Shown here: positions 1 through 49,944 of the stretch, piece by piece
Layout of the letters: each line of letters starts with the position of its first letter
Position numbering within the stretch: the first letter of the stretch is position 1
Assembly: GCA_947253595.1 (NCBI GenBank)
Contig: CAMXZR010000001.1
Span: 1 to 49,944, forward strand
Length of the DNA: 49,944 bases
Reading direction: 5' to 3'
Origin: an uncultured Olsenella sp.
GTDB lineage: Bacteria > Actinomycetota > Coriobacteriia > Coriobacteriales > Atopobiaceae
Notes under the pieces: generated by a model
What the model was told of the DNA's origin: nothing
Databases searched by the model: none
What the model saw: only the letters and a program-made list of their open reading frames with translations
Position numbers and translations under genes: made by a program

Positions 1-116
1 ACCCCAAGGCATGTGGAACTTGCGCAGAGGGAAGGGTGGTGGCGGGGGCAGGGTAGTATCCTGTCTTGAATGCACGCCGATCATCCAAACGCAGCCCAAA
101 CGAACAAGGGGACATC

Positions 117-1319
117 GTGGGACTCAACGACATGACGCGCCGGAGCGCCCTCAAGCTCCTCCTCGGTGCCGGAGCGAGCGCCACCGTGGCGGGCCTCCTC
201 AACGTGACGAGCGCCTTCGCCGACACGGCAAGCGACCTCGAGCAGACCAAGAAGGACCTCAGCGCCGCACAGGAGAAGTTCGCTCAGGTCCAGGCCCAGC
301 TCGACCAGATCGCGGGCGAGTACGAGGTGCTCTCGCGCGAGCAGTCCAAGACCCTCGACCAGATCGAGGGGGTCAACGACCAGATTTCGTCCACCCAGGA
401 GCAGATTGACAAGACCCAGGCCGACCTGGACAAGAAGAAGGAGCGCCTGGGCGAGAGAATCAACAGCGCCTACAAGTCGGGCAACACCGACTTCCTGAGC
501 ATCATCATGAATTCCGCCTCCTTCGGGGAGCTCACCTCGAACCTCTACTACATGGGCAAGATCACCGAGGCGGACGAGCGCATGATCCAGGAGGTCAAGG
601 ACACCAAGGCCGCCCTCGACCAGCAGAAGGCGGACCTCGAGGGGCAGAAGGCCGAGCTCGAGGCCCTGAACGAGACCCAGAAGCAGCAGCTCTCGCAGAT
701 GCAGGCGAAGCAGGAGGAGGTCCAGGGCGTCCTCTCGGGACTCGACCAGGACGTGAGGGACCTCATCTCCAAGCGCGACGCCGAGATCCAGGAGATGGCA
801 GAGGAGAAGGCCCGTCAGGAGGCCGCGGCCGAGGCGGCGCGTAAGGCGGCGGCTGCCGCAGCGGCCTCCCAATCCTCGTCCTCGGGCGGCGGTGCCTCGT
901 CCGGCGTCTCGGGCAGCATCGGCTCGGACGACCAGACCACCGGCTCGCAGGCGCGCATCATAGCCTCCTGCCAGTCCACCCCCTCGCCCGGCGCGGGCCT
1001 CTGCGCCATGTGGGTCAGCCAGGTGTTCAGCAACGCCGGCTACGCCTACGCCGGCGGCAATGCGAACGACATGTACAACGCCTGGTGCACGAGCTCCAAC
1101 CTGGGCCAGATCAAGCCCGGCATGATCGTGGCCGTGTCCACCCACCCTCACTCCAGCGCCGGTCGCATCTACGGCCACATCGGCATCTACGTGGGCGGCG
1201 GCACCATCATGGACAACGTGGGCTACGTGCGCACGAGCAGCCTCAGCAGCTGGATCAGCTACTACGGCGGGACCGTCACCCCGCGCTGGGGCTGGCTGAT
1301 GGGCATCGAGCTAGCCTAG
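117..1319 (+). CDS. Secreted PcsB/CwlO-like coiled-coil protein with C-terminal CHAP/NlpC-P60-like peptidoglycan hydrolase domain
   Basis: Twin-arginine-like leader (TRRSALKLLL), long coiled coil, Ser/Gly linker, then GLCAMWVSQVF...GGNANDM...YGHIGIY with Cys/His catalytic pattern. GTG at 117 follows AAGGGGA; ATG at 132 is the alternative start. Confidence 0.8.
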   Translation: MGLNDMTRRSALKLLLGAGASATVAGLLNVTSAFADTASDLEQTKKDLSAAQEKFAQVQAQLDQIAGEYEVLSREQSKTLDQIEGVNDQISSTQEQIDKTQADLDKKKERLGERINSAYKSGNTDFLSIIMNSASFGELTSNLYYMGKITEADERMIQEVKDTKAALDQQKADLEGQKAELEALNETQKQQLSQMQAKQEEVQGVLSGLDQDVRDLISKRDAEIQEMAEEKARQEAAAEAARKAAAAAAASQSSSSGGGASSGVSGSIGSDDQTTGSQARIIASCQSTPSPGAGLCAMWVSQVFSNAGYAYAGGNANDMYNAWCTSSNLGQIKPGMIVAVSTHPHSSAGRIYGHIGIYVGGGTIMDNVGYVRTSSLSSWISYYGGTVTPRWGWLMGIELA

Positions 1320-2173
1320 CAGGCGCTCGAGTCGAGCAGCGCGAAGAGCGCGGACGCGCAGGGAGAAGGGGCGGCGTCTCGCCTGCAGGCCACGTAGGTC
1401 GTACGGTACGCCGGGTTCGCGAGGTGACGCACCAACACGTCGAAGGGGCAGCGCTCGAGCGCGAGCGACGGCAGGAGCGACACGCCCAAGCCACTCTCGA
1501 CCATGGAGAGTATGACCGTAACGTCTGCCGTCTCGAAGCGCACCCTGAGATGCCGCAGGTCCGCCTGAAGCAGGGGCACCGTCTCCGCATCCGCCACGAA
1601 CTCCTCGTCCGCCAGCTCCTCGATGCCGACGCGCGCCCGCGACGCCAGCCGGTGACGCACGGGCAGGACGGCCACGATCTCGTCCCGGTCGAAGGGGCGG
1701 GCCAGCAGGTCCTCCCTGCCCACCACGTTGGGCAGGAAGCCCAGGTCGACCTCGTCCTCCAGGACGAGCCGCTCCACCTCGGCGTAGGTGCCCAGGCGGA
1801 GGTCGACCCTGAGCTGCGGGTTCTCGGCGACGAAGCTGCCGAGCAGACGGGGCAGGCGGTAGGCAGCGATGCTCGAGGTGGCGGCAATCCGCACGGAGGG
1901 CAGGCTCTCGCACGACTCGCCAAGCTTGAGGTGGAGGCGGTCGTAGCTCCGGCAGAGCCCCTCCACCAGAGGGAGAAGCTCCTCTCCTCTACGCGTGAGC
2001 ACGACGGACCCGCCGCCACGCTCGAAGAGGCTCACGTCCCAGAGCCGCTCCAGGTCAGAGATCATGTGGCTCACGCCCGACTGCGAGCACGAGAGCGCGC
2101 TCGCAGCCTTGGTGAAGCTCCCCCTGCGCGCCGCCTCGAGGAAGGGACGGTACTTGTTGATGTTGTCGATCAT
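1316..2173 (-). CDS. LysR family transcriptional regulator
   Basis: N-terminal SFTKAASALSCSQSGVSHMISDLE helix-turn-helix, ~285 aa; ATG at 2173 preceded by GGAGGGG. Confidence 0.9.
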   Translation of the reverse strand: MIDNINKYRPFLEAARRGSFTKAASALSCSQSGVSHMISDLERLWDVSLFERGGGSVVLTRRGEELLPLVEGLCRSYDRLHLKLGESCESLPSVRIAATSSIAAYRLPRLLGSFVAENPQLRVDLRLGTYAEVERLVLEDEVDLGFLPNVVGREDLLARPFDRDEIVAVLPVRHRLASRARVGIEELADEEFVADAETVPLLQADLRHLRVRFETADVTVILSMVESGLGVSLLPSLALERCPFDVLVRHLANPAYRTTYVACRRDAAPSPCASALFALLDSSAC

Positions 2174-2214
2174 GTCCCCTCCCCAGAACGCCCCGAATCT
2201 AGGACGGCGACGCG

Positions 2215-2254
2215 GCAAAGAGAAGCCCCCTGCCACCAGGCGGAGGCAGGGGGC
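2215..2254 (-). terminator. Probable intrinsic terminator after the amidohydrolase gene
   Basis: Perfect 10-bp stem GCCCCCTGCC/GGCAGGGGGC followed on the minus strand by TTCTCTTTG. Confidence 0.55.
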
Positions 2255-2390
2255 GGGGGGCGGTCCAGCACGAGCAAGACCGCCCCCAGGGCAAGGAACC
2301 TCACGGCCCGCAGCGCAGGACGAGCCGAGAGAGACCGGAGACGGGCGTCCCGCCAAGGGAGCGGGACGGGATGTCCGGGGACAGACGGGG

Positions 2391-3638
2391 CTACAGGGCG
2401 TTCTTGATAACGACGTCGCCCTCCTTCATGATCACGTCCATGTTGTCGGGCGTGAGGTCGTGGAGGTCTGCCAGGACGTCGCCCTTTACCATGAGGAGGT
2501 CCGCGTACTTCCCCTTCTCCAGGGAGCCGAACTCGTCCTCCCTGTGGACCATCTTGGCACCGTTGAGCGTGGCGGCGGTGATGGTGTCCATCGCCGAGAT
2601 ACCGCAGTGGTCGACCCAGGCGTACATCTCGTCGATGGTCGTGTAGCCGTAGGGCGTACTGAAGCTGAAGGAATCGGACCCCACGGTGAGGGTGACGCCC
2701 AGCTCGTAGGCGCGCTTGAGGTTGGCCCAGGTACGGGCGATGCCCTTCTCGGCGTTGTCCTTGCCGGGGAACCTGTCGAGCTCGGGCGTCCACTCCGGCG
2801 GGTAGGTGCCATACCAGCTGGGCAGGAAGCCCACGGTGGGCGTGAAGAAGGTCCCCTGCTCGGCCATGAGGCTCATGGTAACGTCGTCCAGCTCGAAGCC
2901 ATGGATCAGCTGCTCGCAGCCAAAGCGGACGGAGTCGTACGCCGCCGAGACGCTGTTGTAAGAGTGCGACCAAACGGGAATGCCCACCATCGCCGCCTCG
3001 TCACAGACGGCCTTGATCTCTTCCGTGCTCATGAGCTGGGCGCGGCCGGAGTCCCAGCGCCAGATGCCGCCGCCGGTGGCCCAGATCTTGATGGCGTCGG
3101 GGTTCTCGCGCAGGCGCATGCGGATGGCATGGCGCAGCTCCCAGGGGCCGTCCACCTGGTCTCCCCAGGGATGCCCGGTCTTGGACATCTCGAAGGGCAG
3201 GTTGTGGGAGTCGCCGTGACCGGCGGTGCGACAGAACCCCAGGCCGGTTGCGAAGATGCGCGGGCCCTTCATGATGCCCATGTTGATCAGGTCGCGGATG
3301 GCAATGCCATTGCGGCCGATCTCGCAGCAGGTCGTGAGGCCGTGCGTCACGGCGTCGTAGGCCTGCTTCACGGCGCAGGCCTGCTTCTGCGCCACCGTCT
3401 CGATGACCCAGTCGTTGTCGTTGTCGGTCAGGTTGCCCGAGAAGTGGATGTGCGTGTCCACGATGCCCGGCATCAGGGTGTGATCTGCGGCGTCAATGAC
3501 CTTGTAGCCCTCGGGGACCTCGATCGCCGCGCCGGCATAGCTTATGGTCTTGCCGTCCACCAGGACGAGGCTGTCCTCGACCGCCGCGGCACCGGTGCCA
3601 TCTACGAGCTTGCCGCCCACGAATGCGTACCTACCCAT
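2391..3638 (-). CDS. Metal-dependent amidohydrolase (Xaa-Pro dipeptidase-like subgroup)
   Basis: LMPGIVDTHIH, AIKIWATGG, SHSY, LIHG, GSDS and GSLEKGKYADLL motifs. Confidence 0.9.
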   Translation of the reverse strand: MGRYAFVGGKLVDGTGAAAVEDSLVLVDGKTISYAGAAIEVPEGYKVIDAADHTLMPGIVDTHIHFSGNLTDNDNDWVIETVAQKQACAVKQAYDAVTHGLTTCCEIGRNGIAIRDLINMGIMKGPRIFATGLGFCRTAGHGDSHNLPFEMSKTGHPWGDQVDGPWELRHAIRMRLRENPDAIKIWATGGGIWRWDSGRAQLMSTEEIKAVCDEAAMVGIPVWSHSYNSVSAAYDSVRFGCEQLIHGFELDDVTMSLMAEQGTFFTPTVGFLPSWYGTYPPEWTPELDRFPGKDNAEKGIARTWANLKRAYELGVTLTVGSDSFSFSTPYGYTTIDEMYAWVDHCGISAMDTITAATLNGAKMVHREDEFGSLEKGKYADLLMVKGDVLADLHDLTPDNMDVIMKEGDVVIKNAL

Positions 3639-3725
3639 GCTAGCCTCCACTTTCCTCGCTTGCCTCTTGCCTGTTAGACCGGTCGCCCAACCTGGCTCGC
3701 GCCATCCCGGGCGAGAGTTGCCTTG

Positions 3726-5201
3726 CTAGCGTCGCCGCGCGACCCCTACGGGCGCACGCCCCCCTCCCCTGCTGCCGAAGGCCAGGAGCAGGGCGAAGCC
3801 AAGGACCACCCAGACGATGGTGATGGCCCACTCCACGCCGTTCAAGGCGGCAGGACTCGCAGGCACGACCATGAGGACGATGATCAGGAGTCCCGCCACG
3901 ATGGCGCAGCAGATGCCGAACCTGCCGCCGTTGACCTTGTAGGGGCGCTCGAGGGCGGGCTCTGTCCTGCGCAGGCGCAGGCAGGCGAAGCCGGCCATGG
4001 TGCAGGCGAAGATGAAGCCGAGCGAGGCCACGTTGGTGAGGGGCACGAGCATGTTGCATCCCAGGAAGGGACCCACGAGGGTAAGGACGGCCAGCACGAC
4101 GTTGGCCTTTCGGGGGGCGCCGGACGCAGGGTCTATCTGGGCGAACGACGCGGGGAGCATCTCCTTGCGGCCCATTGCCAGCATGAGGCGCGCCGAGGCG
4201 CCGAAGAAGGAATTCATGGGACCGAGAGGGCCGAGCGTGGCGACGACGAGCATCGCGACGTAGAAGAAGAGGTTGATGCGCTCGAGCACGGCCAGGGCGG
4301 GGACGGAGGCACGCACGAACTCGTGCCAGTCGACGATGGACCCGAAGGAGTAGATGCAGACCAGGTAGAAGACGCCGGAGGCCAGAAGCGCGATGGCCGG
4401 CACCAGGCCGAACTTCTTCCAGTCGAGGTCGGCGGAGGCCTCCTCCGCCTGCTGCGGGATGGTGTCGAAGCCGGCATAGAAGAAGGGGGTCATGACCAGG
4501 ATCGCGATCACGCCGCCCAGAAGGCTCGTGGCACCGGTCGACCTGCCGCCTGCGGCATCGCTCACCTGGGAGAAGACGGGCAACGCGTTGCTGGGCGACC
4601 CCGTGGCGATGGAGATGGCCATCGCGAGTACCATGCCGGCGAGAAGCGCCTTGGTGAGGAAGGACGAGAGCTTGGCCGCCGCCCCCGCACCCTTGAAGTT
4701 GAGATAAATCACCAGAACAGCGAAGCTCAGGGCAATGATCGTGGGCCAGAGGTACACGTCAGCGCCCAGGATGGTGTAGAGGCGCACGGAACGCAGCCAC
4801 GAGAGGGCTGGGAATTCGACGAAGCGGTCAGTGAGCAGGGTCGAGATGGCGATCGCCTCCCAGGGGCAGAGCGGCGCGTTGCCCAGGAGCAGCATCCAGC
4901 CGGTGAGAAAGCCGAGCCTGCGGCCGAAGCTGCGGTCGACGTACTCGATGATGCCGCCCGAGATGGGGATGGCGGCGGTGAGCTCGCCGAAGCACATGCC
5001 TATGGGGACGAGGAAGACGGCTCCCAGGGCGAAGGCGATCATGGCCGGAACGGGACCGCCGCCCAGGACCATCCAGTCGCCCACCAGCAGAACCCAGCCC
5101 GTCCCGATGATCGCGCCGAAGCCGATGGTGAAGAAGTTGAAGAGCGTGAGCTCCTTCTTCATGCCACCAGAGACGACGGGCTGCTCGTCCTTGTCTGACA
5201 T
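3726..5201 (-). CDS. APC family amino acid permease
   Basis: GFGAIIGTGW, ELTAAIPISGG, FFYAGFD and RPYKV motifs; about 12 hydrophobic segments; ATG after GGAGGG. Confidence 0.9.
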   Translation of the reverse strand: MSDKDEQPVVSGGMKKELTLFNFFTIGFGAIIGTGWVLLVGDWMVLGGGPVPAMIAFALGAVFLVPIGMCFGELTAAIPISGGIIEYVDRSFGRRLGFLTGWMLLLGNAPLCPWEAIAISTLLTDRFVEFPALSWLRSVRLYTILGADVYLWPTIIALSFAVLVIYLNFKGAGAAAKLSSFLTKALLAGMVLAMAISIATGSPSNALPVFSQVSDAAGGRSTGATSLLGGVIAILVMTPFFYAGFDTIPQQAEEASADLDWKKFGLVPAIALLASGVFYLVCIYSFGSIVDWHEFVRASVPALAVLERINLFFYVAMLVVATLGPLGPMNSFFGASARLMLAMGRKEMLPASFAQIDPASGAPRKANVVLAVLTLVGPFLGCNMLVPLTNVASLGFIFACTMAGFACLRLRRTEPALERPYKVNGGRFGICCAIVAGLLIIVLMVVPASPAALNGVEWAITIVWVVLGFALLLAFGSRGGGRAPVGVARRR

Positions 5202-5520
5202 ACGTCCCTCCCCCTTCGCGCGCGAACCGCGCCCACGCCCGAAATCGGGCCTCGCGCCCCAACGGGACGCACCCCCCACACATGAAAAAGCTAGCGAGCA
5301 GGAACCTGCACCGACCCCGTCCGAACTGCGGGCGCGAATCCTGGAGGTGCGAACGGCAGAGACGCGCAGGCTGCCCATGAGGCTTTCTAACAGGAGCATG
5401 AGCACGTCTCATCTGCTGGCACCGGAGAGGCAATGGAGGCCTGGGGCAGGGCCATGCGAGACACCCGAGCGACGGAGCGACCGTGCAGGGGAGTCATGGC
5501 CCCCTCCGCCACAGACATCC

Positions 5521-6006
5521 TCAGCGCAGGAGGAGCAGGAGGGCGGAGACAGAGATCGCCGGGGCCCAGGCGAAGTCCTGCTGAAGGAGGGAGCCGGCCG
5601 AAGAGCCGGGGCGGAAGCGCGGCAGGCGCATGACGAGCACGGACGACAGGGCCAGGAGGCAGGAGAGGGCGACCAGGGCGAGGCCTCCCTCGACGCCCAG
5701 GTGACAGGCGAGGGAGGCGAGGAGCTTCAGGTCCCCGCCTCCCATGCCGGGCGCATGGAGCAACCTCCTCGTGGCCAGGGCGAAGGCCAGGAGGAAACCT
5801 CCCACGACGAGGCCCGCTGCAAGCGAGCGAACGAGGGCGAGCGTGGGCAGCCCCCGGGAGAGGTCATGCGCCAGGACGAGGCCAGCAAGCCTGAGGAAGA
5901 GTATGGCGAGAACGCAGGCGTCGGGTATCCTGCGCTCCCTTAGATCCACGACGGACGTGACAACGAGGACGGACGCGAGGGCGAGGAGGAGAGGGGCCCC
6001 CGTCAC
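5521..6006 (-). CDS. A24 family prepilin peptidase-like membrane protein
   Basis: DLRERRIPD and GMGGGDLKLL aspartic-peptidase motifs, FAWAPAI C-terminus; GTG start overlaps the upstream stop (GTGA). Confidence 0.8.
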   Translation of the reverse strand: MTGAPLLLALASVLVVTSVVDLRERRIPDACVLAILFLRLAGLVLAHDLSRGLPTLALVRSLAAGLVVGGFLLAFALATRRLLHAPGMGGGDLKLLASLACHLGVEGGLALVALSCLLALSSVLVMRLPRFRPGSSAGSLLQQDFAWAPAISVSALLLLLR

Positions 6007-6461
6007 GGCCTCACGCACCACAGCACCCGGCCGCGGTTATCCTCCCCCAGCTCTATGGCACAGGCAAGGCCTTTGCAGAAGAGCAGGTCAACGCCTGTGA
6101 TTCGATACGCGAGGTGCTCCATGAAGGGAACGTGGCCCACCACGACGACGCAGTCGGGGTCCTCGGCGCCAAGCTCCAGCAGGAATTCCTCCTCGTCCTG
6201 CTCGTAGAGGCTCTGATGCAGGTCGACGTCGCCCGGGTCGATCCCGAGGGCGTCGGCCACGGCCTCTGCCGTCTGGAGCGCCCGCACAGCGGGACTCGAC
6301 CATATGCGGAGGCCCTCCCTTTGCCTGAGCGATGCCAGCCCCTCCGGATAGGCCCTCTTCAGGACCCTCAGGCCCTCCGGGGTGAGGCGACGGGCGGCGT
6401 CCCCCTCGGGATTGAAGTTCTCGGGGATCCCATGGCGGACGAGGACGAGCGTACGGGGCAT
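6003..6461 (-). CDS. SixA-like histidine phosphatase
   Basis: LVLVRHG, D..RRLT, SSPAVRALQTA and VVGHVP motifs. Confidence 0.85.
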   Translation of the reverse strand: MPRTLVLVRHGIPENFNPEGDAARRLTPEGLRVLKRAYPEGLASLRQREGLRIWSSPAVRALQTAEAVADALGIDPGDVDLHQSLYEQDEEEFLLELGAEDPDCVVVVGHVPFMEHLAYRITGVDLLFCKGLACAIELGEDNRGRVLWCVRP

Positions 6462-6753
6462 ATCTCCTCCAAATCGCGTCTTCTGGCTGGCTCATGACGG
6501 CCCCATTGTCCCATCAAACGCGACGATGTCCGCCGTCCTTGGCCAGAATGGCAGCTAGATTCGTCCGGCTCCACCATCGCTGCCAAGAGCAACGTCCAAG
6601 GGACAGGCGAGGCCTGCGCGGCGATGCCCGGGCGGCCCCACCCCCGTCGAACCCTCCCGACTGCGGGTGACCCCGCTTTCGGGAGGTCAGGGAACACCCC
6701 AGGCCGACGATGCAGACCTGGGGGGACGAGGGGCTTCAGTTGCCGACGGGCGA

Positions 6754-8955
6754 CTAGATCCGCTTGCGGCGAAGCCAGCAGCCCGCCCCTGCGAGCGCGG
6801 TGGCCGCGACGGCCACGAGACCCGCGACGGTGCCCTGGGCGGCGTCACCCGTCTTGGGCAGCGAGGATGTCCCGTTCGCGTTCGACTTGTTCGTGGTAGC
6901 GTCAGCCTTCTGGGTGGGACCCGACTGGACGTCACTGGCCTTGTTGACCGTGAGGCCGACCTCGCCGTAGCCGGCGGCAGTCGCCACCTTGATGGAGTGT
7001 TCGCCTGCCGAGAGGGAGTTGACGTACTCGGGCTTGAACTTGATCACGACGGAGCCGGCGCTAGCGGTGTAGTCGCGGTCGCGCGCGAGGCGCTTTCCGT
7101 CGACCTCGACATAGCCATAGGCGTTGCCGTCGAAGTCGGAGAAGTCGGCAGCGAGCTCGAGGGCGAGACCCTTCGCCTTCCCCTCGGTCATCGAAAGCCT
7201 GCTTTCGGCGAAGGAGACCCCATTGTCCTTGTTGTTTGCCTCCATTTGATGAAGCCGAGGCGGGTCGAGGGGTCCTTGGCACCCTGCTGGCTGCCCTGGC
7301 TTCCGCCCTGCTGCTTACCGCCCTGCTGGCCGCCCTGCTGCTTACCGCCCTGCTGGCCGCCCTGCTGGCCGCCTTGGCTTCCGCCCTGCTTGGGAGCACT
7401 GGTCTCGGCCACGACGTCAGCCTTCGCGGAGAAGCAGAGCTTGGTCCCACCGCCGCCAGCCGTCACGATGTAGAGGGTCTTGGTGATGGTGTACTTGTCT
7501 CCCTCGATCATGTTCTTGTTCTCGGCCTCGAAGGCGGAGTCGGCCTGGGAGGTCACGGTCTTGTCGCAGATGGTCTGCAGGATGTCACCGCTTCGCTTCT
7601 GCACCTTGTACTGAATCTTCCAGTCCAGGCCCTTCATGTCCCTCATGATCTTCGCGGAGTCCATGCCCTTGAGCTTCTCGTTGCCGCGATAGTACTGGAG
7701 GTAAGCGTCCTTGGACTGTACGATGGGCATGTCGAAGCCCTCGTTCGACCAGGAGCTTGACCCGGAGCTCCACATGTACATGTCAAGCAGGTCGATGTCG
7801 CCCGAGGGGGTGAGGGTCACCTTCCCATCCCTGGCGGCGGCATCATTCTTGAGTGCGGTGCGCTGGGGATAGTAGCCGTCCTGTTCCGCGAGGGAGACTC
7901 CCATCAGGCTCGCGACGTCGCTGGTCCAGGGGCAGGCCTCGGGTAGCTGGTTGTACGCGAGCTCGAGCCTGTGCACCTTGCCCGTGGCGACCACGCCGGA
8001 GGGCACGTCAGAGATGAGGTTGTCGGACAGCTTGACGTCCGCTCCGATTCCCCCGAACTGCTTGCTGCTGGCGATGTTCTTCCACACCGCGTCGGAGACC
8101 TTGGATATCCGGTTGTGAGAGGCGTCCAGGCTCCTCAGCTTCGTCGCTCCGTCAAGGCTCTTGGGAAGCTCGGTGATGCCGGTGTTGCTCACCGCGAAGG
8201 TGGCCAGCTCCTTCGAGGAGGCCGCGCTCTCGGGGATGCGACCCAGGCCGGGGTTGTCGCTCAGGTTCACGTCGCGCAGCTTCGCGTTGCCGGAGAAGAT
8301 GTTCTCGTCCAGGCTCGTGAGCTTGTTGTCGTAGAGGTGCACCAGCTCGAGCTCCGTGAGGCCGTCGAAGATGCCTGCGGGGAGCTGGGAGATCCAGGCT
8401 TGCGAGAGGTTGATGGTCTTGAGCTTCTTGTTGTGGGCAAAGAGCTTGGCAGTGAGGTGGTTGCCCAGCTTGTTGGAGCCCAGGGTCACGTTCTCGAGCT
8501 CGGGGTTGTGGGCGAAGAGCCCGTCGGGAAGGGCATCGATCTCGTTTGCCGCGAGGTTGACGGACTTCAGCTGGGGTAGCCGTAGTAGCCGAAGTAGTTG
8601 CACCAGCTCCTGATCTCCTGGCCAGCGAGGTTGATGACGACCTGCTAGGTCATGGGCACGGTCAGGAAGTACTTCCCCCCACGAACCTCGAGCTTCGCCG
8701 GGACGCTCGTGTCCACCGCACCAGAGAGCATGGAGTGCTCCTTGAAGTCCCCGCCTGTCCGGGAACGCTGATCCTCACCCGGTACTCACCCTTGGCGAGG
8801 TTCGACTTGTCGAGGGAGGTTGCCTCCCGCGCGAGGGCGACGCTTGCGCCACCCGCAGAGAGGGCGGAGACGCCCGCGCCCGTACCCATCAGAAGGCAGG
8901 CGAGCACCGCCGCTGTGCTGCGGAACGCCCGAGTGCGTACGCTTTTGCTTACCAT
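6754..8955 (-). pseudogene. Fragmented sortase-anchored surface protein: signal peptide, NEAT-like domain, LRRs, Gly/Gln linker, X2/Ig-like domain, LPKTG
   Basis: Signal peptide from ATG 8955; frame change near 8760; shifted frame reads DFKEHSMLSGAVDTSVPAKLEVRGGKYFLTVPMT then TAG at 8645-8647; abrupt join to LxxLxLxxN repeats near 8575; further frame change near 7230-7260; C-terminus LPKTGD, TM segment, RRKRI. Confidence 0.8.
7280..7392 (-). repeat. Tandem 12/15-bp repeats encoding (GGQQ/GGKQQ/GGSQ)n linker
   Basis: Repeated CCGCCCTGCTGG and CCGCCCTGCTGCTTA units on the plus strand. Confidence 0.85.
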
Positions 8956-8989
8956 GCTGTTCTCCTCGCTTCCATTGCCTTGTGGCGTT

Positions 8990-9285
8990 ATTTCGTTAGC
9001 AAGGAAAGCCGTTCTCATAGAAAATGAGCAATCATTCATAGCTTTATAGGAAACATCATCTATGAATAAATGGCACAATTTTACGAGGTAAAAGGCATGA
9101 TTATACCTTTTACCCTTATTATATGCATTAGATTTACCTTAAATAACTTTCATTAGGGCACACTATTCTTTCAGCTTGTCCCTAATAATTTATTTGGGAT
9201 ATATCTCGCGTGAACGGTATGATTTCGTCCGTGAACGGTAGTTTTTAAATAATCTTATGCTTATCTTTGAATTTATCTCGAAAAG
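8990..9285. promoter_or_regulatory. AT-rich divergent promoter region with candidate operators
   Basis: Strong AT enrichment; inverted repeat GGTAAAAGG-N10-CCTTTTACC (9087-9114); direct repeat CGTGAACGGTA at 9209 and 9230; AATGA-N4-TCATT (9023-9036). Confidence 0.6.
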
Positions 9286-9379
9286 GTGCACGCTCTCGAA
9301 CGGGATGCCGCGCCGCCAATGACAGCTGGGCATGTCCGGCGCAGGGTGGTACGGGCCCGTCACGGAGGGAGACGAATCC

Positions 9380-10153
9380 ATGCTCATGATCATCTCGCCA
9401 GCGAAGGGGATGGTCCGCCAGGAGGCCGAGCCTGCGGCGAAGGCCTCCCCGCGCTTCCTAAGAGAGGCCCACGAGCTCGCCTGCGCCCTGCGCGGCCTGG
9501 GCCCCGAGGGGGCCCGGGTGGTCTGGCGCTGCTCGGAGAGGCTGGCGGCCACCTGCTGGGAGCAGCTCCGCACGCTTCCGGAAGACATGCTGGCCCCGCT
9601 GACGTCACTCTCCCCCGCCGTCACGTCCTATGTGGGAATCCAGTATCAGCACCTGTCGCCGCAGGTCATGGACGGACGCGAGCTGGGGTGGCTGGATCAT
9701 CACCTGCGCATCGTCTCGGGCATGTACGGGTTGCTCGGGCCCTTCGACGGCATTTGTCCCCACCGCCTCGAGATGCAGGCGAGGCTTGCCGTGGCGGGGT
9801 CGAGGGACCTCTATGGCTTCTGGGGCTCGCGCATCGCGGACGCCCTCGCGGCGGACCCCTCCTCGGATGTGGTGGTGAACCTTGCCTCCCAGGAGTACGC
9901 GCGGGCGGTGCTCTCGCGACTCGCGCAGGACGGGCCCCGGCAGCTGACCTGCTCGTTCTTCGTCGCTCGCGGACAAGACGGAAGGCTGGTCCAACAGGCG
10001 ACCGAGGCGAAGGCGGCGCGCGGGACCTTCGTCCGCTGGGCGGCGGAGCGAAAGATCGAGGACGTCGAGGAGCTGCGCGACTTCGACGAGCGCGGCTACC
10101 TGCTCGACGAGGCACTCAGCGACGACCGGACGCTTGCCTTCGTACGGCGCTAG
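9380..10153 (+). CDS. yaaA: Peroxide stress protein YaaA (UPF0246)
   Basis: MLMIISPAK start, Y.G..Y, LRIVSGMYGLL.PFD.I..HRLEM, VNLASQEY and AKAARG motifs. Confidence 0.9.
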   Translation: MLMIISPAKGMVRQEAEPAAKASPRFLREAHELACALRGLGPEGARVVWRCSERLAATCWEQLRTLPEDMLAPLTSLSPAVTSYVGIQYQHLSPQVMDGRELGWLDHHLRIVSGMYGLLGPFDGICPHRLEMQARLAVAGSRDLYGFWGSRIADALAADPSSDVVVNLASQEYARAVLSRLAQDGPRQLTCSFFVARGQDGRLVQQATEAKAARGTFVRWAAERKIEDVEELRDFDERGYLLDEALSDDRTLAFVRR

Positions 10154-10190
10154 CGGATGCGCATGACACCCCTCGCCCCATGCGGCGAGC

Positions 10191-11291
10191 CTACCTGTTC
10201 TGGATGCTCCCCACGTTCTTGATGAGGATGGAGACGCGCCCCTCCGCATCGCGCGAGAACTCGATGTAATTGTCGTTCGAGGCGTACTCGGAGGGGAAGC
10301 TGATCTCTATGCCCGTGTCGGTGCGAATCTTGTGGCTCTTGGCCATGCGGTTTGCCACGCCCCTGCGGACGCTGACCTCCTCGGGCAGGCGCTCCTCCCG
10401 CGCCGCCTGCTCGTAGCGCTCCTGGACGTCCGGCCTCCCCTCGAAGACCTCTCGCCCCACCCTCTCGGGGGAGAAGGACTCCTCGCGCTCGGCACTGCTC
10501 GCCACGTAGGCCTTGGCCTGGGCGACCGCCTCCACGGGGCTGATGCCGCACTCCTCGGCCACGTCCTCGACGATGCGCTCCACGGCCTCCAACGCCTCGC
10601 GGCTCGAGGCCTCGGCGCTGCACTGAAGGAGGCCGTCCGGGATGATCATGCGCTCCTGGCTGCCCTGGGTGCGCGTCTTGTCCCTGAAGTCGATGCTCAG
10701 GTCCTGGAGGTCCACCAGGAGGTAGGAGTCCACCTTGGCGGTGGGGTTGGGCAGGGTCGAGTCCTGGCGCAGGATCTCGTTGGCGGCCATGCCGGAGGCG
10801 TCGTTACCCAGGTCGTGCACGAAGGCCTGCTTGCGGGGCAGGAGCACCGCCGCGAAGCAGCGTCGGCTCAGGTCGGGGGCATCCTCCTCGGACGGCTCGC
10901 GGGTGGGGTCGCCCACGGCCTGCGCCGCCTGGGTCTTCTCGGCCGCCTTCGATCCCATCTCCTGCGTCTCGCTGAAGTCCGCCACGAGGAGGTCGCACTC
11001 CTCGAGCTCCTCGCAGCGCCTCAGCTCCTCCCAGAGGTACTGCCCCAGCTGGTTCGAGAGCTCGACGAATCCCACCTGCCCCCGGCGGTACTCCTCGAGC
11101 CCCCGGGCAAAGGAGCTCTGCTCGCTGAAGCTGCCATGCCGGTTGTCGGGGCTCGACGAGACGCTCCTGAGCCGCCGCTGCACGTAGGACCTCACCGGAC
11201 GCTGGGAGAGGTCCAGCTCGCGTTCCGAGAGGTAGCTGCTCCCGGTCTCGAACTCGAAGGCATGCAGTATGGCGTGGGTCACTCTGAGCAT
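10191..11291 (-). CDS. Nucleoid-associated protein (37-kDa NdpA/YejK-like family)
   Basis: Begins ..HAILH.F.....LS..EL and ends KIRTDTGIEISFP..Y......IEF.....G..SILIKNV, as in this family. Confidence 0.75.
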   Translation of the reverse strand: MLRVTHAILHAFEFETGSSYLSERELDLSQRPVRSYVQRRLRSVSSSPDNRHGSFSEQSSFARGLEEYRRGQVGFVELSNQLGQYLWEELRRCEELEECDLLVADFSETQEMGSKAAEKTQAAQAVGDPTREPSEEDAPDLSRRCFAAVLLPRKQAFVHDLGNDASGMAANEILRQDSTLPNPTAKVDSYLLVDLQDLSIDFRDKTRTQGSQERMIIPDGLLQCSAEASSREALEAVERIVEDVAEECGISPVEAVAQAKAYVASSAEREESFSPERVGREVFEGRPDVQERYEQAAREERLPEEVSVRRGVANRMAKSHKIRTDTGIEISFPSEYASNDNYIEFSRDAEGRVSILIKNVGSIQNR

Positions 11292-11428
11292 GGCGCATCC
11301 TCCTGTGGCGGTCACGGCACATTCGCGGGCACCTAGGATAGCCCAGCGCGCGGCCTGCGGGACCTGGCAGGACGGACGTCTCCTTCGCGAGGGCGAGAGG
11401 GGACGCGCTGCCGGAGAGGGTGCCTCGC

Positions 11429-11992
11429 CTAGCGCTCGATCTTGAGCAGGGGGTCGCCCACCTTCACGAGGGGGCGACCGCCGATGAGCGTGCCGCTGCT
11501 CGAGACGTTCCTGACCGACCTCATGCTATCGCTGTTGGTGATGGCCACCGTGACGACGTCCTCGTAGCCCGCGGCGGCGATCCTATCACGGTCGAAGACG
11601 ATCAGCGGGGTACCCGCCGCGACCTCGTCGTTGGCCTCGACAAAGCGCGTGAAGCCCTTGCCCTCCATCTTCACGGTGTCGATGCCCACGTGGATGAGGA
11701 CCTCGACGCCGCCGGCAAGCGTCATACCGATGACGTGGTTGGTGACGGCCGTCACGCTGATGCGGCCGGTGGCCGGCGCATAGACGATGCCCACGGAGGG
11801 GAGGATGCCACAGCCCTCACCGAAGAAGCCCGACGAGATGGCCTCGTCGTGGACCTCCCCGAGGCTCACGACGGCACCGGTGACCGGGGCGTAGACCATG
11901 TCGTCGTCCACGTGGAAGACGGCTGGCTTGGGAGCGCTCGCCTCTCCCTCGGAGGAGAAGAGGCTGTGCTTGATGATGTCAACGAGTCCCAT
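11429..11992 (-). CDS. PTS glucose-family EIIA component
   Basis: VYAPVTG, VHDEAIS, YAPATG, TNHVIG and EVLIHVGIDTV motifs. Confidence 0.92.
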   Translation of the reverse strand: MGLVDIIKHSLFSSEGEASAPKPAVFHVDDDMVYAPVTGAVVSLGEVHDEAISSGFFGEGCGILPSVGIVYAPATGRISVTAVTNHVIGMTLAGGVEVLIHVGIDTVKMEGKGFTRFVEANDEVAAGTPLIVFDRDRIAAAGYEDVVTVAITNSDSMRSVRNVSSSGTLIGGRPLVKVGDPLLKIER

Positions 11993-12115
11993 TGCGTTTC
12001 CTTTCGCGCGGGAGGTGGCTGCCGCTCAGACGGGTCCGACGATACTCGATTGCGGGCGCGCGACGCGCCTGGCGGGGCGCCCCATCGTCAAACGGCCTGC
12101 CCGGCTCCCCTGCGC

Positions 12116-12775
12116 CTAGGACTCGAGTCGAAGGCCATAGAGGTAGACGGACTCCTCGCCACCCGTCGCGGCGCGCCTACGCTCCTGGGCGAGCGAGAAG
12201 CCATGGGACTCCATGAAGTCGAGGCGGCAGTCGTCGCCCATGACCAGGAAGCAGCCCCTCTGGCCGCCGGCGCGAAAGCGCTCCACCATGTCGTGCAGGA
12301 GCTGGCTACCTATTCCCTGGCCCTGAAGGTCCGGGCGCACGACGAGGAGGTTGACCTCGGCGTCCGAGCTCGCGTACCCGCGCGAGATGAAGACGTCCGC
12401 CATGGTGTAGCGTCGCAGGCGGCCGAAGAGCTTGTCCTCGACCTCGATGCCCCCGAGCTTGGCGCGCTTGCGGGCCTTGACCATGACGTCGCCGAAGCGC
12501 TGGCTCCAGCCGGGGTCTATCTGGGCGAGGGCGTCCCTCGAGACGCCGCCGAAGCAGGCGCCCACCACGCGCCGCCCACGCACGGCAACGTGGGCCTGCT
12601 GCGAGCGCTGGAGGGCACCCGAGGTCATCACGCGGCCGAACACGATGCGGTCGTATACGCCCTCGACGCCCGTACACCAGATGCGCGAACAGATGTCGGT
12701 CACGTCGTCAAAGTCGCCCTCCATGAAGGGGCGGTAGCCGATCTGGGACTGGTCGGAACCTGAGGCTGCGGTCAT
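12116..12775 (-). CDS. GNAT family N-acetyltransferase
   Basis: LLVVRPDLQGQGIGSQLL acetyl-CoA motif and F.ESHGF. Confidence 0.8.
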   Translation of the reverse strand: MTAASGSDQSQIGYRPFMEGDFDDVTDICSRIWCTGVEGVYDRIVFGRVMTSGALQRSQQAHVAVRGRRVVGACFGGVSRDALAQIDPGWSQRFGDVMVKARKRAKLGGIEVEDKLFGRLRRYTMADVFISRGYASSDAEVNLLVVRPDLQGQGIGSQLLHDMVERFRAGGQRGCFLVMGDDCRLDFMESHGFSLAQERRRAATGGEESVYLYGLRLES

Positions 12776-12834
12776 GTGCTCTTTTCTCTCTCTGATCGCT
12801 TTTCTGCCCCCGATTATGAGACAAGGCGAGGGGG

Positions 12835-12920
12835 GACGCCCGCGAGACGTGACGCAGGGGCCGGCCGCCGCCGACGCCCGCGAGACGTGACGCAGGGGCC
12901 GGCCGCCGCCGACGCCCGCG
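12835..12920. repeat. Perfect 38-bp intergenic tandem duplication (2.3 copies)
   Basis: GACGCCCGCGAGACGTGACGCAGGGGCCGGCCGCCGCC at 12835 and 12873, with a 10-bp partial copy at 12911. Confidence 0.95.
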
Positions 12921-12964
12921 CGCCGACGGCGGCCGAGGTTCGTGGGCCATCTGCCAATGCCCGG

Positions 12965-14056
12965 CTAGTCCTCCAGCGCCGCCCTGCCGTAGGCGTCCGC
13001 CGCCAGCATGGCGCTCGCGACCTTCTCGGGCGTGACTTCGAAGGGCATGTTGTGGAGGGTGTCGTTCTCCGCGCAGGCCAACCTTGCCACCTCGAGCACG
13101 CGCTCCCGGCTCGTGTCCTCGACGCCCAGCTGGCCGAAGGTCACGGGCAGGCCCAGCTCGACGCAGAAGTCGAGCACGTCGTAGAGCTCGTCGGCGTCCT
13201 CGAGCACAAGCTGGGTCAGGGTGCCGAAGGCGACCTTCTCGCCATGGTAGCAGGAGTGGGTCTCGGGCATCGCGGTGAGCCCGTTATGGATGGCATGCGC
13301 ACCCGCCAGGCCGGCAGACTCGAAGCCCAAGCCCGAGAGCAGGGTATTTGCCTCAATGACGTTCTCGACGCTCTGGGTGCAGGCCCCAGCCTCGAGGGCG
13401 AGCTTGGCCTTCATGCCGTCCTGCATCAGAGTGTCGTAGCAGAGCCTCGCGAGGGCCATGGCGGCTGCGGTCACCTTGTCCCCGGCACAGGTGGTGGCAT
13501 TCGAGCGCTTGCAGGCACGGGCCTCGAAGAAGGTCGCGAGGGCGTCGCCCATGCCGCTCACCGTGAGTCGCACGGGGCTCTTCGAAATGACGTCGGTGTC
13601 CATCAGGACCAGATTGGGGTTGGCCTTGAAGAACTGGTACTCCTTGAACTGTCCCTCGGGAGTGTAGATGACCGAGAGGGCCGAGCAGGGGGCGTCGGTC
13701 GCGGCGATGGTGGGGACGATCACCACGGGAGCGCCGACCCCCGACGCCACGGCCTTGGCGGTGTCGAAGATCTTGCCGCCGCCGACGCCCACGACGACGT
13801 CGGACTGCGCCTCGCGGCACGCGGCGGCCAGGCGGTCGATCTCGTCCTGGGAGCACTCTCCGTTGAAGCTGTCGTACGTCGCCTCGACCCCCGCGTCGGA
13901 GAAGCTCTGGGCGATGGTCTTGCCGAAGCGGCTGATGCCGCCCGCCGAGATGATGACGAGCGCCCTCCTGCCATAGTCCAAGACGTAGCCGCCCAGGCGG
14001 GACAGCTCGCCGGGCCCCTGAACGTACTTGGACGGAGAGATGAAGATGCGTGCCAT
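12965..14056 (-). CDS. gldA: Glycerol dehydrogenase
   Basis: ISPSKYVQG, GVGGGKIFDTAKA, PTIAATDAPCSALSVIY, AHAIHNG and HGEKVAFG motifs. Confidence 0.95.
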   Translation of the reverse strand: MARIFISPSKYVQGPGELSRLGGYVLDYGRRALVIISAGGISRFGKTIAQSFSDAGVEATYDSFNGECSQDEIDRLAAACREAQSDVVVGVGGGKIFDTAKAVASGVGAPVVIVPTIAATDAPCSALSVIYTPEGQFKEYQFFKANPNLVLMDTDVISKSPVRLTVSGMGDALATFFEARACKRSNATTCAGDKVTAAAMALARLCYDTLMQDGMKAKLALEAGACTQSVENVIEANTLLSGLGFESAGLAGAHAIHNGLTAMPETHSCYHGEKVAFGTLTQLVLEDADELYDVLDFCVELGLPVTFGQLGVEDTSRERVLEVARLACAENDTLHNMPFEVTPEKVASAMLAADAYGRAALED

Positions 14057-14271
14057 GGTGCTTCCCCTTTCGCCGCTTGCATGGTACCCCCCGGCCCAGT
14101 GCCGCGGGGCGCGACTCCAGTGTAGGCCTGCCGGACGGGAGGGGCGTCGGTACGGCGGCGCATGTAATTTCTCGCCCGATGGGCTTGACGGACCAGCGAG
14201 GCGGCCCCTGTCGTACCATCTTGTCGGCCACCGCCCCAGTGGGGCACCAGAAGGGAACGGAGCGACTCAGG

Positions 14272-15753
14272 ATGCAGACGGGCTTCGACAACGACAAGTA
14301 CATAGGGATGCAGGCGAAACGGATCCGAGAGCGCATCGACCAGTTCGGTGGCAAGCTCTACCTCGAGTTCGGGGGGAAGCTCTTCGACGACTACCACGCG
14401 AGCCGCGTCCTGCCCGGCTTCGAGCCCGACTCCAAGGCGCGCATGCTCCGCCAGCTCGCCGACGACGCCGAGGTCGTCTTTGCCGTCAGCGCCATCGACA
14501 TCGAGCAGGGGAAGCGCCGCGGCGACCTGGGCATCACCTACGACGAGGACGTCCTGCGCCTGATGGACGTGTTCCGCGGCATGGGCCTCTCCATCGGCGG
14601 CGTGGTGATCACCCGCTTCTCGGGACAGCCCAAGGCCGAGGCCTACCAGTCACGCCTCGAGCAGATGGGCATCGAGGTCTACCGGCACTACCCCATCGCC
14701 GACTATCCCTCCAACATCGACCTCATCGTGTCCGACGAGGGCTTTGGGAGAAACGAGTACGTCAGGACCACCAAGCCCCTCGTCGTCGTCACGGCACCCG
14801 GCCCCGGCTCGGGCAAGCTGGCCGTCTGCCTCTCGCAGCTCTACAACGAGCATGTGCGCGGCATCGAGGCGGGGTATGCCAAGTTCGAGACCTTCCCCGT
14901 GTGGAACCTGCCCCTCAAGCACCCCGTGAACGTCGCCTACGAGGCGGCGACCGCAGACCTCGACGACAACAACATCATCGATCCCTACCACCTGGAGGCC
15001 CACGGCGAGGTCACGGTCAACTACAACCGCGACGTCGAGACCTTCCCCGTGCTCAGGGCCATGATGGAAAGGATTGCCGGGCACAGCCCCTACCAATCCC
15101 CCACCGACATGGGCGTCAACATGGTGGGCTACTGCATCAGCGACGACGAGGCCTGCCGCGCGGCCGCCCTGCACGAGATCGTCCGGCGCCACTACTGGTG
15201 CGCCGAGAAGATCGCCCGCACCGGCGTGGGAGAGTCCGAGCTCAGGAAGATCGGCCTCCTCATGAAGGAGGTGGGCGTGGACAAGAACCTCAACCCCGCC
15301 CATGCCGCCGCGCTGCTCAAGGAGGAGGTCACCGGAAAGCCCGCGGGTGCGATGGTGCTGCCCGACGGCAGCGTGGTGACGGGCAAGACCTCCGAGCTCC
15401 TGGGTGCCGCGTCCTCCCTCCTGCTCAACGCCCTCAAGCGCGTCGCGGGGGTCGAGAAGGAGCGCTGGGTGGTCTCGGATGACGCCCTCGCGCCCATCAG
15501 CCGCCTCAAGACCACGCACCTCAAGAGCAAGAACCCGCGCCTTCACTCGGACGAGACACTAATCGCCCTCTCCATCAGCAGTGCCACGAACCCCGAGGCC
15601 AAGCGCGTGATAGAGGCCAGCGACCGGCTGCACGGCTGCACGGCGTACTTCTCGGTGATCATCAGCTCCACCGACGAGCGCGTCTACCGCAAGCTGGGGA
15701 TCAACGTCTGCTGCGAGCCCAAGTTCGAGCGCGGCACCTTCTACCACCGCTAG
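14272..15753 (+). CDS. DUF1846 / UPF0371 family protein
   Basis: GFDNDKY...KLYLEFGGKLFDDYHASRVLPGF, TAPGPGSGK and YAKFETFPVWNLPLKHPVN motifs. Confidence 0.9.
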   Translation: MQTGFDNDKYIGMQAKRIRERIDQFGGKLYLEFGGKLFDDYHASRVLPGFEPDSKARMLRQLADDAEVVFAVSAIDIEQGKRRGDLGITYDEDVLRLMDVFRGMGLSIGGVVITRFSGQPKAEAYQSRLEQMGIEVYRHYPIADYPSNIDLIVSDEGFGRNEYVRTTKPLVVVTAPGPGSGKLAVCLSQLYNEHVRGIEAGYAKFETFPVWNLPLKHPVNVAYEAATADLDDNNIIDPYHLEAHGEVTVNYNRDVETFPVLRAMMERIAGHSPYQSPTDMGVNMVGYCISDDEACRAAALHEIVRRHYWCAEKIARTGVGESELRKIGLLMKEVGVDKNLNPAHAAALLKEEVTGKPAGAMVLPDGSVVTGKTSELLGAASSLLLNALKRVAGVEKERWVVSDDALAPISRLKTTHLKSKNPRLHSDETLIALSISSATNPEAKRVIEASDRLHGCTAYFSVIISSTDERVYRKLGINVCCEPKFERGTFYHR

Positions 15754-15755
15754 GA

Positions 15756-15807
15756 GCCCAGGGGCTACGTGCCACAGGCAGGCCCAGGGACTACGTGCCA
15801 CGGGCAG
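15756..15807. repeat. 26-bp imperfect tandem repeat (2 copies)
   Basis: GCCCAGGGGCTACGTGCCACAGGCAG followed by GCCCAGGGACTACGTGCCACGGGCAG. Confidence 0.85.
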
Positions 15808-15868
15808 GCTCGAGGACCGGGCGCGACGCCAAGCCCGCCGGCTCCCAGCTTCTCTTGCTTCACGTCCC

Positions 15869-16055
15869 GTGCAAATCATTCCTGGAGTGCGCGGGACCTA
15901 TCTTTGACCTGTGGCGTTGTGGTCTGGCGCGCAAGCTGGCGGTAGTTTGCATGTGAGTCGCACGTCTTCGCGCGCACCGCAAGCGCAGTTTGCGCACGAG
16001 TTCTTTCTCACCAGGCAAAACGCAAAACCATGCGCAAGCTGGTGGGTTTTTGCGC
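15869..16055 (+). repeat. Left array of four GCGCA-N14-TGCGC palindromes (two paired elements)
   Basis: Units start at 15869, 15929, 15972, 16032; spacers 36/19/36 nt; cores TGACCTGTGGCG (15905) and TCACCAGGCAAAAC (16008). Confidence 0.85.
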
Positions 16056-16221
16056 GACAGGGCTCACTTCGCCGAGCGCCTGGCACCACCTTTCCAAAAG
16101 ACGTAAATGACCAGATTAGGGCAGGGTTATGTGCAGCTGTCTGCCAGCTGCGTGCCAGGCTCGTGCAAGCTCTCTTTTTCTCCTCGCCCGGCGGCGAGCC
16201 GAGGTGGGCTAGCGTTGATGC

Positions 16222-17358
16222 ATGGAGATCACGTTCTCGCATACCACGGCACTGGCGCTTCTCAGGGCGCTCCGGCGGGGAGAGCTGTGCACGCGAAACG
16301 TCCAACGCACAGACTACCCGCCCACGCAGATACGTTTTGGACGGCACGACAATGCCGTCCTTCTCGAGGCGCTCATGAGACCTCTAGGCAACATCGCCTC
16401 CATACTTGTCGCGGAGGTGACGCCCTTGGAACACCTTGTCAGGTCTACAGGGGAGAGGAGCCATTCTCCCCTGTTGAGGGGGCACCTGAGCAGCGCGACG
16501 CTGCCACCCGGCTCGTTCCTCCGGCTCGCTGCCGACATAGCCGTCCCCTCTCCCGAGCTCGCCTTCGTGCAGATGGCCGAGGTCCTGACGGACGCCCAGC
16601 TCCTTGCCCTGGGCATGGAGCTCTGCGGCGGCTTCGCCTGCGACCCACTCGGTCCCTCGCACGGACCGGCACGCTATGGACTCTCTCCCCTGACGACCCA
16701 GGGCAGGATGCTCTGGTTTCTCTCGCATGCACGGGGTCTACGACTAAGCGGCCGCGCCGGGAGGGCGGCGGTGCTGGTCTCGCCCAACGCCTGGTCCCCC
16801 ATGGAGGCGGTGCTGGCGACCCTCCTGCTGCTCCCCGCTGACAAGGGAGGCTTTCCGATAGCTCCCCTCGCTCTGAACGCATGCGTCTTCCAGGGAAGCA
16901 CGCCCATGGCCAAGGCCTCACGTGTCCCGGACATACTGCTCGAGGGTGCGGACGTGGGCCTCAACTACGACGGCCAAGACCACCTTGCGCTTTCTTCCCT
17001 CGAGACTGCCGCGATGGGCGCGGCGTGTAACCCAGGCAGCGCCGAGCGCCAGAGCGTCGTTTGCCGACTGCGGGCCCAGATAAGGGAGAGATACGTCGAC
17101 GACCGTCGCCGGGACCGCGACCTCGCGAGCCAGGGACTCACCGTCCTTTCCGTCACGGCAGAGGACCTGCGGACCTCCGATTGCCTCGAGTTCCTTCTGC
17201 GACAGATCGTGGCATGCCTCGAGCGAGGCACGGGACGGCGGGAGGAACACGCCAGGTCAATGCTGGAGAATCAGTCGCTCCGCGTTGCGCGTGCGAGGGC
17301 CCTCGCCGAGCTCCGCCGCTGGCCTGCAGCGCCCACCCCCTGCGCAAGCCCTACGTAA
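16222..17358 (+). CDS. Hypothetical protein with C-terminal DUF559/Vsr-like endonuclease fold and AbiEi-like N-terminal region
   Basis: SPELAFVQMA...GMELCG, SPMEA..ATLLLLP...GG, VPDIL....GLNYDGQDH, DRRRDRDLASQGLTVLSVT; codon usage looks less GC3-biased than its neighbours. Confidence 0.7.
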   Translation: MEITFSHTTALALLRALRRGELCTRNVQRTDYPPTQIRFGRHDNAVLLEALMRPLGNIASILVAEVTPLEHLVRSTGERSHSPLLRGHLSSATLPPGSFLRLAADIAVPSPELAFVQMAEVLTDAQLLALGMELCGGFACDPLGPSHGPARYGLSPLTTQGRMLWFLSHARGLRLSGRAGRAAVLVSPNAWSPMEAVLATLLLLPADKGGFPIAPLALNACVFQGSTPMAKASRVPDILLEGADVGLNYDGQDHLALSSLETAAMGAACNPGSAERQSVVCRLRAQIRERYVDDRRRDRDLASQGLTVLSVTAEDLRTSDCLEFLLRQIVACLERGTGRREEHARSMLENQSLRVARARALAELRRWPAAPTPCASPT

Positions 17359-17529
17359 TGTGCGCGCGATTCACACCTGAGCTGCGCAAACTGCCAAAGC
17401 CGCGCAAAACTCCTGCAGCGTGCGCACCACGTTGCGCCCATCTTGCGCACGCTACGCGTGGTTTGCGTGCAACATCCTCGTGACCTGGGAAAACACAAGG
17501 CTCCCGCGCAAACCTTTTCTGGTCTGCGC
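17342..17529 (+). repeat. Right array of four GCGCA-N14-TGCGC palindromes (two paired elements)
   Basis: Units start at 17342, 17402, 17445, 17506; spacers 36/19/37 nt; cores TGAGCTGCGCAAAC (17378) and TGACCTGGGAAAAC (17481). Confidence 0.85.
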
Positions 17530-17596
17530 GGGAGCCAAGCTTCCCCGTAACCCGAGCCTCCCGCCCGGGTCGTCCGTCGACGAAGTCCGTCGAACC

Positions 17597-18673
17597 CTAC
17601 AGCACGTGGACGTCGCTCGCGCGGAAGTCGAGGAACGCCTCGTCGCCCGCCTCGTAGATCTTCTTGTTCTTGGGGTTGAACTCGGTAATCTTGACCAGGT
17701 GCTCGCCGCAACGCACGTGGTAGTTCTGATAGTGGCCCATGAAGCGCGAGAGCACGACCTCGCAGGGCAGCACGCCCTCGTCGGCCACGTGGGCGGACTC
17801 CGGCCTCAGCACCAGGGTCACGTCGTCTCCCACGACCTTGCCGTTGCGCTCGGCGACCTCAATGGCACGACCCTCGACCATGACCTGGCCGGACTCGCCG
17901 TCAGTGGACGCGAGCCTGCCGCGCAGGAAGTTGGACTCGCCGATGAAGTCGGCGACGAACTCGTCCACCGGGCGGTAGTAGACGGTGTGGGGGTCACCGA
18001 TCTGGTCGACGATGCCCTTCTTCATGACGATGATCTTGTCGGAGAGGGCCATGGCCTCGGACTGGTCGTGCGTGACGTAGACGGCCGTGATTCCCGCTTC
18101 CTGCTGGATGCGGCGGATCTCGGTGCGCATGTCCACGCGCAGCTTGGCGTCGAGGTTCGACAAGGGCTCGTCGAAGAGCAGCACGCCCGGCTCGATGACC
18201 AGCGCGCGAGCCAGGGCGACGCGCTGCTGCTGGCCACCCGAGAGCTGGTTGGTCATGCGGTCCTCCATGCCCTCGAGCCCCACGAGCCCCAGGATGTTGG
18301 TGACCTTCTCGCGGATGGCGTCCTTGTCCATCTTACGCAGCTTGAGGCCATAGGCCACGTTGTCGAAGATGTTGTAGTGCGGGAGCAGGGCATAGCTCTG
18401 GAAGACCATGGCGGTGTCGCGCTTGTTGGGTGTGAGCTCGTTGATGGCCTCCTCGCCCAGGTAGATCTCGCCCTCGTTGGGACTCTCGAAGCCGGCGATC
18501 ATGCGCAGGATGGTGGTCTTGCCGCAGCCGGAGGGCCCCAGCAGCGTCACGAACTCGCCGGGCTCGATGTTGATGTTGGCGTCGTGGACGGCATAGAAGT
18601 CCTTGCCGGTCTTGGGGTCCTGGTAGATCTTCGAGATGTGGTCCAGGCGTACGCCCTTCTTCTCCTTGGCCAT
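17597..18673 (-). CDS. ABC transporter ATP-binding protein (FbpC/AfuC/PotA-like, with TOBE domain)
   Basis: GPSGCGKT, LSGGQQQRVALARA, LLFDEPLSNLD and VTHDQ motifs. Confidence 0.95.
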   Translation of the reverse strand: MAKEKKGVRLDHISKIYQDPKTGKDFYAVHDANINIEPGEFVTLLGPSGCGKTTILRMIAGFESPNEGEIYLGEEAINELTPNKRDTAMVFQSYALLPHYNIFDNVAYGLKLRKMDKDAIREKVTNILGLVGLEGMEDRMTNQLSGGQQQRVALARALVIEPGVLLFDEPLSNLDAKLRVDMRTEIRRIQQEAGITAVYVTHDQSEAMALSDKIIVMKKGIVDQIGDPHTVYYRPVDEFVADFIGESNFLRGRLASTDGESGQVMVEGRAIEVAERNGKVVGDDVTLVLRPESAHVADEGVLPCEVVLSRFMGHYQNYHVRCGEHLVKITEFNPKNKKIYEAGDEAFLDFRASDVHVL

Positions 18674-18676
18674 GGC

Positions 18677-20395
18677 TTAGTCCTCCTCGGTGGTCTTGAT
18701 CTTGGCGCTGGTGCCGAAGTGCTTGATGGCGAGGTTCATCAGGAGCACCGCGCCGTAGGTGATGGCAATGAGGATCGTGGCGAACGCGCAGGCGACGCCG
18801 TAGGCGCCCTTCTCGGCATATTCGTTGATCTGCACCGTGATGAGCAGGAACTGCGGGGTGACGAGCAGGATGATGGCCGAGATGGCGGTGATGGAGCGCA
18901 CGAAAGCGGTGACGAGGCCCGAGAGGAACGAGTCCTTGATCAGCGGCAGCGTGACGGTCATGAAGACCTGCAGCGAGTTGGCGCCCATGTCGTAGGCGGA
19001 CTCCTCGATGGACTTGTCGATCTGCCTCAGGGCCGAGATGCCCGAGCGCGTGCCGGTGGGCAGTGAGCGCACGATGAAGACTATGACCAGGATTGCGCCC
19101 GTGCCATAGAGCCCCTGCATGACCCCGGTGTGGAAGATGCCGCCCGAGAAGCCGCGGATGTAGCCGACGCCCAGGACGGTGCCGGGAACGGCCATGGCGA
19201 GCATGGACACCGCCTCGATGAAGCCCTTGGTGCGGAAGCTCCTCTTGACCACCAGGTAGGAGATGATCATGGAGAGGAGCGCCGTGATCGGGCTCGCGAT
19301 CAGCGACAGCAGGAAGGAGTCGCGGAAGGCCTGGAAGCCGTGGTGCATGGTGAAGACCTGCTGGAACCACTTGGTGGTCAGGCTGAAGTCGTAGCCCCAG
19401 GTCTTGAAGAGCGCGCCGAAGGGCACGCAGACATACATCATGATGACGAAGATCGCGATGGCGCCGCAGAGGGCCGAGAGTGGCAGGCGCACGGAACTGT
19501 CGGTGATGAGCATGCGCGCGCGGCTCGCCTTGCCGGTGAGGGTGGCCGTGGACTTCGCCTCGAGCACGTACTTCTGGACCACGAACATGGCCAGGGTGAT
19601 GAAGAGGAGCACCACGGCCATGGCGGCAGCGCCCTGCTTGTCATAGGCGCCAGTAATCTGCAGGTAGATCGAGGTCGCCAGCGTGTCGTAGGAGCCACCG
19701 ATGAGCATGGGGTTGGCGAAGTCGGCGATGGACTCGATGAAGGTCACCAGGAAGGCGTTGCCCAGGCCCGGAAGGACCAGGGGCAGCGTGACGGAGGTGA
19801 ACACCTTCCAGCGCGAGGCACCCATGTCGCGGGCGGCCTCCTCGAGAGAGGGGTCGATGTTCTTGAGCAAGCCGCGGAACATCATGTAGCAGACCGGGAA
19901 GAAGGTCAGGGTCTGCACCAGGGCGATGCCCCAGAAGCCATAGACGTTGTTGTCGTAGATGCCCAGCAGGTAGCGGGTGATGATGCCCGACTTGCCGAAG
20001 AGCATGATGACCGACAGCGAGAGCACGAATGGCGGCGAGACGACGGGCAGCATCGAGACGACCTTGAAGAGGCCACCCACGAACCTCGTCTTGAGCTGCA
20101 CGTATTCCTCCACGTAAGCGAAGAGCAGTCCGATGAGGGCCGCCAGTATGCCCACGAGGAAGCCGACCTTGAGCGTATTGGTAATCGCCGTGTCGAAGGA
20201 CGGCATCGACAGCACGCGCCTGAACACGTCGAGCGTGGGGCCGCCCTCGCCCACGATGCTGTCCACCATCAGGATGGCCAGCGGATACAGGATGAACAGC
20301 GTCAGAAACGCGATGAGAACGGCGATGGTGGTGACCATGATGGGGTCAGCCATCAGCTTCTTGCGGTCGAGCTGGGCGCTCTGGTTCCTTGCCAT
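18677..20395 (-). CDS. ABC transporter permease (FbpB/AfuB-like, two repeated halves)
   Basis: Two EAA loops (LEEAARDMGA, IEESAYDMGA); ADFANP motif. Confidence 0.92.
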   Translation of the reverse strand: MARNQSAQLDRKKLMADPIMVTTIAVLIAFLTLFILYPLAILMVDSIVGEGGPTLDVFRRVLSMPSFDTAITNTLKVGFLVGILAALIGLLFAYVEEYVQLKTRFVGGLFKVVSMLPVVSPPFVLSLSVIMLFGKSGIITRYLLGIYDNNVYGFWGIALVQTLTFFPVCYMMFRGLLKNIDPSLEEAARDMGASRWKVFTSVTLPLVLPGLGNAFLVTFIESIADFANPMLIGGSYDTLATSIYLQITGAYDKQGAAAMAVVLLFITLAMFVVQKYVLEAKSTATLTGKASRARMLITDSSVRLPLSALCGAIAIFVIMMYVCVPFGALFKTWGYDFSLTTKWFQQVFTMHHGFQAFRDSFLLSLIASPITALLSMIISYLVVKRSFRTKGFIEAVSMLAMAVPGTVLGVGYIRGFSGGIFHTGVMQGLYGTGAILVIVFIVRSLPTGTRSGISALRQIDKSIEESAYDMGANSLQVFMTVTLPLIKDSFLSGLVTAFVRSITAISAIILLVTPQFLLITVQINEYAEKGAYGVACAFATILIAITYGAVLLMNLAIKHFGTSAKIKTTEED

Positions 20396-20446
20396 TGCTC
20401 CCCTTCCCAGGTCGTAGGCCAATACGTCAGGCGCCCCTGAACAGAG

Positions 20447-20481
20447 GAGCCGGGTGGATGGAATGCCCACCCACCCGGCTC
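20447..20481 (-). other. Intercistronic stem-loop between binding-protein and permease genes
   Basis: Perfect 11-bp stem GAGCCGGGTGG/CCACCCGGCTC without a clear U tract. Confidence 0.55.
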
Positions 20482-20515
20482 GCAACCGTGTCAGGGACGT
20501 TGTGGGGCTTCGTCG

Positions 20516-21676
20516 CTACTCGGTCTGGAAGCGCTTGGTGTCGCCGGTGTCGGCACCAGAGCTGGCGAGCGCCTTCATGATGTCGTCGACGTAGGTCTCG
20601 GTGTTGGCCTTGGCGTCCTCGAAGTCGTAGTTCATGACGTTGTCAGGATCGAGACCGAACTGACTGACGACCTCGGGCTGCTTGGCGTCGTCAATGACCA
20701 GGAACTGGTAGGCACCGACCTCCTGGGCGCGCTCGACGCACTCGGGCGAGAGGGCATACTCGATCCAGAGCTTGGCGGCGTTGGGATGCTTCGCGCCCTT
20801 GAAGATCGCCGTTGCGCCGACCTCGTAGGAAGCTCCGGACGAGGGGATGGACATGCCGATGTTCCCGTAGCCGTTATCTACCATCTGGAATACGGCGTCA
20901 TGCAGGAAGCCCAGGCCGATGGTGCACTCGCCGGTACCAACGTTCTTGGAGGGGCCGGAGCCGGACTTGGTGTAGACCTGGACGTTCTTGTCGAGGTCTA
21001 CCAGGAACTTGATGCCCTCGTCGTGGCCGTACTTCTGGATGACGGTGTTGAGGATCAGCTTGGCCGTGCCGGCGGTGTTGTAGTTGGACATCCAGATGAG
21101 GTCCTTGTACTTCTCGTTCAGGAGGTCGGGCCAGTCGGTGGGAGCCTCGAGAGACTTGCGCCCGAGCTCATCCTTGTTGTAGAAGAAGCCCAGGATGCCC
21201 TTGTAGATGCCATACCAGTTCCCGTCGGGGTCCTTGTAGACGTCGCTGATGAGGTGGCTGGCGTTGTTGGCCTGGTAGGGCTCGAGGATGCCCTTGGTGA
21301 CGGCGACGTTGTAGGGGTCGGTGGTGCCGCCGAACCAGACGTCGGCAGATGGGTTGCCCTTCTCCTCCTCGACCTTGGACTCGACCTCACCGGTGGAGAG
21401 GCGCTGGTACTGGGTCTGGATGCCAAAGAGCTCCTGGAAGTGCTCGCAGCAGGCCGCGACGTGCGCCTCCTCGCAGGAGCCATACACCACGAGGGTGCCT
21501 TCCTTCTTGGCCGCGTCGATGACCTCCTTGGAGGCGATGCGGCTCAGGTCCTTGCCATCGTCCTTGGCGGTATCGGTAGACGAACCGTTGGACCCGCCGC
21601 CGCAGCCGACGAGACCTGCCGTCACTGCGAGAGCCGCAGAGCCGGCGAGGAAGTTCCTACGGGTAATCTGTGCCAT
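20516..21676 (-). CDS. ABC substrate-binding lipoprotein (FbpA/AfuA-like; iron or sugar-phosphate)
   Basis: ITRRNFL leader with lipobox LVGC; PSADVWFGGTTDP, YTKSGSGP and AKHPNAAKLW motifs. Confidence 0.85.
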   Translation of the reverse strand: MAQITRRNFLAGSAALAVTAGLVGCGGGSNGSSTDTAKDDGKDLSRIASKEVIDAAKKEGTLVVYGSCEEAHVAACCEHFQELFGIQTQYQRLSTGEVESKVEEEKGNPSADVWFGGTTDPYNVAVTKGILEPYQANNASHLISDVYKDPDGNWYGIYKGILGFFYNKDELGRKSLEAPTDWPDLLNEKYKDLIWMSNYNTAGTAKLILNTVIQKYGHDEGIKFLVDLDKNVQVYTKSGSGPSKNVGTGECTIGLGFLHDAVFQMVDNGYGNIGMSIPSSGASYEVGATAIFKGAKHPNAAKLWIEYALSPECVERAQEVGAYQFLVIDDAKQPEVVSQFGLDPDNVMNYDFEDAKANTETYVDDIMKALASSGADTGDTKRFQTE

Positions 21677-21854
21677 GTCGTCCCTCCATGAATGGTTTGG
21701 GCGGATGTTTGCTTGGGTCCGCTGGGACCCACTCTGCCTACCATGGCACCAAAGCGACCCGAGGTGCGACGCGAGGAAGGCAGATATCGCCAAACGGTAT
21801 GCAGAGACTGTTCAGTAGCATGTGGGCCGACCTTGAGGGTCGGCCCACAGGAAC

Positions 21855-22703
21855 CTACGCCTGGGCGAAGTATGCCAGGGCTATGCCCCCGGGACCCACG
21901 CGTGTGCCCACGGTGCTTCCCACGGTATGCACGGGAAGCTCGTCGAGCCTCCCCTCCCAGAGCCAGCGCGAGTCCTCGACGTACTTTTTGAGCAGGTGAT
22001 CCGAAAGGCCCGAGTAGCCGATGGCCAGTGGCAGCCCCACATCTATGCCCCCTGAGCGCTCCACCTCCTCGCTCAGGAGGTTGCGAGCGTTCTTGGAGCC
22101 CCGGGCCTTGCCCAACGTCACCACGGCCCCATCGCGAATCGCGACGACGGGCTTCACCTGCAGGACGGTGCCGATGCCCGCGCTCACCGCATCGATGCGC
22201 CCTCCACGGCGCAGGTACTCCAAGGTGTCGAGGAGCGCCACGAGCCTGATGTCGCCCCTCTTGCGGACAAGTCCCGAGACGATCTGCCCCGCGTCCCTCC
22301 CCTCGCCGGCAAGCCTCAGCGCGAGCTCCACGAGGATTCGCTGGCCCAGGCAGGCGTTGAGCGAGTCGACCACGTGCACGCGGCCCCCGAAGCCCTCGGC
22401 CGCGACGACGGCGCTCTGGTGCGTGCCGCTCAGCTTGCTCGAGACGGTGATGCAGACCACCTCGTCCCCGGGGCCCGCGAGCGCATCCGCGAAGGCACCC
22501 TGCCACTCGAAGGGCGTGACCTGCCCCGTGGTGGGGAGCTCCTCTCGCTCGACGAGGAGTTCGTAGAAGCGGGTATGGTCCAGGTCCACGCCATCGCGGA
22601 AGGTCTGGTTCCCGAAGCTGATGGAGAGGGGGACCACCCTCAGCCGGGAATCGTCGATGTCGTCTATGTCCGACGCGGAGTCGGTGATGATGCGCACTGC
22701 CAT
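21855..22703 (-). CDS. DegV family fatty-acid-binding protein (FakB-like)
   Basis: IITDSASD, PTTGQ, SSKLSGT, LEYLRRGGRI and VGPGGIAL motifs. Confidence 0.92.
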   Translation of the reverse strand: MAVRIITDSASDIDDIDDSRLRVVPLSISFGNQTFRDGVDLDHTRFYELLVEREELPTTGQVTPFEWQGAFADALAGPGDEVVCITVSSKLSGTHQSAVVAAEGFGGRVHVVDSLNACLGQRILVELALRLAGEGRDAGQIVSGLVRKRGDIRLVALLDTLEYLRRGGRIDAVSAGIGTVLQVKPVVAIRDGAVVTLGKARGSKNARNLLSEEVERSGGIDVGLPLAIGYSGLSDHLLKKYVEDSRWLWEGRLDELPVHTVGSTVGTRVGPGGIALAYFAQA

Positions 22704-22707
22704 GGTC

Positions 22708-23151
22708 CTACCTCTCGCCGATCTTGGACAGGTTGTCCCGGATGGAGCCGAGCGCGCGGTACATCGCCGCCCGGTCGGACTCGTCGACGCCGCAGGCTGC
22801 CCGGGTCACGACGTCCTCGATAATCTGGTTGGCCTCGCGCATGGTGAGCAGACCCTTATCGGTCAGGCGGATGGGCGTCCTGTAGCGCGTGCCCCCTGTG
22901 GGGACGTCGATCTCCACGAAGCCGGCGCGCTCGAGCGCCGCCACCGTGCGTGATACCGCCGCGCGGTCGTTGCCGATCAGGCGGGCGAGCTCCGAGGCCG
23001 TGTGGCCCGCAGGCTCTTGCTCCAGGTAATAGAGACACATGACGTCCGTGCCCTTGAGGCCGAAGCGCCGCATCTCCCGCGCCTTGATGCGATTGACCTC
23101 CTTGCCCACCGACGAGACCAGCCCGACGAATTCCTCGAAACGCGAATCCAC
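22708..23151 (-). CDS. MarR family transcriptional regulator
   Basis: ASELARLIGNDRAAVSRTVAALERAG...IRLTDKG winged helix; GTG start after AGGAGGG. Confidence 0.9.
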   Translation of the reverse strand: MDSRFEEFVGLVSSVGKEVNRIKAREMRRFGLKGTDVMCLYYLEQEPAGHTASELARLIGNDRAAVSRTVAALERAGFVEIDVPTGGTRYRTPIRLTDKGLLTMREANQIIEDVVTRAACGVDESDRAAMYRALGSIRDNLSKIGER

Positions 23152-23188
23152 GCCTCCCCCCTCCTGGGCCGGCTTCTGCGGCCCCTAC

Positions 23189-23236
23189 TTGTTGATGAGT
23201 CATCATTTTGGGGAACAAATATTGAGTAGTCAGCAA
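23189..23236. promoter_or_regulatory. Two candidate MarR operator palindromes
   Basis: TTGTTGA-TGAG-TCATCAT (23189) and ATATTGA-GTAG-TCAGCAA (23219), 30 bp apart, upstream of marR-degV. Confidence 0.55.
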
Positions 23237-23253
23237 TATTGGCAGGCGTCCAC

Positions 23254-23337
23254 GCGCAAACCACAGACGTGCTGCGCGCGAGGGGACGTTTTCCCCGGTC
23301 GAAGAAAAATGGCGCGCACCCTGCTCACGGGCTGCGC
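23254..23337 (-). repeat. Solo paired-palindrome element (GCGCA-N14-TGCGC x2, 36-nt spacer)
   Basis: Units at 23254 and 23314; minus-strand core CGACCGGGGAAAAC. Confidence 0.85.
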
Positions 23338-23385
23338 GCCAAAACCACCTTTTCTGTCGCCTCCGCCTCCACCGCCGCCGGCTGA

Positions 23386-24204
23386 CTAGATGAGCGAGAG
23401 GACCTCCCTCTTGCAGTCGAGGAAGTCCTGCGTGAGCGCGAACTCCGCAACGCTCGTGCCCGAGACGGGCCGGGGCACCACGAGCTCGCCGACGATGCGA
23501 CTGGGCACGCCGGAGCGCGGGTCACCGCGAAGGACGTACACCCTGCTCGCCATTGTCACGGCCTCGTCCACGTCATGGGTGATGACTAGAGAGGCGATGC
23601 CCAGGTCGGCCGCCATGTCGCAGTACCAGCTGCGCAGGTCGACCCTCGTGAGGGCGTCCAGGGCGGAGAAGGGTTCGTCCAGGAGGGCGACATCGTTGCC
23701 CATGAGGTAGGTGCGAAGGAAGGCAGCGCGTTGGCGCATCCCTCCCGAGAGCTCGGAGGGCCAAAGGCGCTCCGTCCCCAGGAGCCCGAAGCGCTCAAAG
23801 AGGGGCAGGGCCCTCTCGCGCGCCTCGGTGCGGTGCGTCCCCGCGATGGTCAGGGGCAGGCAGACGTTGTCGATGATGCGCCTGTTCGGAAGGAGGAGGT
23901 CCTTCTGCAGCATGTAGCTCACGCGCCCGGGGACGCCCGTCACGTCCTCGCCGTGGAGGAGCACCCGCCCCGCGAGCGGCCGGGAGAGTCCCGACAGGGC
24001 ATGCAGGATGGTGGTCTTGCCGCAGCCGGACTTGCCCACCAGGCAGGCCACCTCGCCGGGACGCAGCACGAGGCTCACGTCCTCGGCCACGACGCGCCCC
24101 CCGCCGTCCCAAGAGAGGGCGAGCCCGCACGCCTCGAGGGCTGGCGCCTCTCCCCCGCCCGGAGGCACTGGGGACGCGAAGCCCGTCTTCCGCTCCCCCC
24201 GCAC
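23386..24204 (-). CDS. ABC ATP-binding protein (TauB/SsuB/ThiZ-like)
   Basis: GKSGCGKT, LSGGMRQR, LLDEPFSALD and ITHDVDEA motifs. Confidence 0.92.
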   Translation of the reverse strand: MRGERKTGFASPVPPGGGEAPALEACGLALSWDGGGRVVAEDVSLVLRPGEVACLVGKSGCGKTTILHALSGLSRPLAGRVLLHGEDVTGVPGRVSYMLQKDLLLPNRRIIDNVCLPLTIAGTHRTEARERALPLFERFGLLGTERLWPSELSGGMRQRAAFLRTYLMGNDVALLDEPFSALDALTRVDLRSWYCDMAADLGIASLVITHDVDEAVTMASRVYVLRGDPRSGVPSRIVGELVVPRPVSGTSVAEFALTQDFLDCKREVLSLI

Positions 24205-24207
24205 CGC

Positions 24208-25242
24208 CTATGCCTCCAGGTAGTCCGCGGTCCAACCTGCGTCCACGTCGATCTTGTTGGAAACCAGGCCGTTGTCGTTGAGCCACCGGAAGTAACGCGC
24301 CCAGCGAGCCTTGTCTATGACGCCCCAGCTCGGAGCATCGGCGACGTACTGGTCCTTGAGATACGCCTGGCTCTGCCTCACCAGCGCGGCATCCAGCTCT
24401 GGGACCTCGGTGCAGAGCAGGTCCGCGGCGGCGTCGGGGTCCTTCGTGGCGAGCTCGTACCCGCGGCGGACGGCGCGCAGGAAGGCCTTGACCACTTCGG
24501 GGTTCTTGGACGCGAAGTCGGGATTTGCCGCGATGACCGGCGTGTAGAAGTCGAACACCTCATCCATGTCCTTGAAGCTGAAGTAGTTCACGTCATAGCC
24601 CTGGACGGCGGCGTTCTGGACCGCCCAGCCCTCATAGACCCAGACGGTGTCGAACATGTTGGAGCGCAGGCCGGCGATCTCGTCGTCCACGCTGTAGGGA
24701 ACCATCCTCACCTTGGAGTAGTTCCCGCCATCGGCCTCTACCACGTCCTTGATGGTTGCCTGCTCTATGGGCATGTCCCAGGTGGCATAGACGTGGTCCT
24801 CCATGCCCTTAGCGGAGGTGATCCCGTCCTCCCTGCGGCTCATGATGCCGGAGGTGTTGTGCTGCAGAATGGCGGCGACCGCCGTGACGGGGAGCTCCGG
24901 GGAGTTGCTGAGCACGTTGGCGATGTAGTCCTGGTAGCTCACGCCCAGCTGGGCCTGGCCGGAGCCGATCATGGTCTCGGCCGTGTCCTCGGCGGGCTGG
25001 ACGATGGTGACATCCAGCCCCTCCTCGGCGAAGTAGCCCTCGTGCTGGGCGACGTAGATGCCCGTGTGGTTGGTGTTGGGGGTATAGTCCAGGCAGAAGG
25101 TGATCTTGGTCTTCTCCTGGGAGGCGGCGGGGGCTAAGCCGTCCGTTTTGCAGCCCGCGAGCAGGAGCGATCCTGCGGCGATTCCCGAGGCGGCGGCGAA
25201 GCCGCGGCGGCTGAGGTTGGCGGGGGTAACGTGGCTGTTCAT
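24208..25242 (-). CDS. NMT1/THI5-like (ThiY-type) ABC substrate-binding lipoprotein
   Basis: LSRRGF leader with LAGC lipobox; LDYTPNTNHTGIYVA and DFYTPVI motifs; lies in a TPP-riboswitch operon. Confidence 0.9.
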   Translation of the reverse strand: MNSHVTPANLSRRGFAAASGIAAGSLLLAGCKTDGLAPAASQEKTKITFCLDYTPNTNHTGIYVAQHEGYFAEEGLDVTIVQPAEDTAETMIGSGQAQLGVSYQDYIANVLSNSPELPVTAVAAILQHNTSGIMSRREDGITSAKGMEDHVYATWDMPIEQATIKDVVEADGGNYSKVRMVPYSVDDEIAGLRSNMFDTVWVYEGWAVQNAAVQGYDVNYFSFKDMDEVFDFYTPVIAANPDFASKNPEVVKAFLRAVRRGYELATKDPDAAADLLCTEVPELDAALVRQSQAYLKDQYVADAPSWGVIDKARWARYFRWLNDNGLVSNKIDVDAGWTADYLEA

Positions 25243-25246
25243 CTCT

Positions 25247-26014
25247 CTATTTCCTCTCTGCCCTCTTCCAGGGCATGCAGATGCGTTGCAGAAGGTCGAC
25301 GCCGGCCATGAGGGCCAGCGAGAGCGCCGAGATCAGCATGATCACGGCGAACATGCGATCGTACGAGAAGGACTTGCGCACCCGGGTCATGTAGACACCC
25401 AGGCCCGAGAAGCCTCCCAGCCACTCGGCGATTACCGCGCCCACGATGGCGTAGGTGGCGCTGATGCGAAGGCCGCTGAAGAACTGCTCCGCGGCGGCGG
25501 GGAGCTTCGCTTCCCGGAAGACCTGCCAGCGCGTGGCGTTCATGGTGCGCATGAGGTCGAGGAGGTCGGGATCGACAGACCGGAAGCCCCCCACGAGCGA
25601 GACCGTCACCGGGAAGAAGGTGGTGAGCACGATGAGGACCACCTTGGGTGCCAGGCCATAGCCGAACCACAGCACCAGAAGCGGGGCGACGGCCACGGTC
25701 GGAATGGTCTGCGACAGGGTGATGAGAGGCTCGAAGGCCAGGTAGACGACCTCGAAGCGGTCCATGAGCACCGCGAAGGCGAAGCCCACGGCACAGCCTA
25801 TGGCAAGGCCCAGCGCCGCCTCGGCCAGGGTCGTCGCCGCATGGGAGGCAAGGAGCGGGAAGTCACCCGCCAGCGCGGCCACAACCTGGACAGGCGTGGG
25901 CAAAAGGAAGTTGGGCACGAGGCCCACCACCACGACGAGCTGCCACAGGACGAGGAGCGCCGCCATGGTGAGGAGCGGGACCAGGACCTTTCGCATGCGG
26001 GGAGGCAGGGCCAC
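25247..26014 (-). CDS. ABC permease (SsuC/ThiX-like)
   Basis: LLPTP, QTIPTVAVAPLLVLWFGYG and GAVIAEWLGG motifs. Confidence 0.9.
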   Translation of the reverse strand: MALPPRMRKVLVPLLTMAALLVLWQLVVVVGLVPNFLLPTPVQVVAALAGDFPLLASHAATTLAEAALGLAIGCAVGFAFAVLMDRFEVVYLAFEPLITLSQTIPTVAVAPLLVLWFGYGLAPKVVLIVLTTFFPVTVSLVGGFRSVDPDLLDLMRTMNATRWQVFREAKLPAAAEQFFSGLRISATYAIVGAVIAEWLGGFSGLGVYMTRVRKSFSYDRMFAVIMLISALSLALMAGVDLLQRICMPWKRAERK

Positions 26015-26355
26015 TAGGCCACCGCATCCCTGGAGGCGATGGCGAACTCGGAGTCCGTCTGGTGGTACTTGCCGATCTTGTGCTCGGTGGTCATGACGTC
26101 GCCGCCGGGACGGTATGAGATCTTCACATAGCTGGCGCTCTCGGCGCAGCCAGCCTCGGCACCCGCCTCGATGCAGCGCTTCACGAGTTCCATGCAGGCG
26201 TCGAAGTCGCCCTCGATGGCGGTCTCGAAGGGCCCGACGTAGTAGTCGAGGCCCGAGGCGTCGATCGCGGCGATCACCTCGTCCACGATGCGGCAGACCT
26301 CGTCGTCTGAGTCCGCATTCATGGGCAGGTATTGCAGGGCAACGGAACAGTTCAT
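26014..26355 (-). CDS. YkoF/MTH1187-like thiamine/HMP-binding protein
   Basis: SVALQYLP...VDEVIAAIDASGLDYYVGPFETAIEG motif; first gene after the TPP riboswitch. Confidence 0.85.
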   Translation of the reverse strand: MNCSVALQYLPMNADSDDEVCRIVDEVIAAIDASGLDYYVGPFETAIEGDFDACMELVKRCIEAGAEAGCAESASYVKISYRPGGDVMTTEHKIGKYHQTDSEFAIASRDAVA

Positions 26356-26423
26356 AGGCACTCCCCTCTGCGGGTTGCCGTGTGGCGGCCCGCCTAGACC
26401 GGGACCCGCGCGCAAGCGTGTGC

Positions 26424-26545
26424 CTTGGTCCCTACGCTGGCATTACCCAGATCAGGTACGGGCATCGCTCTTGTGAGGACACCCATGGGTCAGGGGCGCC
26501 TTGGCCCCAATCTCAGCCGGCGTGCGCCAGCTCCCCATTTGTCGA
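26424..26545 (-). ncRNA. TPP riboswitch (THI box) with an extra hairpin
   Basis: Minus strand reads GGGGAGC...GCTGAGA...GACCC...ACCTGATCTGGGTAATGCCAGCGTAGGGA; a TACAAT -10 candidate lies at 26551-26556. Confidence 0.93.
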
Positions 26546-26710
26546 CAAGCATTGTAGTGCTTTGGATGCGACACGTCACATGACCCCTGACGGGATGTCA
26601 GGGGGTAGGATGGCCCGCAGTTGGATTTGCCACCACCCTAATCCGATTTCGCGGACTAAAAGAAAGGGCGTCGGTCAGGGTACCCGTTAATTACCATGTC
26701 GAGCAATCGA

Positions 26711-26807
26711 CATTACCTAGGTCAGGCGCGGGCGGACCCCTTGTGAGGACGCCTGCCGGTCAGGGGTGCCTTGGTCCCGATCTCGACCGGCTTGCGCCAG
26801 CCCCCCC
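26711..26807 (-). repeat. Degenerate second copy of the TPP riboswitch
   Basis: Ungapped match to 26441-26536 at offset +270; 75/96 identical by hand count. Confidence 0.85.
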
Positions 26808-26891
26808 TTCGGACTGGCATCGTAGCGGCGGACGGTCCGTGCGGCACGGTTACCCGCCGGGCATTCACGCGGCGACCGCCGGGACGCGCGT

Positions 26892-26987
26892 GTCAGAACT
26901 GCGCATTGGCTTTCTTTCAGCCGATTGCGACCTGGGAAAACGTCCGCCGTCTCCACAACTCGGAGCTTCCGTGCGCAGTTTTTCGAC
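26892..26987 (+). repeat. Type-2 intergenic element (GCGCA-N66-TGCGC, core GACCTGGGAAAAC)
   Basis: Colinear with 40660-40752 between the GCGCA and TGCGC ends; terminal inverted repeat AACTGCGCA/TGCGCAGTT. Confidence 0.75.
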
Positions 26988-27065
26988 CCAGGTGGCCTGC
27001 GAGCGCGTCCGACCTGCAGTCCACACCGTCCTCCGTCGTGGCAGAATGGCCCCGAAGGGAGCCGC

Positions 27066-27866
27066 ATGTCACTCGCGCGCCTCATAGACGACCTGCTCGG
27101 ACGCATCGCGCCCATGCGCGTCGTGGCGCGCTACCCACAGAGCATGTTCGGACCCATCCGGATCCTGGACACGCACGACGCCGACGGCCTGCCCGTGCGC
27201 ATCCTCGAGGTCGCAGGCAGCTGGCAGAGCGCCACCTACCTGGACGACGGCTGGTGCGAGCTCGTCTTCCCTTACCACCGCCTCTACGACCGCGCCCTCG
27301 TCGCCGCGAACGCCACCGACGACATCCTCATGCTGGGGGGCGGGGCCTGCGCCTACCCTAAGTACGCCATCAGTCACCATCCCGAGGCGTCGGTCGACGT
27401 CGTCGAGCTCGACCCCCTCGCCCTCGAGCTCGCCCGCAGGCACTTCTTCCTCGACCGCTTCGAGGAGCGCTACCGCGCCCAATCCGACGGGCGGCTGCGG
27501 CTGCACCAGGCCGACGCCCTGGGCTTCCTTCGTTCGGCCGACCATCGCTACGGAGCCATCCTCAACGACTGCTTCCAGGCGGAGGAGCCCCTCGCGAGCC
27601 TGTCGACGCCCGAGGCCGTCGACCTGATCCGGGCGAGGCTCCGGCCGGGTGGCCTCTACCTCATCAACGTGGTGAGTGCGCTCGAGGGGCCGGGGTCCTC
27701 CCCCCTGGCGGAGCTCTGCCCCCTCCTCGAGAGGCGCTTCGCGAGGACGCTCGTTCTGCCCTGTGGTGCGGACGACCCCGACCTGCCCGACAACAACGTC
27801 GTCGTGGCGACCGACGCCGAGCTGGAGCTCGAGGAGGCCGTCGACGCAGGCGAGCTCGGGCTGTAG
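27066..27866 (+). CDS. Spermidine synthase-like class I SAM-dependent methyltransferase
   Basis: ILMLGGGACAYP, VDVVELDP, ADALGFL and LRPGGLYLINV motifs. Confidence 0.85.
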   Translation: MSLARLIDDLLGRIAPMRVVARYPQSMFGPIRILDTHDADGLPVRILEVAGSWQSATYLDDGWCELVFPYHRLYDRALVAANATDDILMLGGGACAYPKYAISHHPEASVDVVELDPLALELARRHFFLDRFEERYRAQSDGRLRLHQADALGFLRSADHRYGAILNDCFQAEEPLASLSTPEAVDLIRARLRPGGLYLINVVSALEGPGSSPLAELCPLLERRFARTLVLPCGADDPDLPDNNVVVATDAELELEEAVDAGELGL

Positions 27867-28077
27867 GCCCAGCCGCAACCGTCCGCGACCGCTCGCCCGT
27901 CCGGCATCCTCGCGCCACGTCCCGCGAGCGGCAGGAAATCGACCCCGAACGCATATATTCTCCAACCATCTCACGTACGTCGAGACATAGGCGCTGCTCG
28001 CAGAAGCAATCCTGCGGGACCCCTCTGACCTGCATACAATCGTTCGCACAAGGCATCTGGCGCGGAGGGGAGGACCA

Positions 28078-29043
28078 ATGGAGCGAAAGGCGCTGCCGCG
28101 CGTCGAGCGCGAGAAAGTCGGATTCGACTCCGCCGACGGTGTCTCTCGCATACACGGCTACGTGTGGAGGGGCATGGGAGAGGAGCCACGTGCCGTGGTC
28201 CAGCTAATCCACGGCATGGCGGAGTACGTCGGGCGCTACGACGAGTTCGCTCGGCACCTCGCGCGACGGGGCTATGTCGTCTGCGGGCACGACCAGGTCG
28301 GTCACGGGGCCAGCTCCCCCGCCACGAAGTGGGGCGTCCTGCCCTCGCACGGGGGACGGGACGTCCTCGTCGAGGACGTCCACCGCCTAAGGCGGCTCGT
28401 CTCGTCCCAGTTGGAAAGGCCGCTCCCCCACTTCGTCTTCGGTCACTCCATGGGAAGCTTCGTCGCGCGAGCCTATGTCTCGCAGCATGCGGACGGCCTG
28501 GCCGGCGCCATCATCTGCGGCACGGGCTTCGTGCCCCCCGCGACCTCCGCCGCCGGCCACGTCCTGGCGATCCTCATCGCCTGCCTGCGCGGGGACTCCC
28601 ACAAGAGCGAGCTCCTCCACTCCATGGCGGACGGCGCCTACGCGAGGGCCATACCCCATGCCCGCACGGAGTTCGACTGGCTCTCGCACAACCAACGCAA
28701 CGTCGACGAGTACATAGCCGACAAGTCCTGCGGCTTCCTCTTCTCTGCGGGGGGCTACGCAACCCTCACCGAGCTCACCTCCGAGGTGTGCTCGCCCACG
28801 TGCGTCCGCCGCGTTCCCGCGAGCCTGCCGCTCCTGTTCGTCGCGGGAGCGGAGGACCCCGTGGGAGACTTCGGACGAGGGGTGACGAGGTCCGCCGAAC
28901 TTGCTCGCGACGCGGGCTCGACCGACGTCACGTACCACCTCTACGCCAACATGCGGCACGAGATCCTGAAGGAGGACGGGTGCCAGCTCGTCTTCGACGA
29001 CGTGACCCGCTGGCTCGACGGACATCTGGGAGGAGAGAAGTGA
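28078..29043 (+). CDS. Alpha/beta hydrolase, lysophospholipase/monoacylglycerol lipase-like
   Basis: HGMAEY..RY, DQVGHG, GHSMGS nucleophile, GAEDPV and RHEIL motifs. Confidence 0.9.
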   Translation: MERKALPRVEREKVGFDSADGVSRIHGYVWRGMGEEPRAVVQLIHGMAEYVGRYDEFARHLARRGYVVCGHDQVGHGASSPATKWGVLPSHGGRDVLVEDVHRLRRLVSSQLERPLPHFVFGHSMGSFVARAYVSQHADGLAGAIICGTGFVPPATSAAGHVLAILIACLRGDSHKSELLHSMADGAYARAIPHARTEFDWLSHNQRNVDEYIADKSCGFLFSAGGYATLTELTSEVCSPTCVRRVPASLPLLFVAGAEDPVGDFGRGVTRSAELARDAGSTDVTYHLYANMRHEILKEDGCQLVFDDVTRWLDGHLGGEK

Positions 29044-30530
29044 GCAAGGACTACGTCATAGCCCTGGACCAGGGCACCACCTCGTCCCGCGCCGTGCTCA
29101 TAGACCGCGCGGGACGCATGGTCGACTGCGTGCAGCGTGGCTACCAGCAGATCTACCCCCAGCCTGGCTGGGTGGAGCACAACCCGCAGGAGATCCTCCT
29201 CTCACAGCTGGGGGCCCTCACCGAGCTCGTGAGCCGCCACGGCCTGAGCGAGCGCAACGTCGCCGCCATAGGCATAGACAACCAGCGCGAGACGACCCTG
29301 GTCTGGGATCCCAGCACCGGGGAGCCCATTGCCAACGCCATCGTATGGCAATGCCGGCGCACCGCGAACATGGTCCGGGATCTCTGCGGCACGGACGAGC
29401 TCCGGAACATGGTCCAGCGGAAGACGGGACTCCTCCCCGACGCCTACTTCTCGGCCAGCAAGCTGCGCTGGCTGCTCGACAACGCGCCTGGCGCCCGCAA
29501 GCGCGCCGAGGCGGGAGAGCTCCTCTTCGGGACGGTGGACAGCTGGCTCGTGTGGGTGCTCACCGGGGGCCTCGTGCATGCCACCGACGAGACGAACGCC
29601 AGCCGCACCATGCTCTACAACATCCACGAGGGACGCTGGGACGAGGAGCTGCTCGAGCTCTTCGACGTCCCCTCCTGCATGCTGCCCGAGGTCAGGCGCT
29701 CGGCCGACCTCTTTGGCGAGACGAGCTATCCCGGCGTGCCCGCGGGCATCCCCATCTGCGGCGTGGCGGGGGACCAGCAGAGCGCCCTCTTCGGCCAGTG
29801 CTGCTTCGACGCGGGCGAGGCGAAGAACACCTACGGAACCGGCTGCTTCCTGCTCATGAACACGGGAGGCGTCGCCGCACGGTCGCAGAACAACCTGGTC
29901 ACGACAATCGCCGCGGCAGCTCCTGGCGCGGGCCGCACGCAGTATGCCCTCGAGGGGAGCGTGTTCGTCGCCGGAGCGCTGATCCAGTGGCTCCGTGACG
30001 AGCTGGGGCTGATCCGCAGCGCGGAGGAGACCGAGTACCTGGCCCGAAGCGTCGACGACAACGGGGGCGTCTACATAGTCCCCGCCTTCACGGGACTGGG
30101 AGCCCCCTACTGGAGGCCCGAGGCGCGCGGGCTCATCTGCGGCCTCACCCGCGGGACGACGCCTGCCCACATCGCACGCGCCGCCCTGGAGGCGCTGGCC
30201 TACCAGACGACCGACCTGGTGAGGGCCATGGAGGCAGACGCGGGTCGTCCCCTCTGCGCGCTGAACGTGGACGGCGGGGCCTCGCGCAACGACTTCCTCG
30301 CGCAGTTCCAGGCGGACGTGCTGGGAATGCGCGTGAGGAGGCCGCGGAACATCGAGACCACCTCCCTGGGGGCCGCCTACCTGGCTGGCCTCGCGAGCGG
30401 ATTCTGGTCCGGGACGGACGAGCTCCGCAGCCTGCGGAGCGGTGACGTGTGCTTTGAGCCACGGATGGACCCGGCCGAGGCGGAGCGGCTGGCGGACGGC
30501 TGGGCGCGGGCCGTGGGGCGGGCGCTGTAG
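29040..30530 (+). CDS. glpK: Glycerol kinase
   Basis: ALDQGTTSSRA, GWVEHNP, NQRETT, WQCRRT, AGDQQSALFGQ and KNTYGTGCF motifs; GTGA overlap with the upstream gene after GGAGAG. Confidence 0.96.
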   Translation: MSKDYVIALDQGTTSSRAVLIDRAGRMVDCVQRGYQQIYPQPGWVEHNPQEILLSQLGALTELVSRHGLSERNVAAIGIDNQRETTLVWDPSTGEPIANAIVWQCRRTANMVRDLCGTDELRNMVQRKTGLLPDAYFSASKLRWLLDNAPGARKRAEAGELLFGTVDSWLVWVLTGGLVHATDETNASRTMLYNIHEGRWDEELLELFDVPSCMLPEVRRSADLFGETSYPGVPAGIPICGVAGDQQSALFGQCCFDAGEAKNTYGTGCFLLMNTGGVAARSQNNLVTTIAAAAPGAGRTQYALEGSVFVAGALIQWLRDELGLIRSAEETEYLARSVDDNGGVYIVPAFTGLGAPYWRPEARGLICGLTRGTTPAHIARAALEALAYQTTDLVRAMEADAGRPLCALNVDGGASRNDFLAQFQADVLGMRVRRPRNIETTSLGAAYLAGLASGFWSGTDELRSLRSGDVCFEPRMDPAEAERLADGWARAVGRAL

Positions 30531-30604
30531 GGTACGGGAGTCGCGCAGGCCTCGCCCGAGACTGCAGGAATCCGTCATCTCGAGCAGGTCCTGCGCGACG
30601 CGCG

Positions 30605-30823
30605 TCATGCCTGGTCATACGGGCCCGAAGGCCTCCCCTCTCCGTCAGAAGGAGGGGCCACGCCCTCGCCGCCCCTCCCGGACAGCCGTCCCGCCCGGCG
30701 GAGCGCGTCTCGCACGATCCACTCCACCTGGGCGTTGGAGCTGCGCATCTCGTCCGCCGCCCACCTTTGGACGGCGGACCAGAGCTCGGGGTCGATCCGC
30801 AGGGGGTACTGCTTCCTCGCCAC
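30605..30823 (-). CDS. Arc/ribbon-helix-helix DNA-binding protein
   Basis: [38 protein letters not shown], the small protein type that usually follows SPFH genes. Confidence 0.8.
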
Positions 30824-30837
30824 CGCGACGCACCGCC

Positions 30838-31827
30838 CTACTGATACAGGCTGCCTGTGTTGAGCACGGGCTGCGCCTCGGACTCGCCGCAGAGCACCAC
30901 CATCAGGTTGGAGGCCATGACAGCCTTGCGATCGTCGTCGAACTCGACGATTCCGCCGTCGGACAGCTGCTCGAGCGCCATGTCCACCATGCTCACGGCA
31001 CCCTCGACGATCTTCTTGCGCGCCGCGATGACAGCGTCCGCCTGCTGCCGCCGCAGCATCGCCTGGGCGATCTCGGGCGCGTAGGCCAGGTGCGTGAGGC
31101 GCGCGTCGTCCACGGCCACGCCCGCGACGGCAAGCTTGCGCTCGAGCTCGGCCTTGAGGCTCTCCGAGACCTCCTCGATGTTGGACCGCAGGGTGATGGA
31201 GCTCGCGCTCTCGTCCTCGTCCTCCATGTGGTCGTAGGCGTAGATGCTGGCGACGTGGCGCAGGGCGGTCTCGGTCTGCATCGAGACGTAGCTCTCGTAG
31301 TCGTCCACGTCGAAGACGGCCTTGGCCGTGTCGGCCACGCGCCAGACGACCACGGTCGCGATCTCTATGGGGTTGCCCATCTTGTCGTTGACCTTGAGGC
31401 GGTCGCCGTTGAGCGTGCGAGCGCGGGTCGAGATCTTCGAGGCGCGCGAGTGGAGGGAGGTCGCGACCTCGGCCGAGGGGGAGGGTTTGCTCGTCCTGCC
31501 GAGGTTGCGCGAGAAGAGCGGGTTGGCCCAGCGGAGCCCCTCGTCACGAACCGTGCCGACGTATTTGCCGAAGAGCACACAGATCCGTGCCTGGCCCGGC
31601 TGCAGGGTGAAGAACCCGTTCGCCACGACGATGGCGACCGCCAGCAGGGCGAAGCTGCCCACGAAGGCGACGATCGTTCCGGCGGGCACCAGCAGGCCAG
31701 CCTCGTCATACGTCGTCAGCGTGACCAGGCTACGGACGAACAGCGCCACGGTCATGACGAACAGGGCCACGTCTACGAACAGCATCAGCCATCCGGACGC
31801 CGCATGGGCCTTCTTCTCTACGCTCAT
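30838..31827 (-). CDS. SPFH (band 7) domain membrane protein
   Basis: Two TM segments; [38 protein letters not shown] and SNLMVVLC motifs. Confidence 0.92.
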
Positions 31828-31908
31828 GTCTTTCCCTTCTGCGCGAGGGGCCGCCCTCCCCCATGGAGGCGCTGCCCTCGTTCTCCCTTCCGCACGGAAG
31901 AAGCTGAG

Positions 31909-31940
31909 GTTATAGTGATATCACATTGAGTCCTTGTCAA
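31909..31940 (-). promoter_or_regulatory. Sigma70-type promoter with overlapping GTGATATCAC operator for the SPFH-RHH operon
   Basis: Minus strand TTGACA-17 nt-CACTAT; perfect palindrome GTGATATCAC at 31915-31924. Confidence 0.65.
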
Positions 31941-31977
31941 TGGCGAAGGCGAAGGGGAAGGAGGCGGGGGATGAGGC

Positions 31978-32062
31978 GCGCAGAACAACTCCAAAATGCG
32001 CGATAGACCGACAAAAGGCCAGTTCAGTTGAGCTATGCGCACATTTCGACTCCAGAATGCGC
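31978..32062 (-). repeat. Solo paired-palindrome element (N14 x2, 37-nt spacer)
   Basis: GCGCA-N14-TGCGC at 31978 and GCACA-N14-TGCGC at 32039; minus-strand core TGAACTGGCCTTTT. Confidence 0.75.
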
Positions 32063-32120
32063 GCAAGCCAAACCGCCGCGCGTGGCATCATAGGGAGCAG
32101 CCGCGACCAGGAGGGCCGAC

Positions 32121-33365
32121 ATGGACGACGAGCTGCTGCAGGAGCTCAGAGACTACGCGCGGGATTGCCACGAGGAGGAGCTTGCACTGCTCCGCACGCT
32201 CGCGTCCATACCCGCGCCCATGCGCCACGAGGAGAGACGCGCCGCCTTCGTCGCCGAATGGCTCGGGCGGCAGGGAGCACGCGAGGTCTGGGTCGACGGC
32301 CAGAAGAACGTCCTCTGCCTCCTGCGGCATCCTTCGGGTGAGGGAGGCGACGACCTGCCGTCCGCACCAGCCTCGGACGCGGTAGCTGTCCCCACCCGCG
32401 ACCTCGTCCTCTTCTGCGCCCACACCGACGTCGTCTTCGACGACCTCAAGCCCTTCGAGGTCCGCGAGGAGGGCGGCCGCTTGCTCGCGCCCGGCATCGG
32501 CGACGACACCGCCAACCTCGCGGCCCTGCTCATGGCCACGAGGTATCTGCTCGCCCATCCCCAGGAGCTCGCACGCGCCACCTCGCAGTCCGACCTCCTC
32601 GTAGTGGCGAACAGCTGCGAGGAGGGACTGGGCAACCTCGACGGCACAAAAGCGGTTTTCCGCTGGCTCGACGGTGCCGGGGCCCACGTCCGCGCGTTCG
32701 TCTCGTTCGACCTCTACCTGCCCCAGTGCATCGGGATCGCCGTGGGCTCCGAGCGCTACCGCATCGAGGTCCGGACCCAGGGCGGCCACTCCTACCACGA
32801 CTTCGGCCGACCCAACGCCATCGAGCGCCTCTGCGGCATAGTGAGCGAGCTCTATGGCACGGAGCTGCCACAGGACCCGGCGACAGGTGCCAGCACCACC
32901 GTCAACGTGGGCCGCATCGAGGGCGGCACCACGGTGAACGTCATCGCCTCGCAGGCGAGCTGCCTCTTCGAGTATCGCAGCGAGTCAGCGGCAAACCTCT
33001 CCGCCATGCGCGCTCGCCTGCACGAGGTCCTGCGTGGGTACGAGGGCCAGGGCGTGCGCGTCTCGCTCGAGGCCATCGGCGTGCGTCCCGGCAGCACCGG
33101 CGAGCGTACCATGACGCAGGAGCGCTTGGCGAGCTTCGCATGCGAGGCCGTCCGCGAGGTCACGGGAGACGGGCCTGATCTCTCTCCCGCCTCGACGGAC
33201 GCGAACATACCCCTCTCTCGGGGGATTCCCGCGCTCACGGTGGGGGCCGTACGGGGCGGCCTCCTGCACACGCGCGACGAGTGGGTGGACCCGGAAAGCC
33301 TGGAGGACGGGCTCGTCCTCGCGCTGGACCTGATGCTCGAGCTGCCGCGAGTGATGGGGGCCTGA
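32121..33365 (+). CDS. M20/M25/M40 family metallo-hydrolase
   Basis: CAHTDVV, APGIGDD, CEEGLGNL, GGHS, STDAN and HTRDEW motifs. Confidence 0.9.
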   Translation: MDDELLQELRDYARDCHEEELALLRTLASIPAPMRHEERRAAFVAEWLGRQGAREVWVDGQKNVLCLLRHPSGEGGDDLPSAPASDAVAVPTRDLVLFCAHTDVVFDDLKPFEVREEGGRLLAPGIGDDTANLAALLMATRYLLAHPQELARATSQSDLLVVANSCEEGLGNLDGTKAVFRWLDGAGAHVRAFVSFDLYLPQCIGIAVGSERYRIEVRTQGGHSYHDFGRPNAIERLCGIVSELYGTELPQDPATGASTTVNVGRIEGGTTVNVIASQASCLFEYRSESAANLSAMRARLHEVLRGYEGQGVRVSLEAIGVRPGSTGERTMTQERLASFACEAVREVTGDGPDLSPASTDANIPLSRGIPALTVGAVRGGLLHTRDEWVDPESLEDGLVLALDLMLELPRVMGA

Positions 33366-33520
33366 GCGCCGCGCGCCTCTCGGCTGAAGCGCTCCCAAGC
33401 CTCCAGGAATACCTCCCACAGTAGCGAAAAGTGACAGGCCACAGGTCGCTGGCGTAAGATGGTCCAATGCTTTTTGGGGCACCCCGCCCCCTGCCCCGTA
33501 GGAAGGCGAGAGGAACGCGC

Positions 33521-34744
33521 GTGACCGACGACAGCAACCGCATGCCAGAGGACGAGAACGAGCCCAACGCCATGGGTGCGGACAACGTCCCCCGTCACAT
33601 GGCTGCAGCCTGCGTCTGGCTCCCCGAGCAGGAGGAGGCCCAGCTCCCAGGGAGCGAGAAGGCGGCTCCCGCGCACGACGTCGCCACGGCGACGGCCCCC
33701 AACCCCTCCGCATCCCCAGGCGAGGCCGCCCCTCTCGAGACCGACGTGCCCGCAAACGAGTCCGTCGAGCGCGCGAAACCCGTCCAGGCCCTGGACGAGC
33801 AGCTCCCCACCATCGAGGGTGCCCCCATCCCGGACGCCGGCCCTCAAGGTCCCGACGACAAGGGGATTGACGCCACCGGTGCCGTGAAGGCAGCCGACGT
33901 CAAGGCCCCCCAAATCGAGCGGGACTGGGAGCTTGGGGGCGGAGGCGGCACGCTTCCTGGAGGGCGCAAGGTCCCCCACCTGCTCATCGCAGGCGTTGCC
34001 GCCGTCCTGGTTGCAACGCTGGGTTCCAGTCTCATCCTGACCAGCTGCTTTGGTCTCTTTTCCAGTCCCGAGATTCCCAACGTCGTAGGGTCCGACGCCA
34101 CGTCCGCCCAGGGGGAGCTCGAGTCCCAGGGCTACAGCGTCGTGGTGAGCGAGCAGGTCACCCAGAACTCGGACGACGCGGGCCGCGTCCTGGCGACCGA
34201 GCCTCCTGCGGGCACAAAGCTTCCTGCAGGAGGCGACGTGACGCTCAAGGTGGGCAAGTCCCCCGAGGAGGCACAGGCGGTGCCCGACCTGGTGGACCTC
34301 ACGAAGGATGACGCCGTGGCAGCCATCGCCCAGACGAAGTTCTTCGTGAAGGACGACATCACCTTCGCCTACTCGGACACCATCCCCACGGGAACGGTGA
34401 TCAGCCAAGGCCCCGAGGCAGGGACCATGGAGGTCAAGGGCACCAAAATCGACCTCGTCGTCTCCGACGGGCCCAACCCCGACGCAGGCGATGCCGACGA
34501 GTTCGCGGAAAACAACGAGCAGAGCAGCGTCTCGGTCCCCGACCTCAGGGGCATGACCGTCGCCAAGGCGACCGTGCTGCTGCGTGGCATGGGGCTCGAC
34601 GTCGTGCGCGGTGAGGCTATTCCTACGGACGAGTTCGCGAACGGCACGGTGGCGGCCGTCGACCCCTCGACGGACAACGTCGTCGCCGTTGGCTCAACGG
34701 TCACCATCCACGAGGCGCAGCCGAAGGACGGCACGACCAACTAG
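33521..34744 (+). CDS. Membrane-anchored protein with three PASTA domains and no kinase domain
   Basis: Acidic Pro-rich N-terminus, one TM segment, IPNVVG / VPDLVD / VPDLRGM repeats with GTVISQGPEAG. Confidence 0.85.
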   Translation: MTDDSNRMPEDENEPNAMGADNVPRHMAAACVWLPEQEEAQLPGSEKAAPAHDVATATAPNPSASPGEAAPLETDVPANESVERAKPVQALDEQLPTIEGAPIPDAGPQGPDDKGIDATGAVKAADVKAPQIERDWELGGGGGTLPGGRKVPHLLIAGVAAVLVATLGSSLILTSCFGLFSSPEIPNVVGSDATSAQGELESQGYSVVVSEQVTQNSDDAGRVLATEPPAGTKLPAGGDVTLKVGKSPEEAQAVPDLVDLTKDDAVAAIAQTKFFVKDDITFAYSDTIPTGTVISQGPEAGTMEVKGTKIDLVVSDGPNPDAGDADEFAENNEQSSVSVPDLRGMTVAKATVLLRGMGLDVVRGEAIPTDEFANGTVAAVDPSTDNVVAVGSTVTIHEAQPKDGTTN

Positions 34745-35184
34745 AGGGTCCGAGACCCTCCTTGGCCTGCTCCGCGCCCGCCCTCTACTGCTTGGTCCCC
34801 TCCGGCCGCCTCGGCCCACAATGCGGCACGCGCACCAGGGTCCACGGCCTCCCACTCCCCTCCCGCAAGCTCCGGGACAGCGAGCAGTTCCAGCTTCCGG
34901 GCCCGGCTGGCATGGTGCAGGCGCCACTCGAGCTTGCAGGCGAGAGAGCGCCCCTCGCAGCTCCAGAGCCCCACCAAGGCAACCGGTCGGTGGAGCTGCG
35001 TGTAGCGGGCACCGGGAGGCCTCTGTCCCAGGTGCTCGCTCATGCGCCGCGCAACGTCCGTGGTGATGCCGGAATAGAGGGAGCCATCCTCGCATTCCAG
35101 CACGTAGACGTAGTAGGTCTTCTTCTGGGACACGGCCCCTGAGTGGCTCGCCGTGCCGACCTCCGGGGTGTCCGCATCAGGCAA
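34741..35184 (-). CDS. GIY-YIG nuclease family protein (UPF0213-like)
   Basis: YYVYVLECEDGSLYSGITTDVARRMSEH...GARYT...RP motif; start uncertain (TTG 35184 or GTG 35133). Confidence 0.85.
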   Translation of the reverse strand: MPDADTPEVGTASHSGAVSQKKTYYVYVLECEDGSLYSGITTDVARRMSEHLGQRPPGARYTQLHRPVALVGLWSCEGRSLACKLEWRLHHASRARKLELLAVPELAGGEWEAVDPGARAALWAEAAGGDQAVEGGRGAGQGGSRTL

Positions 35185-35761
35185 GGCGTGGCCCCTCGAC
35201 GTCATCCCAGATGAGGGGAAGCCCCAGGTCCGCGAGGGCGTAGACGACTCCCCCCAGCTCCGCAGGGGCGCCGGCGTGGCCGAAGCCGCTGGCGCCCAGG
35301 CCCGCGCCGGCGCACTCCAAAGACCAGTGCCAGCCCCCGGGCTGCGCCGGGCGGGCACCCCCATGCTCCCAGGGCTCCAGGTCGAGCGCCCCCAGGGAGG
35401 TGGCCAGCGCGTTCTCCTGCACGCCGTCCAAGGACAGGACCCGCCGCGCACGATGGTTGTCCGTGGCCCACCAGAGCTCGAGCATGCCCTCCTCCGTGCG
35501 TCCCACGAAGGCCTCGAAGCCACGCGTCGCCACACCTCCGCGGCTCACGCGCAGGTGGAGCAGGGCGAGCCTCGACGCAAGCTCGCCCATCGACTCGGGA
35601 TACGCCCATTCGAGCACTTCGACCATGGCCTGGGGCACTGTCAGGAAGTCCTCCTCCGCCTGCGGGTCGATCAGAGCGACCTCGCACGCGCCATCCTCGA
35701 CGGAGAAGACCGTGCCGTAGCCGCCCGTCGCGGCAACCCTCACCAAGGCGTCCCTCTCCAT
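35177..35761 (-). CDS. Hypothetical protein
   Basis: ATG after GAGGAAG, normal codon usage, fills the gap between metY and the GIY-YIG gene. Confidence 0.7.
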   Translation of the reverse strand: MERDALVRVAATGGYGTVFSVEDGACEVALIDPQAEEDFLTVPQAMVEVLEWAYPESMGELASRLALLHLRVSRGGVATRGFEAFVGRTEEGMLELWWATDNHRARRVLSLDGVQENALATSLGALDLEPWEHGGARPAQPGGWHWSLECAGAGLGASGFGHAGAPAELGGVVYALADLGLPLIWDDVEGPRLA

Positions 35762-35782
35762 GCTTCCTCCCCCGGCGCGGCC

Positions 35783-37060
35783 CTAGACGGACGCGAGCGC
35801 CTGCTCCAGGTCCGCCAATAGGTCCTCCCCCGCCTCCAAGCCACAGGAGAGCCTGACCATGCTGGGCGAGATTCCCGCCGCCACGAGCTCCTCGTCGTTC
35901 ATCTGGCGGTGGGTCGAGCTTGCCGGATGCAGGCAGCAGCTGCGCGCGTCGGCGACGTGGGTCTCGATGGCGAAGAGGCGCAGGCCTGCCATGAAGCGCT
36001 CCGCCGCGGGGCGGCCACCCGCGACCTCGAAGCTCACCACGCCGCAGCTACCCTGCGGCAGGTACTTCCGAGCCAGATCGTGGAACTCGTCGCCGGGAAG
36101 TCCGGGATAGCGCACGGAGGCTACCTTGGAGCTGTCCCGCAGGAACTCGGCCACCGCCTGTCCGTTGGCGCAGTGCTGGGGCATGCGCACGTGCAGGCTC
36201 TCGAGGCCGAGGTTGAGGTAGAAGGCGTTCTGGGGAGACTGGATCGAGCCAAAGTCGCGCATCAGCTGGGAGGTCGCCTTGGTGATGAACGCCCCCGCCT
36301 GGCCGAAGCGCTCGGCATAGACGATGCCGTGGTAGGACTCGTCCGGAGTGGTGAGGCTGGGGAAGCGCTCGGCGTTGGCCATCCAGTCGAAGTTGCCGGA
36401 GTCCACGATGGCGCCGCCCACGCCACAGCCGTGGCCGTCCATGTACTTGGTGGTGGAGTGCGTCACGATGTCGGCACCCCACTCGATGGGCCGACAGTTG
36501 ACGGGCGTGGGGAAGGTGTTGTCCACGATCAGGGGCACCCCATGGGCGTGCGCGGCGGAGGCGAAGCGCTCGATGTCAAGGACGGCAAGGGCGGGATTGG
36601 CGAGGGTCTCGCCGAACACGACCTTGGTGTTGGGGCGGAAGGCGGCCTCGAGCTCGGCGTCCGAGCAGGTGGGAGAGACGAAGGTCGCCTCCAGGCCCAT
36701 CTTTGCCATGGTGTGGGCGAGGAGGTTGTAGGTGCCGCCGTAGATGGTGGAGCAGGCCACCACGTGGTCTCCCGCCTGGGCGACGTTGAAGACGGCAAAG
36801 AAGTTCGCCGCCTGGCCGGAGCTGGTCAGCATGGCGGCGGTGCCGCCCTCGAGCGCCGAGATCTTCGCCGCCACAGCGTCGTTCGTGGGGTTCTGCAGAC
36901 GGGTGTAGAAGTAGCCCTCGGCCTCGAGGTCGAAGAGCTGGCCCATGTGCTCGGAGGTATCGTACTTGAAGGTCGTGGACTGCACGATGGGCGGCTGGCG
37001 CGGCTCCCCGTCTTTGGGGGCATAACCTGCCTGGACGCAGCGGGTGGCGATCTTGGTCAT
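35783..37060 (-). CDS. metY: O-acetylhomoserine aminocarboxypropyltransferase (sulfhydrylase)
   Basis: YTRLQNPT, SSGQAA, VDNTF, HSTTKYMDGHG (PLP lysine) and HPASSTHRQ motifs. Confidence 0.9.
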   Translation of the reverse strand: MTKIATRCVQAGYAPKDGEPRQPPIVQSTTFKYDTSEHMGQLFDLEAEGYFYTRLQNPTNDAVAAKISALEGGTAAMLTSSGQAANFFAVFNVAQAGDHVVACSTIYGGTYNLLAHTMAKMGLEATFVSPTCSDAELEAAFRPNTKVVFGETLANPALAVLDIERFASAAHAHGVPLIVDNTFPTPVNCRPIEWGADIVTHSTTKYMDGHGCGVGGAIVDSGNFDWMANAERFPSLTTPDESYHGIVYAERFGQAGAFITKATSQLMRDFGSIQSPQNAFYLNLGLESLHVRMPQHCANGQAVAEFLRDSSKVASVRYPGLPGDEFHDLARKYLPQGSCGVVSFEVAGGRPAAERFMAGLRLFAIETHVADARSCCLHPASSTHRQMNDEELVAAGISPSMVRLSCGLEAGEDLLADLEQALASV

Positions 37061-37385
37061 GGGGGCTCCTTTGGGCGAGGGGGCGATGGATGCAACGGAA
37101 GCCGCGCGTCGGAGGAGCGGCGCAGTCGACCATGCCCGAAACCTTACACCAAGGGAGGAAGGGAGAGTCAATTGTTTACAACATCGGCTCTGACCCTTCG
37201 CGTTTTCTCGAAAAGCTCTCCGACAGCAGGCCCCTGTTTGTGCACCAGCTTAGGGAGATGACCTTCCGCTCGTCGGCACCCGAGTCGACCTCGGCGCGCT
37301 CGCCGTCCCACAGACGAGTCATGACGCAACGATGGCAATCTGCAAGGCCCGGGCGGTTTGTCCCGAGGCTTCTCCACCGCCCCCG

Positions 37386-38153
37386 TCAGCGACCCGTCCT
37401 CTTCAAGCCGAACATCGCACGGAAGGTGCCCAAGATGCAGAGGAGGTCCCTCCCGAGGCTCCGGTCTCGTATGTACTCGAGCTCGAGCCTCTGGCGCGAA
37501 CCGTCCTCGTAGGTGGCCTCGTTTCTGGCCTTGACCTGCCACCAGCCGGTGATTCCGGGAGTGACGCTCAGGAACTCGGCCACGCTCTGGCCGTAGGCGG
37601 CGAGCTCGTCCGGCTCCACGGGACGCGGCCCGACGACGCTCATCGAGCCAGAGAGGACGTTGAGGAACTGGGGCACCTCGTCCAGGGAGGTCCTGCGCAA
37701 CAGGCGGCCGACCCTGGTGACGCGGGGGTCGCCGTCCACCTTGTGCTCCGTGAGCCACTGCCTGAGCTGGTCGGGGTCGAGATGCTTCTCGACGTCGTCC
37801 GCATCGGCCACCATGGTGCGGATCTTGAGGATGTCGACGGGGATGCCATAGCGGCCCACGCGGCGCTGGGCATAGATGGGGCTTCCCTTGCTGTCCAGCA
37901 CGACCAGCAGGCAGATGGCCAAGGTGGGCACGAGGCCCACGACCACGGCGGCGCTGGAGAAGGCAACGTCGAAGACCCGCTTGGCAATGTGGAAGGCCTT
38001 GGTGTCGCGCGGGCCGGGGACGGGCGGGACCTGCTCCGCCTCTATCACGATGCCGGTGCCAAAGGTGGCCTCCGAGACCACTGCCTGGGCACGCTCCCTG
38101 GTCACGGGAGCAAGGGCATCCTGTCTGGGCTTGAGCCGCAGGTCACGCACCAT
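37386..38153 (-). CDS. Bacterial sugar transferase (priming phosphoglycosyltransferase, CpsE/WcaJ C-terminal type)
   Basis: KRVFD, KIRTM, DPRVTRVGRLLRRTSLDEVPQFLNVLSGSMSVVGPRP and PGITGWWQV motifs; start uncertain. Confidence 0.9.
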   Translation of the reverse strand: MVRDLRLKPRQDALAPVTRERAQAVVSEATFGTGIVIEAEQVPPVPGPRDTKAFHIAKRVFDVAFSSAAVVVGLVPTLAICLLVVLDSKGSPIYAQRRVGRYGIPVDILKIRTMVADADDVEKHLDPDQLRQWLTEHKVDGDPRVTRVGRLLRRTSLDEVPQFLNVLSGSMSVVGPRPVEPDELAAYGQSVAEFLSVTPGITGWWQVKARNEATYEDGSRQRLELEYIRDRSLGRDLLCILGTFRAMFGLKRTGR

Positions 38154-38502
38154 GGCAACGGCCTCGCCCACTACCCCGACGGCTAGCATGGCCACGCCGA
38201 GGCCGCTTGCCACCCCATAGATTGCCGGACACCTGCGACGAACCTTGGCACGCATCGAGGGGGCTCGCCGACCACCTGTTGCTCTTCCCATAGGCCAAGC
38301 TCCCAAAGGCGGGCGTCGCCCATCTGCCCCAAGTCAGAATCCGTAGCTGAAAAAAAATGTTTAAGCTATTCTAGTACAGGGAGCCAGGGGCAGGTGTTGG
38401 CGGGCGGTAGGCACACGAATAACACGTCAGGAAAAGCATGAGGCCGACCGCGGCATCTTGACTCTGACCCCGCAGCCGGAAGCCGAGGGGACACGCCGAT
38501 CC

Positions 38503-39045
38503 CTAGCGCGTCCCTGCGTCCAGGACGTCGAAGCGGTTGATGCGCAGGAGGATCTGGTCCACGTCGAGCGAACCCCAGATTGTGGAGAATCCCTTCCTCC
38601 CCCGCTCGAAGACGCGCACGCTCTGGTAGCCCATGAGGGAGTTGGGCCGCGCCCATTCCAGCCGCGCGATGTCGCGGTAGCACACGGTGCGCGTGAGCCC
38701 CACGAAGGGCGTGATGCGCATCCGGTCCACGTAGGTGACCACCCTATAGTGCTTGATGGCGAGCCAGAAGGCGAAGGTGACCAGGAGAAAGGCCAGGAAG
38801 AAGGCGAAGATCACCGTGGCGTCCGCGTCGAAGGCCCCCAGCACGCAGAGCCAGCCCAGCATGAGGCCCAGGGCCCCCATGAGCACCATGGCCATCACCA
38901 GCATGCGCGAGAAGTGGCCCGAGACGATGTAGGTGTCGTGATGGCTGTGATGGCGCTCGGAGAGTCCCGAGCTGCCCACCAGCTCCATGACGGTGGCGGC
39001 CATGGGCACGGCTGCCGTGAGTCCGGCAAGCATCTGCAGGGTCAT
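38503..39045 (-). CDS. Hypothetical membrane protein (TM pair followed by PH-like soluble domain)
   Basis: Hydrophobic segments followed by RTVCYRDIARLEW; plausible codon usage. Confidence 0.65.
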   Translation of the reverse strand: MTLQMLAGLTAAVPMAATVMELVGSSGLSERHHSHHDTYIVSGHFSRMLVMAMVLMGALGLMLGWLCVLGAFDADATVIFAFFLAFLLVTFAFWLAIKHYRVVTYVDRMRITPFVGLTRTVCYRDIARLEWARPNSLMGYQSVRVFERGRKGFSTIWGSLDVDQILLRINRFDVLDAGTR

Positions 39046-39147
39046 GGGCGGATCGCCCCCGCGTGCCTGCCGTGCATGCGCCCCTCCTCAGCTCCCCGCG
39101 CCCTCCGCGCAACGCCGTGTCCGACCCCTACCCTAAGGGGTAAGAGA

Positions 39148-39184
39148 AATGCCGCCCACAAGCAGTTGGCGTGCGGGCGGCGTT
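39148..39184. terminator. Stem-loop downstream of pepT
   Basis: AATGCCGCCC...GGGCGGCGTT inverted repeat. Confidence 0.45.
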
Positions 39185-39289
39185 CGTCTGTATGCGGCTC
39201 ACTCCCCAGGCGAGGGGTAGGAATTCGTCCGCAAGCGGACGGAGGCAGGTCGCGGCGGAGTCCACCAAGGCGACCGAGGGTCCTCTCCC

Positions 39290-40570
39290 CTACGCCTCCT
39301 GGGGCACGGAGAACTTGCCCACCAGGCGCTGGAGCAGGTCCACCGTGAGCACCATGCTCCTCACGGGGATAAACTCCCTCACGGAGTGGGCGCTGTACCC
39401 ACCCGTGGCCAGGTTGGGACAGGGCAGGCCGCGCAGCGTGAGCTGGCTACCGTCGGTGCCGCCGCGCATGGCGATGACCTTGGTGGGGATCCCCAGCTCC
39501 TCCTGGGCCTCGAGCACGTTGGTGACCAGGAAGTCCATGCCTGTCAGGTGCTCTCCCATGTTGCGGTACTGCACGCGGGTGTCCACGCTCACGGTGTCCG
39601 CGCCGTAGCGGTCGTTCAGGAAGGCCGCGATCTTGCGCAGGGTCTCCTCGCGCTCGACGAAGAGCCTGGAGTCATGGTCACGAACGATGTAGGTCAGCGT
39701 GACGTCGCTCGCCGTCCCATTGATGCGGATGGGGTGATAGAAGCCCTCGCGCCCCTCGGTGTGCTCGGGACGCTCGAAGGCGGGCACCATCTGTTGGAAC
39801 TCGCTCGCCACGGTGATGGCGTTGACCATGATGTCCTTGGCGACGGCGGGATGCACCATGACGCCGTGGATGGTGACCGTCGCCTCCAGGGCGTTGAAGG
39901 TCTCGTAGCTGAACTCTCCCAGCGCCTCGCCGTCCACGGTGTAGCACCACGCGGCTCCGAAGCTCTCTAGATCCAGGAGGCCGGCACCATGGCCTATCTC
40001 CTCGTCGGGGACGAAGGCTATCTTGAGGGTGGGATGCGGGATGCCGGGATCCAGCTGGATGCGGCGCAGGAGCGAGCAGATCTCGGCAACCCCGGCCTTG
40101 TCGTCAGCCGAGAGGAGCGTGCTGCCGTCGCTGCAGACGATGTCCTCGCCCACGAAGCCCTTGAGGTCGGGGAACTGCTCCTGCGTGGTCGTGACCGGCT
40201 TGCCGTCCACAATGCCTGCGACCAGGTCGCCTCCCTCGTAGCGCACGATGTGCGGACGCACGCCCTTGGCCGGGGCGTCGCTCACCGAGTCGATGTGGGC
40301 GCAGAGCCCCAGCGCGGGAAGCCCCTCGGCACCTGCGGAGGCGGGAACGCTGCCCGTCACGTAGGCGTGCTCGTCTACCACAACGCTCTCGACGCCCAGG
40401 TGACGCAGCTCCTCCCCCAGGTAGCGCGCCATCTCGTGCTGAAGCGGCGTGGAAGGCACCTCGCCGTCGTTCAGCGGGTCAGACTCCGAGTCAATCTGCA
40501 CGTAGCGCATGAAGCGCTCCACCACGTCCGGCAGCTCGTTGGCCTGCGTTGGCTGGTCCTCGTTTGCCAT
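39290..40570 (-). CDS. pepT: Peptidase T (tripeptide aminopeptidase)
   Basis: ERFMRYVQIDSES, PST, AHID, LLSADDKAG, PDEEIG, ETFNA and RGGTDG motifs. Confidence 0.95.
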   Translation of the reverse strand: MANEDQPTQANELPDVVERFMRYVQIDSESDPLNDGEVPSTPLQHEMARYLGEELRHLGVESVVVDEHAYVTGSVPASAGAEGLPALGLCAHIDSVSDAPAKGVRPHIVRYEGGDLVAGIVDGKPVTTTQEQFPDLKGFVGEDIVCSDGSTLLSADDKAGVAEICSLLRRIQLDPGIPHPTLKIAFVPDEEIGHGAGLLDLESFGAAWCYTVDGEALGEFSYETFNALEATVTIHGVMVHPAVAKDIMVNAITVASEFQQMVPAFERPEHTEGREGFYHPIRINGTASDVTLTYIVRDHDSRLFVEREETLRKIAAFLNDRYGADTVSVDTRVQYRNMGEHLTGMDFLVTNVLEAQEELGIPTKVIAMRGGTDGSQLTLRGLPCPNLATGGYSAHSVREFIPVRSMVLTVDLLQRLVGKFSVPQEA

Positions 40571-40659
40571 GCCCTACTCCCCTTCCAGGGTCGACGCCCG
40601 CGACACGGAGGCGCCGTTGCGATCGATGCAGTACCTCTGGGGCCGTCTTGACCGAAGCG

Positions 40660-40752
40660 GTCGAAAAAAGCGCATTGAATCCAGGACGATGGAACGAATC
40701 CTGGCCAAACGCCAATCGTCTTCACAATTGAACGCTTCCGTGCGCAGCTTTT
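40660..40752 (+). repeat. Type-2 intergenic element (GCGCA-N66-TGCGC)
   Basis: Shares GCGCATTG-N22-CCTGGnnAAACG-N5-CGTCTyCACAAy-N5-GCTTCCGTGCGCAG with 26901-26978. Confidence 0.75.
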
Positions 40753-40781
40753 GGCACGCAATCGACCGCCGCCGTTACGGA

Positions 40782-41024
40782 CTAGTCCTCGTCGGCCAGA
40801 CGATGGACCATGGACAGCAGCGACTGGGCGCTGTTGAAGTTGGCGGGAACGATCTCCTTGGCGGGGACGGCCACGTCGAACTCGTCGTCGATGGCGCTCA
40901 CGATGGAGAGGATGTCGAAGGAGTCGAGGATGCGATCGTCGATGAGGGTGGTGCAGCTGGCGTAGTCCACTCCCTCCTTCACGTCGTTGAGCAGGTCAAT
41001 CATGGCGTCGAGATCGATGTCCAT
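40782..41024 (-). CDS. Acyl/aminoacyl carrier protein (DltC-like)
   Basis: 80 aa, acidic, ILDSFDILSIV phosphopantetheine site, EIVPANFNS motif. Confidence 0.9.
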   Translation of the reverse strand: MDIDLDAMIDLLNDVKEGVDYASCTTLIDDRILDSFDILSIVSAIDDEFDVAVPAKEIVPANFNSAQSLLSMVHRLADED

Positions 41025-41101
41025 GCTGGTCTCCCATCTGGGTAGTCGTGTCGTCGGTCCAGTGCTTGCATGGGGCGCTCGTCGCCCGCGCTCGAAAGAG
41101 T

Positions 41102-42409
41102 CTATGCCTGCGATGTGGAAGGCGTGTTGAGGCCGCTCGTCTGGATCCAGTCGCGTGCCAGCACGACGCTGCCGTCCGTCTCCAGGAGCAGGACGCGCGG
41201 CATCGTGCGGCTCAGGAAGAGGTGGATGCCCTCGGTGACGGAGTAGGCGCCCAGGTTCCTCAGGGCAAGCACGTCGCCCATGCGCAGGTCGACCATGGGG
41301 AGGCTGCGAACGAGTACGTCGGCCGTGGTGCAGAGGCTGCCACAGAGGCTCCACGTGCTCGGGCCGTCGCCCGGACGCCCGGTCGCGTCCGGGCCGACAC
41401 CCCCGGGACCCGCGAGCGGTGCCGGCCCGCCGGGTAGCTCCGCGCCCGCGCGCGCGGTGGCGCTGAGGTCCTGGACCACGGGCAGCTTCATGCCCATCAT
41501 CTGGCCCAGGTAGGTGACGTGGTTCATGCCGCCGTCCACGAAGGCGTAGTTGGTTCCCTCGTTGGACTTGAGGTCGACGATGCCCGTGAGGTAGCTCCCG
41601 CACTCGGTGGCGAAGAAGCGTCCCATCTCCACCGTCAGCTCGACCTTCCCGGCGACCCTCCGCAGGTCATCCGCGATCTGCCTGGCGGGGGCGAGCGTGT
41701 CCTGGAAGTCCTCCCCCTCGAAGAGGGGCACGGCCAGGCCGGGACCGTACTCGAGGCGTTCGGGCCGCCATCCGTGCTCGCGCTCCAGGACGTCGAGCAG
41801 CCCCTCGAGCCTCTGCAGCTCGTGTGCCTGGTGCCTGAGCTTTCGGCGCTGGGTGCCCACGAAGTAGTGGATGCCCACGAGCTCGGCCGCGGGGAAGTCG
41901 CGTCGCTCGTCCACGATGCGCAGGAGGTCCTCGAGCGACATGCCGAACTGGCTGCCCCCGTTGAGCCTGAGCAGCACGGGAACGACCCGTCCCGCCTGCG
42001 CGGCGCAGCGTTCCACCAGCTCGAACTGGAGGCGCGACTCGGCGGTGAAGCAGCCCACGCCAAAGGCCAGGGCCTCTCTCACGTCGTCCTCCCGCTTGCA
42101 GACGCCGGAATAGACGATGCCCTGGGGCTCGACGCCGAGGGACTCGCAGATGGCAAGCTCGCCGGGGCTGCAGACCTCGAGCTTGAGGCCCCCCTCCGCC
42201 GCCGCGCCGACCAGGAAGGGGTTGGCCTTGATGGAATAGCAGAGCCCCACCTCGGGACCGAAGATCTCTGCGACCTCACGCAGGCGGCGTTGGAAGGGTC
42301 CCAGCTCGAAGACGAAGCTCGGCGTGCCGAACTCCTGCGCGAGCGAGAGGAGCTCCCCTCCCGTGGCGAAGCCCCCCTCGGGGGCGAGGCGGCTGTACCT
42401 TCCGCTCAT
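41102..42409 (-). CDS. Fold-type III PLP-dependent decarboxylase (LysA/BtrK-like)
   Basis: FGTPSFVF, CYSIKANP (PLP lysine), SPGEL, SQFGM, HYFVGTQ, EMGRF, CGSLCTTAD and GAYS motifs. Confidence 0.88.
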   Translation of the reverse strand: MSGRYSRLAPEGGFATGGELLSLAQEFGTPSFVFELGPFQRRLREVAEIFGPEVGLCYSIKANPFLVGAAAEGGLKLEVCSPGELAICESLGVEPQGIVYSGVCKREDDVREALAFGVGCFTAESRLQFELVERCAAQAGRVVPVLLRLNGGSQFGMSLEDLLRIVDERRDFPAAELVGIHYFVGTQRRKLRHQAHELQRLEGLLDVLEREHGWRPERLEYGPGLAVPLFEGEDFQDTLAPARQIADDLRRVAGKVELTVEMGRFFATECGSYLTGIVDLKSNEGTNYAFVDGGMNHVTYLGQMMGMKLPVVQDLSATARAGAELPGGPAPLAGPGGVGPDATGRPGDGPSTWSLCGSLCTTADVLVRSLPMVDLRMGDVLALRNLGAYSVTEGIHLFLSRTMPRVLLLETDGSVVLARDWIQTSGLNTPSTSQA

Positions 42410-43929
42410 CGACGCACTCCCATCTGCGCCAGCTCGGCGCGGTCGATCTTGCCGTTCTTGGTGAGGGGCAGCTCCTCCAGGCGACGGAGCTGGCGGGGGA
42501 CCATGTAGGAGGGAAGGCGTGCGCCCAGGACGTCGAGGAGCTCGTCCTCTCCGGGCGTGCCCACGTAGAAGAGGCGGATGCGCTTGCGGCGCGCGTCATA
42601 GACGCAGCAGGCACGCTCCACGCCCTCGACCGCCTGTGCCGCCGCCTCGATGTCTCCCAGCTCGATGCGCTGTCCCAGGTGCTTGATCTGGTGGTCCTTG
42701 CGCGAGGCGTAGACCAGGTTGCCGTCCCCGTCGTAGCGCGCCAGGTCACCCGTGCGGTACACGGGCTCGAGCCAGCGGCCGTTGAGGGGGCTCTGCACGA
42801 AGGCTGCGGCGGTCTTCTCCCCATCGCCCAGGTACCCCAGGCCCAGGGCGGTGCCGCTCACGCAGACCTCGCCCTCCTCGCCGGGCTCGGTGACCTCGCG
42901 CCCCTCCTCGTCCAGCAGGAACACGCGCTCGTTGGGGAAGGCGCCTCCCATCGGAATGACCTCGTCGTTGGCGTAGTCCCGTTCGACCTCGAAGTAGGTG
43001 CAGTTGCAGGTTATCTCCGTCGGGCCGTAGAGGTTCACGAAGCGCGCCTCGGGCAGGAAGCTCCGCCACACGCGCAGCTGCTTGGGGGGCATGACCTCAC
43101 CGGAGAAGAGGACCCGCCGCACCGTCCGGGGCACGCGATAGTCGAAGCCATGCATGATCGAGACGAAGCAGAGGGCGCTCACGGCCCAGACCAGGGTGGT
43201 CACCTCGCCGTCCGCCAGGTAGTCCATGAGCCGGGTGGGGTTGGAGAAGTATGGGCGCGGGATGATGCGCAGGGTCGCGCCGCAGCAGAGGCTGGAGTAG
43301 ATGTCCTTGACCGACACGTCGAAGTCGAAGGGTGCCTGGTTGCCCAGCACGTCGTCGGGACCGATCCCGAAGGTCTGGGTGAAGACGTTGATGAAGTCGA
43401 TGACCGAGCGATGCGAGACCACGACCCCCTTGGGCGTGCCCGTGCTGCCGCTGGTGAAGTTGACGTAGAGCGGGTCGACGTCGATTGCCGCCGCGCGAAC
43501 GCCAGCCAGCGCGGCATCGTCCGAGCGTGGGGACGAGAGGGCCTCGTCCACAAGGGCGACCCTCGTGCCCGTGCCCGCGAGGGCGCGACGGGCGGCATCC
43601 TCGTTCGCGCGGTCGGTGAGGACCAGGGCGGGCCCGAGCGTTCCGCAGATCGACCGGATGCGCACATCGGGCTGGCGCACGTCGAGCACGGAGTAGAAGC
43701 CGCCCGCGTACACGGCACCCAGCATGCAGCAGAGGGCGTCCGCGCTCTTCTCGAGGTAGAGGGCGAGCGCCTGGCGCGGGGCCATCCCCTGCGAGACGAG
43801 CCAGCATCCCGCCCGCCTGGACCGGTCGAGCAGCTGGGCATAGCTCAGCTCGGAGTCGGGGTCCGCCACGGCCAGGCTGTCCGGCCGGAGCACGGCCTGA
43901 GCCTCGAGCCATTCGAGCACGTTTCTCAT
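42406..43929 (-). CDS. Stand-alone amino acid adenylation domain (DltA-like carrier-protein ligase)
   Basis: YVNFTSGSTGTPKGV, FDFDVSV, FSGE, NLYGPTE, YRTGDL and PLTKNGKIDR motifs. Confidence 0.93.
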   Translation of the reverse strand: MRNVLEWLEAQAVLRPDSLAVADPDSELSYAQLLDRSRRAGCWLVSQGMAPRQALALYLEKSADALCCMLGAVYAGGFYSVLDVRQPDVRIRSICGTLGPALVLTDRANEDAARRALAGTGTRVALVDEALSSPRSDDAALAGVRAAAIDVDPLYVNFTSGSTGTPKGVVVSHRSVIDFINVFTQTFGIGPDDVLGNQAPFDFDVSVKDIYSSLCCGATLRIIPRPYFSNPTRLMDYLADGEVTTLVWAVSALCFVSIMHGFDYRVPRTVRRVLFSGEVMPPKQLRVWRSFLPEARFVNLYGPTEITCNCTYFEVERDYANDEVIPMGGAFPNERVFLLDEEGREVTEPGEEGEVCVSGTALGLGYLGDGEKTAAAFVQSPLNGRWLEPVYRTGDLARYDGDGNLVYASRKDHQIKHLGQRIELGDIEAAAQAVEGVERACCVYDARRKRIRLFYVGTPGEDELLDVLGARLPSYMVPRQLRRLEELPLTKNGKIDRAELAQMGVRR

Positions 43930-43993
43930 GTTCTCGCCTTTCCCGCCGCATCCCGCCCCCGCCGCAACCGCGGCAGGGGCCAGGGCAGCGCTA

Positions 43994-45442
43994 CTAGTAC
44001 GTGACCAGGACGTTCGACCGGCGGTCGAACTCCGCCGTCGAGCCCACGAGGCGGGCGCGCACGTAGACGACCTTCTCCCCATGCCCCGTGACTGGCAGGT
44101 CGAAGACCGGGTCCTCGCTCCAGTCGCGAACCAGCTCGGTCGCGTCCGAACCCCTCTCGCCCACGTAGAACTGGTACTCGACCCTGCGTCCCAGCCCCGC
44201 GTAGGGCGTGGCCGTGACGCGCACGGCACCCTCGACGGGCTCCTCGTCGAGGGTCACCGCCGACGGCCTGTCTATGGACGCGAGATACTCGTCCCACCTG
44301 TCGTAGGAGTAGAAGTGCTGCGACAGGCCCTCCCCCGCCTCGGATCGTGCGAGCAGCTCGCCGAAGGACTTCGTGAAACGAGCCGCGCCGCTAACGTTGA
44401 GGTGCTCGCCATCCAGGAAGTCCGACTCGTCCGCCACGTAGGCGGAGCTCCTCGCCAGGTTGAAGTCGAGGAAGCGAAACCCGGCGTCAGTCACGATCTT
44501 CTGGGCGCGTGGCATCTGCTGGGGGTAGTAGTCTCCGTAGCAGAGCACGTTGAAGGTTGGGCAGGGGGCGACGACCACCGTCAGCTCGACACCATTCCTG
44601 CGGCAGAGGTCGCAGATGCGCCTCAGGGCGTCGAGGGTGTCCTCACGGAAGGGCTTCTTGCCGTACTGCGACGAGAAGAGCAGCTCCTTGGCGTTGGCGT
44701 AGTCGATCACGAAATCGTAGTTCCCGTAGCCCTTGCCCTGGTAGTGCCACTGGGGGTCGCGCTCCTGGGCGGCCTCGAGCTGCGTGGTGCCGTCCAGGCG
44801 CTGGCGCAGGTTCTGGACCACGGCACGCGGCGACATGCCCACGCGGTTGAAGGCCCAGGGAAAGAGGAAGTTGAGCGACTGGCTGGTGCCCACGAACTCG
44901 TGGCTTCCCATGAGCCCCCAGAGGGCGCTGGCACGATACCCCAGGGACTGCCCCTCGCAGCGGGCGAGCAGGTAGGCCATGCGGGCGTTGGGGTACGAGC
45001 CCTCGGAGAAGCTCGCGTAGTCGACGCCCAGAACCGCCCTCTTCACGTGATGGTCGCGTATGGCCTGCTCGATGCCTATATACGAGTCCTCAAGCGACTG
45101 TGCCGAGGAAGAGAGGCTGAACGACTTCGCCCTGAGGGTGCCGTCGAGCACCCGCAGGTCCACGGAGCGCTCCGACACGGAGGAGCCCACCACGATGGTG
45201 TCTATGCCCCCTCTCGCCACCGACCGGTACTCGGACCAGCGGACCGCGCTCAGGCTGCCGTAGGGATCGAGAAGCAGCGTGGCCAGGACGTTGGCCAGCG
45301 TGAGAAGGACGAGGGCGGCGAGGACACCGAGGGCGCGACGGCCCCACGTGCGACGGCGAGGCATGGCATCGGAGGGAATCGCGGCAGACCCCCGGACAAG
45401 GGCGTCCGGGGCGTCCTCCCTCGTGGGCCGCCGCTCGTCCAT
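43994..45442 (-). CDS. Membrane-anchored SGNH-like (DltD/AlgJ-type) protein
   Basis: N-terminal TM segment, VVGSS block and FLDGEHLNVSGA (D-x-x-H) motif. Confidence 0.7.
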   Translation of the reverse strand: MDERRPTREDAPDALVRGSAAIPSDAMPRRRTWGRRALGVLAALVLLTLANVLATLLLDPYGSLSAVRWSEYRSVARGGIDTIVVGSSVSERSVDLRVLDGTLRAKSFSLSSSAQSLEDSYIGIEQAIRDHHVKRAVLGVDYASFSEGSYPNARMAYLLARCEGQSLGYRASALWGLMGSHEFVGTSQSLNFLFPWAFNRVGMSPRAVVQNLRQRLDGTTQLEAAQERDPQWHYQGKGYGNYDFVIDYANAKELLFSSQYGKKPFREDTLDALRRICDLCRRNGVELTVVVAPCPTFNVLCYGDYYPQQMPRAQKIVTDAGFRFLDFNLARSSAYVADESDFLDGEHLNVSGAARFTKSFGELLARSEAGEGLSQHFYSYDRWDEYLASIDRPSAVTLDEEPVEGAVRVTATPYAGLGRRVEYQFYVGERGSDATELVRDWSEDPVFDLPVTGHGEKVVYVRARLVGSTAEFDRRSNVLVTY

Positions 45443-45458
45443 GGGTCCTCTCCCTCCG

Positions 45459-47051
45459 CTAGAAGTTCGCATACATGAACCCCCCAGCATTGCCGACCGA
45501 GAACGCGTACGAGGCGGCCACCAGGAAGAGCAGGGCGACATAGGTGCAGGTCCTGACCATCACCCCTCGCGAGAGCACGAGCGCGCGCACGTCGTGGCCT
45601 CGTTCCTCGAGGAGGCTCACCGCGAAGATGACCGCGCATCCGATGATTGCGACGTAGCTGATGCCGAGGGGGCCCGCCGACTTGGAGCCGAAGAGCTCCG
45701 CCAGGGTCGGCCTCATGAGCTGCGGGGCGAAGTTGAGGAAGGTGGCACGCAGGCAGGTCAGGGAGTCGCCGATGTCGTAGATGCGGTCGAAGTACCAGCC
45801 GAGGTTGACCACCAGGAAGGTCCTGAGGACGGCCCAGGCGTGCCAGAGGCGGGGCCGGGCGTCCGCGTGCAGGGCGACACGCAGCCGGGCGAAGGCCGGG
45901 GAGAGCAGGTCCGCCGCGGCGATGACCAGTCCGTTGTAGAGGCCCCAGGCGACGTAGTGGGTCTCGGCCCCGTGCCAGACGCCCACGATGAGGAAGACCA
46001 GGATGTTGGCACAGCAGGCGGGCAAGGTCCTGCCCAGGTGCCGACCGAGCCTCTCGCCCGACCAGCGCCCCAGGGCCTTCATGGGCCGGGTGAGCGCGAA
46101 GGGATAGAAGACGTAGTCGCGCATCCAGGAGCCGAGAGAGACGTGCCAGCGCCTCCAGAAGTCGGCGAGCGAGACGGCGAAGTAGGGCCTCTTGAAGTTG
46201 GGTGCCATGCGGATGCCCAGGAGCTCCGAGGCGGCGAGCACCATGTCGATGCCACCCGAGAAGTCGGCGTACTGCTGGGCGGAGTAGAGGAGGATCCCAA
46301 AGGCGACGACCGAGCCGGGGATGCCCACGTCCACGCCCGAGAAGATCGCGTCGATCCTGCCCGAGAGTGCGTTGGCCACGGCATACTTCTTCATCGCGCC
46401 GAAGAGGAAGAGGAGGGCCGCCCGCCGCGTGCGGTCCCAGTTGGCGCGGTTGCGGCCCACGAGCTGCGGGGCCAGGTCGTCCCAGCGGTTGATTGGACCC
46501 TGGATGAGCTGGGGGAAGTACGAGACGAAGAGCAGGTAGCGCGGGAGGCTGCGCTCCGCCTCCACCCGACCGTTGTAGCAGTCCAGCAGGTAGCCCAGGG
46601 CCTGGAAGATATAGAAGGAGATGCCGAGGGGCAGGACCAGGCCGAGGCTCGTGGGAGAGGGCTCCCGGCCCGCCTGCCAGAGGATCACGTTCCAATACTT
46701 GAGGTAGGCGAGCGCCCCCAGGCAGCAGGCCAGGGCGACGAGGAGCACGAGGCGGCGGCGGCGCGCGAAGAGGGCCTTGACCGCCTTCTTCTCCGTCCGG
46801 TCGCGGGCGGCCTTCCGTGCTTCCCTGCAGGCCGCGTCGAGGCGGGCGAAGGCGAGTCCCGCCGCCCAGGTGACGGTTGCGGTGGCCACGACGAGCCAGA
46901 GCGTGGGAAGTCCACCCATGAGGCAGTAGAAGCCGAGGCTGCCGGCGAGCAGGACGACCCACTGCCCGCGACCGAAGAGGCGGCCCACGCCGAAGTAGAG
47001 AACGGCGAGGGCGGCAAGGAAGAGGACGAAGCTGAGGGAATAGAGCTCCAA
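45459..47051 (-). CDS. MBOAT family O-acyltransferase (AlgI/DltB-like)
   Basis: LPLGISFYIFQ, YFPQLIQGPI, YADFSG, NFKRPY, DFWRRWHVSL and GVWHG (catalytic His) motifs; TTG start after GGAAGG. Confidence 0.93.
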   Translation of the reverse strand: MELYSLSFVLFLAALAVLYFGVGRLFGRGQWVVLLAGSLGFYCLMGGLPTLWLVVATATVTWAAGLAFARLDAACREARKAARDRTEKKAVKALFARRRRLVLLVALACCLGALAYLKYWNVILWQAGREPSPTSLGLVLPLGISFYIFQALGYLLDCYNGRVEAERSLPRYLLFVSYFPQLIQGPINRWDDLAPQLVGRNRANWDRTRRAALLFLFGAMKKYAVANALSGRIDAIFSGVDVGIPGSVVAFGILLYSAQQYADFSGGIDMVLAASELLGIRMAPNFKRPYFAVSLADFWRRWHVSLGSWMRDYVFYPFALTRPMKALGRWSGERLGRHLGRTLPACCANILVFLIVGVWHGAETHYVAWGLYNGLVIAAADLLSPAFARLRVALHADARPRLWHAWAVLRTFLVVNLGWYFDRIYDIGDSLTCLRATFLNFAPQLMRPTLAELFGSKSAGPLGISYVAIIGCAVIFAVSLLEERGHDVRALVLSRGVMVRTCTYVALLFLVAASYAFSVGNAGGFMYANF

Positions 47052-47379
47052 GCGGGCGTCGCACCTTCCTTTCCTGCCCCGCGTCGTTGGGCGCGTGGGC
47101 TGCCCAGTTGCTCGGCAGCCCACGCTCAAGATAAAAACGTTCCAGCACTGCAACTGTGACAGGCAATGGGGCGAACGGCACCATCTATGGGCCGAAACCA
47201 TCGAAATCGCCAGAACTCGCCCAGTCAGTCTGAAAAAGCAGGCTCATTGTGCGCTATTTTACCTGGATGAGATGCTGTCTGGACAGAGGGGCTCGCGAGG
47301 GTGCCCTCCCCTGCTCTCCAAGCGGGAAACGCCAGCTCATGGCACGCTTCCGGACGTTGCCGCCGATCGCGCCTCGCCG

Positions 47380-47748
47380 CTACGGCTTGCGCTGGCGACG
47401 ATGGCCACGAGGCCTTCTCGCCTTGGCGCTCCCCTCCATGATGGTGTGGACGGCGTCACGGATGTTGGGCGGCGTGCGCTGGTAGAGGTCGGCGAACTCG
47501 AAGTAGCTGTCCTCGGCGAGGTAGCCGCGGCGGTCGCCCTCGCCCTCGCCTTCCTCGATGCCGAAGAGCTCGTTGGGCGTGCACGAGAGGATCCGGCAGA
47601 GGTCCCAGACGTAGGTCGACTTGAGGGCGTTGCGGCCCACCTCCCACGCGTTGTAGGTCGACTCCCCGACGCCCAGCTCCGTGGCGACGTCGGACTGGTT
47701 CTTGCCCGACATCTCCCTCAGCTCCCTGAGCCTCAGCCTTCGTTCCAC
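47380..47748 (-). CDS. XRE family helix-turn-helix regulator
   Basis: LRELREMSGKNQSDVATELGVGESTYNAWEVG...LCRILSCTPNELFG. Confidence 0.9.
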   Translation of the reverse strand: MERRLRLRELREMSGKNQSDVATELGVGESTYNAWEVGRNALKSTYVWDLCRILSCTPNELFGIEEGEGEGDRRGYLAEDSYFEFADLYQRTPPNIRDAVHTIMEGSAKARRPRGHRRQRKP

Positions 47749-47924
47749 CGCTTCTCTCCCATGCGTCGGCCTGCCTGCATGGGGCCATTCTTTATGAGGA
47801 AGCGTCGGCCGAGTATACGAGCCATATTGAAATGCCTGAGTTGGCCACCAAACTCTATGTACCGTAGACTCTGGGGCACCATTGGCAATAGAGGCATGTT
47901 GGAGATTCGCGAACGGAGAAGACC

Positions 47925-48104
47925 ATGGACGGCGAGAGGGACTTCACCACCCCAGACCAGGACCAGCTGTACTTTCTGAGCGAGCTGGGAAAAACCGTGA
48001 GCTACGCAGAGATGACGGCAGAGATCGACCCCATGCTCCTGCCCAGCAGCTCGGAGGACCTGGCGCTCCTGTTCGACCTCATGGGCGCGACGCCCGTGGA
48101 GTAG
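47925..48104 (+). CDS. Small acidic hypothetical protein (59 aa; absent from the ORF track)
   Basis: GGAGA ribosome-binding site 5 nt upstream; MDGERDFTTPDQDQLYFLSELGKTVSYAEMTAEIDPMLLPSSSEDLALLFDLMGATPVE; GC3-rich codons. Confidence 0.65.
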   Translation: MDGERDFTTPDQDQLYFLSELGKTVSYAEMTAEIDPMLLPSSSEDLALLFDLMGATPVE

Positions 48105-48247
48105 CGCCGACGCGCGACCGGCCGCATGCGGCATGCTGGAAGGCGAGCACCTCTTCTAGAAAAGTGATGTGGTCCTCCCTCGAAAAAGTGAGATGCTTGG
48201 GCAATCGCAGGTCAGAAAGCCACTTGCGAACGACTGGGGAGGCAAAC

Positions 48248-49204
48248 ATGAGGCTGCAGCAGCTGCGCTACGTCATAGCCGTCGCCGAGACCGGCTCGAT
48301 CAACGCCGTCGCCCACGCGCTCTTCGTCTCGCAGTCGAGCCTCTCCGTGGCTATCAAGGAGCTCGAGGGCGAGATGGGCATCACCATCTTCAACCGCTCG
48401 AGCCGCGGCATCTCGCTCACCAGCGAGGGCGTCGAGTTCCTGAGCTATGCGCGCCAGGTGGTCGAGCAGGCAGACCTGCTCCAGAGCCGCTACGCGGGCG
48501 ACCGCACAAGCGCCTCGCGGCGTCTCTCGGTCTCGTCGCAGCACTACGCCTTCGCCGTGAACGCCTTCATCGACTTCGTGTCCGAGCACGACGACGCCAG
48601 CTGCGAGTTCACCCTGCGCGAGACGCGCACCGCCGACGTGATCGAGGACGTCCGGGGCTTCAAGAGCGACCTGGGCATCCTGTACCTGGGCACCTCGAAC
48701 GAGCGCGCCCTGCAGCGGCGCTTCGACGAGGTGGGCCTCACCTTCACCCCGCTCTTCAAGGCGCGGCCCCACGTCTTCGTGCACGAGGGGCACCCGCTCG
48801 CACGGCTCGGAACGGTACGGGTCAAGGACCTCGCGCGCTGGCCCCGCTACACCTTCGAGCAGGGGCCGCAGAGCTCGCTCTTCTATTCCGAGGAGCCCCT
48901 GAGCTCGCTGCCCCACGAAAGGCGCATCGTGGCAAGCGACCGTGCCACGATGACGAGCCTGCTGCGCGACTACGAGGGCTTCCTGGTGTCCACCGGCGTG
49001 AGGTCGGACGAGATGTACTCGGGCATCGTGTCGCTCCCGCTCGAGACCGACGAGGTCATGAACGTGGGCTACGTCGTCCATGCCGAACGGCGCCTGAGCG
49101 AGCTCGCGCGCGCCTACGTCAAGAAGCTGAACGCCCTGATCGTCAGCTTCGACGACCAGAGCGTCCTGGTCCCCTCAAGAGGCGCGCTCAGGGACAGATC
49201 CTGA
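48248..49204 (+). CDS. LysR family regulator (CpsY/MtaR/CysR-like subgroup)
   Basis: MRLQQLRYVIAVAETGSINAVAHALFVSQSSLSVAIKELE, VSSQHYAFAVNAF and F.LRETRT motifs; GGAGG ribosome-binding site. Confidence 0.92.
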   Translation: MRLQQLRYVIAVAETGSINAVAHALFVSQSSLSVAIKELEGEMGITIFNRSSRGISLTSEGVEFLSYARQVVEQADLLQSRYAGDRTSASRRLSVSSQHYAFAVNAFIDFVSEHDDASCEFTLRETRTADVIEDVRGFKSDLGILYLGTSNERALQRRFDEVGLTFTPLFKARPHVFVHEGHPLARLGTVRVKDLARWPRYTFEQGPQSSLFYSEEPLSSLPHERRIVASDRATMTSLLRDYEGFLVSTGVRSDEMYSGIVSLPLETDEVMNVGYVVHAERRLSELARAYVKKLNALIVSFDDQSVLVPSRGALRDRS

Positions 49205-49285
49205 GGGGTCAGCGGTTACCGCGAGGGAGCGGGCGCGGGATGGTAAGCGCTCCGCGGCGTGTACGGACGGGGAGGCTTGCAGTCC

Positions 49286-49690
49286 CTAGCGGGCGGCGTC
49301 CTCGGCGACCCTGCGCGCCAGCACGAGCACGGCAAGCGAGGCGAGCGCGAGCAGCACGGCAAGGACGAGCGCCGCAATCATGCCACCCATCTGCACGCAG
49401 GCAACCGCCAGCACGTTCACCACAAGCAGCACCCAGACGGACGCCCTCTGCCCCGCGACCCGACGCGGGGCGTTCGCCGCGCGCGCGAGGCGGCCGCCCA
49501 GAACGACGCTCGCAATCCCCGAGACGAGGGCCACGAGCCCCAGGATGAAGCCACCCAGAGGCGCGCTGCCGTTGGAGACGTCACCCGGCAGCAGCCCCAG
49601 CTCGAGGAGGATGCCCTCGACCACCGCCAGCACACCCAGGAGCAGCACGGCAATGGAGAGGACCTTCAGACCCTTCTGCGCTCCCATCAT
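49286..49690 (-). CDS. Hypothetical four-TM membrane protein
   Basis: Four hydrophobic segments; ATG after AAGGAG. Confidence 0.7.
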   Translation of the reverse strand: MMGAQKGLKVLSIAVLLLGVLAVVEGILLELGLLPGDVSNGSAPLGGFILGLVALVSGIASVVLGGRLARAANAPRRVAGQRASVWVLLVVNVLAVACVQMGGMIAALVLAVLLALASLAVLVLARRVAEDAAR

Positions 49691-49944
49691 GAGGAGCTCC
49701 TTTCCCTCGGCTCGGCCCCGGCGAACGACCGGAACCCCACGTTTCTTTCCCCCGATGATACCCAAGGGCCGACGCAACGCGCGGCGGGACGGACCAGCAA
49801 AGTCAACGCGTCGCGCGGGCACTGGTGCGCGCGTCGTTGCGGCGCTCGGCGAGCAGGCGTAAAGTCAGGTGGACGAGAGGCCCCTCGGCCGTCCTCGCAC
49901 GGCCGCGGCAATACGCGGGACAGCCTTCGGCCCCACCCACATGC

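Follow-up and report, generated by a model that had tools for sequence, protein, structure and literature searches.

A nuclease-like gene bracketed by palindromic repeats in an uncultured Olsenella: a putative cognate nuclease-repeat system of the Coriobacteriales

In an uncultured Olsenella sp., a gene for a nuclease-like protein lies between two arrays of palindromes that share their spacing and their outer bases, and the question raised by this locus is whether the protein and the repeats belong together. To our knowledge, the only established enzyme partnership of short dispersed palindromic repeats is that of REP/REPIN elements with RAYT. The locus described here is, with a rough probability of 0.55, one unit of a putative cognate nuclease-repeat system that resembles REP-RAYT but is built on a different enzyme. 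A repeat-bracketed gene whose relatives have their own repeat types suggests a protein-repeat partnership of the REP-RAYT kind, and if another enzyme family, unrelated to RAYT, bears the genomic signature of such a partnership, it would follow that this lifestyle has evolved at least twice. If the partnership is true, it would also provide a function for a large family of gut and oral actinobacterial proteins that lacks annotation, together with natural pairs of a nuclease and a recognition site of about 24 bp, the specificity of which differs between paralogues.

The bracketed gene and its repeat family

The window, meaning the whole stretch of DNA that was analysed, comprises 49,944 nt (positions 1-49,944) of contig CAMXZR010000001.1 in assembly GCA_947253595.1. 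The genome of this window, referred to here as G000, is represented by an assembly that is 73% complete, and it is compared with that of a genus-mate, G001; the genus is represented by these two genomes only.

The open reading frame at 16222-17358 is bracketed by eight sites of the form GCGCA-N14-TGCGC (Table 1). A reading of the letters without database searches, called here the sequence-only reading, had described eight such palindromes; their positions and steps stand, but a direct read finds only five to be perfect, with one or two mismatches in the other three. The start-to-start steps are +60, +43 and +60 in the left array and +60, +43 and +61 in the right, and the eight sites make up four 84-nt elements, two on each side of the gene. 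Each of these elements, termed A-type, consists of a site, a 36-nt spacer harboring an oriented core (TGAsCTGG-n-WWWW), and a second site; put another way, inverted cGCGCA half-sites 14 bp apart are followed after 12 bp by the core and then by a second inverted pair. In its most frequent form the site reads cgGCGCAAACC-N6-GGTTTGCGCcg. As had been claimed, all four cores begin 36 nt past the start of their unit, and the right array starts inside the end of the open reading frame, the site at 17342-17365 covering its final 17 nt. The last site of element 4 is extended to a 16-pair palindrome (17499-17536; single-strand fold z -4.6), which, read on the - strand, resembles a terminator downstream of the ABC ATPase gene. 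The neighbors of the locus are genes for Fe-ADH, DUF1846, an ABC ATPase and a permease. No sigma-70-like match is found in the leader, and a promoter reading of the elements was set aside, as they too have no such match and also occur between convergent genes.

Table 1. Positions of the gene, its flanking elements and related repeats in the window
Feature	Position	Strand	Details
A-type element 1, left array	15869..15952	+	sites 15869-15892 (GTGCA-N14-TGCGC, 1 mismatch) and 15929-15952 (GCGCA-N14-TGCAT, 2 mismatches); core TGACCTGT at 15905
A-type element 2, left array	15972..16055	+	sites 15972-15995 and 16032-16055; core TCACCAGG-C-AAAAC at 16008
Leader, 166 nt, left array to start codon	16056..16221	+	conserved blocks in G001; presumed promoter and 5' UTR
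Nuclease-like gene, 378 aa	16222..17358	+	predicted AbiEi-C-terminal-like half and Vsr/DUF559-fold domain
A-type element 3, right array	17342..17425	+	sites 17342-17365 and 17402-17425; core TGAGCTGC-GC-AAAC at 17378
A-type element 4, right array	17445..17529	+	sites 17445-17468 (GCGCA...TGCGT, 1 mismatch) and 17506-17529; core TGACCTGG-G-AAAAC at 17481
Solo A-type element	23254..23337	-	between two - strand genes; orthologous copy in G001
Solo C-subfamily element	26898..26985	+	ends AACTGCGCATTGG ... CCGTGCGCAGTT, core GCGACCTGGGAAAACG
Solo A-type element	31978..32062	-	between divergent genes; orthologous copy in G001
Partial or diverged C-subfamily copy	40683..40752	+	77% identical to the C85 paralogue's downstream copy

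The A-type repeats are a real and genus-specific family. Perfect sites number 8 in the window against 0.23 +/- 0.45 expected from 100 dinucleotide shuffles, none of which reaches 8, and genome-wide there are 44 at a spacing of N14 against 5-21 for each other spacer length from N8 to N21. When sites with up to one mismatch are considered, a start-to-start distance of 58-62 nt is found in 15 cases, whereas any other distance up to 200 nt is found in 1-2. The full two-site pattern occurs 12 times in G000, 15 times in G001 and not once in the 39 other relatives among the 41 genomes scanned, and a reversed control pattern is absent from all 41. The motif thus exceeds chance and the arrays belong to a genome-wide family; G000 has about a dozen of the two-site elements in its intergenic DNA, either alone or in tandem. 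These lie in both orientations relative to the adjoining genes, including between convergent genes (C10:15189 and C94:4323) and antisense between tandem genes (C11:17903). Terminal inverted repeats are a feature of the A type (GCGCA...TGCGC), of the C type (AAAACTGCGCA...TGCGCAGTTTT) and of elements in other genomes, at the loci designated L149 (17-nt perfect ends) and L003 (16-nt ends); neither the 14 C copies that were aligned nor L149 shows an evident target-site duplication.

Comparison of the two species indicates which parts of the elements are maintained. At the gene locus, identity between G000 and G001 is 76/80 in half-sites and 29/32 in cores, with 69/112 in N14 interiors and 108/151 in the other spacer; in nine solo pairs the respective values are 175/180, 59/72, 148/252 and 177/254. 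Element 1 has perfect half-sites in its orthologous copy and the spacer of element 2 is near-identical. Half-sites are thus 95-97% conserved across the species and N14 interiors about 60%, a pattern which, from these alignments, shows half-sites and core to be apparently under purifying selection and the interiors not. This agrees with the earlier observation that half-sites and geometry are kept while the interiors and spacers differ. No hairpin covariation is found in the N14 interiors: their complementarity scores 1.79, that of partner-shuffled controls 1.71, and 720 of the 2000 shuffles attain the former value. With half-sites conserved, interiors free and no hairpin covariation, the sites look like double-stranded protein-binding sites, and the A-type sites are candidates for this role that can be directly tested.

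The elements are also found at orthologous places. Seven of the eight solo A-type loci in G001 have a counterpart in G000, the eighth being missing from the 73%-complete assembly, and the elements of G000 on C10, C12 and at C1:23254 align with G001. Since A-type elements occupy orthologous positions in both species, no recent transposition or spreading is seen, and here it appears to be an old, almost static system, domesticated or resident within the genus, rather than an actively hopping transposon. The C element at 26898..26985 is absent from the orthologous site in G001, and that site is rearranged. Outside the genus synteny is lost, with no common arrangement in the DUF1846 neighborhoods of 11 other genera, and accordingly a search for an empty site gave none.

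The encoded protein

The 378-aa protein has no Pfam match at E up to 1, no NCBIfam match and no PADLOC model, and no HUH/Y1 domain is found by Pfam, in agreement with the claim that an HUH motif is absent. It is a member of a large unannotated family of the Coriobacteriales, and this family of predicted Vsr-fold proteins as a whole encompasses 3803 clusters at 50% identity, with no match on plasmids or phages. Further family representatives (n=30) give only sub-threshold matches, to REase_MTES_1575 in three cases and to DUF2726 in one. One neighboring cluster in the ESM Atlas carries PF04480 on 11% of its members, which is a lead only.

The structural model (pLDDT 88.5) divides the protein into two halves. 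In a wide VIA-align search, residues 190-338 match Vsr (1cw0_A, Z 8.5, 117 residues aligned, rmsd 3.3), the DUF559 protein NGO0050 (3hrl_A, Z 8.1, 94 residues, rmsd 2.6) and I-Bth0305I (3r3p_B, Z 7.9, 95 residues, rmsd 3.1), and there are matches to TnsA (Z 6.1) and Hjc (Z 6.0); the Z values lie at the edge of the tool's "common" range, but three of the top four matches belong to one superfamily. Foldseek against the PDB gives no match at E up to 0.001, and no sequence links lead from the protein to solved chains. The C-terminal half is accordingly described as a predicted PD-(D/E)xK nuclease-like fold of the Vsr/DUF559 type. Residues 1-187 resemble residues 67-195 of the AbiEi chain (Z 6.5), which is the C-terminal domain of AbiEi and not its winged helix; one of 25 family members has a weak AbiEi_1 match (E 0.025).

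Across 25 homologues the motif RVPD...GLNYDG..H...RRDRDL does not vary, with D237, N248, Y249, D250, G251, H254, R297 and R299 the invariant residues and no invariant column before residue 111. Most members of the family have a longer C-terminus than this protein. The earlier assignment to a DUF559/Vsr type therefore holds for the fold and for the motif but not for the Pfam family, since none of 25 aligned homologues matches PF04480 and the resemblance to DUF559 is one of fold and motif only. In the DUF559 motif E-x-D-G, Glu is usual. Here Asn248-Tyr249 stands where that motif has Glu-x, and with Asn in place of the usual Glu catalysis is not assured. A link through CCWGG to Vsr was also considered. 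The genome shows no depletion of this sequence (ratio 1.01), and the idea was dropped as evidence because the core in other genera is often CAACTGGG.

Bracketing of homologous genes by repeats

Repeats bracket members of the family well beyond this locus, as the sequence-only reading proposed should be checked. The G001 orthologue is 74% identical, shares the same synteny and has arrays on both sides, with 5 and 4 perfect sites. On C45 of G000, a decayed remnant of the family (10856-10979) has one A-type site on one side, at 10654, and two on the other, at 11008 and 11071, which enclose a core.

Paralogues within G000 are paired with repeat subfamilies of their own, which answers the question of whether each carries its own subtype. 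The C85 paralogue is found between two C-type elements (834-917 and 2120-2205), the BLAST-aligned parts of which (856-917 and 2143-2205) are 81% identical, and this subfamily, which is also that of the element at 26898..26985, has at least 13 solo copies. The C87 paralogue is flanked on either side by an F-type element (3646-3721 and 5125-5202, 80%), a type with four further copies, while the paralogue on C5 has no bracketing repeats.

In other genera, 10 of 19 best-per-genome loci have a repeat common to both flanks, against 0 of 11 DUF1846 control loci. A second set gives 7 of 11, nine of these 11 being new paralogue loci and two of the seven positives being already among the 19. An independent scan of other Coriobacteriales started from 79 loci, from which 9 near-duplicates were dropped and 58 had sufficient flank; 30 of the 58 are bracketed, compared with 5/51 and 1/53 for controls in which windows of identical geometry were displaced by 2 kb. 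Repeats hence bracket these genes across the family, in keeping with the expectation that homologues would be flanked, and 28 of the 58 are not bracketed. Among metagenome loci, which were not deduplicated, only 2 of 21 are bracketed.

The flank repeats are 75-290 nt in length with copies that are 76-100% identical, and repeat families of 13 or more copies show 76-90% identity. Flank copies are direct at 14 of the 30 bracketed loci and inverted at 16, a mixture at odds with both a simple target duplication and a simple model of integration. The flank element also has solo copies in G006 (3), G017 (3-4) and G015 (1, weak). At L003 the pair of flanking copies shares 97% identity, compared with 82-89% between these and solo copies. 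When a core weight matrix built from the genus only is applied to other genomes, flank repeats have a median best score of 5.8 and controls one of 0.0, and a score of at least 10 is attained by 6 of 34 flank repeats and 43 of 1700 control segments. These alignments and scores show a core motif that appears to be common across genera, with ends that are lineage-specific.

A partnership and its alternatives

In the cognate nuclease-repeat system proposed here, the protein would recognize the half-sites on double-stranded DNA and its nuclease domain may nick or cut within or beside the element. The ensuing recombination or repair could then maintain the elements and occasionally copy them along with the gene, as RAYT does for REP/REPIN. 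A broader proposal is that the Coriobacteriales harbor a partnership that has gone unrecognized, in which the Vsr-fold family is the dedicated enzyme of REPIN-like two-site elements, each paralogue recognizing its own ends and cutting or nicking at or near the shared core so as to copy or maintain the elements and itself. This is put forward tentatively, as a possibility with the odds somewhat against it; were it true, it would be the first such system based on a PD-(D/E)xK nuclease rather than an HUH transposase.

A different view of the same sites is that the protein is a DNA-binding regulator, perhaps with an inactive nuclease fold, for which the palindromes are operators. The upstream ones would be autoregulatory, solo elements would control or insulate other genes, and the repeats would represent its regulon. 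The appearance of the sites as inverted, double-stranded half-sites that are kept by purifying selection while their interiors are free, the retention of elements at orthologous places in two species, the AbiEi-like N-terminal half and the Asn in the E-x-D-G motif are all consistent with regulation. According to the available text of PMC7319586, AbiEi proteins bind inverted repeats and autoregulate through them. Operators would not, however, be expected between convergent genes or antisense between tandem genes, nor on both sides of a gene with the downstream one overlapping its stop codon. Moreover, the flank repeats are alike over their whole length and form families of at least 13 copies, which points to duplication of DNA and not to convergent operators, and D237, D250 and H254 are invariant in the nuclease domain. 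We therefore regard a purely regulatory role as unlikely.

It might also be suggested that the gene is a passenger in a hot spot, where REP/MITE-like elements are moved or kept by another factor, or act as terminators or mRNA stabilizers, and nuclease-like genes land or survive in repeat-rich gaps. The majority of elements are solo, the last site is a terminator-like hairpin for the ABC operon, and the GC3 of the gene, at 0.77, is below the genome median (0.885), as is often seen in acquired genes. Loci adjoining elements differ between the species, with 4.46 kb extra beside the C12 element in G001 and different genes at C45 and at the 26.9-kb site. Core-like sequences are also found in genomes without the family: the 12-mer ACCTGSGNTTTT is over-represented in G013, G030, G033 and G038 (6-12 matches against 0-2 in controls), which have no family member by profile search; by eye, its contexts there look heterogeneous, partly coding and free of terminal inverted repeats. 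What makes the passenger explanation improbable is that windows shifted along the same loci are bracketed so much less often than the genes themselves, that the two flank copies are usually mutual best matches, as at L003, and that different paralogues of one genome carry different subfamilies. No other candidate enzyme was found either, and the family has no plasmid or phage match. RAYT was rejected as the enzyme: Y1_Tnp (PF01797) is not found in the contigs of the 73%-complete G000, and the single match in G001 has its own hairpins, has no perfect or one-mismatch A-type site beside it and looks like an IS200-type TnpA on its sequence.

The sequence-only reading had offered a further option, namely that transcription of the arrays yields structured RNAs in which the variable segments of 14 and 36 nt are informational, as in guide arrays. 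A regular geometry with variable interiors would suit such a role, and relatives of the element that are termed younger form long hairpins that carry the core close to the apex (L149, z -7.8; L003, z -5.2); but with interiors that have no covariation and diverge between species roughly at the neutral rate, a sign of drift and not of the acquisition of new segments, with elements in either orientation relative to neighboring genes, with one of the two elements folded (15965-16062) folding no better than shuffles (z -0.63), and with no match at the gathering score for Rfam 15 covariance models across the whole window and only chance-level matches in 15700-17700 (best E 0.062), this option has very little probability left.

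The cognate nuclease-repeat reading is best judged against known systems. RAYT is a low-copy gene flanked by dispersed palindromic repeats, its lineages pair with repeat subtypes, and it is long-lived, vertically inherited and nearly static, as described in the available text of PMC5581495 and PMC3479197. The present gene is likewise low-copy and flanked by members of a dispersed intergenic palindromic family, its lineages pair with repeat subtypes and its state appears vertically inherited and nearly static. The differences are that the protein is not an HUH/Y1 enzyme but has a predicted Vsr/DUF559-type fold, that the two-site elements have a central oriented core, that several paralogues and several subfamilies coexist in one genome, and that, where REPs are hairpins of 20-40 nt, the A-type repeats show no hairpin covariation. 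Their site ends also have neither of the tags, GTAG or CGTC, by which REPs are defined in the available text of PMC3733652.

Elements of 75-290 nt with terminal inverted repeats, in copies that are both solo and gene-adjoining, are reminiscent of MITEs, insertion sequences and composite transposons, and as in a MITE and its parent insertion sequence the open reading frame ends at or inside the downstream repeat. Yet the gene is flanked by whole elements, direct or inverted, and not merely by shared ends, it encodes no DDE, serine, tyrosine or HUH transposase, and target-site duplications are not seen at the copies aligned. The literature, as covered by titles, abstracts and term counts, reports no MITEs in Coriobacteriia and links no DUF559, Vsr-like or AbiEi-like protein to flanking repeat families.

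The protein shares the fold of residues 190-338 with Vsr, DUF559 proteins and I-Bth0305I, and with DUF559 the motif PD ... x-D-G-x-x-H ... R-D..L. It differs from DUF559 in its Asn-Tyr, in the missing profile match and in its extra 190-residue N-terminal half, and from I-Bth0305I and Vsr in that the gene is not within an intron or intein and a mismatch-repair context is not evident. The AbiEi-like half has no winged-helix match and is fused to a nuclease fold, and unlike AbiE the gene has no adjoining AbiEii (DUF1814) toxin gene, its neighbors being DUF1846 and the ABC ATPase.

In the BIMEs of enterobacteria, palindromes flank a central protein-binding motif and are often found in tandem. In Xer/dif modules, genes are bracketed by inverted sites of about 28 bp with an 11-6-11 geometry, and the commonest A-type site comes close to this geometry; unlike dif, however, the A-type arms conserve their outer bases and not their inner ones.

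Site architecture and the 84-nt element

Direct reading of the sequence reproduces what the sequence-only reading had described around ORF 16222-17358, namely eight palindromic sites, steps of +60, +43 and +60 on the left and +60, +43 and +61 on the right, and cores 36 nt past the start of every second site. A single element comprises a pair of sites 60 nt apart and occupies 84 nt in all, in the order of site, 12 nt (often g-n-c-ATTCTC-n-n-c), the core TGAsCTGG-n-(AAAA or TTTT)-s, about 10 nt, and second site. Two elements lie on each side of the ORF, with all cores on the strand of the gene. Further copies of this A-type element occur elsewhere in the window and on ten other contigs of the genome under study (G000). 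Placed on a gene map derived from GC3, they fall between genes, which may be convergent, tandem or divergent, and are in either orientation.

The clustering of sites at the ORF far exceeds chance. In the window 8 sites are perfect, whereas 100 shuffles give 0.23 +/- 0.45 and never reach 8. Across the G000 assembly (1.60 Mb, 128 contigs, 66.8% G+C, 73% complete), perfect sites number 44 at N14 and 5-21 at every other spacer from N8 to N21, while among near-perfect sites a start-to-start distance of 58-62 nt is found 15 times and any other distance within 200 nt once or twice. The two-site pattern is present 12 times in G000, 15 times in its single genus-mate (G001), and in 0 of 39 other relatives; its reversed control scored 0 in every genome scanned.

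The last site lies within a longer palindrome of 16 pairs, whose - strand carries a T-rich tail and which may be the terminator of the ABC transporter operon. Upstream of the left array, 3 nt past the DUF1846 stop, are two tandem 26-nt units (GCCCAGGGGCTACGTGCCACAGGCAG) that are 92% identical and are not found in the aligned G001 sequence. The DUF1846 ORF as listed overlaps an opposite-strand Fe-ADH gene and starts some 70 codons ahead of the part that 11 other genera match, from query residues 32-78 on; its actual start probably lies further downstream.

Coordinates of the features discussed
Feature	Location	Coordinates	Detail
Perfect sites (n=5)	window	starts 15972, 16032, 17342, 17402, 17506	GCGCA-N14-TGCGC
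Imperfect sites (n=3)	window	15869, 15929, 17445	GTGCA; ...TGCAT; ...TGCGT
Other A-type elements	window	23254, 31978	
DUF1846 ORF	window	14050-15753	
Tandem 26-nt units	window	15756-15807	
Subfamily B copies	G000	C31:5849, C9:6511, C17:17503, C110:3802, C14:19101	ends CCAAyGCGTCTG ... CAGACGCrTTGG, core TGACCTGGGGTTTTG
Decayed family remnant	G000	C45:10856-10979	
Region around remnant	G000	C45:10565-11180	
Counterpart of that region	G001, L035	821-3202	
Extra DNA	G001, L067	2298-6763	adjoins orthologue of C12:24961 element
Flank copies	L149	3377-3453, 4635-4711	

The encoded protein

The product of the ORF is 378 aa long and has no match in Pfam, NCBIfam or PADLOC. Its 65 homologues, of about 400 aa, are all unnamed or hypothetical; those with a named source come from Atopobiaceae, the closest (74% identical) from Olsenella phocaeensis (locus L123), and a profile search at E up to 0.001 collects 3803 clusters. 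Invariant residues are confined to position 111 onward and include RVPD237, G246-x-NYDG251, H254 and R297-x-R299-x-L. The predicted structure is confident (pLDDT 88.5). A full structural scan of this model gives Z scores of 8.5 for Vsr, 8.1 for NGO0050, which is DUF559-like, and 7.9 for I-Bth0305I, a homing endonuclease, all over residues 190-338, and of 6.5 for the AbiEi C-terminal domain over residues 1-187; a Foldseek search alone gave nothing. The earlier label of DUF559/Vsr-like thus stands for fold and motif, and not as a Pfam assignment.

The ORF has a GC3 of 0.77, whereas the genome median is 0.885. The C-terminus, which ends within the first downstream site, is around 40 residues shorter than in most family members. 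The ESM Atlas entry begins at residue 52, with window 16222-16374 missing, so a different gene call placed the start further downstream; the start codon at 16222 is backed by the family alignment.

Association of the gene with its repeats

Five lines of evidence indicate that the association of gene and repeats is more than coincidence. The orthologous locus of G001 has the same order of DUF1846, array, gene and array, the arrays having 4 and 5 perfect sites, and in G000 a decayed family remnant that keeps motifs ELTGGFSRSPHDPS and QLREKYVDDCRRDRDLLAAG lies between A-type sites. G000 also harbors subfamilies B, C, D and F, with the same core and different ends. Paralogues with a repeat subtype of their own, a prospect raised by the sequence-only reading, are found on contig C85, between two C elements (solo C copies number at least 13, with two in the window), and on C87, between two F elements. 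No bracketing element was found for the C5 paralogue, contig C113 is too short for its flanks to be assessed, and no paralogue was found adjoining the B copies, several of which are at contig ends.

Homologues flanked by repeats of their own, likewise anticipated, recur in other genera (for example L003, with 100 nt at 97% identity, L009, L014, L015 and L016), as do solo copies of the flank elements. In a first set 10 of 19 loci are bracketed, compared with 0 of 11 DUF1846 control loci, and in a second set 7 of 11, two of these seven being already among the ten. An independent genome scan, from which nine near-duplicates had been removed and in which 12 loci had too little flank, gave 30 of 58, compared with 5/51 and 1/53 when the same windows were moved by 2 kb. 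A metagenome sample, mostly of near-identical loci and not deduplicated, gave 2 of 21.

Flank elements of other genera often contain the core (median best score 5.8 versus 0.0 in control segments, with a weight matrix built from the G000/G001 genus only). Repeat ends are specific to lineage and the core, (C/A)A(C/A)CTG(G/C)G-n-W4, is shared, which we infer to parallel the variable first half and conserved nuclease half of the protein. As a caution, a 12-mer version of the core is over-represented in nearly all relatives, with matches in 38 of 41, among them four genomes without a family member by profile search, where by eye its contexts look heterogeneous and lack terminal repeats. The richest case found is G027, a 3-Mb genome from another family of the order, with 80 copies of ACCTGSGNTTTT against 0 of the reversed control. 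The youngest-looking unit seen is that of L149, a Coriobacteriales metagenome-assembled genome, whose two flank copies show 100% identity across 77 nt; both are long palindromes with 17-nt perfect ends and the core at the apex.

Conservation, mechanism and related systems

Between G000 and G001, at this locus and in nine solo pairs respectively, identity is 76/80 and 175/180 for half-sites, 29/32 and 59/72 for the core, 69/112 and 148/252 for N14 interiors, and 108/151 and 177/254 for other spacer, figures carrying some bias as the position classes were picked on G000 sequence. Selection maintains the half-sites and, less strongly, the core, as the remaining positions drift. This comparison also shows A-type elements to be old and fixed in place. 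Neither recent movement nor an empty site nor a target duplication was seen; one C-type copy of G000 is missing from the orthologous but rearranged G001 site. Element-adjoining loci vary between the two genomes. G001 has an additional 4.46 kb, absent from G000, with genes for a PIN-domain protein, VTC, DUF4956 and a Cthe_2159-type protein; the site of the decayed remnant is occupied in G001 by 2.4 kb of unrelated coding sequence and by one element whose 10-4-10 palindromes are perfect, GCGCATTCTA-TTTT-TAGAATGCGC.

We favor, at a probability of about 0.55, a predicted cognate nuclease-repeat system. The protein would recognize the half-sites and its predicted nuclease domain would act within or next to the element, after which recombination or repair would maintain the elements and occasionally copy them together with the gene. 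In this genus the system would be resident and near-static, a state likewise described for RAYTs with REPINs (PMC5581495). As to how copies may arise, flank copies are usually closest to each other, which favors duplication tied to the gene, but their mix of direct (14/30) and inverted (16/30) orientations is more readily reconciled with a gene between two symmetric elements than with target duplication or simple integration. That the protein is instead a regulator with the sites as its operators is unlikely, and to a similar degree we doubt that the gene is a passenger in a repeat hot spot. RNA arrays are very improbable; the inner bases of A-type sites tend to GCGCAAACC-N6-GGTTTGCGC without covariation (summed Watson-Crick complementarity over five inner pairs 1.79 versus 1.71 when partners are shuffled, 720 of 2000 shuffles reaching 1.79), and the sites accordingly resemble inverted half-sites recognized in double-stranded DNA rather than maintained hairpins.

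The closest known kind to this nuclease-repeat arrangement is REP/REPIN with RAYT, from which it differs in enzyme, in site type and in its two-site-plus-core build; the likeness to MITE/IS, Vsr/DUF559, AbiEi, BIME and dif modules is partial only. A search of published titles and abstracts yielded no description of such an arrangement. A Y1_Tnp gene, not found in the 73% complete G000 assembly, is present in G001 (L021; a 164-aa ORF on record) with its own flanking hairpins, CCACCCGCAnAGCGGGTGG, and looks like an IS200-type TnpA.

Follow-up and report, generated by a model that had tools for sequence, protein, structure and literature searches.

The intergenic region between an ABC-transporter operon and a marR-family gene of an uncultured Olsenella species contains two short palindromes separated by a 36-nt spacer. 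What is this pair, and what keeps it in place? The original prediction took it for a solitary, inverted copy of a dispersed, non-autonomous 84-nt unit analogous to a REPIN. We analyzed it within the window, the whole 49,944-nt stretch of DNA under study, and compared it with the rest of the 1.6-Mb source draft assembly (128 contigs, 66.8% G+C, 72.6% complete) and with related genomes. The predicted pattern is exact, with GCGCA at 23254–23258, N14, TGCGC at 23273–23277, N36, GCGCA at 23314–23318, N14, and TGCGC at 23333–23337. The core of the spacer lies on the minus strand, where the reverse complement of 23288–23301 reads CGACCGGGGAAAAC, and the core with which it had been compared, TGACCTGGGAAAAC, is present at 17481–17494. 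By its core, the 23254–23337 copy is oriented opposite to the copies at 15972, 17342, and 17445. The locus is made up of the following features.

22708–23151, minus strand: marR-family gene, downstream of the module (PF12802, PF01047)
23254–23277, minus strand: right palindrome, GCGCA-N14-TGCGC, with a 6-bp closing stem CGCGCA/TGCGCG (direct reading)
23278–23313, minus strand: 36-nt spacer with the oriented core (core 23288–23301; family alignments)
23302–23309, minus strand: T-run TTTTTCTT directly 3′ of the 12-bp stem (direct reading, RNA fold)
23310–23341, minus strand: 12-bp GC-rich stem formed by the left palindrome and its flanks (12-nt arms 92% complementary; RNA and DNA folds)
23314–23337, minus strand: left palindrome in the orientation of the element, GCGCA-N14-TGCGC (direct reading, folds)
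23386–24204, minus strand: ABC-transporter ATPase, last gene of its operon (PF00005; stop codon 23386–23388)

The ABC operon, also encoded on the minus strand, consists of a permease, an NMT1/THI5-like binding protein, and the ATPase. The operon ends at 23386 and marR starts at 23151, so that a transcript of this strand would reach the module 48 nt past the ATPase gene and marR 102 nt further on. The label 'thiamine' given to the operon in the original prediction is only as good as the Pfam name NMT1/THI5-like. The two loops had also been described as partly self-complementary. This holds for both palindromes at this locus (CCC/GGG and CAC/GTG) but not for the family as a whole, where the inward extension of the stem is 0.60 versus 0.58 in controls. 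No Rfam family matched at or above its gathering threshold anywhere in the window.

The pattern is far too frequent to have arisen by chance. Exact GCGCA-N14-TGCGC occurs eight times in the window, compared with 0.23 expected, and none of 100 shuffles reaches eight. The whole draft assembly contains 44 exact matches at a gap of 14, against 2–24 at every other gap from 0 to 40, and the reversed pattern, used as a control, has no match in any of 41 genomes. Together, the shuffles, the gap comparison, and the reversed-pattern control rule out a chance origin. Twelve pairs of exact palindromes in the source draft are closely spaced (58–61 nt), ten of them at exactly 60 nt, one at 58, and one at 61. 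This fixed spacing identifies the 84-nt pair, and not the single palindrome, as the repeated unit, in line with the original prediction; the spacer bears an oriented, conserved core.

The source draft contains 16 full-length modules, collected by allowing one mismatch per palindrome and then with a profile HMM built from oriented copies. Six are in the window, at 15869, 15972, 17342, 17445, 23254, and 31978, and four of these surround a gene of 378 amino acids. Besides the copy under study, the features are as follows.

15869–15952, plus strand: degenerate copy with three box mismatches, upstream of the 378-aa gene (nhmmer, 37 bits; orthologue in Olsenella phocaeensis at 389788)
15972–16055, plus strand: copy upstream of the 378-aa gene (exact-pattern and profile searches)
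16222–17358, plus strand: 378-aa gene, predicted to be AbiEi-C-like in its N-terminal half and Vsr/DUF559-like in its C-terminal fold (AF2 model, VIA-align)
17342–17425, plus strand: copy that takes in the final codons of the 378-aa gene
17445–17529, plus strand: copy with a spacing of 61 and one box mismatch, bearing the core cited for comparison in the original prediction
31978–32062, minus strand: copy between divergent Band-7 and peptidase M20 genes

Separately, at 15760–15812 of the window, the stop codon of a DUF1846 gene is directly followed by two tandem copies of a ~24-nt unit (...CTACGTGCCACRGGCAGGC...).

Outside the source draft, the family is abundant in one genome. Olsenella phocaeensis Marseille-P2936T, the sole other genome of the same genus in the comparison set, has about 26 modules on its 2.0-Mb contig 1, and a covariance model located two further modules on its small contigs. 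The exact 84-nt pattern was found in two of 41 relatives, namely the source draft and O. phocaeensis. Likewise, the covariance model, applied to 101 genomes from 38 genera of the taxonomic family, returned many strong matches in these two genomes only and one weak match in each of three further genomes. One of the weak matches (L154:1501-1601, 38.5 bits), from another genus of the taxonomic family, has the same geometry, with GTGCA...TGCAC and CACAA...TTGTG boxes and a CTGGG core between its two palindromes. Other genera may have related modules that are invisible to the present covariance model. A metagenome scan with the conserved end of the ABC ATPase gene, seeking further versions of the marR–ABC intergenic region, returned no matches. 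Among sequencing runs, no RNA run was listed as containing the sequence, and one DNA run contained a 0.07 share of its words. A literature search of limited scope turned up no account of such repeats in Coriobacteriia or of DUF559-linked palindromes. All 16 source modules and the roughly 26 on O. phocaeensis contig 1 lie outside Pfam-matched coding regions. The element is thus a member of a genus-restricted family of dispersed, intergenic paired-palindrome modules.

Single-register alignment defines the anatomy of the module. The first palindrome (GCGCA, 14-nt interior, TGCGC) is closed by a C before and a G after it, and the spacer and the second palindrome follow. The module spans ~84–100 nt and presents two 24-bp dyad-symmetric sites 60 nt apart. 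The spacer measures 36 nt (37 in some copies, 34 in one), starts with approximately GCCATTCTC, and 12 nt in exposes TGASCTGG followed by AAAAC or TTTTG. The family core, whose consensus is approximately ATTCTC-N3-TGASCTGG and then AAAAC or TTTTG, gives the module its orientation, and two subfamilies can be distinguished, AAAC/AAAAC and ATTYC/TTTTG. The 14-nt interiors vary freely, with 36% identity between non-orthologous copies. They share a symmetric preference, RW-YYR-N4-YRR-WY, which extends each half-site to approximately GCGCA-RW-YYR.

We then asked how the module might fold, using structural controls that all share one limitation, the non-independence of orthologous copies in the two genomes. 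The bases flanking the boxes extend the stems outward by a mean of 1.98 and 2.07 in the two palindromes, against 1.02 and 1.03 in controls (sd 0.16 and 0.14; 0 of 1000 shuffles), and they covary with a score of 0.218 versus 0.137 in shuffled alignments (0 of 500 shuffles) and 0.06–0.11 when the partner is slid. Inside the boxes, the 14-nt interior contains no covarying pair, and Watson–Crick counts equal the shuffled expectation at all seven pairs. An interior helix CCA/TGG was rejected, being complementary in the consensus only and devoid of covariation, as was a third hairpin around the spacer core, whose best stems score 3.63, against 3.54 for chimeric controls, 80 of 300 of which do as well. 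Each 24-mer thus appears, from its pattern of variation, to behave as a local hairpin or dyad at the DNA level. Mismatches in the stems are about equally often G-T (39) and A-C (44), so that nothing points to one strand being read as RNA.

Pairing between the two palindromes finds no support. Covariation between them is 0.129 versus 0.139 in shuffled alignments, and the complementarity of flank to flank and of spacer ends between palindromes does not exceed chance (784 and 963 of 1000 shuffles do at least as well). In a REPIN, as set out in PMC3116915, two REPs in inverted orientation and the spacer between them fold as one long hairpin. The proposed REPIN analogy is not supported in these defining points for the module, which is not an inverted doublet, does not form a single hairpin, lacks a GTAG/CGTC tag, and has no associated Y1 transposase. 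Interiors of the same module resemble each other in the direct sense (6.37 versus 5.15 of 14 positions; 0 of 1000 shuffles) and not in the inverted sense (5.41 versus 5.07 of 14; 136 of 1000 shuffles reach it), and the latter comparison, of the left palindrome with the reverse complement of the right, also argues against a MITE with terminal inverted repeats. A CRISPR array was discarded as well. The period of 24 + 36 nt is CRISPR-like, but the 'repeats' are alike at nothing more than their 5-bp ends, conservation falls on the 'spacer', and an array runs to two or three units.

A comparison with O. phocaeensis dates the family. For 15 of the 16 source copies, including 23254–23337, the syntenic O. 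phocaeensis interval also contains a copy, and the reverse comparison agrees wherever both flanks share one source contig. At the marR–ABC locus, the two intergenic regions can be aligned base by base over their full length, and the O. phocaeensis orthologue has one box mismatch, a differing interior in the terminator palindrome, and the same core. Around the one unmatched copy, on contig C115, the O. phocaeensis region is too diverged for an empty site or a target duplication to be read. This region (contig 1, ~1566150-1566350) has no family copy and contains several tandem units of ~16 nt (GAAGGCATAGAGAACG-like). Since orthologous copies are shared, the family was in place before the two species split. 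The comparison does not show the unit to be mobile: the copy under study and 14 of the 15 others occupy the same place in both genomes, and we came across no clean presence/absence site. According to the original prediction, an element fixed in distant relatives without the nuclease-like gene would favor an ordinary terminator or operator. We found fixity, but not under those terms, since the one syntenic relative also carries the 378-aa gene.

Conservation within the module is uneven. Across the 15 orthologous pairs, identity is 95% in the boxes (286/300), 79% in the core (95/120), 70% in the rest of the spacer (272/390), and 58% in both the interiors (243/420) and the outer flanks (121/210), so that bases next to the boxes have drifted to near saturation between the species. 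These values come from one species pair and from copies detected via their boxes, a bias that matters little because 15 of the 16 copies were recovered. Synteny, together with 95% identity in the boxes against 58% in interiors and flanks, indicates an ancestral family under constraint, and nothing suggests that copies have moved recently. Alternatively, gene conversion between copies may have kept the boxes alike without any host function.

Traces of the original spread are still legible. Idiosyncratic 24-mers, in a part of the module otherwise free to vary, recur in paralogous copies, some adjacent copies have identical palindromes, and two distant O. phocaeensis copies, at 1061751 and 1090478, share an identical 24-mer and half of the spacer. 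Just downstream of the O. phocaeensis orthologue of the 378-aa gene, a 43-nt unit (the 24-nt palindrome plus 19 bases) is repeated three times in tandem (contig 1, 388203–388331); this triplication is absent from 17340–17540 of the window.

The 378-aa gene is the one locus around which the family clusters, with two copies upstream and two downstream in both genomes, a finding in support of the original prediction; the end of this gene (16222–17358, plus strand) is 5.9 kb from the element under study. Its earlier designation as DUF559-like finds no footing in sequence profiles and some in the fold. The protein has no Pfam or NCBIfam match up to E 10 and no PDB sequence match, either alone or as a profile of 15 homologues. 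An AF2 model built from the alignment has a pLDDT of 83.2, and Foldseek gave weak matches only, the best being Vsr at E 0.6. Using VIA-align against 48,161 chains, we matched residues 190–338 to the DUF559-type endonuclease-like 3hrl_A (Z 6.8, rmsd 2.4, 94 aligned), residues 1–187 to AbiEi (6y8q_A, Z 6.8), and the model also to Vsr (1cw0_A, Z 6.4), all Z scores within the range that the tool rates as middling. The predicted fold therefore resembles DUF559/Vsr-like endonucleases with AbiEi-like domains, from which the protein differs in having no profile match, and 'nuclease-like' is a reasonable reading at the level of the fold and no further. Among 15 aligned proteins of this family, the motifs SPEL, ELCG, NAWSP-EA, RVPD, and NYD(G) are invariant or nearly so. 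DUF559/Vsr-type proteins have an acidic residue at the position before DG, which here reads N in all 15 (NYDG).

Could this protein move the modules? A REPIN-like non-autonomous element, with the 84-nt pair mobilized in trans by the single-copy AbiEi/Vsr-like protein, would explain why doublets are the unit, why paralogous copies have loops in common, and why the flanks covary in the strand-symmetric manner expected of ssDNA hairpins. Copies on both sides of one gene recall the REPs that flank RAYT genes, as described in PMC3116915 and PMC3733652; the predicted Vsr/DUF559-like fold would suit such a role, and the family and the 378-aa orthologue share their taxonomic range. We nevertheless regard this explanation as unlikely. 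Transposition leaves box conservation at fixed loci unexplained, 15 of 16 copies are syntenic with no clean presence/absence site, and the doublet is neither inverted nor folded into a single hairpin. Homologues of the protein at 32–40% identity occur across Atopobiaceae and other Coriobacteriia, but 20 of their loci in other taxa contain no palindromes or comparable flanking repeat family, only scattered two-copy hairpin boxes, and the four paralogues in the source draft are on contigs without family copies. Also against this explanation, the position at which the nuclease motif would have an acidic residue reads N in all 15 aligned proteins. PF01797, the Y1 transposase, has no match in the 72.6% complete source draft and one in O. 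phocaeensis (1389483–1389839), whose 3.4-kb locus contains no family copy.

More speculative still, the paired palindromes may be ssDNA hairpin substrates of the AbiEi/Vsr-fold protein whose gene they bracket, a PD-(D/E)XK-type keeper of repeats later co-opted by the host, as in the marR terminator. We consider this very unlikely. If true, an enzyme of PD-(D/E)XK type, and not a Y1 transposase, would be keeping vertically inherited repeats in an actinobacterial lineage, and if the bracketed gene is indeed the partner, the family would represent a second, independent route to a REPIN-like symbiosis.

Among known repeats, the module is, by analogy, most like a BIME or REP dimer, and may be described as a REP/BIME-like variant with a putative binding partner. 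The E. coli BIME consists of two REPs and a linker that binds a host factor. Our family shares with the BIMEs and REP doublets of Enterobacteria the paired short extragenic palindromes at a fixed distance, the conserved oriented linker, the dispersal among unrelated housekeeping genes, the small clusters and local tandem reiterations, and single copies that can act as terminators. It differs in having only about 16–28 copies per genome, far below classical REP families, freely varying interiors within nearly invariant 5-bp boxes, copies conserved in place between species, copies between divergent genes as often as chance would give, and a home in Coriobacteriia. The 24-nt palindromes fit the general definition of a REP as an imperfect, repeated, extragenic palindrome of 20–40 nt, and REP dimers with conserved 20–100-bp spacers are described in a REP survey (PMC3733652). 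The REP super-families of that survey are marked by a GTAG or CGTC tag that stays unpaired beside the stem-loop, at one of its ends. Neither tag is present around 78 palindromes of our family, which have T/S/S/C before GCGCA and G/S/S/A after TGCGC, so the family is not a member of the tagged REP super-families. With REPIN–RAYT systems, as portrayed in PMC3116915, it shares the doublet as unit, a flanked single-copy gene, and vertical, lineage-restricted inheritance, and differs in that the flanked gene is not a Y1 transposase and that nothing hints at recent movement. Palindromes dispersed between genes have been charted thoroughly in Proteobacteria and scarcely in Actinomycetota; the word Actinobacteria is missing from the main text of the survey (PMC3733652).

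The genes next to the copies have little in common. They include clpX, tatD, ribonucleotide reductase (nrd), selA, dnaX, ligA, hisS, ahpC, queA, phosphoglucomutase (pgm), a response regulator, and others. With Pfam-checked neighbors, the 16 source copies divide into six between co-directional genes and pointing with transcription, two between co-directional genes and pointing against it, four between convergent genes, three between divergent genes, and one of unclear context. Crude ORF calls in both genomes give 14 co-directional with transcription, 6 against, 10 convergent, and 13 divergent. An operator of a transcription-factor regulon was rejected, as the neighbors span proteolysis, replication, tRNA charging, selenium, transport, and cell wall, and four of the 16 source copies lie between convergent genes. 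The context of the copies is the footprint neither of a specific regulon nor of terminators alone. The cumulative GC skew of O. phocaeensis contig 1, on which an analysis by replication strand would draw, has no clear shape; the contig is a scaffold with many gaps.

The copy under study has a further trait. On the minus strand, from 23341 to 23310, the left palindrome and its flanks fold as RNA into the 12-bp GC-rich stem, followed by TTTTTCTT; the stem and the subsequent UUUUUCUU are positioned 44 nt after the stop codon of the ABC ATPase. The O. phocaeensis orthologue has the same terminator shape with a T-rich tail. A consensus terminator scan did not call the 23254 hairpin, owing to the internal mismatch in its stem. 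The 23254 copy thus looks like a family copy shaped into an intrinsic terminator of the ABC operon, a function suggested by its fold and conservation. It resembles intrinsic terminators in its GC-rich stem and T-run (23302–23341, minus strand) downstream of a stop codon. The family at large does not, since the T-run is missing in 38 of 41 copies, and a terminator has no use for the second palindrome or the core. At least five Ts in the 10 nt after the left palindrome are found only in the 23254 copy, its O. phocaeensis orthologue, and 15964, and the 12-bp stem with T-run is restricted to the first two.

Many REPs have been proposed to act at the RNA level, as terminators, 3′-end protectors, or processing sites, and the hairpins of the whole family could serve transcripts in these ways. 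The terminator shape kept in the sister species, the covarying stem extensions, and the orientation of modules with transcription in 14 of 20 co-directional pairs by crude calls (six of eight in the Pfam-checked source draft) would all agree. As an account of the family, this is quite unlikely: G-U is not above A-C in the stems (39 versus 44), a T-run follows the hairpin in three of 41 copies only, a 6-bp stem with a 14-nt loop is weak, three of 16 source copies lie between divergent genes, two of the eight co-directional ones point against transcription, and no Rfam family matches.

Taken together, the evidence leads us to favor, with even confidence, a joint explanation in which the module is an ancestral, selectively maintained double dyad that acts at the DNA level as a putative platform for a host protein, and in which the 23254 copy was co-opted as a terminator. 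The family would have spread by duplication in the common ancestor of the source organism and O. phocaeensis, with copies in place since. Selection keeps the boxes, the spacing, and the core, as the species comparison indicates. In the manner of a BIME, the module would be a recognition platform. A candidate protein would read the GCGCA/TGCGC dyads, either in duplex form or folded into short hairpins, and the core would have a reader as well. Beyond this, the 23254 copy would have evolved into an intrinsic terminator for the ABC operon, upstream of marR. Some results sit less easily with a platform. Flank complementarity beyond chance points to single-stranded hairpins and not to plain duplex recognition, selection for RNA hairpins could also yield it, and four of 16 loci differ between the genomes by indels or by a copy-bounded gene swap, which would fit a role in recombination.

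The largest of these differences is a 29-kb block of metabolic genes in O. phocaeensis (contig 1, 1061848–1090478) between two direct copies that share an identical palindrome. It encodes an oxidoreductase, PTA, a thiolase-like protein, PucR/LysR regulators, and an MFS transporter, with no integrase or recombinase among its 27 ORFs. Source contig C114 joins the outer flanks of the block across a single copy, and the block was not found elsewhere in the source draft. A 4.5-kb O. phocaeensis block at copies contains a PIN-domain gene. An ahpC-like gene is on opposite sides of a hisS / Na-H antiporter block in source contig C61 and in O. phocaeensis (756800–761700), where a short remnant-like match occupies the other position and family copies are found at the borders.

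Such arrangements would be expected if the modules were recombination sites, bordering gene segments that come, go, or change places through site-specific or repeat-mediated events. O. phocaeensis segments of 29 kb, 4.5 kb, and 1.2 kb lie beside or between direct copies where the source has one copy, ahpC changes sides of hisS with copies at the borders, and the 378-aa gene is itself bracketed by copies. We judge this highly improbable as the main role of the family, given plain collinearity at 11 of 16 loci and the lack of a recombinase in or beside the 29-kb segment. Indels may be as common in intergenic regions free of copies, and joins across repeats in a 128-contig draft may be wrong, so the segment differences at copies are a lead and not a finding.

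The family accounts for otherwise puzzling conserved intergenic blocks and marks several differences in gene content between the two genomes. Its anatomy is clean and countable, a pair of dyads in a fixed 60-nt register with an oriented core between them, and it is present in the cultivable type strain of O. phocaeensis. Because the boxes are 95% identical in an intergenic background of ~58%, the family allows a direct test of host-serving versus selfish retention. As a minor observation, two of the 44 exact GCGCA-N14-TGCGC matches in the source draft (C9:22510 and C45:11008) have tRNA T-arm-like interiors and are probably chance members of that set; the match on C45 is 30 nt away from a tblastn hit to a 20-aa fragment of the 378-aa protein (E 0.012).
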